From positions 1 through 35,469 of IMG/VR virus record IMGVR_UViG_3300032373_000064: a stretch of DNA of 35,469 nucleotides. The stretch is one strand, 5' to 3'. The number at the start of each line of letters is the position of its first letter. Within the stretch, counting starts at the first letter, position 1. The stretch comes from a virus (taxonomy: Duplodnaviria > Caudoviricetes). The translations under genes and the position numbers were made by a program. The notes below the pieces were generated by a model. The model had not been told where the DNA came from. It did no database searches and saw only the letters and a list, made by a program, of their open reading frames with translations. Below are positions 1 through 35,469 of the stretch, piece after piece.

Positions 1-1315
1 TGAGCTTTCATCTAGTCATAAGAATGTTCCAGAACCGTTGCAAGTTCCAGCTCCCCCGCAAACCTCTCCCGATGAATGGAAGCAACATTTATTTTTCAAT
101 AAAGATGGTGAAGTTGTTAAACGTAGCTTTGTAAATGCCGAGCTGTTTTTGCGTAATCATCCAGACTTTGCAGGGCTGTTTTTATTTGATGAGTTTTCAC
201 AAGAGCCAGTAATTGCAAAAGAGCCTCCATGGGGTTCGATGGGAGATGCATTGCCGCGTGTTGTTCGGGATATTGACCAGACGCAAGTGCAGCTGCATTT
301 GGAGCGATTGGGAATTATTGTAACAAGCACGCAAGTTCGTGACTTGATGAAGGTGATATATGCGGAAAATAGCTATCATCCGGCGCGCGAATATTTCAGG
401 CGTTTAGAATGGGATGGGAAGCCAAGGCTTGATACGTGGCTGGCTGATTATTGCGGCGCGCGGTTTGATGATGCGCGCTATGTGGCTGCGATTGGCAGAA
501 AGTGGTTAACGGCAGCGGTGCAGCGCGTGTTTGAGCCGGGCTGTAAGTTTGATTCCATGCTGGTGCTTGAAGGAAAGCAGAACGCGGGTAAATCTAGCAT
601 CTTGCGGGAGTTGGCAACGATAGAGGGCGTGCCGTACTTTGATGACACGTTGAAAATTACCGACTTAGGAACCGATAAGGCCGTGCCAAAAATGCAGGGG
701 AATCTGATTATTGAGATAGCGGAAATGTCGGGAATGGGTAAGCGTGATAGCGATGAGTTGAAAGCAGCAATCACGACATGCGAAGATCGAATCATTCGGA
801 AATATGAAAACAACCGAACCTGCTACCCTCGCCAGTTTGTTCTCGCGGGTACGATTAACCCTATGAACGGCTACTTAGTAGACCCCACAGGAAACCGCCG
901 ATTCTGGCCTGTACTGGTAGCCAATCAGATAAACATAGAGGGCTTGCGTAAGGTGAAGTCGCAATTATGGGCAGAAGCATACCACCGGATGAAGGAAGGC
1001 GAAGAGCTGTACTTAAAAGGCGAGTTATATGAAATAGCCGAGCAGATGCAGCAGAAGCGGTTAAAAGAAGACCCATGGCAAGAAATCCTGCAAAGCGCAA
1101 TAATCGAAAATCCTGAAATAGTGGACTACATCACCAGCGAAAAGATACGCGATATTTTAGGATTAAAGCGCGACCGACTTACCCTATACGAGAAAGGCCG
1201 TATCGACAAAATTATGACAATGGATGGCTGGGAGTATAAGCGCCAAGGTACGCGAAAAGGCAGCCGACAAGCGGGCTGGTTTAAAGAGATTATTGAGGAA
1301 GGGCTGGTTGTTTAG
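1..1315 (+). CDS. Primase-helicase, C-terminal part (VapE/virulence-associated E family helicase)
   Basis: VapE motifs: WDGKPRLD, PGCKFDSMLVLEGKQNAGKS (Walker A), IIEIAEM (Walker B), DPTGNRRFWP. The frame is open from base 2 and joins the 34580 ORF, giving about 734 aa. Confidence 0.9.
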   Translation, partial: ELSSSHKNVPEPLQVPAPPQTSPDEWKQHLFFNKDGEVVKRSFVNAELFLRNHPDFAGLFLFDEFSQEPVIAKEPPWGSMGDALPRVVRDIDQTQVQLHLERLGIIVTSTQVRDLMKVIYAENSYHPAREYFRRLEWDGKPRLDTWLADYCGARFDDARYVAAIGRKWLTAAVQRVFEPGCKFDSMLVLEGKQNAGKSSILRELATIEGVPYFDDTLKITDLGTDKAVPKMQGNLIIEIAEMSGMGKRDSDELKAAITTCEDRIIRKYENNRTCYPRQFVLAGTINPMNGYLVDPTGNRRFWPVLVANQINIEGLRKVKSQLWAEAYHRMKEGEELYLKGELYEIAEQMQQKRLKEDPWQEILQSAIIENPEIVDYITSEKIRDILGLKRDRLTLYEKGRIDKIMTMDGWEYKRQGTRKGSRQAGWFKEIIEEGLVV

Positions 1316-1759
1316 ATGAAAATTAACAATATACCAGATGGTAAAGTACTGGCTTTTACTGACCCAAACGCAGCGGAGTGGATGGTCAAAACTCACGGCG
1401 TTGTTTCAGAGTATGTGCATGACTTTTTGCATATTATACCGCCTGAGTATTATGATGATTGCGAGCCAATGAAGGGAGATTTTGTTGCGCTGCTTGCTGA
1501 ATCTTATGAATATGAAACATTTTGTTATAAAGTGATTCATAGCCCACATGAGCCAAACGGGTTCGGAGGTTTTTTTAACCTTGTTTTGCACCACCCCTCC
1601 TCTGATAGACACTACGGAACATATAGGCCGCGTGATGAAGATGACATAGCTTATCACAAATACGTTAGGCCAAATATGAAGATACTCACGAGAGATTTTA
1701 AACCGTTTTTTATGCCTGAAATTATAGATAGAGAGGGCGCCAATAATGCAGTTATATGA
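1316..1759 (+). CDS. Hypothetical protein
   Basis: 147-aa ORF abutting the previous stop and overlapping the next start. Confidence 0.7.
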   Translation: MKINNIPDGKVLAFTDPNAAEWMVKTHGVVSEYVHDFLHIIPPEYYDDCEPMKGDFVALLAESYEYETFCYKVIHSPHEPNGFGGFFNLVLHHPSSDRHYGTYRPRDEDDIAYHKYVRPNMKILTRDFKPFFMPEIIDREGANNAVI

Positions 1760-3146
1760 CCACCAGAAGCGGCAAATTTCCGAACTTCGGAAAAGCCTAA
1801 CAAAAAACAAGCGAGTACTGCTACAAGCGCCAACGGGTTGCGGTAAATCTGTTATGAGTGCAAGCATGATTGCGGGAAGTCAGGCCAAGGGTAAACGGTC
1901 ACTCTTTTGCGTTCCACGGCGCGAGCTTATGAAGCAGATGAGCAACACCTTTACCAAGTTCGATATCGACCATAGCTTTGTCAGTAGCGGTAAAGTGTTT
2001 AACCCATACGCCAAAACGCATATCGCAACACTTGGAACGCTGGTGCGAAGGTTAGAGAGCGTCAAGCCCGATGTCGTGTTTGTGGATGAAACGCATTATT
2101 CTATTTCACAAGTCGAGAAAGTGATAGCGCACTACACAGAGAAAGGCGCTTATAGCATTGGCTTAACCGCAACGCCTATACACGGTAGCGGCAAAGGTTT
2201 AGGCAGGTTCTACGATGATATGGTGCTTGGTGTGAGTACGGCATACCTCATAGAGCATGGTTTTCTTTCTGATTATCGAGCATTTGCTGCAACAAAGCCA
2301 AGTGGACTTGATAAAATTTCCGTCCGTGGCGGCGAGTACGCGCAAGGCGAGCTTGCGGAGCTAATGGAATCAGATGGCTACGTCATTGGTAACGCCGTTA
2401 ATGAATATTGTAAGCACGCGCGCGGCATGGCTACGGTAGTTTTTTGCGTAAGTCGGAAACACGCGCAACGGGTGCAGGAATCGTTTTTGCAACGCGGTAT
2501 ATCGGCGGGGTATATTGATGGAACCCACACAGACTCGCAACGTGGTGAGATTATCAGGCGCTTTGCATCAAGGCAGGATGAGGTTCTCATAAGCGTGAAT
2601 CTTCTGCAATATGGTTTTGACCTAGCAAGCGCCAGTGGCATGGATATTACGATAGAGGCGATGATTGATTTGCAGCCTACTAAGTCGCTGGCAATGCAGC
2701 TGCAAAAATGGGGCAGGGTGCTACGCCGAAAATCGACGCCAGCGGTTATCTTAGATAATGCGGGAAATTTAGCGGAGCATGGCTATCCAGATGACGCAAG
2801 AGAGTGGACGTTAGCGGATAGAAAGAAACGCGCAAAATCAGCAGCGGAGGAAAGAGAGGCGGCGCAAACGGTTGTTTGTAAGGGCTGTAAATCTCAATAT
2901 AAGATAGAGCTACCAGCCTGCCCCCATTGCGGGAAAGAGCGCGAAGCCGTGCGCGATGTGGAAGAGTTAGATGGTGAATTGAAAGAGTTAGACCGCGAAG
3001 CAATTAAGCGGCAGCGAGCAAGGGAGCAAAGGCAGGCGCAAACCTTGGAGCAACTTATTGAGTTAGGAAAACAACGCGGCATGAAACATCCTGAAAAGTG
3101 GGCCGCTTATGTGTTTACTGCACGTGCTAAAAAGGGGCGGGTGTAA
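1746..3146 (+). CDS. Superfamily II DEAD/DEAH-box helicase with C-terminal Zn ribbon
   Basis: Q-motif LYDHQ, APTGCGKS, FVDETH, GLTATP, QKWGRVLR, and CKGC...CPHC. Confidence 0.92.
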   Translation: MQLYDHQKRQISELRKSLTKNKRVLLQAPTGCGKSVMSASMIAGSQAKGKRSLFCVPRRELMKQMSNTFTKFDIDHSFVSSGKVFNPYAKTHIATLGTLVRRLESVKPDVVFVDETHYSISQVEKVIAHYTEKGAYSIGLTATPIHGSGKGLGRFYDDMVLGVSTAYLIEHGFLSDYRAFAATKPSGLDKISVRGGEYAQGELAELMESDGYVIGNAVNEYCKHARGMATVVFCVSRKHAQRVQESFLQRGISAGYIDGTHTDSQRGEIIRRFASRQDEVLISVNLLQYGFDLASASGMDITIEAMIDLQPTKSLAMQLQKWGRVLRRKSTPAVILDNAGNLAEHGYPDDAREWTLADRKKRAKSAAEEREAAQTVVCKGCKSQYKIELPACPHCGKEREAVRDVEELDGELKELDREAIKRQRAREQRQAQTLEQLIELGKQRGMKHPEKWAAYVFTARAKKGRV

Positions 3147-3154
3147 AATAACTA

Positions 3155-3190
3155 TTTACATAATGCGCGTAATGTGCAATGGTAATCATG
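3155..3190 (+). promoter_or_regulatory. Putative sigma70-type promoter of the exo-recT-ssb operon
   Basis: TTTACA (3155-3160), 17 bp, AATGGT (3178-3183) with a TGn extension. The predicted start near G3190 begins GCAACGGAAAG, as at the primase promoter. Confidence 0.5.
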
Positions 3191-3208
3191 CAACGGAAAG
3201 GAACCTAG

Positions 3209-4132
3209 ATGAAACGAGAAACACTACCCTATATAGATGAAGAAACGTGGTTAAGTTATCGCGTGGATGACATTACCAGTACCATGATGCCCGCGCTATT
3301 TGGCTTTTCTCCATATACAACGCTATTTGAATTGCACCACACAAAGCGGGGTAATTATGCGGTAGATTTCCCCCGAAATGACCGTATGCGGCAAGGCTCC
3401 AAAATGGAGGACTATATCGCCGCTGAATATGCAGAGCAGCAGGGTGTAGAGGTTAAGCCATACAAGGATTATATCCGACTACCTGAGCACCGCATCGGAT
3501 CTAGCTTTGATTACATTACAGCGGATGAGAGCAAGCTGATTGAGATCAAGGCCGTTGATTGGCTTGTGTGGAAAGATTGGGATGAGGGCGAACTACCCCC
3601 GCATATTGAGATTCAAGTGCAGCATGAGATGATGGTGAGCGGGGTTCATAAGTGCGATGTGGTCGTGATGACTGGCATTTACGATATGCATATTTACGAG
3701 CGCGAAGCAGACCCAGAAATGTTTGCTGCGATGAAGCAAGCCGTGGCGAAATTCTGGCACGATGTAGAAAACGCGATAGAGCCGCCAGCAGACTATGAGC
3801 GTGATGGTGATGTGATTAGCGAGCTATTTAATCCAAAAGGCGAGTTGCAGGACTTTACGGATAATGAAGATTTTAATCGCTTGGCTTCTGAAATAACCTA
3901 CAATAAGGCGTTGGAAAAAGAACATAAGACGAAAGCCACCGCGGCAAAAAATGAGCTGTTTCATTTGCTAGGTGATTCGGCTGGCGGGTTTACGAAAAAC
4001 TACCGTATCAAGGCTGGCCGCACAAAAGACACAGCAGGGAAGGTAATTACGCAAGAAATGGTCGGAACGGTGACGGGCGCACGCAAGGGCTACCGCCGAT
4101 GTGATATAACGGAATTAAACAAAGGAGAATAA
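3209..4132 (+). CDS. YqaJ-like viral recombination exonuclease
   Basis: WLSYR..ITST, G..ME, IGSSFD, LIEIK and QVQHEM motifs; directly upstream of RecT. Confidence 0.88.
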   Translation: MKRETLPYIDEETWLSYRVDDITSTMMPALFGFSPYTTLFELHHTKRGNYAVDFPRNDRMRQGSKMEDYIAAEYAEQQGVEVKPYKDYIRLPEHRIGSSFDYITADESKLIEIKAVDWLVWKDWDEGELPPHIEIQVQHEMMVSGVHKCDVVVMTGIYDMHIYEREADPEMFAAMKQAVAKFWHDVENAIEPPADYERDGDVISELFNPKGELQDFTDNEDFNRLASEITYNKALEKEHKTKATAAKNELFHLLGDSAGGFTKNYRIKAGRTKDTAGKVITQEMVGTVTGARKGYRRCDITELNKGE

Positions 4133-4136
4133 CAAA

Positions 4137-4316
4137 ATGGGAGAGCCACTATATACGCTTGAAGACTTGATAAAAGAGCGCGATTTTTTCAAGCGGGATT
4201 TTGAGCAAGCTATTGCCGATGGCGATAAAGATGAAGAGCTTTTTAACTGGTCTATGATGACTGAATTTAACAAAGAAATAGAAAGTATGCAAAATGGCAA
4301 ATCAACTACCGATTAA
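4137..4316 (+). CDS. Hypothetical 59-aa acidic protein (not in ORF track)
   Basis: AAGGAG SD, then MGEPLYTLEDLIKERDFFKRDFEQAIADGDKDEELFNW...TTD*; fills the gap between exonuclease and RecT. Confidence 0.7.
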   Translation: MGEPLYTLEDLIKERDFFKRDFEQAIADGDKDEELFNWSMMTEFNKEIESMQNGKSTTD

Positions 4317-5181
4317 GCAAACACTAAAGCACGCAGAAGGAAACTTTAAGCAGCTTCTACAGGCAACGGGTACGGACGTTGCACGGTTTATGAATAACGC
4401 GATTATAGCGTCATCAGAGAATGAGGATATAGCCAAGGGCAATGTAAGCGCTAAAAGCGTTTTGAACGTATGTTCCCGCGCCGCTAATGATGGTTTAGTG
4501 CTTGATGGTAAAGAAGCGGCCATTGTTATTGGTAGCGTTAAAAAGAACGGCCAATGGGTAAAAGAAGCGCAATACCGTCAAATGATTGGCGGTGTTATGA
4601 AAATGATTAATCGAAGCCCGAATATCAAGTTCGTTAATGTTCAGCTAGTTTATGAAAATGATATTTGCAAAATTGATCTGGCGGCTGAGGGGAAGCCAGT
4701 TATACACGAAATAAACCTAGATAAAGAGCGCGGTGATGTTCGTGGTTGTTATGCTTATGCTAAATTAACAGATGGGGAATACAGCTCTGTCGAATATATG
4801 ACCACGGCGCAAATCAACGCCATTCGTGAAAACTATTCAAGCGACAAGTCACCAATGTGGAACAAGTCATGGGGCGAAGCTGCACGTAAAACTGTGTTGC
4901 ACCGTGCTAAAAAGCGATGGCCTATTGATAACGAAGTGGAGGTTGCGCTGCGAGATGATGAAAAAGGCGAGGATATTACTATCATTGAGCATGAAGAAGA
5001 AAAGCCAGAACCAACAAAGAAGAAGTCAGTAAAAGACAAGGTGAAGGCTAAGATGAAGGAAACGGTAGAAAAAGAGCTTCCGCCGCATAACGCAGAAACA
5101 GGCGAAATAGAAGAGGCGGAATATGAAGAAAGCCCGCCGCCGCATACGGACGAAGATATTAACGATGAAATGCCGATATAG
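4294..5181 (+). CDS. recT: RecT-family single-strand annealing protein
   Basis: AANDGLVLDGKEAAIV, QYRQMIGG, VYEND, GCYAYAKL, SPMWNKSWGEAARKTVLHRAKKRWP; paired with a YqaJ exonuclease. Confidence 0.88.
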   Translation: MANQLPIKQTLKHAEGNFKQLLQATGTDVARFMNNAIIASSENEDIAKGNVSAKSVLNVCSRAANDGLVLDGKEAAIVIGSVKKNGQWVKEAQYRQMIGGVMKMINRSPNIKFVNVQLVYENDICKIDLAAEGKPVIHEINLDKERGDVRGCYAYAKLTDGEYSSVEYMTTAQINAIRENYSSDKSPMWNKSWGEAARKTVLHRAKKRWPIDNEVEVALRDDEKGEDITIIEHEEEKPEPTKKKSVKDKVKAKMKETVEKELPPHNAETGEIEEAEYEESPPPHTDEDINDEMPI

Positions 5182-5191
5182 GAGATTAGTC

Positions 5192-5425
5192 GTGTTTGGT
5201 GGGGAAAAATGCAATGAAACAATCGATTTAGAGGACTACATAAGGATGAAAAACCAGAGCGAAAAACAGAATATACGCATAATTGCTACATATAAAAGCG
5301 GAAGAGAGGAAACCTACACGCACAAGTTAAACAAGGGAGGCTCTGTTAAAAAAGACACGAATGAGCTTATATCGGCCCTTAGGAGCTTTCCAACGGTTGA
5401 TTCAGTAAAAACAATATTAATATAG
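5192..5425 (+). CDS. Hypothetical protein
   Basis: GGAG at 5181 precedes in-frame GTG 5192 (alternative ATG 5246). Confidence 0.55.
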
Positions 5426-5436
5426 GAGAGAATAAA

Positions 5437-5790
5437 ATGAGTTCAGTAAACAAAGTAATTATCATAGGCAATGTGGGGCAAGACCCTGAAATTCGCCAAA
5501 CACAAAACGGCGATGCTATCGCCAACTTGTCAATCGCCACAAGCGAAAGCTGGAAAGACAAAAACACCGGCGAGCGTAAAGAAAAGACAGAATGGCATAA
5601 AGTCTCAATTTTTGGGAAGACTGCAGAGATTGTGGAGAAGTACGTTAACAAAGGCTCAAAGCTTTATATTGAAGGCCAGCTACAAACTCGCAAATGGACG
5701 GATAAAGACGGAAACGAGCGCTACACTACCGAAGTAGTGGTTCAAGGCTATAACGGCAACATGACAATGCTTGATTCTAAAAATGGATAA
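5437..5790 (+). CDS. ssb: Single-stranded DNA-binding protein (OB fold only, no acidic tail)
   Basis: [59 protein letters not shown]. Confidence 0.95.
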
Positions 5791-5992
5791 GTATCAACCA
5801 ACAAAATGCGACAACTGCAAAGTTAACCCACCCTTTAAACAATACGCTTTGGGGTGGGTTAATGGCGTTAGCGTTTACTTATGTGAAAAATGCAGCGGTA
5901 GGCTGGCTACTCATGGTGTTCAAGAGCAGCAACGCCGCCTTGAAAAGCTGGCTGATATTGTGGCGAATCAAGGAGAAACCTGCATTCAATAA
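5783..5992 (+). CDS. Small Zn-finger protein
   Basis: CDNC...LCEKC; ATG 5783 overlaps the end of ssb. Confidence 0.6.
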
Positions 5993-6350
5993 GGAACTCG
6001 CCTATCATTGGCAGATTCCATGCCACTAGATGATTTCCGCCAGTTGCCCATTTATGCAAAGCATATTCTTTTTGCGCGTTAGTGCATTTTCGCCACGCTT
6101 CGTCATCAGATTTTGCATCTTTCAGCTCTACTGTCGCGCATCTATCTCCTACCTCAAAAACCCAATCAGGCGCGCCATTCATTACGCCTATCGCTTTTCG
6201 TTTTTTCAGCGCCGCAATCTGATTTCCTTTTGCAAGAATTTCATTAGGGCAGTGATACGCAATCCCGCTATATGTTCCGTCAATCTGCGATTGCTTTACT
6301 GCGGCCTTAACCTGCGATGATAATAAATCCTCGCCTTTTAATACAGGCAC
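5907..6350 (-). CDS. VRR-NUC / PD-(D/E)XK nuclease
   Basis: YHCPNE, GVMNGAPDW, TVELK and TNAQKEY match the phage VRR-NUC pattern. Confidence 0.8.
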   Translation of the reverse strand: MPVLKGEDLLSSQVKAAVKQSQIDGTYSGIAYHCPNEILAKGNQIAALKKRKAIGVMNGAPDWVFEVGDRCATVELKDAKSDDEAWRKCTNAQKEYALHKWATGGNHLVAWNLPMIGEFLIECRFLLDSPQYQPAFQGGVAALEHHE

Positions 6351-6514
6351 GAAAAGTCAAACTCGCCATTGGTTATCTCTTTAAGCTTATCCCGTTGCGC
6401 TGGCTGTGGCATAACGCCTTTCTGCCATTGGTATATAGCGGCACGAGTTACGCCTAGTGCTTTTGCCAGCGCCGTAACGCCTCCCGCGTGTTGTATAGTG
6501 TCCTCTAATGTCAT
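6338..6514 (-). CDS. Cro-like HTH repressor (58 aa)
   Basis: MTLEDTIQHAGGVTALAKALGVTRAAIYQWQKGVMP. The true start is ATG 6514, not 6910 as in the ORF track. Confidence 0.85.
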   Translation of the reverse strand: MTLEDTIQHAGGVTALAKALGVTRAAIYQWQKGVMPQPAQRDKLKEITNGEFDFSCLY

Positions 6515-6549
6515 AGCTACACTATAAAGATTAAAACCGGTATTGTAAA
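6514..6549 (-). promoter_or_regulatory. Sigma70-type promoter of the cro-like gene, probably leaderless
   Basis: Minus strand: TTTACA (6549-6544), 17 bp, TATAGT (6526-6521), 6 nt, ATG. Confidence 0.7.
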
Positions 6550-6568
6550 TATATTGTTTACTTGTAAA
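6545..6568. promoter_or_regulatory. Candidate operator between divergent promoters
   Basis: Overlapping inverted repeats GTAAA-N7-TTTAC and TTTAC-TT-GTAAA lie between the two -35 boxes. Confidence 0.4.
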
Positions 6569-6575
6569 TAAATAA

Positions 6576-6604
6576 TTGACACCACCGAGGAAGCTTGCTA
6601 TACC
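6576..6604 (+). promoter_or_regulatory. Sigma70-type promoter of the right accessory operon
   Basis: TTGACA (6576-6581), 17 bp, TATACC (6599-6604) with a TGn extension and an AT-rich upstream tract. Confidence 0.7.
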
Positions 6605-6626
6605 TTGGTTATCGAAAGCGAGGAAC

Positions 6627-6800
6627 ATGATGAATAAAGAGCAAGAAGCAATGAGTAACTGGAAACAATGGTATGACCAACAGCAGGTAATGAGTGAGGA
6701 ATGGTATAGAGCGGACATGACGCTGAACATATCATTAATGCTCATTGGTGCCGCAATTGGCGTAATGTTTATGATGTTATTAATGTTAGCAGGGGTGTGA
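6627..6800 (+). CDS. Small membrane protein
   Basis: GAGG SD; C-terminal hydrophobic helix ISLMLIGAAIGVMFMMLLMLAGV. Confidence 0.65.
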   Translation: MMNKEQEAMSNWKQWYDQQQVMSEEWYRADMTLNISLMLIGAAIGVMFMMLLMLAGV

Positions 6801-6801
6801 G

Positions 6802-7089
6802 ATGAGCGCATTAGCACAATATGAAGCGCTGATTGAACACTGCACGATTCAATCGCCAGAAAAAACGCCGGAATTATACAGTCACACGATGAGAAAACAG
6901 CCAGTACCAAAGCTTGATATTGTTGGGTCTAAAGCGCTGTTGCGTGATGTAGAGGACTTGAAGCGCCAACTACGCCGTATTGTTGGTGACTTTGCAGATG
7001 CTCGCAACTTCCCGATTCGCATGCATGATTATGCTGTGATTGACGAGGCAATTGATGAAGCGTTTTACCATGAGAGAGAGGGGATGTGA
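6802..7089 (+). CDS. Hypothetical protein
   Basis: 95-aa ORF in a tightly coupled gene chain. Confidence 0.65.
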   Translation: MSALAQYEALIEHCTIQSPEKTPELYSHTMRKQPVPKLDIVGSKALLRDVEDLKRQLRRIVGDFADARNFPIRMHDYAVIDEAIDEAFYHEREGM

Positions 7090-7211
7090 TGCGAGTTATG
7101 GCATTGATAGCGTTATTGCTTTTATCGGCCTGCAACAACGCATGGGAAACCTGCCGCGCAAAGCATAGCAAGCAGGTGTGTGTGAATTTATTACAGGAAA
7201 CGGGGGAGTGA
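7089..7211 (+). CDS. Small lipoprotein, 40 aa (not in ORF track)
   Basis: MRVMALIALLLLSAC-NNAWETCRAKHSKQVCVNLLQETGE*; LSAC lipobox; TGATG overlaps at both ends. Confidence 0.75.
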   Translation: MRVMALIALLLLSACNNAWETCRAKHSKQVCVNLLQETGE

Positions 7212-7486
7212 TGAGTATTCAAGAGAAGTTTGAGGCTTGGGCAGATGCTGTTGCAGATGATGATTGGCCAGCAACACTGATCGAAGCCTACCAAGCCGCC
7301 TACCAGCAAGTGTTGGCTGATGTGGTGGAGATGTTGGAGAGTGAGGAGGTGGTAAAGACTGTAGCAGAGTCTATTTTTGATGAAGGGCATTACAGGTGGA
7401 ATAATCGAGATAGCGCAGAGGGTATAGGCGCAGACCTAGCCAACGAAGCCCTAACCGCGATTAAACAGAAAGTGAAGGAAGTGTGA
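7211..7486 (+). CDS. Hypothetical protein
   Basis: MSIQEKFEAW..., GGAG SD, translationally coupled. Confidence 0.65.
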   Translation: MSIQEKFEAWADAVADDDWPATLIEAYQAAYQQVLADVVEMLESEEVVKTVAESIFDEGHYRWNNRDSAEGIGADLANEALTAIKQKVKEV

Positions 7487-7707
7487 TGTCTTGGAAACCT
7501 TATATTTCTGTGGAGAGCGACGGAACAACGTGGAGCGATGACGGTATTCCATGTCCTTATTGCCACCACGTACACACGGATGATTTGTTTGAAGTTCCTG
7601 GGGCGTACACCGAATATGGCGGAGATATGACTTGTTCCAGTTGTGAAAAAGATTTCGATTTTAGCACATCAATATCTTACGCATATACAGGGAGAAAAAA
7701 CCAATGA
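7483..7707 (+). CDS. Zn-ribbon protein (paralog of 33262..33486)
   Basis: CPYC...CSSC. Confidence 0.7.
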   Translation: MMSWKPYISVESDGTTWSDDGIPCPYCHHVHTDDLFEVPGAYTEYGGDMTCSSCEKDFDFSTSISYAYTGRKNQ

Positions 7708-7985
7708 CCAATAAAGAACAATTAGAGCGCGTGGCTAGGGCTATGAGGCCTTGTCTACCCGGCGAGATAGTCGCCAATATCGAAAGCGCAGCAGAAGCCT
7801 CGATTGATTTGATGGAGCCGGAGTTCGCCACATGGGAAGAGTTGCAGCAAATATCAGACAAGGTAACTGAGCCGAATGATGGCGACAGTGTTCGTATTGC
7901 CATGCAGGGCGCTATTAATGCTTTTGTGATAGAGATTACGAAATTAGGCTATCAGATTACAAAACCACCGAAAGAGAGTGAATGA
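7704..7985 (+). CDS. Hypothetical protein
   Basis: ATGA-coupled ORF, MTNKEQLERVARAM... Confidence 0.65.
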   Translation: MTNKEQLERVARAMRPCLPGEIVANIESAAEASIDLMEPEFATWEELQQISDKVTEPNDGDSVRIAMQGAINAFVIEITKLGYQITKPPKESE

Positions 7986-8182
7986 TGGAATTGATAATAA
8001 CACCTGACGGATGGCCTTGTTTTCTTGAAGAGTGTCAACCCGGGTTTTTTATATATGAAGGGCAGCTTTGCTTTAAATCTGAGTATGGCATGGATGGAAT
8101 TTATAATAGTGCTGGTGAATATTTTTGCCCCAGAGAGATTAAAGTTCAGCCTGTCTGCTACGAATGGAGAGAGGGCCAATGA
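7982..8182 (+). CDS. Hypothetical protein
   Basis: ATGA-coupled 66-aa ORF. Confidence 0.6.
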   Translation: MMELIITPDGWPCFLEECQPGFFIYEGQLCFKSEYGMDGIYNSAGEYFCPREIKVQPVCYEWREGQ

Positions 8183-8334
8183 CTAACCTATCAATCCTAC
8201 GCATAAAATACACGCTACTGACACGGCAAGCGATATTGCAGGGCGTGGTAAGGATGGAAGAGAATGCGCGTAAGGTGGGGAAATATGAGGCCAAACCAGC
8301 AACGAAAGCGAGCCTGTTAGATGCAATCGCGTAA
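8179..8334 (+). CDS. Hypothetical 51-aa protein (not in ORF track)
   Basis: MTNLSILRIKYTLL...LLDAIA*; ATGA overlap with the previous stop. Confidence 0.5.
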   Translation: MTNLSILRIKYTLLTRQAILQGVVRMEENARKVGKYEAKPATKASLLDAIA

Positions 8335-8536
8335 ACACTCACTCTTTGAGGCAGTCACGTCAACAGCTATCGGCTATGGCGTGGCTGTGACGACTCAGTG
8401 CATCGTATTCCCTTGGTTCGGGCTGTATGTGCCACTGAGTCAGAACCTCATGATAGGCGGCATATTTACCGTGGTGAGCGTAACCCGTGGGTATATGGTA
8501 AGACGATTATTTAACTGGATAGGAGAAAAGACATGA
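8321..8536 (+). CDS. Small two-TM phage membrane protein (resembles DUF7220-type proteins)
   Basis: MQSRKHSLFEA..TAIGY...FTVVSVTRGYMVRRLFN, a pattern recurrent in phages. Confidence 0.7.
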   Translation: MQSRKHSLFEAVTSTAIGYGVAVTTQCIVFPWFGLYVPLSQNLMIGGIFTVVSVTRGYMVRRLFNWIGEKT

Positions 8537-8844
8537 ACACAAAAGAGAAGATATTAAAATGGGCAAGCGATAAAGGTATACTTGATAAAGCCACAAGCGC
8601 AAGCCAGTATGAAAAGCACGTTGAAGAAGTAGGCGAGCTTGGCCGCGCATTGATTGAGCGCAATAGAGAGCTTCTTATTGATTCTATTGGCGATGTAGGT
8701 GTAACGCTTATTATTCTGGCAAAGCTCAACGGCCTCGATTTTGATAATTGCTTACAAATGGCATATAATGAAATTGCAGACCGTAAAGGCGAAATGATTA
8801 ACGGGGTATTTGTAAAGGAGGAAAACCAATGCTTAAGAAACTAG
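8533..8844 (+). CDS. MazG-like nucleotide pyrophosphohydrolase
   Basis: WASDKGI, EEVGEL, DSIGDVGVTLIIL, AYNEIADRKG..INGVFVKE. Confidence 0.85.
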   Translation: MNTKEKILKWASDKGILDKATSASQYEKHVEEVGELGRALIERNRELLIDSIGDVGVTLIILAKLNGLDFDNCLQMAYNEIADRKGEMINGVFVKEENQCLRN

Positions 8845-9122
8845 TAATATTATTCACATTATTGGCAATACCAGCACATGCGCAGCTATATGATTACAGG
8901 TATGGTAATAGTGACGACATTGTTATTCAGCCTCGTATGTTTGACGCAACGCCCGGTGACGGTATTGCAGATGTAGGAACCTACACGAACCCTTACGTTA
9001 TCAAAGACCGTAGTGGAAACACGCTAGGCACTATCCAGCCACGTATGTTTGACGCCACACCTAATGACGGCTTATTCGATGCAGGGACGTATACAAACCC
9101 CTATGTGATTAAGCGCCGATGA
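8829..9122 (+). CDS. Secreted protein with an internal 36-aa tandem duplication
   Basis: Signal peptide MLKKLVILFTLLAIPAHA; two copies of IQPRMFDATPxDGxxDxGTYTNPYVIK. Confidence 0.75.
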   Translation: MLKKLVILFTLLAIPAHAQLYDYRYGNSDDIVIQPRMFDATPGDGIADVGTYTNPYVIKDRSGNTLGTIQPRMFDATPNDGLFDAGTYTNPYVIKRR

Positions 9123-9265
9123 TACCCCTCCCATTCATATACATTGTCATGGCCAGTGTTGCGTTATCAGCGTGTAAGCCAGTGAAGGTAAATGAGTGGT
9201 GGTATAATAACGAATGGGACACAACACACACTAAAAACAAAGTAGGAAAAGGCGGTAGAATATGA
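9119..9265 (+). CDS. Small lipoprotein, 48 aa (not in ORF track)
   Basis: MIPLPFIYIVMASVALSAC-KPVKVNEWWYNNEWDTT...*; LSAC lipobox; ATGA overlaps at both ends. Confidence 0.65.
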   Translation: MIPLPFIYIVMASVALSACKPVKVNEWWYNNEWDTTHTKNKVGKGGRI

Positions 9266-9582
9266 CAAACAGATGGGCAACAGAAGAGCAAAACGAGCTT
9301 CTACTTGTATATCGTGCAGGCGACAAGGCCGATAGAGAGGCGTTAGCTCGCCGGCTGAAGAGGTCTTTGGCTGCCTGTAAGACGAAGCACTCTAAGATAT
9401 TAGAGTTAGGTGTTAGTGACCCCGAAAGCTGTGTAAGAAAAAAGATATCTTCACAAAATAAGAAGCAGGCAGAATACAAAGAAAACGCTAAGATACGCAT
9501 GTTTCGCAGTATGCAGCAGTTTGTCGATATGACAGGGCGAAGACCTAATTACACAACAGAAGTGACAACCTATAGAGATTAG
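9262..9582 (+). CDS. Putative Myb/HTH-like DNA-binding protein
   Basis: RWATEEQNELL...ALARRLKRSLAAC resembles an N-terminal Myb-like HTH. Confidence 0.55.
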   Translation: MTNRWATEEQNELLLVYRAGDKADREALARRLKRSLAACKTKHSKILELGVSDPESCVRKKISSQNKKQAEYKENAKIRMFRSMQQFVDMTGRRPNYTTEVTTYRD

Positions 9583-9596
9583 TATAAGATATTTTT

Positions 9597-9659
9597 GAAG
9601 CTATTAAGACGACCTCCAAGCTTCTCACCTTGACCCAGCCTTGCGCTGGGTTCTTTTTT
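9597..9659 (+). ncRNA. Candidate small RNA (two hairpins, anti-SD loop)
   Basis: GTGACA-17-TAAGAT (9562-9590) predicts a start at G9597. The stem GAAGCT/AGCTTC encloses a loop containing ACCTCC, and the RNA ends at an intrinsic terminator. Confidence 0.5.
9632..9659 (+). terminator. Intrinsic terminator where the two arms converge
   Basis: GACCCAGC-CTTGC-GCTGGGTT followed by CTTTTTT. Confidence 0.85.
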
Positions 9660-10056
9660 ACTTCTTCATTTTATCAAGGGTGCGCGCACCGCTGTAGCCT
9701 AAATAACCAGCGCCGAACAACCACACGAGCTGTTCTGGTATAGCGTGAAGCCAGTCCTTGAAGCCTTTCGTCACATCCTGCGCCACTTCCGGTGAGTAAG
9801 CTGTGACAATTCCCATAGGAACCGACATCACGAGCAAGAAATAGATAACGTACATGAAGCTAGGCCGCGCGCGACTTGTCCACGGGTCTTTACTATTAGC
9901 CTCTGCGACAATGGCGCTTAACTGTTTCTCTACCGCGTTGAGCTCACCAGCCTGCTGCTGGCGGAGTAGCTCAAGCTTGGCTTTTTCTCGAGCTTCCTTG
10001 TCAGGAATAAGCTTATCGAGTAATGGCACTACGGCCCCTATAATAGCTGGAATCAT
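9658..10056 (-). CDS. Holin (3TM / GTA-holin-like family)
   Basis: LLDKLIPDKEAREKAKLELL, AIVAEANSKDPWTSRARPSFMY, LFGAGYLGYSGARTLDK; start ATG 10056 is coupled to the upstream stop. Confidence 0.8.
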   Translation of the reverse strand: MIPAIIGAVVPLLDKLIPDKEAREKAKLELLRQQQAGELNAVEKQLSAIVAEANSKDPWTSRARPSFMYVIYFLLVMSVPMGIVTAYSPEVAQDVTKGFKDWLHAIPEQLVWLFGAGYLGYSGARTLDKMKK

Positions 10057-10169
10057 GATACGAGCGCTGCTCCCAAACCAATCAACCACACAACACCGAT
10101 AAACAGCATAATCGTTTTGCCGCGATTCTCATCGCACCACATAATAAAGTTTTTAAATCGTTTTGGCAT
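10053..10169 (-). CDS. Small membrane protein, 38 aa (not in ORF track)
   Basis: Strong AAGGAGG SD; MPKRFKNFIMWCDENRGKTIMLFIGVVWLIGLGAALVS*. Confidence 0.7.
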   Translation of the reverse strand: MPKRFKNFIMWCDENRGKTIMLFIGVVWLIGLGAALVS

Positions 10170-10184
10170 GTTAAGCCTCCTTGG

Positions 10185-10637
10185 TTAAAACTTAATCCCT
10201 TGAATATACTGCCCACCATTAAAGCGTAGCGGCTGTAGGCGGTTACGGTCATGATTATATGACACATGCACCCATCCAGCTTTATCGTCGCCTTGAATCA
10301 TATATTCTGCGATAAGTTGGTCATACGAACAATTGTCGTGGATGTATTTAAGCAAATCCCAGTTACTGCCGCCAACAAGCTCGATATCCGCCGCTTCACC
10401 TTTCATATGCTGCGAAGTGCGCGAACCGCCGATAGTTTTATTTAAATCAGGCGAACGATAGCCACTGGTTATCTTAATGGGTTTACCTAGCGCTTCACGG
10501 GCAGGCTGTAATACGTTTTCGCATAATGCGATAGCTGCTTTTATTTCTGTATGACTCATACGGTTATCTATACCGTAGCGCGTAGCGGTCATAGACTTCT
10601 CAAACTCTTCACGAGTAAAGTTATCGCTCAACTTCAT
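10185..10637 (-). CDS. Endolysin, peptidase M15 family
   Basis: LSDNFTREEF, ITSGYRS, SQHMKGEAADI and WVHVS zinc-peptidase motifs. Confidence 0.92.
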   Translation of the reverse strand: MKLSDNFTREEFEKSMTATRYGIDNRMSHTEIKAAIALCENVLQPAREALGKPIKITSGYRSPDLNKTIGGSRTSQHMKGEAADIELVGGSNWDLLKYIHDNCSYDQLIAEYMIQGDDKAGWVHVSYNHDRNRLQPLRFNGGQYIQGIKF

Positions 10638-10795
10638 GTCATTGCGTCCACTACTTGTTTGCCTAATGTGTGAAACTTATTCTCGTGCTTTAGCTGCCTT
10701 TGCCATTTGACGAACAAGTAATTGCAATCTTTGTAGCGCTTACCTTGGCGGCATGCTGCTAGATACTGCTGCTCATATACTTTGGACAGTGTCAT
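10634..10795 (-). CDS. Hypothetical basic 53-aa protein (not in ORF track)
   Basis: MTLSKVYEQQYLAACRQGKRYKDCNYLFVKWQRQLKHENKFHTLGKQVVDAMT*; ATGA-coupled to the endolysin. Confidence 0.6.
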   Translation of the reverse strand: MTLSKVYEQQYLAACRQGKRYKDCNYLFVKWQRQLKHENKFHTLGKQVVDAMT

Positions 10796-10796
10796 A

Positions 10797-10934
10797 TTAA
10801 AACCTTACCATAGTGAGTTGATGCAAGCTCATAGACAAATAGTCCAAATCCATACTTTTTGCTGTGCTCGCCATAACACTCAATGTGAATATCGCAGTGG
10901 CCACTAGCGCCACAAATTCTCGAATAAAAGTCAT
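10797..10934 (-). CDS. Small hydrophobic or signal-peptide protein, 45 aa (not in ORF track)
   Basis: MTFIREFVALVATAIFTLSVMASTAKS...*; TAATG overlap with the upstream gene. Confidence 0.55.
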   Translation of the reverse strand: MTFIREFVALVATAIFTLSVMASTAKSMDLDYLSMSLHQLTMVRF

Positions 10935-11293
10935 TATTTATTTTTCCACAAAGCTAAAATTTCTTTTATGCATTTAGTCGGGTTGTCGCTAAAATCTGCT
11001 GTTATCTTCATAATTCCGCGTAGTATGTCTGTGGCAGAGAAGGATACAACACCTACAACAGCCCCGATCATAGCGGGATTAAGCTCAAAACTCTTTAGCG
11101 CCTCCGCAGATATATAACCAACAAAACCTGCAACAATCAAGCTTAGCATGAACGCCGTAAAGTTACGCTTATTTTCAGAAACAATAGTTCGCACAATACC
11201 GCCAAAAAGTGAAATCAACATTACATTAATAGTGAATCGCACATCATCTATCGACTCGGCTATCTGCTTTAGGTTGTCGTGGTCAATTTGCAT
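10934..11293 (-). CDS. Putative holin (LydA-like)
   Basis: Three hydrophobic segments: ISLFGGIVR, SLIVAGFVGYI, GAVVGVVSFSATDIL; lysis-cassette context. Confidence 0.65.
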   Translation of the reverse strand: MQIDHDNLKQIAESIDDVRFTINVMLISLFGGIVRTIVSENKRNFTAFMLSLIVAGFVGYISAEALKSFELNPAMIGAVVGVVSFSATDILRGIMKITADFSDNPTKCIKEILALWKNK

Positions 11294-11621
11294 TACGCCA
11301 AGTCCTTACTTTTCTAAACAAGTCATGATGGAAGAGAAGAACGACTGTTTTTTCGAAACTGTGGTAAATCAACCAGCGTATATGAAACTCAATATTCCTG
11401 ATTTCCGTGTACTGGTCACTCAACCATAAGATTATATTATAAGAGAAAAACACATTAACCGCAATACTACATATAAGCGCAAGGTAGGCCCATCCGTGCG
11501 CGGCGTAGTAATGCTTTTTCTTATACGTACCTAGCCATAGCACATACAAACCGCTAACAATAGCGGCGAGTGATATGGCTATGGTAACGACATAGAAGCT
11601 ATTGACCTGATCTACTGTCAT
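11283..11621 (-). CDS. Membrane protein
   Basis: Two to three TM helices, next to the holin. Confidence 0.65.
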   Translation of the reverse strand: MTVDQVNSFYVVTIAISLAAIVSGLYVLWLGTYKKKHYYAAHGWAYLALICSIAVNVFFSYNIILWLSDQYTEIRNIEFHIRWLIYHSFEKTVVLLFHHDLFRKVRTWRNAN

Positions 11622-12358
11622 ACTGCCTCTGAACCGTGGAAACTGTTAACCGCCTCAAACTCAAGCCAGCCGTCACTCACTACAGTATCGCCTAATTCTG
11701 GCGTTACCATAAATGACTCTAGCACCCACCAGCCCGGCTCTGTCGTTACCATACTATAACCCACATACGCATTTAAATCATCTGCAAAGTCATGAAGCTG
11801 TTGTCTCGATATGGAAAAGCGAAAGAAGTCATCATCGAACGTGTCATGCTTTGTCGTGTGGCTATCCTGATGCACCGTTAAATAACTGCTATTATCAAGC
11901 TGGCTGCTGTAGCTTACAAAGCCCGTGTACTGATCTGTATAGAACTCTTCTGCCAAGTCACCACGTTCATCAAACAAGCTTGTCTGAAACCACACATTCA
12001 CGTCACTCAACGTGTCGATAAGCCGCAATCCTATAGTCGCATATGCCACCGCATCACCGCCATGGTTCGTAACGCTGGCAGTTGTCGCGAAGAAAGCCGC
12101 TGTGTTAATGCCGTAATAGCTCCATGCCCACGGGTTGTGTCCAGCCTGTTCACCATACCACATTTGATATTGCACTGTTAAATGGTCATCATCATTGTCC
12201 AGATAGGGGTTATTATACGTTGTCAGGCCAATGTATGTGCTATTGGTAAGCAATGGGTCGGCATTCCATAAGATAGCGCCCCAGCCGTAAGAAAATGAGC
12301 TTGGCTCGAATATTTCAGGCAGGTAGCTCGGTTGTCCGTAGTGGTAAACTGGTTGCAT
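11618..12358 (-). CDS. Hypothetical aromatic- and acid-rich protein
   Basis: 246-aa ORF coupled on both sides; family not recognised. Confidence 0.7.
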   Translation of the reverse strand: MQPVYHYGQPSYLPEIFEPSSFSYGWGAILWNADPLLTNSTYIGLTTYNNPYLDNDDDHLTVQYQMWYGEQAGHNPWAWSYYGINTAAFFATTASVTNHGGDAVAYATIGLRLIDTLSDVNVWFQTSLFDERGDLAEEFYTDQYTGFVSYSSQLDNSSYLTVHQDSHTTKHDTFDDDFFRFSISRQQLHDFADDLNAYVGYSMVTTEPGWWVLESFMVTPELGDTVVSDGWLEFEAVNSFHGSEAV

Positions 12359-12360
12359 GG

Positions 12361-14409
12361 CTAGCTTTCCATTTTTGCTTTTAGGATGTCTCGAACTTCA
12401 CGAACGGAACGAGAGCGCTTGATATTTCCTTTCTTATCAAGGTCAAAAAAGATTGGCTTATTCGCCATAGCAACATCGCGCCCCATAACCGTGGCGGCCT
12501 TGGAGTTAAGATTCTTCTTGCTAAGCAGCTTCTTTGCGCCATTAATTCCTGCAAAGTGCGCGATATACATCTCACCCGCTGTCGGTTGGCGGCGTAAGAA
12601 ATGGGATAGTCCTGCGCGGTTCTCTTGCGTTAGCGCGCGAGCCAGCTTTTCTTGATTCTCTGGCTGCTTCCAGTTCTTCGAGTCAACGCCTATCTTATCG
12701 CCATATTTGCGAATAAGATTCTTCGCCGTACCATCTGTAATCTGATACCTACCGTAAGCACTGCTTGTTTTCGCCTGCGCCGTAGGGTTGTTAGAACTTT
12801 CTACAAATGCAAGCCTATCATAGTAAGGGTCAGCTGTTCCAGCGTCTACGCGGTTTTGTGTTTGTTTTTGAGACTTTAATTGTTGTATTCTTTGTTCAAT
12901 TTGTTGTAGCGATGGTGACATAGATTCGGTCGGCTCGACGCCCCTAACTGCACCTTCCCTACCCAACTGTGGAGACAATGCATCTACCGCTTGAGAACCA
13001 ATATCCCTAACTGCCTCTGGGGCTATATTGCGAATCGGCGCACGCCCACCCATTGCACTAATAGCCTCGTCTGATATCTCTCGCGATACTCGATTTAACT
13101 GACCTCGCTTAATTTGCTCTGCTGCGCCTCGGCTAACAGCTGAACCTGCTTGTGCCGCTGCGCCTGCCGCAGGGCCACCAGTTGCACCTCCAATAATACC
13201 CATGAGGCGGCTTCCGAATGTACGAAAAGTATCCTCAATAATTCCTGTGTTTGCGGCCTTAGCAATAGCCCTACGCTCTTCTTTTGTGTAGGCACCTATT
13301 CTCTTATCATCCTTAAGAAGTTGGCGCATTTGCGTTTTAATCGCCGTTCTAGGGTTATCAGTAAGTTCTGATATCTCACGTATTTTCTCGATGTCGCGCA
13401 TCTTAGCGCCCTGCGACCAAAGCTTCCTACCTTTTTGAAGTGCATCAAAACCAGCTTTTCCGCCAATAACATCATCATCAGTTGCATTCTGAATCATTTT
13501 ACGAAAAGTATTTTGAACTTCTTTAACTTGGCGGAATTGCGCCTTATCGTTAATAAAAAATGCAGAGGCCCTATTTGTTAAGGCTTCATCAACTTCTTGG
13601 GCTGCTTGAAGCGTTAGTGGCCTTCCTCTAAACACTTCTAATACATCGGCTAGCTTCTCTCCTACGTTTTCCCCTGCAAGTGCCTTACCCATAGGTGTTG
13701 ACTTTTTAACAAAAGATAAATCGTCAAGAAAAGAATCGAACTTTTTAGGGGATATGATACCTCCCAATTTTTCGGCTTGTTTGTAGGATTCGTTTGCAGC
13801 CTCTTTGATTGTTTGTGCTGTTTGTGTAGGTAAGGTACCTTTTTTAGGAAGTATTCTAGCTGTCTGCTCGGATATAAAGCTTCCGCCACCCTTAACCGCC
13901 ACACCGAGTGCTTTCCCTAGCGCACCTCCAATAGCCGTATTAACCGCCCTACTTTCACCTTCTAACGTAGGCTCTGTGAATCCCCCGAATGCCCCACCTA
14001 ACCCGGGAGTCGCTTTAGCTATAGTTGTAGGGTCTCCTAGTATTCTGCCCGGTAAAGACTCAAGAAAAAGCCTTCCTTCAAAATATTCTCTATTTTGGGA
14101 TATTGCTCTATTTCTAGCTTCCTCTAATGAAGCTGGGGTTATGTTACCACCTGTTAAAGCACCAAATACACCTGCTGTTGTTTCAGGTGCATAATCAGAA
14201 GCTATATCAATAATTCCCAACCCTAATCGAGATGATGCGCGGCGGATATCTTCACCAAATCCAGTTTGATTTTGGTTCCTAAAGGCAGGGGCTAACCCCT
14301 CAATAAAACCGCGCTCTTGAAGCTGCTCAAAGTCAGATAAGCTGTTATTGCTAGGTTGCTGGGCCTTTAGTTCGGCTATTCTGGCATCAACTTCAGATAA
14401 AGTAACCAT
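12361..14409 (-). CDS. Large DNA ejection (internal virion) protein with C-terminal lysozyme/transglycosylase-like domain
   Basis: Ala/Gly-rich helical body; C-terminal LAFVESSNNPTA..SSAYGRYQIT...YIAHFAG. Confidence 0.75.
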   Translation of the reverse strand: MVTLSEVDARIAELKAQQPSNNSLSDFEQLQERGFIEGLAPAFRNQNQTGFGEDIRRASSRLGLGIIDIASDYAPETTAGVFGALTGGNITPASLEEARNRAISQNREYFEGRLFLESLPGRILGDPTTIAKATPGLGGAFGGFTEPTLEGESRAVNTAIGGALGKALGVAVKGGGSFISEQTARILPKKGTLPTQTAQTIKEAANESYKQAEKLGGIISPKKFDSFLDDLSFVKKSTPMGKALAGENVGEKLADVLEVFRGRPLTLQAAQEVDEALTNRASAFFINDKAQFRQVKEVQNTFRKMIQNATDDDVIGGKAGFDALQKGRKLWSQGAKMRDIEKIREISELTDNPRTAIKTQMRQLLKDDKRIGAYTKEERRAIAKAANTGIIEDTFRTFGSRLMGIIGGATGGPAAGAAAQAGSAVSRGAAEQIKRGQLNRVSREISDEAISAMGGRAPIRNIAPEAVRDIGSQAVDALSPQLGREGAVRGVEPTESMSPSLQQIEQRIQQLKSQKQTQNRVDAGTADPYYDRLAFVESSNNPTAQAKTSSAYGRYQITDGTAKNLIRKYGDKIGVDSKNWKQPENQEKLARALTQENRAGLSHFLRRQPTAGEMYIAHFAGINGAKKLLSKKNLNSKAATVMGRDVAMANKPIFFDLDKKGNIKRSRSVREVRDILKAKMES

Positions 14410-15446
14410 TATTTACCTCTCAACATTTCTGCGCGTAAAGCCTCAAGTTCCTGCAATGACATGTTCTGTATATTTGTGTTTTGTGTAGCGGCACCATTGG
14501 TTTCAGATATTTCTTCTAGCGGAAACCCCTTAAGCGAACCATTGTCAGCAATCCATGCGTTCTTAAGATTTTCATAAGAGCTTTTATATTGATTCTTAAC
14601 CCTTTGTAGATTTTTCAAAAATTGACTTTGACTTTGATCTTGACGCAAGCTAGCAAGAGACGCTTTTAATAATGATATTTCTCGTTCACTAACATTGCCT
14701 AACGCACCGCCTGTTTTAGACTCTTCTCGCATTCTGCCTAATCGGTCAAAACCAATAGCAGATTCGATAGTTTCCAACGAGCCTGCCAAGTCAGTTGCAG
14801 AAGTTCCACCCGCCAAACCAAAGATCTGCCCCAACGCTCCGGTTGCTGTCACATCTTTTGCAGTTTTCTCGGCATCACCAATCGCACCTAAAACATTAAC
14901 TGATGAAGACGCCTTGCTTGATTTTGCTTGTTGTTCTTTTCCTTCGACCTCTTGGCGCTCTAATTCGCGCTCACGCCTTTTGAACTCCATCTCAACAGCT
15001 TTCGATAGCTCTGGTATCGTGGCGGCATTAATTAGTTGCTCATCAGACATTGCAGCTATACCCGATTTTACAGGCGAAGTACCATTAACACCTTGCTCAA
15101 AAATTTCATCTGCGGGCATTTGTGCCTGCGTGCCTGTGCCGAAAATAGCTTCACGCTGTCTATTCAAGCTTTCCTGCTGCGCCTGCTTCTGCGCTATGCC
15201 GATAATTTGAGTAGCCATATCAGTGGGTATGCCACCTTGGATAAGTTTACCAAGCGAGCCTGTTGGATTGTTAGGGTCTACCTGCTGGATAAGTTGCGGT
15301 AGCGCTTGCTGTACCTGTTGGCGCTGCGCCGCACTGCGCTGAAGCTCTGCTGTCTGTATTCCGCTTGACAGAGCGTCGCCAACGGACTGACCTTGCATCA
15401 TATTAAGGCCAGCTAGGAATTGAGGATTACTTAAGATACTGCTCAT
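14409..15446 (-). CDS. DNA ejection protein
   Basis: Gln/Ala-rich; GGALGNVSEREISLL motif typical of podophage ejection proteins; synteny. Confidence 0.65.
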   Translation of the reverse strand: MSSILSNPQFLAGLNMMQGQSVGDALSSGIQTAELQRSAAQRQQVQQALPQLIQQVDPNNPTGSLGKLIQGGIPTDMATQIIGIAQKQAQQESLNRQREAIFGTGTQAQMPADEIFEQGVNGTSPVKSGIAAMSDEQLINAATIPELSKAVEMEFKRRERELERQEVEGKEQQAKSSKASSSVNVLGAIGDAEKTAKDVTATGALGQIFGLAGGTSATDLAGSLETIESAIGFDRLGRMREESKTGGALGNVSEREISLLKASLASLRQDQSQSQFLKNLQRVKNQYKSSYENLKNAWIADNGSLKGFPLEEISETNGAATQNTNIQNMSLQELEALRAEMLRGK

Positions 15447-16414
15447 TGTACAACTGGCCTCCCGCCATATAAACCACCCAATGACATCAACCCGCCACCG
15501 AGCTGCTGCCCGAAGCTAGGCTGCTGTGTGTAACCTACGCTTGTCTGTGGTATTACTCCCATGAGTGTACCAACATTTTGTAAGTTAGTCAGCGGATAAT
15601 TTTGTGCACCCATGTAATTTTGCATAGCCAAGTTAGATAGACCTTGGTTAAAGTTCTGAATTGTTGTACCCGCACCAAGATTAGCGTCTAACGCCCCTAG
15701 CTGCTGGTTCATAACACCAGTACCAAGGCCACCGAGCTGTGATGCGAGATTGCCCGCAGTACCTAAACCAGAAAGCTGCTGTTGGCGCTCATTCATCATC
15801 TGTTGCACGGCGCTGTTAAACCCTTGTGCGCCTGATGTAGCGCTCGTTCGGCCAATAGCATCCATAGTGTCGCCTGCGAGTGAAGCCAGTTGAACACCTT
15901 GCGAACTACTACCAAAGCTACGAGCGCCGGGGTTACGGCTCTCAATACGGTTACGAAGCTGCGCGGCTTGGTCGCTAATATCCTGAATAGCGGCGTCAGT
16001 TACTTGCTGCTGATATGGGTTTGTATAACGCGAAACACCAGCTTGAAATTGCTCATCGGTTAGTGGCCCTAATTGTGCCTGATTCATCGTGTTTTGCAGG
16101 AACTCGCCTGCTTGTTGCGTAAACTGCGGCGCTTGGTATGTTCCAAGGGCTGAGAGAGCGCCTCGCTGATACTGATTAAACGGCTCAACGCCCACTGGCA
16201 TAGCACCCGTCATCGGCGTGGCCACGGGGGCTTGTTGTGGTTGCGCTACGGTCATATTGCCACCAACCTGCTGCTGAACTGCTTGGTTGTAGGCCGCTTG
16301 TGCCGCAGGGTTTGAATTGATAAACGCCTGTGCCGCACCGCCAGTTGCGGAGCCAGAGAAGCCTAATGGGGCGAGAATACCCTCAACTTGCGACTGTGAA
16401 AATAAATTAGCCAT
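15443..16414 (-). CDS. DNA ejection / pilot protein
   Basis: Q/G/A-rich; YTNPYQQQV and FGSS..GV motifs; synteny. Confidence 0.65.
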   Translation of the reverse strand: MANLFSQSQVEGILAPLGFSGSATGGAAQAFINSNPAAQAAYNQAVQQQVGGNMTVAQPQQAPVATPMTGAMPVGVEPFNQYQRGALSALGTYQAPQFTQQAGEFLQNTMNQAQLGPLTDEQFQAGVSRYTNPYQQQVTDAAIQDISDQAAQLRNRIESRNPGARSFGSSSQGVQLASLAGDTMDAIGRTSATSGAQGFNSAVQQMMNERQQQLSGLGTAGNLASQLGGLGTGVMNQQLGALDANLGAGTTIQNFNQGLSNLAMQNYMGAQNYPLTNLQNVGTLMGVIPQTSVGYTQQPSFGQQLGGGLMSLGGLYGGRPVVQ

Positions 16415-17396
16415 CAAACAAACCTCGCCCTAACTGCGTTAATCCTTTTTGTGCGATATTACCTGCCAAGCCGCTAAGACCCGCCGCACCAGTTATCGAG
16501 CCTGCTATTGGCCCAAGTACCGCACCTGTGCCGAGTGTTTTTAATATTGGTGATATTTGACCGAGGAAGCCAGGGGTAGGGTCGTAAACTCCTACATTAC
16601 CCATCTGCTGCGCACCGTACAAGTCACTTGACTCTAGTAATTCTGCTAAAGCATCTCGGCTATACTCTTGCCCCAAATAAGGGTTAGTAAACTCATCGCC
16701 ACGGGAGCCTATTGCATCCATTATGGTGGCGACTTTTTGCATACCTTGTTCGCGATTCGTACCTTGCGAACCAAGAGCGATGGCCTGTTCTACGAGCGCC
16801 CTATCGCTAGCGGCCTTGCGCCCCGCATCACCTTGAATCATTTGCCCGAACGGTGTCATGTAGGTATTCGTTTCTTCGTTAAAGCCCGGCGCTCCGATTG
16901 CTTCTAGAGCGGTCTGCCCTGTGTCAATAGGGACAGGAGTGTTAGTTGGCAACTGCGGTGACGTAGGTGTGACCGCCGCAGGTGCTTGTGAAGCTGCGCC
17001 TACTTGGTCCATGTAACTTTGTAAGTCACTCAAGCCATAGCTTCCGAAGATAGGGTCAAATTCAGGGTCTACACCTGCAATAGCTGCGCGGCGCGTAGGG
17101 CGTCCGATAAACGGGGCATCTAATTGCTCAATTGCACGTGGTAAGTAATTCTCAAGGTAGAAGTCCTGTATGCGCTGGTCTTGTGCGCCTAACCCACCTG
17201 TAGGGCGAACATCGACATCAGGCTGCGATAAAGCACCTGTAACTGCCCCAACACCTGTTAAAAGATCAGAAGCATTGACACCATCAAGAAAACCACCAAC
17301 GCTAGGACGAGAAACCCCAGATTGGATAGGCCCAACCATTTCCTCACCAAAAAGAAAATCACCAACACCACCAGCTAAATCACTTAACCAACTCAT
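16407..17396 (-). CDS. Putative internal virion protein
   Basis: Gly-rich amphipathic termini; first gene of the ejection block. Confidence 0.55.
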   Translation of the reverse strand: MSWLSDLAGGVGDFLFGEEMVGPIQSGVSRPSVGGFLDGVNASDLLTGVGAVTGALSQPDVDVRPTGGLGAQDQRIQDFYLENYLPRAIEQLDAPFIGRPTRRAAIAGVDPEFDPIFGSYGLSDLQSYMDQVGAASQAPAAVTPTSPQLPTNTPVPIDTGQTALEAIGAPGFNEETNTYMTPFGQMIQGDAGRKAASDRALVEQAIALGSQGTNREQGMQKVATIMDAIGSRGDEFTNPYLGQEYSRDALAELLESSDLYGAQQMGNVGVYDPTPGFLGQISPILKTLGTGAVLGPIAGSITGAAGLSGLAGNIAQKGLTQLGRGLFDG

Positions 17397-17397
17397 T

Positions 17398-17688
17398 CTA
17401 CCACCCTACGCTTAATGTATCACGATGCCAGCGCAATCCAGTGCTCGGCACGTTTACTAATGTATAAATATATGATGCGTCTAAAACCACATCACCTTCA
17501 AAGTCTCCCGCGGCCACATCTGTGGCACTACTCGGAACGCTTCCGCGTGTTTCTGTACGGATACGCCCCTTTTTCTTGCCAGCGTCGATATTGCCGATTT
17601 CATCAATATCTTCTTGGCGTAGTCGAATGATATCATTAACGACATCAACAACATTACTTGCGTTTACATATGAAGGATAAGCTTTCAT
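17398..17688 (-). CDS. Small tail-associated protein
   Basis: Follows the nozzle gene with an ATGA overlap. Confidence 0.55.
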   Translation of the reverse strand: MKAYPSYVNASNVVDVVNDIIRLRQEDIDEIGNIDAGKKKGRIRTETRGSVPSSATDVAAGDFEGDVVLDASYIYTLVNVPSTGLRWHRDTLSVGW

Positions 17689-19472
17689 CGCATTCCCTGC
17701 CCTGTTATCTGTTCTTTCCAGTCACCAAGGGTAAACTCGGCACCGTCACTATTTTGCTCGAAGCGATATTTACGAACACGCCCACCAACACGAGTATTCA
17801 GATACTCGGTTGTAGTTGTCGCTGTGTAAGTTGCTTGACTTTCAGAAGTGCTTTGCGGGTATCGCTTGGTAATCATTTTTACAGTCAAGTCACCCTGCTG
17901 TACGGTATCCAGCATAACACGGTTTATTCTAAACTGTTGGTCGCCTTCGCCAATCATTCCAAAGCTCGTTTCCGCATATGGGGCAATCGTAAGAGAATCA
18001 TTCTCTTTTAAGAAATGCCTATACACACTTGCTGGCTGTGAAGTGCTGTCACCATATATACCATAGAACTTTGCGCCAACAAAGTTATTTCGACACATAG
18101 CCGTTCTAGCTTGAAGCCCTAACGTCCAATGGCCTTGCGTGAGATTCAAGATTGTATAATCACTTGGTTCGGAGCTGTCGCCCGTCGGAAAGTAAAACCA
18201 TACTTGATTGTATTTCGTATCTGTCACAGCAAAGGTTTTCCATTGCTGGCCGTTATTGATATTATCTAAAATCCAGTCTTCATTCTGCGGGTTGGCGATG
18301 CGCCGTACCGTTGAGCCGTTAAAGTTATACCAGCCGCGCTTACCCATCCAGAAGCAATCTTGCTCCATAACGGAAAAAGCGTTCGGGCCAATAAGACCAT
18401 CACTTTGGAACAAGTCATCGACGATGTAATATTCAGGCTCATTAACCCAACGTATATAGAGCGCCTCGTGTTCGGTGAAGATAATGGCGGCATTACCAAC
18501 CTTAGTCCCGCCCGTGATACGCTGCGTTCGCTCTATATCAACAGAAAACGCATTATTGCTGCTTGATGGTGTCCAAACAGTAGCGTCACCGACCTTAGAT
18601 ATATCAACCCGGTTTCCACATAAAGCAACAACCGCATTGTTGTAAACGAAAGTGTAACTGCAATCTGTTGGCGCGTTTGTAAGAACCGTTGGCGCGACAC
18701 TTGTATCTCCATCCCAAATATAAATCTTTTGCCCATCACCAGCCGTATAGTCGCCCGGGCACACAATCATGCTACTGCCGAAACTATCGAACGACCATAT
18801 GCGCGGATACTGTAATATGTTCCCTGTCGCTGTTTTTGCGACACCGTATAGACCGACGCCAAAACGCCCCATACCATAACCCGAACCGACAGATTGATCT
18901 AGGTTTCCTGCCGAGATAGGGTCTTTCATTACAGTTGACGCACCACCGCCACCTGAAACAGTGCTAAGGGCATCCGCGCCAGCGGTAAACGTGAACGAAT
19001 CCACATCAACCACATCAATAATATGTTCTTTATTTATTTCGCTTATATGTATCCCACCAACACCTGTGGCGCCCGATATGCCCACTCGGGCGCCATCACT
19101 TAATCCGTGCGCTGTACGGTTAACGGTAACTATAGGGCTACCGCTTACAGTATCTAGACTATTAGCAATGGCCGTTGCCGTGGTCTGCAAAGGGGTAATA
19201 TTATACCATGAGTCGTCTTTAATAACATATAGGCGCGAACTTGTGCCAAACAGATAATACACCGATGAATTATCGATATGCCCAAAGATAGTACGCGCAC
19301 CGCCTAAAACATCTGTTTCAGCAGGTGTCACATCGCTCCAAGGGTCAACAGTCCGTAAGCGACCATCAGGAAAATGAATACCATTAGTATCAGTAAACGC
19401 TAAGGAACTAGTCTCTGTCTCCTGCGGGTTCTTATCTGTACCCGGTCGATATGTTATAGGTGAATTTGGCAT
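17685..19472 (-). CDS. Tail nozzle / packaged-DNA stabilization protein (P22 gp10 / T7 gp12-like position)
   Basis: About 595 aa, beta-rich (CFWMG..GWYNFNG, VWFYFP), with an inserted TAHGLSDGARVGISG domain; start ATG 19472. Confidence 0.7.
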   Translation of the reverse strand: MPNSPITYRPGTDKNPQETETSSLAFTDTNGIHFPDGRLRTVDPWSDVTPAETDVLGGARTIFGHIDNSSVYYLFGTSSRLYVIKDDSWYNITPLQTTATAIANSLDTVSGSPIVTVNRTAHGLSDGARVGISGATGVGGIHISEINKEHIIDVVDVDSFTFTAGADALSTVSGGGGASTVMKDPISAGNLDQSVGSGYGMGRFGVGLYGVAKTATGNILQYPRIWSFDSFGSSMIVCPGDYTAGDGQKIYIWDGDTSVAPTVLTNAPTDCSYTFVYNNAVVALCGNRVDISKVGDATVWTPSSSNNAFSVDIERTQRITGGTKVGNAAIIFTEHEALYIRWVNEPEYYIVDDLFQSDGLIGPNAFSVMEQDCFWMGKRGWYNFNGSTVRRIANPQNEDWILDNINNGQQWKTFAVTDTKYNQVWFYFPTGDSSEPSDYTILNLTQGHWTLGLQARTAMCRNNFVGAKFYGIYGDSTSQPASVYRHFLKENDSLTIAPYAETSFGMIGEGDQQFRINRVMLDTVQQGDLTVKMITKRYPQSTSESQATYTATTTTEYLNTRVGGRVRKYRFEQNSDGAEFTLGDWKEQITGQGMR

Positions 19473-20401
19473 CAAGCACCTTCCCAAGCATAATAAATCC
19501 CGTTACCAGATGAGGCCGCGCCAGATAGCGTGACATCGCCACCGCTAACGCTAATTAGTCCGGTCGCCTCTGTGTCAGCGGTGTTCGCCTTAAGGTGATA
19601 CCAAGTTCCGCTGCGCTCATAGAACATGTACCAGTCGCCGATAGAGTCCTTGCGCTTAACCATGAACAAGGAGATGCTATCTAGGCCAGTATTAATAGTC
19701 GTAGTGCCACTATACGAACCAGAATCCGCTTCGCCAGATTTAGGTGCAAAGAGATAGGCAATGTAAGGAGCACCACTGGAGTTGACGCCGCCATCCGTAC
19801 CGATAGAAAATACTGAATCTGTAGGGTCTGTGCTGTTCCATGAAGTGGTACGTAAGTTCTCACCCCCATTACCGTCAAGTAGAATCCTGTACGCTGCGCT
19901 CGTCAAATTATCATGATAGACACTCCAACTTGTCGCCAAGTTAACTCGTCTAACAAACATCATGGTAGGCACGGCGTTTAGGCTATGGGCAATTGTTCTA
20001 TTCGCGCCATTCCCTGTATACTCAACAACATCAACAAAACCTTCATTAATTAACCATGAAAACGACGAGTAGATATTCCCGCTCCGATTATAAAGACCAT
20101 TGCCGCTGTTCCATGTATAGCCGTCACTCTCAAACGTTATGGCGCCTGTATCGCCGCCCTCTGCAGCGGTTGTGTTCGGCGTGAAAAACACATCCTCACC
20201 CCGTACAGTATCAACTAAATGATGGTTAGTGCCAGCGTCGGTACGCTTAACCCATACCACACCGCCGCTTCCAGATATATCCTGAGACGTCTCCACCTTC
20301 AGTGTCCCACCGTTACCCGTGTAGCCCACGAACGAGAAGAGCTTGGAGACTAAAGCCCCTGCGCCACCAATAATCCCTAAACGTGTTCCGCCGTAGCTCA
20401 T
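19472..20401 (-). CDS. Tail fibre / receptor-binding-like protein with YTGNG repeats (DUF7483-like)
   Basis: Repeated YTGNG...W/FVKR units, HLVDTVRG, YIAYLFA. Confidence 0.7.
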   Translation of the reverse strand: MSYGGTRLGIIGGAGALVSKLFSFVGYTGNGGTLKVETSQDISGSGGVVWVKRTDAGTNHHLVDTVRGEDVFFTPNTTAAEGGDTGAITFESDGYTWNSGNGLYNRSGNIYSSFSWLINEGFVDVVEYTGNGANRTIAHSLNAVPTMMFVRRVNLATSWSVYHDNLTSAAYRILLDGNGGENLRTTSWNSTDPTDSVFSIGTDGGVNSSGAPYIAYLFAPKSGEADSGSYSGTTTINTGLDSISLFMVKRKDSIGDWYMFYERSGTWYHLKANTADTEATGLISVSGGDVTLSGAASSGNGIYYAWEGA

Positions 20402-20914
20402 CTACTGCATATCCAAATTGATGAATGCGTCAATCGTGGTACCTGCGTCTCGTGTTTCCAGACGAAGCTTGTCCCGCGCACTGGCCGCTGTTGAGAGTGT
20501 GATTCCCGCGCCACCGGAAGTTTTATAAGCGCTTGAAAGCGTAATAGTGTGCCCGCCAGTGCCATCTTGAATAAGCTCTAAGGTCAACCAAGCGCCTTTA
20601 CCGCTTAGTGGAAGATTGCTTACCGTGAGGCTTGTAATATCACCTGTAACGGTCGCATATTGCGAATGGCCATCCTCATAGTCAATTGTGACTGCGCCAG
20701 AGACGTTACCTACCGAGTAGGCCGTCTCACTTGTGTCAATCATCTCGGCGTCAATTAAATCGTAACCACCGAAATCATAATTAGCTGTACGTACAGCTAG
20801 AATTCCATCTGCACTATCCCAGTTAGAATTGAGATAACCGCCCCATGCATCGGCATCGGCTGGGTCGTTAACAAGCGGCTTCTGAAAGCTAAAGTTTGTC
20901 GTGTTAGTTGGCAT
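20402..20914 (-). CDS. Tail protein / fibre anchor
   Basis: TTNFSFQKP...WGGYLNSNWD N-terminus and LIQDGTGGHT motif common in phage tail proteins. Confidence 0.65.
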   Translation of the reverse strand: MPTNTTNFSFQKPLVNDPADADAWGGYLNSNWDSADGILAVRTANYDFGGYDLIDAEMIDTSETAYSVGNVSGAVTIDYEDGHSQYATVTGDITSLTVSNLPLSGKGAWLTLELIQDGTGGHTITLSSAYKTSGGAGITLSTAASARDKLRLETRDAGTTIDAFINLDMQ

Positions 20915-21528
20915 TAGAAATCACCCCCAATGGCGAACTGTGTATTCTGTTGTGTTAATAAATCGAGATACGTTTTTGCGCGCAACCAATCGCGATCTGC
21001 AGATTGATACTCTAGCGCCTCATCTTTAAAGATAGCCATGGCGAGTGTGCGGATAGCGTCATAGCCGTCATCAAACCATACGCTCGTATCGCTATCGCCC
21101 TGTGGAAGCGTCGCGTCTTTTTGATAATATACTAACTGGATAGTGTAGTCAGCGTTAGCAGATGCGTCTGTATAGATGTTTTTCCCGTAATATGCGTAAT
21201 ATTGCGGAACACCTGAGGTTGTCTGCGCTTTATACTTCTCTTGTAAGTATTTGAATTCTTGTTTTATGAACCCTGCTGTTTCGCCTCTGTAAATATCATT
21301 AACCAGAATGCGCGCCTGCATAGGGGAGGCAAAGTCGGAAGGTAAGGCTACGTTGTCGCTATCAGTAAGGAGCGTCACTGTACCTATCTTTTGTAGGAAC
21401 CAGAAAGGTTGGTTCCGATACTGCGATAAGGCAGAGCGGATAGAATCATCTATTGCATCGTCATAAATCGTATCCTGAATAGCTAAAGCATTCTTGATTC
21501 GACTTCTCATTGTGACAAGGTTAGACAT
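20914..21528 (-). CDS. Head-tail adaptor protein
   Basis: LPSDF, GVPQYYA and YTIQLVYY motifs; position after the capsid genes. Confidence 0.7.
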   Translation of the reverse strand: MSNLVTMRSRIKNALAIQDTIYDDAIDDSIRSALSQYRNQPFWFLQKIGTVTLLTDSDNVALPSDFASPMQARILVNDIYRGETAGFIKQEFKYLQEKYKAQTTSGVPQYYAYYGKNIYTDASANADYTIQLVYYQKDATLPQGDSDTSVWFDDGYDAIRTLAMAIFKDEALEYQSADRDWLRAKTYLDLLTQQNTQFAIGGDF

Positions 21529-21551
21529 TCTATCCGCTCCTACCTAGCGCT

Positions 21552-21950
21552 TTACTGTGTAAGGTCTCCACAGCCATATGTTACCGTTACAAAGACTTCA
21601 GCGCCTGAATTAATGGTGCCAGATGTCTCGAAAACAACTTGTGTATCAGTTGTTACCGTTCCAACCAGATCACCATTACCCGTGGCCATACCGCCGGGAA
21701 CTGTAACCGCAGCAGATTCGATAATTCCGTTGTCGTCGCTAGACGTACCAAGAATACCGTTACCTGCTACTGTGCCTGTAAAGTTAACCGAACCGTCAAT
21801 GATGGTTACACCATTAACGTTTGGTAGTGCTTCATCAAATTCAATAGCAGTACCACCTGCCACAGAAGATGCTGCCGTGAACTTTCCAACGAAAGTCTGA
21901 ACGTCACCTTCTTTGAATTTTGCACTTACTAAATTAGTACCTGTTGCCAT
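21552..21950 (-). CDS. Capsid decoration / minor capsid protein
   Basis: Small beta-rich G/T/V/A protein right after the MCP, with a strong AGGAGG SD. Confidence 0.6.
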   Translation of the reverse strand: MATGTNLVSAKFKEGDVQTFVGKFTAASSVAGGTAIEFDEALPNVNGVTIIDGSVNFTGTVAGNGILGTSSDDNGIIESAAVTVPGGMATGNGDLVGTVTTDTQVVFETSGTINSGAEVFVTVTYGCGDLTQ

Positions 21951-21962
21951 TTTAGCCTCCTA

Positions 21963-23096
21963 TTATGCTACGTAATGAGTGTAAACCATTGCTGACTGGT
22001 CATAGCTATCAACAACTGTTTTCTTGATACCAAAGATACCTGTCGCAACAGTCTGTACAGTTTCTTCAATCTTATCGTCATCAGAGATAATTTTGAAGCC
22101 TGGCACAGTCTCACCAGAAGCGTCATAACCTTTACCGAATACCAAGCAACCTGCTTCAGCACCTACAAAGAGAGCGCGCTTTGTATTAGCTTGCGTCGCA
22201 GAAGCAGTCACACCCGCTGGGATGTAATGATCTGGAACAGCAACAATACGAGTGTAGCTATAATCGAAGTAATCGCCAATCATCGCAGCTGCATCACTGC
22301 CACCAGCCTCTTTATTGAGGATGATTTGTGGGAACGTGATGTTGCCGTTTGCTTGAGCTTGCTGCTTAAGCTGCTTGAAGCCTGTCATAGGAACATAAAA
22401 TTTGAACTTATAACCTTGGCCGATAAGTGGCTTAAAGTTGTTCACACCTGAACGCTGTGTGAATGCTTCTGTTTCCAGATCATCAACAGCTTGAAGTGTA
22501 AGTGTCGCAGTAGAATCCGCCGCAACATCTGCATCAGATGTATTACCAGTACCTGCATAGAATACACGGTGTGTTGTTGGGGCAGACGCTGCATTCAAAC
22601 CTGTGATTGCTACGAGTGAGCTACCTGTGTAAGTAGTACCATCGAAAGCCAGGCTAGTTGCAGTGTTACCACCAAGCTGGTTGAACATACCGACAATCAT
22701 ACGCTGTGCGAACCAGTCAGAGACTGACGGGTAAAGCGTTTCTTGTAGGTCAAAAGCAGTACGCTGTTGTGAGATAGTTCCCTCAACTTTAGCGTCAACT
22801 GGGTCAGATGAAAGCTTGTCGAGAACAACATCATCATAAGCATATTCAACTTGCTTAGTATTTGGACGCTTTGGAGCATCACCGATAATACCAGTACCAG
22901 TTAAACGCTTAGAGAATGTCATACGTACACGGTCGCCCGCGCTACGAACTAAGTCATCTTTACGTGCCAGAATACCATCAGAAATGGCGTCTGCGATTAA
23001 TGGAACACCCATAATGGTGTCCATGTAGAGTTTTTCGGACCAGAGCTTTGCTGTATAATTGCTGCTGGTACCGGGAGTGCGAACGATATCGCCCAT
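21963..23096 (-). CDS. Major capsid protein (N4 gp56 / DUF4043-like)
   Basis: AKLWSEKL, DL.RSAGDRV, ISQQRTAFDL, RALFVGAEAG, IFGIKKT; start ATG 23096 with GAGAGG SD. Confidence 0.85.
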   Translation of the reverse strand: MGDIVRTPGTSSNYTAKLWSEKLYMDTIMGVPLIADAISDGILARKDDLVRSAGDRVRMTFSKRLTGTGIIGDAPKRPNTKQVEYAYDDVVLDKLSSDPVDAKVEGTISQQRTAFDLQETLYPSVSDWFAQRMIVGMFNQLGGNTATSLAFDGTTYTGSSLVAITGLNAASAPTTHRVFYAGTGNTSDADVAADSTATLTLQAVDDLETEAFTQRSGVNNFKPLIGQGYKFKFYVPMTGFKQLKQQAQANGNITFPQIILNKEAGGSDAAAMIGDYFDYSYTRIVAVPDHYIPAGVTASATQANTKRALFVGAEAGCLVFGKGYDASGETVPGFKIISDDDKIEETVQTVATGIFGIKKTVVDSYDQSAMVYTHYVA

Positions 23097-23130
23097 AATG
23101 TACCTCTCAAGGTTAAATTTAAAATTATAA

Positions 23131-23279
23131 AACCCGCTACGATGAGAATGTGAATGCAATCTATGTCGAAGATTAACCGTAACGCCTTTTAGAGAGTGGG
23201 CTAACACCAGCAAGCAATTGGTTCATATCGAGAGACCACCCGTAAGCTTATATCGAAAGCAACCCGCAACTCGTAACTT
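23131..23279 (-). promoter_or_regulatory. Structured 5' leader of the MCP gene with three box-plus-hairpin repeats
   Basis: Sense-strand units: UUGCGGGUU-GCUU[UCGAUAU]AAGC, UUACGGGU-GGUCUC[UCGAUAU]GAACC, UUACGGUU-AAUCU[UCGACAU]AGAUU. Confidence 0.7.
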
Positions 23280-23286
23280 AGTTAAC

Positions 23287-23315
23287 ACATTACAGGAAAA
23301 GAAACCCCTCTGCAA
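23287..23315 (-). promoter_or_regulatory. Putative promoter of the capsid-tail-lysis operon
   Basis: TTGCAG (23315-23310), 17 bp, TAATGT (23292-23287). Confidence 0.55.
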
Positions 23316-23328
23316 GTGCAAAGGGGTT
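23297..23328 (-). terminator. Intrinsic terminator downstream of the scaffold gene
   Basis: AACCCCTTTGCA-CT-TGCAGAGGGGTT followed by TCTTTT. Confidence 0.75.
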
Positions 23329-23415
23329 AATCTTTCGAGAGGGCTGTAAAGCTCTTATCCAAAACAGCCTACCTAATCCATAACATCCGAAACTAAAGGA
23401 TGTTGTAATAATAAA

Positions 23416-24348
23416 TTACTTCTGAACTTTAGCAAGTAATTTTTTGAACTCGGCCATAGGGACTTGTTGACCGGGCTCCTGCATTTTCTTAAGTAGGTCG
23501 AGCGTGCTAGCGTTGCTCAAGTCATCTACTGCACCTGACTTCACTACCTTCTTTTCAGTAATGGTTTTATTCTTCGCAATAGCTTTAGGGTTCATTCCTT
23601 TCCCCTTATACTTTACAGCCTTGGCACCACTAAAACCTGTCGACTTGGCGAGGTTGTAGATAGTATCGCCGATGTTTGCACCACGCTGGAACGCGTTGAA
23701 CGCCGTGGCCTGTATGAACTTGAACGCATGGGCCTGCGCTTGTTCGGCTGGAATACCATGCAATGCGGCGAGCTCATTAGCCTTCTGCTTTGTAAGGTGC
23801 AGGTACGCATCGCCGAAATCGGTGTATTTAGATGCCGCTTCCGCTTCCGCTGATTGTAAGGCGTTCTGGAAAGCAACTTGCGTTTGAAATTGTTGTTGCT
23901 GTTTCTTAAGGTCTTCTACCTCTTTCGCCTGCTTAGGGTCTAAAGGTTCGTAGTCTTCATCCTCTGTAGAGTCACTTTGTTGCTGTTGCGCTGCTTGCTC
24001 AAGAAACTGGTGAATCTGCATTAACTCTGATTCGACACGCTGGCGCTGCTCTTGCTCATACTTCACCTGCTGGCGAAGATGCTTCATAGACTTTTCCTTT
24101 TCGGGGTCTATTTCCTCTTGCTCTTCTTCGGTTTCTTCAGCGTCGTCTGCCTCAAGTTCTTCTTCCGTTTCTTCCTCATCAACAATAGAATCAACGGCAT
24201 CTTCTGCATCGGCTTCGATCTCCTGTTCTAGTTCAGTAGGCTCTTCGATGTTATCGGCCTCTGTCTCCATCTGGCTAGCAAGTTCGGCAATGCCGCCCGG
24301 CTCCATCAGTTTTTGCTGATAATCACTATCTGCTAAATTCATTTCCAT
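23416..24348 (-). CDS. Scaffolding protein
   Basis: Very acidic N-terminus, coiled coil and basic C-terminus; directly upstream of the MCP. Confidence 0.8.
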   Translation of the reverse strand: MEMNLADSDYQQKLMEPGGIAELASQMETEADNIEEPTELEQEIEADAEDAVDSIVDEEETEEELEADDAEETEEEQEEIDPEKEKSMKHLRQQVKYEQEQRQRVESELMQIHQFLEQAAQQQQSDSTEDEDYEPLDPKQAKEVEDLKKQQQQFQTQVAFQNALQSAEAEAASKYTDFGDAYLHLTKQKANELAALHGIPAEQAQAHAFKFIQATAFNAFQRGANIGDTIYNLAKSTGFSGAKAVKYKGKGMNPKAIAKNKTITEKKVVKSGAVDDLSNASTLDLLKKMQEPGQQVPMAEFKKLLAKVQK

Positions 24349-24369
24349 GGCTGCGGTCTCCTAAGTTGG

Positions 24370-24609
24370 TTAGTCGTTAAAGAAAAAATCTGATAAAAGT
24401 ATTAATGCTTTTTTACGCCTCAGCTTCTTAATAAGCTTCGTGCGCTCTTGTTCATCGTTGATGGCGTGAATGCGCTTTGCCCACTCATCAATCCATATGG
24501 TGTTTTGGTCTCGTAATGGCCCTGTAGTGATACGGCCAATCGTACCGCTTGGCGTCGGCTCAACATCAAATATAGACGCATCAAATATTGCACCATCAAA
24601 AATAGCCAT
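24370..24609 (-). CDS. Small protein with N-terminal (A/S)IFD repeats
   Basis: MAIFDGAIFDASIFDV...; abuts the upstream stop. Confidence 0.65.
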   Translation of the reverse strand: MAIFDGAIFDASIFDVEPTPSGTIGRITTGPLRDQNTIWIDEWAKRIHAINDEQERTKLIKKLRRKKALILLSDFFFND

Positions 24610-24852
24610 TTACTTAATCCAGTCATACCAGTAGAGCCAGCCGAACATGCGGCAAAAGATGTACACTATTACAGCCAACCAAGGGCAGCCTCGTTGCATA
24701 ATACCAGAGGCCAAGCCACAATCCGCTTGATGTTGCGTTCCTTTGCGCCATACATACAGCTCGTCATGCTGCTCACACAAATCACCAAATCGGCCTTCAA
24801 ACCAATCGCGAAAACCGAATATAGCTGGAACTGTGCAATAGCGCTTAGGCAT
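24610..24852 (-). CDS. Small phospholipase A2-like protein (CxxHDxxY)
   Basis: CEQHDELY...QADCGL...IVYIFCRMFG matches the prokaryotic PLA2/DUF1353-like pattern. Confidence 0.55.
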   Translation of the reverse strand: MPKRYCTVPAIFGFRDWFEGRFGDLCEQHDELYVWRKGTQHQADCGLASGIMQRGCPWLAVIVYIFCRMFGWLYWYDWIK

Positions 24853-25147
24853 CTTTCATCTCACTGCTAATGGCAATGGCATCAAGAGCGCCAGTGGCAC
24901 CCACCTTAGCTGCTTGTGCCGCCATTATTTGCGCCTGCTTCGTGTTCCATGCAATTACGTTGTTCCGCATGAAGTTGCTAATAATACGCGTGCAAAATGT
25001 TAGCTTTGATTCAGGATTATCTATTTCGTTCTTGTTCTCATCTAAGACCTTATCCTTATACCCGTTATTATACGCCATGCCGTCAAGGCCTGCGGTCAGA
25101 TAGGCATCGTCACCTTGAAGAGTAATAACTAATTTTTTATCAGACAT
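24845..25147 (-). CDS. Hypothetical protein (possible fibre-associated chaperone)
   Basis: Follows the tail fibre with overlap; contains NPESK. Confidence 0.55.
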   Translation of the reverse strand: MSDKKLVITLQGDDAYLTAGLDGMAYNNGYKDKVLDENKNEIDNPESKLTFCTRIISNFMRNNVIAWNTKQAQIMAAQAAKVGATGALDAIAISSEMKDA

Positions 25148-27209
25148 ATTCACATTCCCATGTGTAAGTTGAATAGAAATAGCGAGTACTGGTCAGTGTA
25201 CCAACCGGGCGCATATAAATAGAGAGATACCCTCCGTCATTACCGACTGTGTGGTCGAGCGCTATAGTACGTTTGTGAATATCATTCATAGCGCCAGTAA
25301 ACACTGTTCCTCCCCCTGTAGGCGTAAAGAACAAATCATTATGAAGAACTGTCGATGTAAACTCACCGTCGGCATCAAGGCCTGATTCCCAGCCACCTGA
25401 GGTCGTAGGCTCCCGATATATGACGTACATCTCCATATCAGTGACTTGAGTGTTGTTAGCCCTGCCAATCATATTTAAGGCTGTTACTTTCGTACCTGCT
25501 GGAACAAACATCCCTAGGTGCTCCCATTCGATAATAGGAGTTTCTCCCGTTCCGCTATTTTCAACGAATTGATAGTAGCTTGGCCCATACAAGTCATCAC
25601 TATCAGTTGTCCATCTTCTGTCTGTGTAGCAGTACCATCGGCCAGAATTAGGCATTAAAAACTTACTCGCAACATTCACCTGCGCGCCGGATTCAATACC
25701 GTCGAGCTTTACCCCATCGGTCGCAACGTCACGACCGTCTATAGTACCTGTCGTCGTAATATTCCCACTATTATCAACTGAAGCCAGAACCGTTTCTGCA
25801 CTATCCTGAATCTCTAGCAAGTTTTGGCTTTGGCCTGTACCCCCGCGAATAATGAGCTTTTTATCGGTAGGGGTTAAATCTCCATAGATAATGCTGCCGA
25901 TATTAAGCTGATAGTCTACGCCATCTACTAAGGATGCATCAGAACCAATAGCAGTACAGTTATTTACTGTGAGCCCGCCGAATCCTGCCCTGAATCCAAT
26001 ATAGAGATTTTCATTACCCTTATCTAAAGCGCTTCCAGCGAAAGCACCAACCGCAAGATTATCACTACCAAAGACCATGTTAGTGAGGGCGTTACCAATA
26101 GCGATGTTGTTGCCATCAGAGCCGCCATCACCTTTATAAAACTTTAAAGCGTCCGGCCCTATCGCAATATTGTCATCACTCTCCATATTGGCGAATAATG
26201 CCTGCTCCCCTATGGCAATATTATCGGTGCACCCTAAAGCCACAGGAAGACAATCCGTCCCTATAGCAATATTTTTAGCGCCATCGTTCCACACATTACA
26301 GTTGTCGCCAAAAGTTACGTTACCATTACTTGCGATTCGAGCATACCCATTATCCCCAATTCGAATAGAGTCAATACTTGGGTTAGTTCGCTCATAAAAG
26401 AAAATAGTATCGAGATCGCCTATCCATCCAGCTGATGCTTCAATACGAAAGCCATCGGAGAGAACATCAATAGGGAAATTGAAGTATCTTGAACTATTAG
26501 TATCGGCAACCTCAGCCTCATAAACAGATTGAGAGCTAAAATCATTACCCAAGTAGAGGCGAACGAACCCTGCTGTATAAGTGTAAACATTCATACGAAC
26601 AACGATAGTATCGCCGACGGCCATTTCCCGCCCTGTATCAGCAAGGAACTCTGCTTTTAGAAAGTCAGTGTCTAGCTCAGCAACATCTGTAGATACTGTT
26701 GCGGCAGTGCGTTTTAAGCGCCCGCCTGTAATTGCCCAATCACCCCCAGAAGTAAAAGTCCACTGGCCTGAATCTGAGCTAAATAAGTCACGATAGAATA
26801 AATTAATAGCGCCAGAGTCAGGGTCTTGAACGTGCAACTGAGCCGAGGGAGATGGTGCGTTGATACCAATGCGCGCGGAGCCTTCGACTGTGTCGTAAGC
26901 GTATGTTACGCCTGTTGTGCCGCCTAGAGAGCCAGCATCATTGAATTGCAGCTCTGTATCAGAACCGCCGGGAGTTACAGAAGTTAAATACCCAGCGTCG
27001 TTAGTAAGATCGGATATATTGTCACCTGATTGCAAGGCACTGTCTGCTAAAGCAAGGCTCGTTGTGACAGAGCCTTCAAGCATAGCGTTGGTGATGGTTC
27101 CGTCCTCAATAGTGTGATCTTCGTTCCAAGCGTTTTTAGCAATAAGCCCCTTGGCACCTGCATCCGGTGAGGGGGTATTGGTGCTCTGCGTTGTATGTTT
27201 AATCGCCAT
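25140..27209 (-). CDS. Tail fibre / spike-like protein
   Basis: GGSDTELQFNDAG, IGINAPSPSAQLHV, tandem NIAIG..AL beta-roll repeats, DGRDVATDGVKLDGIESGA. Confidence 0.8.
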   Translation of the reverse strand: MAIKHTTQSTNTPSPDAGAKGLIAKNAWNEDHTIEDGTITNAMLEGSVTTSLALADSALQSGDNISDLTNDAGYLTSVTPGGSDTELQFNDAGSLGGTTGVTYAYDTVEGSARIGINAPSPSAQLHVQDPDSGAINLFYRDLFSSDSGQWTFTSGGDWAITGGRLKRTAATVSTDVAELDTDFLKAEFLADTGREMAVGDTIVVRMNVYTYTAGFVRLYLGNDFSSQSVYEAEVADTNSSRYFNFPIDVLSDGFRIEASAGWIGDLDTIFFYERTNPSIDSIRIGDNGYARIASNGNVTFGDNCNVWNDGAKNIAIGTDCLPVALGCTDNIAIGEQALFANMESDDNIAIGPDALKFYKGDGGSDGNNIAIGNALTNMVFGSDNLAVGAFAGSALDKGNENLYIGFRAGFGGLTVNNCTAIGSDASLVDGVDYQLNIGSIIYGDLTPTDKKLIIRGGTGQSQNLLEIQDSAETVLASVDNSGNITTTGTIDGRDVATDGVKLDGIESGAQVNVASKFLMPNSGRWYCYTDRRWTTDSDDLYGPSYYQFVENSGTGETPIIEWEHLGMFVPAGTKVTALNMIGRANNTQVTDMEMYVIYREPTTSGGWESGLDADGEFTSTVLHNDLFFTPTGGGTVFTGAMNDIHKRTIALDHTVGNDGGYLSIYMRPVGTLTSTRYFYSTYTWECEYV

Positions 27210-29772
27210 CGACTTCTTCGATTCCTATCGGCTCATCGTTTTCATCATAGATAAGTTGTGCTTTACGCTTCGGACGTTTGGCCAAACCTTCAATGCGTTC
27301 GGATAATTGGCCGAGTACACCTTGTAAGTTTCGACGGTCTGTACCGCTCAATTGGCTATCCTGCTCAAGTTTTTGAAGAATAGGGTTTAAGTCCGCTGGT
27401 TGATTACCCTTACCTGCTTCGATAATAGCGCCCGCTAAGTTATCCTGCGCTTCTTTATTCTCTGAAAGAACCTTATCGAGTAACATCATATTCGATTCAC
27501 TCATACCAGAAATGAGTTCGCCTATCTGCGCAGTGGCTAGACGTTGCTGCTCTTGTAATACCTTAGATAACTCATCACCGATATTATTCAAAGGATTTGT
27601 AGGCTCTTCAACCGGAACTTCCTCTATTTGTGCTTGTGCGTTCTTTAAGTCCAGCTCCTTGCGCTTAAGACTTAACTCTTCCTGTTTGAGAACTGCCTGA
27701 AGTCGAGTCTCAAACAAAGAAGCCTCAAGTTTCGCTTTCTCAATAGCAAATTTCTGAACACTTTCACGCTCATCTCGTTGGGCCTTAGCCTTAGATTCTT
27801 GAATGTCTGTGGCCTCTTGCACTTTACCTTGCTGAATATCAGCTAGCTGCTTCATAGCGCGCGCTTCATTAAGTTTGGCAGTAGCTACCTTTTCTGCTGT
27901 CTCTGCTTCAAGTAATGCTTGCGCTAATGGGTCAGGTGGCGGTGGCTGCATAGCGGCCTGTTGCGCCTGCTGCTGTTGCTGAATGATTTGCTGAATCTGC
28001 TGCTTATTCTCAAGCTCATATGGCCATGACTCAATAAGCAGCGGCGCGATATCGACAGGATTAGGGCCTGTGCGTAGCGCTTGCGCCATTTGGAAGAGAC
28101 GTTCAAAACGGTCTACTCGCTCATCTTCACTGTGCGGTCGCTCAACAATCTTAAGCGTGTAAGCACGAGAGAGCGCCTCCTTAGAAAGCGTAAACTCTTC
28201 GCCTTTATTGGTGACTTTCTCAAGCACCAGCCCATCCCAGTTTTCCGAAAGAATACGTACCGCATCGATAAAGAGGCGACCTTCTCGTCGCATATACACT
28301 TTGTTCGCCTCAAAGAACTGAACCAAAACCATATAAGCTTGGCGCACAATCTTTGAGAACAGGCTGTTCGTCATGTTACCTGACTCAACTTGCCCCAAGA
28401 AATCCTGTGGTAGGCCGATAGAGGCAGGGATAAGCTGATTCATCAGGCCAATGAAGTCAGTCAAACCGCCCGGAACAGGCGGAATAGACTTTTCACGAAT
28501 CTTATTAAGGCCACCGCTATTAAGCAGTGTAATGTTCTGCTCATTAGCGCGCGTCTCTTTAAACTGCTTTGCGTCAATAAGCGCATCACGTTCGGCATAC
28601 ATCCCACCCTTAGGAACGCTCTCAAGGTAGCTGTTATAATCAGAAATACCTTTATTGAGTAAGCGGCATGGCTCAAGTAACGAGCGCCCTAGGCCGTAAA
28701 ATACTCGGTCAAGCTCATCATAGTACCCAGTTTTGTACTGGATAGAGAAATCAGTTGCCCAACTCTCTGAGCTATCAAGCACGATGCCACGTGCAATACG
28801 CGCTTTGTAAAACTTCTTACGTTGTCCTGTTTCCGGCTCAATCAGTTCGCGATAATCAAAGCCGCCACGCTCGTGATATTCTTTCAGCATCGCGCGGAAC
28901 TTGCGGTACTGGCTATCGGTCATAGTGAGGTACGGGTCGGCCATATCAACGCCCGTGACCTCTTCAAAGTCTGCAGCTGCTTCTAATAGTTGAGGCTGGT
29001 CTGTCGCTTCAATAATAAAATTGCGGAACGTACGGACACGCTCATATTCACACCACTCATAGTGGTACAGAATATCAACATCGTCGGTCGTCACATTATC
29101 AACAAAGAAGAGGAAGTCGTTAACGCCACGAGTTGTGCGTGTGGCGAGATCATTCTCAATAAAGCTGTGACCGTCATCATCTGACTTTAGAGCATTAATC
29201 TCATCCGTAAGCCACTTGTGGTTTACAATCTCAACGTAACCAGCCCACATAGCGCCCTTAAAGTTACGCTTCGAGCATGTGTTATCGTACATCAAGAAGC
29301 CGGGGAAGATACGGTCTACAATCACTTCACCATATGGCTTATCAGGATTCGTATAGTCAAAGTAAGTATGCGTTGCGCCGACACCGCAAGTAATCATGTC
29401 TTTACTACCAAGTGAAGATTCAAAATAGAAATCAGATTCATCTTGAAGATACTCAATAGCATCTGTCATCACATCTGATTCTTGCTCTTCATTATCTGTC
29501 GGGATGTCCTTGCGAGGCGTGACAGTAATGTCTGTACGGTTAATCACCTCATAGCCAGCAATCGCGTTGATAATTGGTTGCATGCGATTGATGGTATTTA
29601 CTGGCTTATTCTGTAGCTCTCGGTTGGTAACATCTCTTTGTGTCCAAGGTCTGCCTGCTTCGGCGGCGTACATTTCTTTAACTTGACTTCGCCACAACTG
29701 GATGTTTGTGGACTCAAGAAACAATGCCTGTCGCTCATTAAACTCTACTAATACTTCGTCTTCGCTCTTCAC
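27199..29772 (-). CDS. Portal protein (P22 gp1-like) with long C-terminal coiled coil
   Basis: TINRMQPIINAIAG, YGLGRSLLEPCRLLNK; follows TerL; Q/E/K-rich tail. Confidence 0.88.
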   Translation of the reverse strand: MKSEDEVLVEFNERQALFLESTNIQLWRSQVKEMYAAEAGRPWTQRDVTNRELQNKPVNTINRMQPIINAIAGYEVINRTDITVTPRKDIPTDNEEQESDVMTDAIEYLQDESDFYFESSLGSKDMITCGVGATHTYFDYTNPDKPYGEVIVDRIFPGFLMYDNTCSKRNFKGAMWAGYVEIVNHKWLTDEINALKSDDDGHSFIENDLATRTTRGVNDFLFFVDNVTTDDVDILYHYEWCEYERVRTFRNFIIEATDQPQLLEAAADFEEVTGVDMADPYLTMTDSQYRKFRAMLKEYHERGGFDYRELIEPETGQRKKFYKARIARGIVLDSSESWATDFSIQYKTGYYDELDRVFYGLGRSLLEPCRLLNKGISDYNSYLESVPKGGMYAERDALIDAKQFKETRANEQNITLLNSGGLNKIREKSIPPVPGGLTDFIGLMNQLIPASIGLPQDFLGQVESGNMTNSLFSKIVRQAYMVLVQFFEANKVYMRREGRLFIDAVRILSENWDGLVLEKVTNKGEEFTLSKEALSRAYTLKIVERPHSEDERVDRFERLFQMAQALRTGPNPVDIAPLLIESWPYELENKQQIQQIIQQQQQAQQAAMQPPPPDPLAQALLEAETAEKVATAKLNEARAMKQLADIQQGKVQEATDIQESKAKAQRDERESVQKFAIEKAKLEASLFETRLQAVLKQEELSLKRKELDLKNAQAQIEEVPVEEPTNPLNNIGDELSKVLQEQQRLATAQIGELISGMSESNMMLLDKVLSENKEAQDNLAGAIIEAGKGNQPADLNPILQKLEQDSQLSGTDRRNLQGVLGQLSERIEGLAKRPKRKAQLIYDENDEPIGIEEVDGD

Positions 29773-31034
29773 GCGTAAAACTCCCTAAGCGTAATACTGC
29801 CAGCAGTATCCTTGTTTGCACTTTGCGCCAGCGTTAAGAACGCGTCAGCCCCGTGACTATGTATGTCGTGCTTAGGGTCTTTCCCCACCCTACCACTTTG
29901 CTCATCAATAGCGTACCGATAATACCGTAGGCATTGTAACCCATCTTTTGTATTATCTTTATCGAAGAAACATCTTGAGAAAATACCACGTGCGGCATCG
30001 ATTGCCAAGTGTTTCCTGCTAATACGTGGAACTACATCAACATTGTCACCCAAATCAGGATTATCATACAGTGCGTCACGTAGCTGCTGTTCTATCGTTT
30101 TGTTGGCTGCGAGCTGCTCATTACTGGCATCATGAGGCAGATAATGCGTGCCATATCGATAGCCTTTATTGTCCAACTCTTCGATAAAGTGGCTGAAGTG
30201 CTTACCGTTATTCTCATAGTAATCAAGTATTCGCCATTCCATGCCAACCAATTGAGCGAACCATATAGCTGTGTTGTCAGAGCGCCCCAAGTCCCAGTAG
30301 GTGTTTACAGGTATACCTTTCTCAATCTTCACTGTGGTGATGCGATTCTCTGCCTTCACAAGCTCAAGCTCATCACCAAATATGGCGCCATCGACCGCCT
30401 GCTTGCACTCACCTAGCCAGATGTGCTTGAACTTATCTGGCTGTGTCATCTCTGTGCGCTTGGCTTGCGTCTTGATAACATCGGGGCACCATGGGTTATC
30501 TGTGTAGTTAATCTTCACGACCTTTGCATCATCAGGACGATTCATAACAAATAGCTTGTAGACAGGGTCTTCCTCAAGACTAGGATTGAAGCTGAACCAC
30601 ATCTCCGAGCCTTCTTTACGGATAGTAGGCTCCATGATGTCAAGCGTTGCTTCAGAGAATGTTTGCGCCTCTTCTCCCCAGAAGATGTCTACACCCTCAA
30701 GGGATTTCTTACTTGCGAGGTTGTGACGCAATCCACCAAAGAGAAATACCGTACCATTCTTGCCGTGAATCTTCCCGTTCTTCGCTTCATAAAACTCTTC
30801 AAGCCCCAACTCTTGAATCTTACCGATAAGAAGCGCATAGACCGACTCTTCAAGAGAGTTCTGAATCTCACGACCACAGAATATCTTGAGTGGCTTTTGA
30901 TAGCCAAGTACCACTAGCGTTGCCGCAAATGTGTGAGATTTACCTCCACCACGGCCACCATAAGCAACCTTGAAGCGGTGAGGCTCGAAAAGAAATTTAA
31001 GCTTTTTAGGAATCTTGAGATTCAGCGTTGTCAT
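29769..31034 (-). CDS. terL: Terminase large subunit (PBSX-like)
   Basis: YGGRGGGKSH, REIQNS, WGEEAQ, PTIRKEGSEMWFSFNP, WDLGRSDNTAIW, HDIHSHGADAF. Confidence 0.95.
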   Translation of the reverse strand: MTTLNLKIPKKLKFLFEPHRFKVAYGGRGGGKSHTFAATLVVLGYQKPLKIFCGREIQNSLEESVYALLIGKIQELGLEEFYEAKNGKIHGKNGTVFLFGGLRHNLASKKSLEGVDIFWGEEAQTFSEATLDIMEPTIRKEGSEMWFSFNPSLEEDPVYKLFVMNRPDDAKVVKINYTDNPWCPDVIKTQAKRTEMTQPDKFKHIWLGECKQAVDGAIFGDELELVKAENRITTVKIEKGIPVNTYWDLGRSDNTAIWFAQLVGMEWRILDYYENNGKHFSHFIEELDNKGYRYGTHYLPHDASNEQLAANKTIEQQLRDALYDNPDLGDNVDVVPRISRKHLAIDAARGIFSRCFFDKDNTKDGLQCLRYYRYAIDEQSGRVGKDPKHDIHSHGADAFLTLAQSANKDTAGSITLREFYA

Positions 31035-31332
31035 CTGCACTCACTAAATCAATTTGTATTTTGTCAAAAATATTTGAGCCGTCAGGATTTTGGTGCGTTT
31101 GTGTACCATCAACCCTAGCAAGCTTTGGCATATGATATTCTGCAATCTTTGTGAACGAATCAATAGCACCTTTGGGGTCTTCTTCTGCTACACGCGTAAG
31201 CCACTCTGCCAACTTATCAGCGTTCGCATCAACAAATTCAGCAATAGCTTCCCTTGCCCTGTCTGTTGATTTGTTTGGTACGCCTTTAACTCGACCACCT
31301 CTTCGTTCTCCGGGTTTTGAACCTCTAGGCAT
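31006..31332 (-). CDS. terS: Terminase small subunit
   Basis: GERRGGRVKGVPNKST and AEYHMPKLAR; immediately upstream of TerL. Confidence 0.75.
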   Translation of the reverse strand: MPRGSKPGERRGGRVKGVPNKSTDRAREAIAEFVDANADKLAEWLTRVAEEDPKGAIDSFTKIAEYHMPKLARVDGTQTHQNPDGSNIFDKIQIDLVSADDNAESQDS

Positions 31333-31347
31333 TATTGCTAGTCTTTG

Positions 31348-31728
31348 CTACTTTTGCAATTCCTCTACAAGCGATTCTGCATCTGCTCTGCGAAGCCGCT
31401 TCTCGTTAACAATATTGCCATCAGAATCAATCACATCAAACCACGTCTGCTTCTCACTTGTAGGCTCAATGGTATACTCACTGGAGGTCGGAACCTCAAC
31501 CGTAGTACGACCGACAGTCATGTCCTCGTTACGATTCCACACATGATTAACAAGAACACCATGCTTTGATGCGCTGTGAACCATATCGGAAAGCGAGTCA
31601 TACATTTTAGGGATGGCAATGACCGCACCTGTGTTAGAATCCTTCACAATGATATTCACTTCATCATTTGTGACGTCATGCCCTGCTCGATGGCAAAGCT
31701 CTTCAAATTGTTCTGCTACAGATGTCAT
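31348..31728 (-). CDS. Hypothetical protein, first gene of the packaging operon
   Basis: 126-aa ORF directly behind a consensus promoter. Confidence 0.7.
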   Translation of the reverse strand: MTSVAEQFEELCHRAGHDVTNDEVNIIVKDSNTGAVIAIPKMYDSLSDMVHSASKHGVLVNHVWNRNEDMTVGRTTVEVPTSSEYTIEPTSEKQTWFDVIDSDGNIVNEKRLRRADAESLVEELQK

Positions 31729-31763
31729 GCTCTAAGTATGATGATACTAACACGGATTGTCAA
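31728..31763 (-). promoter_or_regulatory. Sigma70-type promoter of the packaging operon, probably leaderless
   Basis: TTGACA (31763-31758), 17 bp, CATACT (31740-31735), 6 nt, ATG; no SD. Confidence 0.75.
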
Positions 31764-31766
31764 GCA

Positions 31767-31934
31767 TCAAAGTTCTTGTCCTATCGTGTGCGGCACATCT
31801 TCACCTAGCTCACGCAGGAGAATAGCGCAATTAACCATGCTAGACATCCTTTTCTTTTGTGATGCATCAATAAATTCTTCTTTTAACCAGTTAATCGCTA
31901 CTCGCAAAGCCTGATCTCGATTAAGATAATCCAT
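31767..31934 (-). CDS. Hypothetical protein
   Basis: MDYLNRDQALRV...; TGATG-coupled start at 31934. Confidence 0.6.
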   Translation of the reverse strand: MDYLNRDQALRVAINWLKEEFIDASQKKRMSSMVNCAILLRELGEDVPHTIGQEL

Positions 31935-32104
31935 CAAAGCTCCTGTTCCAATCCGCATCGTTGGCATTGCACGTAGCTGCCTTCAAGATAAAATAAAATC
32001 TTAAAATTCATATGATGACAATCCGCACACGCCAATGGCAACGCGCTTGCATCAACTTCTACCCTGTCTGTCCGCTTCGGAAATTCAAGTATCTGTGCTG
32101 TCAT
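31934..32104 (-). CDS. Small Zn-ribbon protein, 56 aa (not in ORF track)
   Basis: MTAQILEFPKR...CADC...CQRCGLEQEL*; coupled at both ends. Confidence 0.7.
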   Translation of the reverse strand: MTAQILEFPKRTDRVEVDASALPLACADCHHMNFKILFYLEGSYVQCQRCGLEQEL

Positions 32105-32334
32105 TGTGTTTCCCCGTTACCTCTTTTTATATTACATATTCTATGGGCTGCCTTTATGTTTCCCTTAACCCGTCCCCCTAGTGACTTTGGAACAACGTGA
32201 TCTGCAGTTGCTCTTTTTGGGTTTTCCGCACCAACGTTCAGTAGCATTTGATCTCCGCAAATCCAGCACTTTCCCTTCTGCCTTTTGTAAGCCTTTATCA
32301 TTTCATTACGTTTCGTTTTATTTTGAGAACCCAT
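32101..32334 (-). CDS. HNH endonuclease
   Basis: CWICG...TADHVVPKSLGG...NIKAAHRICNIKRG; start ATG 32334. Confidence 0.88.
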   Translation of the reverse strand: MGSQNKTKRNEMIKAYKRQKGKCWICGDQMLLNVGAENPKRATADHVVPKSLGGRVKGNIKAAHRICNIKRGNGETQ

Positions 32335-32642
32335 CACACCCCCTCCTTCACCGCTTGCAGGGCGGCTTTTGCTGATTGCTCCATAGTCACCTCTTCCCCT
32401 TCGACCCATAAAGCACTTAACGCCTCTACCACCTTCTCCACCATCTCCGGCGATGTGAGGTCTGGTGTGGCGCGGGTATTCCATGCTTGGGTTGCTTCCT
32501 CTTCGTTAAAATAAAAATAGGAATCATCAAAAACAGGGCAATCCACATTACTACAAAGTACTCCCATCTTTCTTGGTGCAAGATTAGTCATTGCCCCCTC
32601 GCCCCCACAAAAAGGGCATGGTTTAAGCTCACTCTTCATCAT
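32334..32642 (-). CDS. Lar-family restriction alleviation protein
   Basis: ELKPCPFCGGE...C...C...EEATQAWNTRA. Confidence 0.8.
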   Translation of the reverse strand: MMKSELKPCPFCGGEGAMTNLAPRKMGVLCSNVDCPVFDDSYFYFNEEEATQAWNTRATPDLTSPEMVEKVVEALSALWVEGEEVTMEQSAKAALQAVKEGV

Positions 32643-32880
32643 CACCTCCTTCGAGCGCACGCTTTACAACTATCTGAAGTCTCTCTACTTTAGATTTTAG
32701 TTTTTTATCACTGAAATATGGAAGAAGTGGGATTTCGATTAATAAATATTTTAATACCCCCTCGAGTTCTTCCGTGTAGCTTTTCTCGTCCACCTCTTCA
32801 CATTCATCCTCGTCATCGAATCTATATAACTCCTCTTCCAAGGCTGCACCGTAATCTAACTTATCCTTCTTTCGCATCAT
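32629..32880 (-). CDS. Hypothetical acidic protein
   Basis: GGAGG SD; coupled gene chain. Confidence 0.65.
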   Translation of the reverse strand: MMRKKDKLDYGAALEEELYRFDDEDECEEVDEKSYTEELEGVLKYLLIEIPLLPYFSDKKLKSKVERLQIVVKRALEGGDDEE

Positions 32881-33265
32881 CACCTCCCGTAATAGCTATT
32901 TCGACTCGTTGGCCGTTGTAGGTTGCGTGGGTTATTTGCGTAGGGGCTTTAAGAATTTCTACCAAAGGCCAGTGACTATAACTTATATCAGAGTCATCGT
33001 TAAAAAAATCTTCTGGAGATACAAGAGGCTTGCCCATCAATTGAATCCCCTCCGACAGATACCGATAAAGCAACTGCGCATCATCTGGCGTAGGATTGCG
33101 CGGGAGTGGTGGTAGGGCAGTGGCTATGTGGTAAGTAGTGTTTTTTACATGAAGCAAAGCATAGCAATCTTGTAATTTATACCACTCTGTTTTCCATGTT
33201 GGCTCAACCTTCCTATGCCAAACAACCGTCATAAGCTGGCCGTTTATGTTTTCAATCGTTATCAT
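32861..33265 (-). CDS. Hypothetical protein
   Basis: MITIENING...; GAGG SD. Confidence 0.65.
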   Translation of the reverse strand: MITIENINGQLMTVVWHRKVEPTWKTEWYKLQDCYALLHVKNTTYHIATALPPLPRNPTPDDAQLLYRYLSEGIQLMGKPLVSPEDFFNDDSDISYSHWPLVEILKAPTQITHATYNGQRVEIAITGGDDAKEG

Positions 33266-33486
33266 TTTGATTTCCTCGCCTCTATCGCCCATCCTACCGT
33301 TGTATATGTTTCAACATACAAGCTTGCGCCACATGAAGGGCACTGCCACTCATAACCACCTTCATCGTAATAGCCCGGCTCATCAGGGCTTGTGACCTCA
33401 TGGCACACAGGGCATTCCAACCCTTCTTCATTATATGTGTCGATAGGGTCTGCTTGAAGCGCTCTATGCTCATCCCATTTATCCAT
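33262..33486 (-). CDS. Zn-ribbon protein (paralog of 7483..7707)
   Basis: CPVC...CPSC. Confidence 0.7.
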   Translation of the reverse strand: MDKWDEHRALQADPIDTYNEEGLECPVCHEVTSPDEPGYYDEGGYEWQCPSCGASLYVETYTTVGWAIEARKSK

Positions 33487-33769
33487 TACACTCCCCCTCA
33501 CCCGCGAGGGCTTGTTTGGCTATCCATTGTAAGTTGTTAAAGCATCGCCATGCCCATTGCTCTTCGGGCATATTCATAGCTGGTGATTGACTTACGCCAT
33601 GACCTGCTATCTCCTCCAAAGCCTCCCGCAACCGCTCAATCTCCCGCTGCTGTGCTTCAAAATGGGGTTGAATAACCCCATTGAAGGCATGCAACATGCC
33701 GTTACTAACCGGCCCCTCTGCCTCGTTGTAATGGCCGACCATCTCCTCAATTATCTGCTGCTTATCCAT
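33479..33769 (-). CDS. Hypothetical protein
   Basis: EIERLREALEEIA...IAKQAL, a common phage accessory-protein pattern. Confidence 0.65.
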   Translation of the reverse strand: MDKQQIIEEMVGHYNEAEGPVSNGMLHAFNGVIQPHFEAQQREIERLREALEEIAGHGVSQSPAMNMPEEQWAWRCFNNLQWIAKQALAGEGECNG

Positions 33770-33948
33770 CACTTACGCTCCTTCGCCTCAAACAGTTTCT
33801 TCAATTTCGTTTCCACACGGTCAAGCGCGGCTGATTGCTTACCATCGAGATGGTGGTTTATGTGGTTCTGCGTTATGGCGCTGGCTAATGCCTGCTTCGT
33901 CATACTCGCTTCTTTTTCCGTTAAGTGTAATTCGCAAAATGTTGTCAC
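33769..33948 (-). CDS. Hypothetical protein, first gene of the leftward operon
   Basis: GGAG SD before GTG 33948, downstream of a promoter. Confidence 0.55.
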   Translation of the reverse strand: MTTFCELHLTEKEASMTKQALASAITQNHINHHLDGKQSAALDRVETKLKKLFEAKERK

Positions 33949-33973
33949 TGTGTTTTCTCCGTTTGTTATCCTA

Positions 33974-34001
33974 ACCATACACCTACGCGCCCTCATGTCA
34001 A
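33974..34001 (-). promoter_or_regulatory. Leftward early promoter
   Basis: TTGACA (34001-33996), 16 bp, TATGGT (33979-33974), with an A-tract upstream. Confidence 0.7.
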
Positions 34002-34019
34002 TTATTTTTATACAGTTAT

Positions 34020-34500
34020 TTTAGTTAAATTCCATTAACGGATTAGTGCCTTTTCGGTAAATGGTTAACGGCGGCAAAAATGGTGTGATTTTAACATCAA
34101 TAGGTTACAGGTGGTCAGATGGTTGCTTTTTTGCAACAGTCGTATCAAGGCTGGCTGTAGCGGCGGTTTTCACAAATCGTAGTGATGTTACCTAAGATTC
34201 TCAAACTTTATACAAAGCTCCATGATGGTTAACAAGAATTAAGCATCATAGCCCCTTTTCTATTACTTTTACTACTTTTTAGGTAGTAGTAGTAGTAATA
34301 TAGGGAATAGTAGTTATAAAATCAATAGGTTAGCAGTAGTGCTGCACTTTTAAGTTGTACCATCACAACCTAGTAACATACTGATAAATATAGATTGCAA
34401 CCTATACACGATGTTACCTACAACCAGCTAAGTTATTGATGTTAAAAATACCTCCCTAAAAGTATCCAGTTAAGAAACTTAATTTACGTTAATTGTTATG
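34020..34500. other. Putative replication origin (AT-rich, iterated, IHF-like sites)
   Basis: Largest non-coding stretch, next to the primase-helicase. Contains GATGTTACCTA twice, ATCAATAGGTTA twice, a 14-bp inverted repeat and a central imperfect palindrome. Confidence 0.6.
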
Positions 34501-34525
34501 AATAGCACCCTTCGCTCATTTTTGT

Positions 34526-34555
34526 TTGACTTGCCGTAAAAATTATTCCTATAGT
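34526..34555 (+). promoter_or_regulatory. Promoter of the primase-helicase operon
   Basis: TTGACT (34526-34531), 18 bp, TATAGT (34550-34555); predicted start near G34562. Confidence 0.65.
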
Positions 34556-34579
34556 TGTGACGCAACGGAAAGAGACGAG

Positions 34580-35469
34580 ATGGAAATAATACAAGGTTTT
34601 TTAGACTCTATAGAAAGCGCTGGCTATGCGGTGCGTGGTGAGATCATCCCAGATGACACGGTACGCCGTTTGTATGTGAATGGTGAGAAGCAATCATCTG
34701 CGCGATATCAATTAAAGATTGATGGCGAGATTGCGGTGGGCTGGTTTAAGTCTCACAAGAATGGTGAGCTGATTAGCTATCATAATGGGAAGTCGCGGGA
34801 TTTATCGCCAGAAGAAAAGAAGAAAATAAAAGCGGCCATCGCGGCGCAGACAAGAGCGCGGAAGGCGGCATCGGATAAAGCGGCGAGAGATGCGGCGGAG
34901 CTATGGAAAAAATCCGTCGCTTCTGTGGATACGGAATATACGCGGCGGAAAAAAGTAAAGCCGATGGGTGCGCGGCAATATGGCGATGATGTCGTCGTGC
35001 CGATATACAGAGAAAAGCAGATAGTAGGGGTGCAAACGATAGCGCCAGACGGGTTTAAGAAATTCCCGAAAAATGCGGATATTGGTGGAGGGTATGCGAA
35101 GCTGATTGAAAAAGGCGATGACCTTGGGCGATTGGTGGTATGCGAAGGATGGGCAACGGCCTGCACGATACGAGAGGCAACGGGCTGGCCTGTGGTTGTA
35201 GCGTTTAACGCGTACAATATGGCGGCGGTGGCAAAGACCATGCGTAAGGCGTTTCCTAATGCCGCGCTAACCATCGCAGCAGATAACGACCAGTGGACGG
35301 AAATTCGCGGCGAGTTGCACAATGTTGGTAAGATTGCAGGCGAAGAGGCTGCGCGTTTAGTTGGTGGCGTTTACTATGTGCCGAGCTTTGCTGATGAAAG
35401 TGGCAGGCCGACAGATTTTAATGATTTAGCTTGCCTAGAGGGGTTAAATAAAGTAAATTCGATTTTGCG
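34580..35469 (+). CDS. Primase-helicase, N-terminal part (Toprim primase, TraC/P4-alpha-like); continues across the window end into 1..1315
   Basis: Manual translation from ATG 34580 is open to the window end (MEIIQGFLDS...). Toprim motifs VVCEGWATA, VVVAFNAYNM, IAADND and TDFNDL are present. Absent from the ORF track because it has no stop inside the window. Confidence 0.9.
   Translation, partial: MEIIQGFLDSIESAGYAVRGEIIPDDTVRRLYVNGEKQSSARYQLKIDGEIAVGWFKSHKNGELISYHNGKSRDLSPEEKKKIKAAIAAQTRARKAASDKAARDAAELWKKSVASVDTEYTRRKKVKPMGARQYGDDVVVPIYREKQIVGVQTIAPDGFKKFPKNADIGGGYAKLIEKGDDLGRLVVCEGWATACTIREATGWPVVVAFNAYNMAAVAKTMRKAFPNAALTIAADNDQWTEIRGELHNVGKIAGEEAARLVGGVYYVPSFADESGRPTDFNDLACLEGLNKVNSIL

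What the first reader, a model, noticed from the sequence alone, without database searches (positions are those of the whole stretch)
23097..23315. Capsid-operon leader with three box-plus-hairpin units: conserved UCGAYAU loop, stems that vary but still pair
Seen: the scaffold transcript ends at a terminator that overlaps a new promoter (TTGCAG-17-TAATGT), leaving a ~185-nt untranslated leader before the MCP. The leader holds three units of a linear box UURCGG(G)U(U) followed by a hairpin with a 7-nt loop UCGAYAU: GCUU/AAGC (23246-23270), GGUCUC/GAACC with one bulge (23220-23246) and AAUCU/AGAUU (23158-23183). Lone box-like copies occur at 23131-23140 and 23269-23277. Three different stem sequences that all keep pairing around a near-invariant loop point to selection on structure rather than simple duplication. 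Established: box-plus-hairpin is the layout of lambdoid nut sites (boxA/boxB), and promoter-proximal hairpins drive HK022 put antitermination. Inference: this is an RNA element I do not recognise that controls the 13.5-kb late operon, either by antitermination or by translational feedback from the capsid or scaffold protein. The UCGA loops are self-complementary, and the loop could pair with AUAUCG in MCP codons 3-5.
Basis: partly seen in the sequence, partly recalled or inferred. Interest (0 to 1): 0.82.

Follow-up and report, generated by a model that had tools for sequence, protein, structure and literature searches.

The report
Mini-pseudoknot array before phage capsid gene
Three copies of a small hairpin-forming sequence sit in front of this phage's major capsid gene, related phages keep the pairing through matched base changes, and each copy likely folds into a tiny RNA knot that probably helps the phage make large amounts of capsid protein.

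Summary
The three units are real (minus strand, 23158-23269) and conserved. In the closest relatives 19 of 22 loop-anchored copies keep at least 4 of 5 stem pairs (control 11 of 95), and all five stem pairs show double changes. The 'box' reduces to CG, which likely pairs with the loop's CG as a small H-type pseudoknot: the adjacent pair covaries in distant relatives (40 of 59, 20 expected) but not in this clade (2 of 12). The lone boxes, the UCGA self-complementarity and the pairing to capsid codons 3-5 are not conserved. Antitermination is unlikely: no terminator lies downstream, and several distant arrays show no promoter. No Rfam family matches the window. Similar units precede the scaffold genes of Firmicutes siphoviruses (6 of 11 leaders), where Rfam GP20-b, with the same lead-stem-GCGUAAAA layout, scores above threshold in one. 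Best reading: a repeated docking fold that stabilises and loads the capsid mRNA; untested. This scan reported the same kind of leader on other phage DNA many times. New variant of a known, functionally unstudied kind.

The parts
23416..24348 (-). Upstream gene, 310 aa, acidic coiled-coil-like; likely the scaffolding protein (by position and composition)
   Evidence: ORF; no Pfam or PHROG hit; identity inferred from synteny portal ... scaffold - capsid
23295..23328 (-). Intrinsic terminator-like hairpin and U tract ending the scaffold-side transcript
   Evidence: -15.8 kcal/mol; terminators at the same place in L001 and L033
23287..23315 (-). Predicted sigma70-type promoter TTGCAG-17-TAATGT overlapping the terminator; predicted start near 23280
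   Evidence: sequence; weak alone; -10 ends 18-20 nt before the first CG in window, L001 and L033
23246..23269 (-). Unit 1: lead with CG (23266-23265), stem GCUU/AAGC, loop UCGAUAU; predicted mini-pseudoknot
23220..23245 (-). Unit 2: lead with CG (23242-23241), bulged stem, loop UCGAUAU; directly head-to-tail with unit 1
23158..23182 (-). Unit 3: lead with CG (23179-23178), stem AAUCU/AGAUU, loop UCGACAU
23109..23157 (-). A+U-rich, weakly structured spacer with UUAA words between the array and the ribosome-binding site
   Evidence: 70-82% A+U and 1-4 UUAA in window, L001, L033, L038; no significant fold (z -0.7 to -1.4 and +0.1)
23103..23108 (-). Shine-Dalgarno-like GAGAGG
   Evidence: sequence
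21963..23096 (-). Major capsid protein, 377 aa (PF13252 Phage_capsid_3, phrog_334); first gene of a ~13.4-kb run of same-strand late genes

Best explanation
Three CG-stem-loop units with covarying stems lie in the predicted 5' leader of the major capsid gene; each likely folds into a small H-type pseudoknot (lead CG paired with loop CG), and the array likely acts as a docking and shielding platform that would raise capsid output by capturing the 30S subunit (through S1 where present) and slowing 5'-dependent decay. Shown: the units, their conservation, stem covariation on the coding strand, their restriction to this one leader, and third-pair covariation in distant relatives. Inferred: transcription from the predicted promoter, the knot in this clade (two invariant C-G pairs plus a G.U, G.A or A.A third position), A-minor support from the A-rich loop, the binding partner, and the direction of the effect. 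Because each unit is marginally stable, a bound host factor is probably needed; the A+U-rich spacer would hand the ribosome to the start site.
For: Stems: 19 of 22 near-clade loop occurrences have at least 4 of 5 pairs and 21 of 22 have CG 8-11 nt upstream (the 22nd is cut by a contig end); control 11 and 24 of 95. 123 of 160 cells pair, shuffled maximum 98; G-U 13 against A-C 2 on the coding strand. All five stem pairs show double changes in both register groups, and 0 of 500 shuffles reach the paired fraction. Third pair is Watson-Crick in 40 of 59 distant units (20.1 expected, 0 of 10000), 20 of 35 with one unit per leader (12.0 expected, 23 of 10000), and 17 of 65 in coding controls (17.2 expected); same-unit 17 of 30 against cross-unit 13 of 50. 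In Firmicutes scaffold leaders the first pair itself varies C-G, U.G, U-A. A covariance model hits only the capsid leader in the window (E<0.02), and all 10 hits with E<0.2 in 51 loci are capsid-leader units. Related units stand before head-gene blocks whose proteins differ strongly, which fits a host-level or intrinsic role. In relatives at 33% or more the SD region is often locked in a hairpin (17 of 24 with z<=-2; next-gene control 3 of 22), the setting in which a 5' pseudoknot serves S1-dependent standby in tisB (PMC7708055, abstract and passages). Pseudoknots impede RNase E scanning (PMC9943677, abstract and passages).
Against: No RNA data. In the window's own clade the third pair does not covary (2 of 12 Watson-Crick, 2.3 expected; 9 of 11 unpaired), so its knot rests on two invariant pairs that cannot show covariation. 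Hairpins are marginal and the leader MFE omits U1 and U2. The locked-SD hairpin is absent from the window and its three closest lineages and is not significant in the <33% group (p=0.07). In PMC9943677 an 8-bp knot was the weakest tested and an 11-bp knot only a modest obstacle; these units would have 7-8 bp each. The units also occur in phages of Bacillus, Listeria and Lactobacillus, whose S1 is short and reportedly dispensable (recalled). 24 of 59 leaders had no unit under the descriptor, so the element is not obligatory.
Confidence: 0.45

Rival explanations
1. Translational operator: the repeated fold is bound by a phage protein (unassembled capsid protein, scaffold or another late protein) that feeds back on capsid synthesis, as gp32 does on the T4 gene 32 leader.
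For: Layout matches T4 gene 32: a pseudoknot about 67 nt upstream, then an A+U-rich tract with UUAA(A) words (PMC3014915 passages); here the last unit ends about 50-61 nt upstream, followed by a 70-82% A+U tract. Tandem copies suit an oligomeric binder. Six Bcep22-like phages carry a different conserved hairpin in the same leader (6 of 59); in four of them a CsrA-like or similar small gene sits just upstream (annotated; unnamed), so this leader is a plausible control point.
Against: A similar unit, once with the same ACGAUA loop (Bacillus phage PBC1), precedes scaffold genes of Firmicutes siphoviruses with different head proteins. In this family the scaffold gene lies upstream of the array, so the scaffold cannot be autoregulating. 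No candidate RNA-binding protein was identified in the window.
Confidence: 0.25
2. RNA antiterminator for the late operon (nut-like with an N-type protein, or put-like acting alone on RNA polymerase).
For: In the window, L001 and L033 the array starts 18-20 nt after a predicted -10 element. Promoter-like scores of 7.5 or more occur in 29 of 56 leaders against 32 of 166 coding windows. The operon is about 13.4 kb long, so Rho-dependent termination could matter.
Against: No terminator-like site on the minus strand from 23304 to 5073 (the scan found 14, 13.6 expected). Only 3 of 56 loci have a terminator within 300 nt after the capsid stop (two loci lack that DNA; one of the three, L230, carries a unit). 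Arrays in L182, L205, L042, L188, L179 and L191 have no promoter-like match above background (weak, as such promoters may be non-consensus). The box is not boxA-like (consensus recalled). No N- or Q-type antiterminator among 44 and 30 ORFs scanned (genome about 85% complete, small ORFs unassigned).
Confidence: 0.1
3. Structural rival: in this clade the units are plain hairpins; the lead CG is a single-stranded recognition box, or neighbouring loops kiss through CG-CG as in guanidine-II riboswitches.
For: No third-pair covariation in the near clade; a 2-bp helix is weak; 17 of 22 loops start with ACGA, as guanidine-II loops do (recalled).
Against: Fixed 8-11-nt spacing of lead CG to loop CG in 21 of 22 units; same-unit pairing beats cross-unit pairing in distant arrays; all 5 UCG loops have G after the lead CG (G.U); no mini-ykkC match; loops are 7-8 nt, not tetraloops.
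Confidence: 0.15
4. DNA-level element: repeated operator sites, or single-stranded DNA hairpins near the late promoter.
For: The CG dinucleotides are about one helical turn apart, and the array lies next to a promoter.
Against: Arm sequences vary freely while pairing is kept; wobble pairs are G-U on the coding strand (13 against 2 A-C); descriptor hits are 91 on the coding strand against 44 on the reverse strand.
Confidence: 0.04

Closest known systems
GP20-b RNA motif (Rfam RF03003; candidate cis-regulatory motif, function unknown)
   Same: Consensus seen: a short UC(a)GC lead, a 5-bp stem and a GGCGUAAAAG loop, then a second hairpin, just before a phage head-assembly gene. That is the lead-stem-CG-loop layout of these units, and units of this type were found in 6 of 11 GP20-type scaffold leaders.
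   Different: The window has no hit to RF03003 or RF02991. Loop is WCGAYAH, not GGCGUAAAAG; three like units instead of two unlike hairpins; placed between scaffold and capsid genes of a podovirus-like phage, not before a Firmicutes scaffold; Rfam's model has no pseudoknot. Homology or convergence is not settled.
T4/T2 gene 32 translational operator
   Same: 5' leader pseudoknot some 60-70 nt before the AUG, followed by an A+U-rich tract with UUAA words; the gene 32 transcripts are the most stable T4 mRNAs (PMC3014915 passages).
   Different: [quoted passage not shown]
tisB 5' pseudoknot standby element (PMC7708055)
   Same: 5' H-type pseudoknot far upstream of the start; many relatives of this phage have a sequestered SD.
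   Different: Single knot in a toxin mRNA under antisense control; SD sequestration is not significant in the window's own clade.
Lambdoid nut site and HK022 put RNA
   Same: Promoter-proximal RNA with a linear part and hairpins (PMC8632103 passages).
   Different: No boxA-like sequence, GNRA-type loop or N protein found; three repeats; late, not early, genes; no downstream intrinsic terminator.
Candidate RNAs DNAVirus_3698 and DNAVirus_865 of Fremin et al. 2023 (PMC10690425)
   Same: Listed upstream of capsid_maj_N4 genes (37 and 4 cases).
   Different: Their sequences lie in supplements that could not be read, so overlap is untested. None of six contig ids from my loci occurs in the searchable tables, and the window's capsid has no NCBIfam hit.

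Membership tests
GP20-b (RF03003) | Covariance-model score at or above 36.2 bits | tested here: not met
   positive control L239 scores 40.3 bits
GP20-b (RF03003) | Directly upstream of a GP20 scaffold gene | tested here: not met
   downstream gene is PF13252 capsid
GP20-b (RF03003) | Short lead, 5-bp stem, loop with CG followed by A-rich bases | tested here: met
   consensus against units; loop sequence differs
Small H-type pseudoknot | Stem 2 (hairpin stem) with compensatory changes | tested here: met
Small H-type pseudoknot | Stem 1 (lead with loop) with compensatory changes | tested here: inconclusive
   met in distant relatives (40 of 59) and Firmicutes leaders, not in the near clade (2 of 12; two pairs invariant)
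Lambdoid nut site | boxA sequence bound by NusB-NusE | tested here: not met
   only CG of the box is conserved; boxA consensus recalled
Lambdoid nut site | boxB hairpin with GNRA-like loop bound by an N protein | tested here: not met
   7-8-nt WCGAYAH loops; no N or Q hit (not all small ORFs scanned; genome about 85% complete)
HK022 put RNA | Promoter-proximal position | tested here: inconclusive
   met by prediction in window, L001, L033; no promoter-like match for several distant arrays
HK022 put RNA | Read-through of terminators by binding RNA polymerase | not testable with these tools
   no downstream intrinsic terminator found
T4 gene 32-type operator | Leader pseudoknot plus A+U-rich tract to the ribosome-binding site | tested here: inconclusive
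   A+U tract met; knot inferred
T4 gene 32-type operator | Binding and repression by the gene's own product | not testable with these tools
   needs binding and reporter assays
Guanidine-II riboswitch (mini-ykkC) | Two hairpins with ACGR tetraloops upstream of guanidine-related genes; Rfam score | tested here: not met
   no Rfam hit; loops 7-8 nt; capsid gene downstream; features recalled

The most novel reading that the evidence does not exclude
One minimal CG-knot module is used by tailed phages of different morphotypes and host phyla (N4-gp56-like podoviruses, SPP1/A118-like siphoviruses) to mark the start of the head-gene block and is read by one conserved factor. GP20-b would be one knot-less model of it, and this clade, with only two Watson-Crick pairs in stem 1, would show its irreducible core: a general, undescribed RNA control of capsid stoichiometry, testable in SPP1.
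Probability: 0.3. Interest if true: 0.8.

Novelty: new variant of a known kind. Interest (0 to 1): 0.52.

Why it matters
How tailed phages make hundreds of capsid subunits per dozen portal subunits from one gene cluster is mostly unexplained outside a few model phages. A repeated 25-nt RNA module at the head of the capsid block, shared in layout between this uncultured podovirus family and culturable phages such as SPP1, PBC1 and Paracoccus phage KLEP18-1, gives a direct handle: small, mutable pair by pair, and testable in laboratory hosts. It also gives a structural reading (a missed pseudoknot) for GP20-b, which only 1 paper in the library names and for which I found no functional study.

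Tried and rejected
Single-protein scan of viral contigs found no relative; two broader alignments were too diverse to search with. A three-loop DNA pattern gave 28 stretches; only 2 were non-repeat arrays with stems before a gene, both capsid genes of this family, one already held. A window-specific two-loop pattern gave 89 stretches (80 fetched with flanks), none an array. A fixed CG-N9-CG anchor without stems was diluted by variable spacing, and CG-CG spacing showed no peak in GC-rich leaders. Extension of stem 1 on the outer side: not above chance (13 of 59, 13.0 expected). Lone boxes, UCGA kissing and loop-codon pairing were rejected as not conserved. Rfam: nothing at gathering score in the window or 20 related loci; the 9 weak E-value hits are not over the units except one 12.8-bit opposite-strand hit. 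Sequencing runs: no RNA holder listed; one DNA run, possibly the source, covers the stretch in one piece without differences, and the other laid nothing. The covariance model built from near-clade units does not reach distant or Firmicutes-type units (Firmicutes loci were not searched with it). The scaffold's XopZ hit (E 0.004, far under cut-off) is noise. Paper searches: 10 found no description of this capsid-leader unit. The supplement of Weinberg 2017 (PMC5737381) and the alignment files of Fremin 2023 could not be read and may hold it. No fold or complex prediction was run.

Full report
Context. The window is a 35.5-kb phage record, about 85% complete, with terminase, P22-like portal, a scaffold-like gene (23416-24348) and a PF13252/phrog_334 capsid gene (ATG 23096) on the minus strand. 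The finding lies in the 319-nt gap between scaffold and capsid genes.

Observation. A post hoc descriptor finds three units in the 184-nt leader; 0 of 5000 leader shuffles gave two, and 0 of 200 window shuffles gave three within 150 nt. Against: each hairpin is marginal (-2.5 to -3.5 kcal/mol), the leader folds no better than shuffles (z +0.94), and the promoter is no better than coding background. One DNA run, possibly the source, covers the stretch without differences; no RNA holder is listed.

Relatives. Capsid homologues gave 31 + 6 + 4 + 61 loci, plus 14 annotated phage regions. After dropping 4 loci without a clear start and clustering at 85%, 57 representatives remained; with the window and L052 added back, 56-59 leaders entered the tests. 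In the eight closest loci (48% or more capsid identity, six lineages) I anchored on the loop sequence alone: 22 distinct occurrences, 19 with at least 4 of 5 stem pairs and 21 with CG 8-11 nt upstream, against 11 and 24 of 95 occurrences elsewhere in the loci. Over all 32 occurrences in 15 loci, 123 of 160 cells pair (shuffled mean 79.6, maximum 98; the better of two registers was chosen, which inflates this a little), with 13 G-U against 2 A-C. The 10 occurrences in loci at 37-42% mostly fit poorly (2 with 4 or more pairs). In two gap-free alignments (11 and 7 units) all five stem pairs show changes on both sides, and slid registers fall to 16-48% paired. Units within one array and related loci are not independent, so these are not probabilities.

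What the box is. Only CG of the box is invariant; the lone boxes are not kept. The lead CG can pair with the loop CG. If so, the base after the lead CG should pair with the base before the loop CG. With a descriptor blind to that pair, it is Watson-Crick in 40 of 59 units from leaders under 45% identity (C-G 22, U-A 10, G-C 7, A-U 1; 20.1 expected; 0 of 10000 permutations), in 20 of 35 when one unit per leader is used (12.0 expected), and in 17 of 65 coding controls (17.2 expected). Same-unit pairing (17 of 30) exceeds cross-unit pairing (13 of 50); a fourth pair is also enriched (27 of 59, 17.0 expected). In the near clade this test fails: 2 of 12 (G.A 4, G.U 3, A.A 3, U-A 2). So the knot is supported for the family and only inferred for the window, where stem 1 would be two C-G pairs and a G.U. 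The geometry (stem 1 of 2-3 bp, loop 1 of 2-3 nt, stem 2 of 4-5 bp, A-rich loop 3 of 4 nt) fits an H-type knot (established knowledge).

Where it occurs. A model built from 11 near units hits only the capsid leader in the window (two hits with E<0.02; unit 1 is not properly recovered) and only capsid leaders among hits with E<0.2 in 51 loci. Under the stricter descriptor 35 of 59 leaders have a unit and 23 have two or more (1.2 per 190 nt against 0.28 in coding DNA); under the looser one 91 units against 44 (reverse strand), 41 (coding) and 35.5 (shuffles). Window, L001 and L033 have a terminator, then a 17-bp promoter whose -10 ends 18-20 nt before the first CG; several GC-rich arrays show no promoter-like match. 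Downstream there is no terminator-like site for the whole late run, and 3 of 56 loci have one after the capsid gene. A locked SD hairpin is common in relatives at 33% or more (17 of 24 with z<=-2; next-gene control 3 of 22) but absent in the window, L001, L033 and L038, which have an A+U-rich spacer.

Beyond this family. To see what the Rfam GP20 motifs look like I fetched 11 Firmicutes phage scaffold leaders (chosen by hand, not sampled at random). A relaxed descriptor, written after I had seen these leaders, finds 9 units in 6 of 11 (1.4 units and 1.2 leaders expected), with the first pair varying C-G, U.G, U-A; PBC1 has the same ACGAUA loop as L002. GP20-b scores 40.3 bits on one of them, and its consensus has the same lead-stem-CG-loop layout without the knot. 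The window matches neither GP20 family nor any Rfam family.

Mechanism. What is common to these cases is the start of the highly expressed head block, not a promoter, a terminator or a particular protein. I therefore favour a cis-acting docking and shielding platform (0.45). Precedents: S1 binds H-type knots and needs one for standby translation of tisB (PMC7708055; abstract and passages), and knots impede RNase E scanning in proportion to their coaxial pairs (PMC9943677; abstract and passages). The second paper also limits the idea, since 8-bp knots were the weakest; stacking of units 1 and 2 or a bound factor would be needed. A T4 gene 32-like operator (PMC3014915; passages) is the main rival (0.25); nut/put antitermination (PMC8632103; passages) is unlikely (0.10). 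The plain-hairpin rival (0.15) concerns structure and overlaps the others. No functional step is shown.

Known and new. Closest catalogued family: GP20-b; the score and gene-context tests fail, the layout test passes. Ten searches found no paper on this unit. I saw Fremin 2023 as passages, one section and table rows, and Weinberg 2017 as passages only; their unread supplements may contain it, and two Fremin candidates lie before N4-type capsid genes. This scan has reported tandem pseudoknot leaders before capsid or scaffold genes on many other phages, one with ACGACA(C) loops that is probably the same family and three naming GP20-b; none lies on this genome or a look-alike. My pseudoknot reading was noted before the first look-up and the GP20-b link; these notes are not independent evidence. 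Verdict: real, conserved, a new variant of a known but unstudied kind; interest 0.52.

Noticed in passing
L045, L046, L047, L231, L232, L234, 39-55 nt before the capsid ATG: Bcep22-, GP4-, LASTA-, PBC5- and Skulduggery-like phages carry a conserved small hairpin RCGC-(A/U)NGA(Y)-GUGY in the capsid leader (6 of 59 leaders) instead of a clear array. In GP4, LASTA and Bcep22 a CsrA-like gene is annotated just upstream. It may be a phage CsrA operator on the capsid mRNA (AGGA-type loop; Csr consensus recalled).
   Followed up: partly
L003, L005-L008, L014, L025-L027, L052, L166-L168, L174, last 70 nt before the capsid ATG: A long hairpin locks the SD region of the capsid gene (z -3 to -8). Its 5' arm (CUCGU...) resembles a unit loop, and in L044 and L166-L168 the last unit overlaps the arm, so knot and SD hairpin may be mutually exclusive.
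   Followed up: partly
L033:2226-2253: A fourth unit-like element lies between the scaffold stop and the terminator, on the upstream transcript.
   Followed up: no
L237 (A118), L240 (SPP1), L238 (PBC1), L236 (LL-H), L243-L245, before the scaffold ATG: One or two lead-stem-CG-loop units with 3-5-bp stem 1 precede scaffold genes of well-studied Firmicutes phages; 9 hits against 1.4 expected; SPP1's unit was found only by the other descriptor.
   Followed up: partly
window 23187-23219 (minus strand): The spacer between units 2 and 3 is similar in L001 (UGCUGG...CCAC), and L038 has a degenerate unit there; it may be a decayed fourth unit.
   Followed up: no
window 23329-23415 (minus strand): The scaffold 3' region holds two further inverted repeats before the terminator (AACAUCC/GGAUGUU and GGCUGU/ACAGCC).
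   Followed up: no
window 24845-27209 (minus strand): A 689-aa tail-fibre-like ORF and three short ORFs sit between portal and scaffold, an unusual place; no Pfam hits.
   Followed up: no
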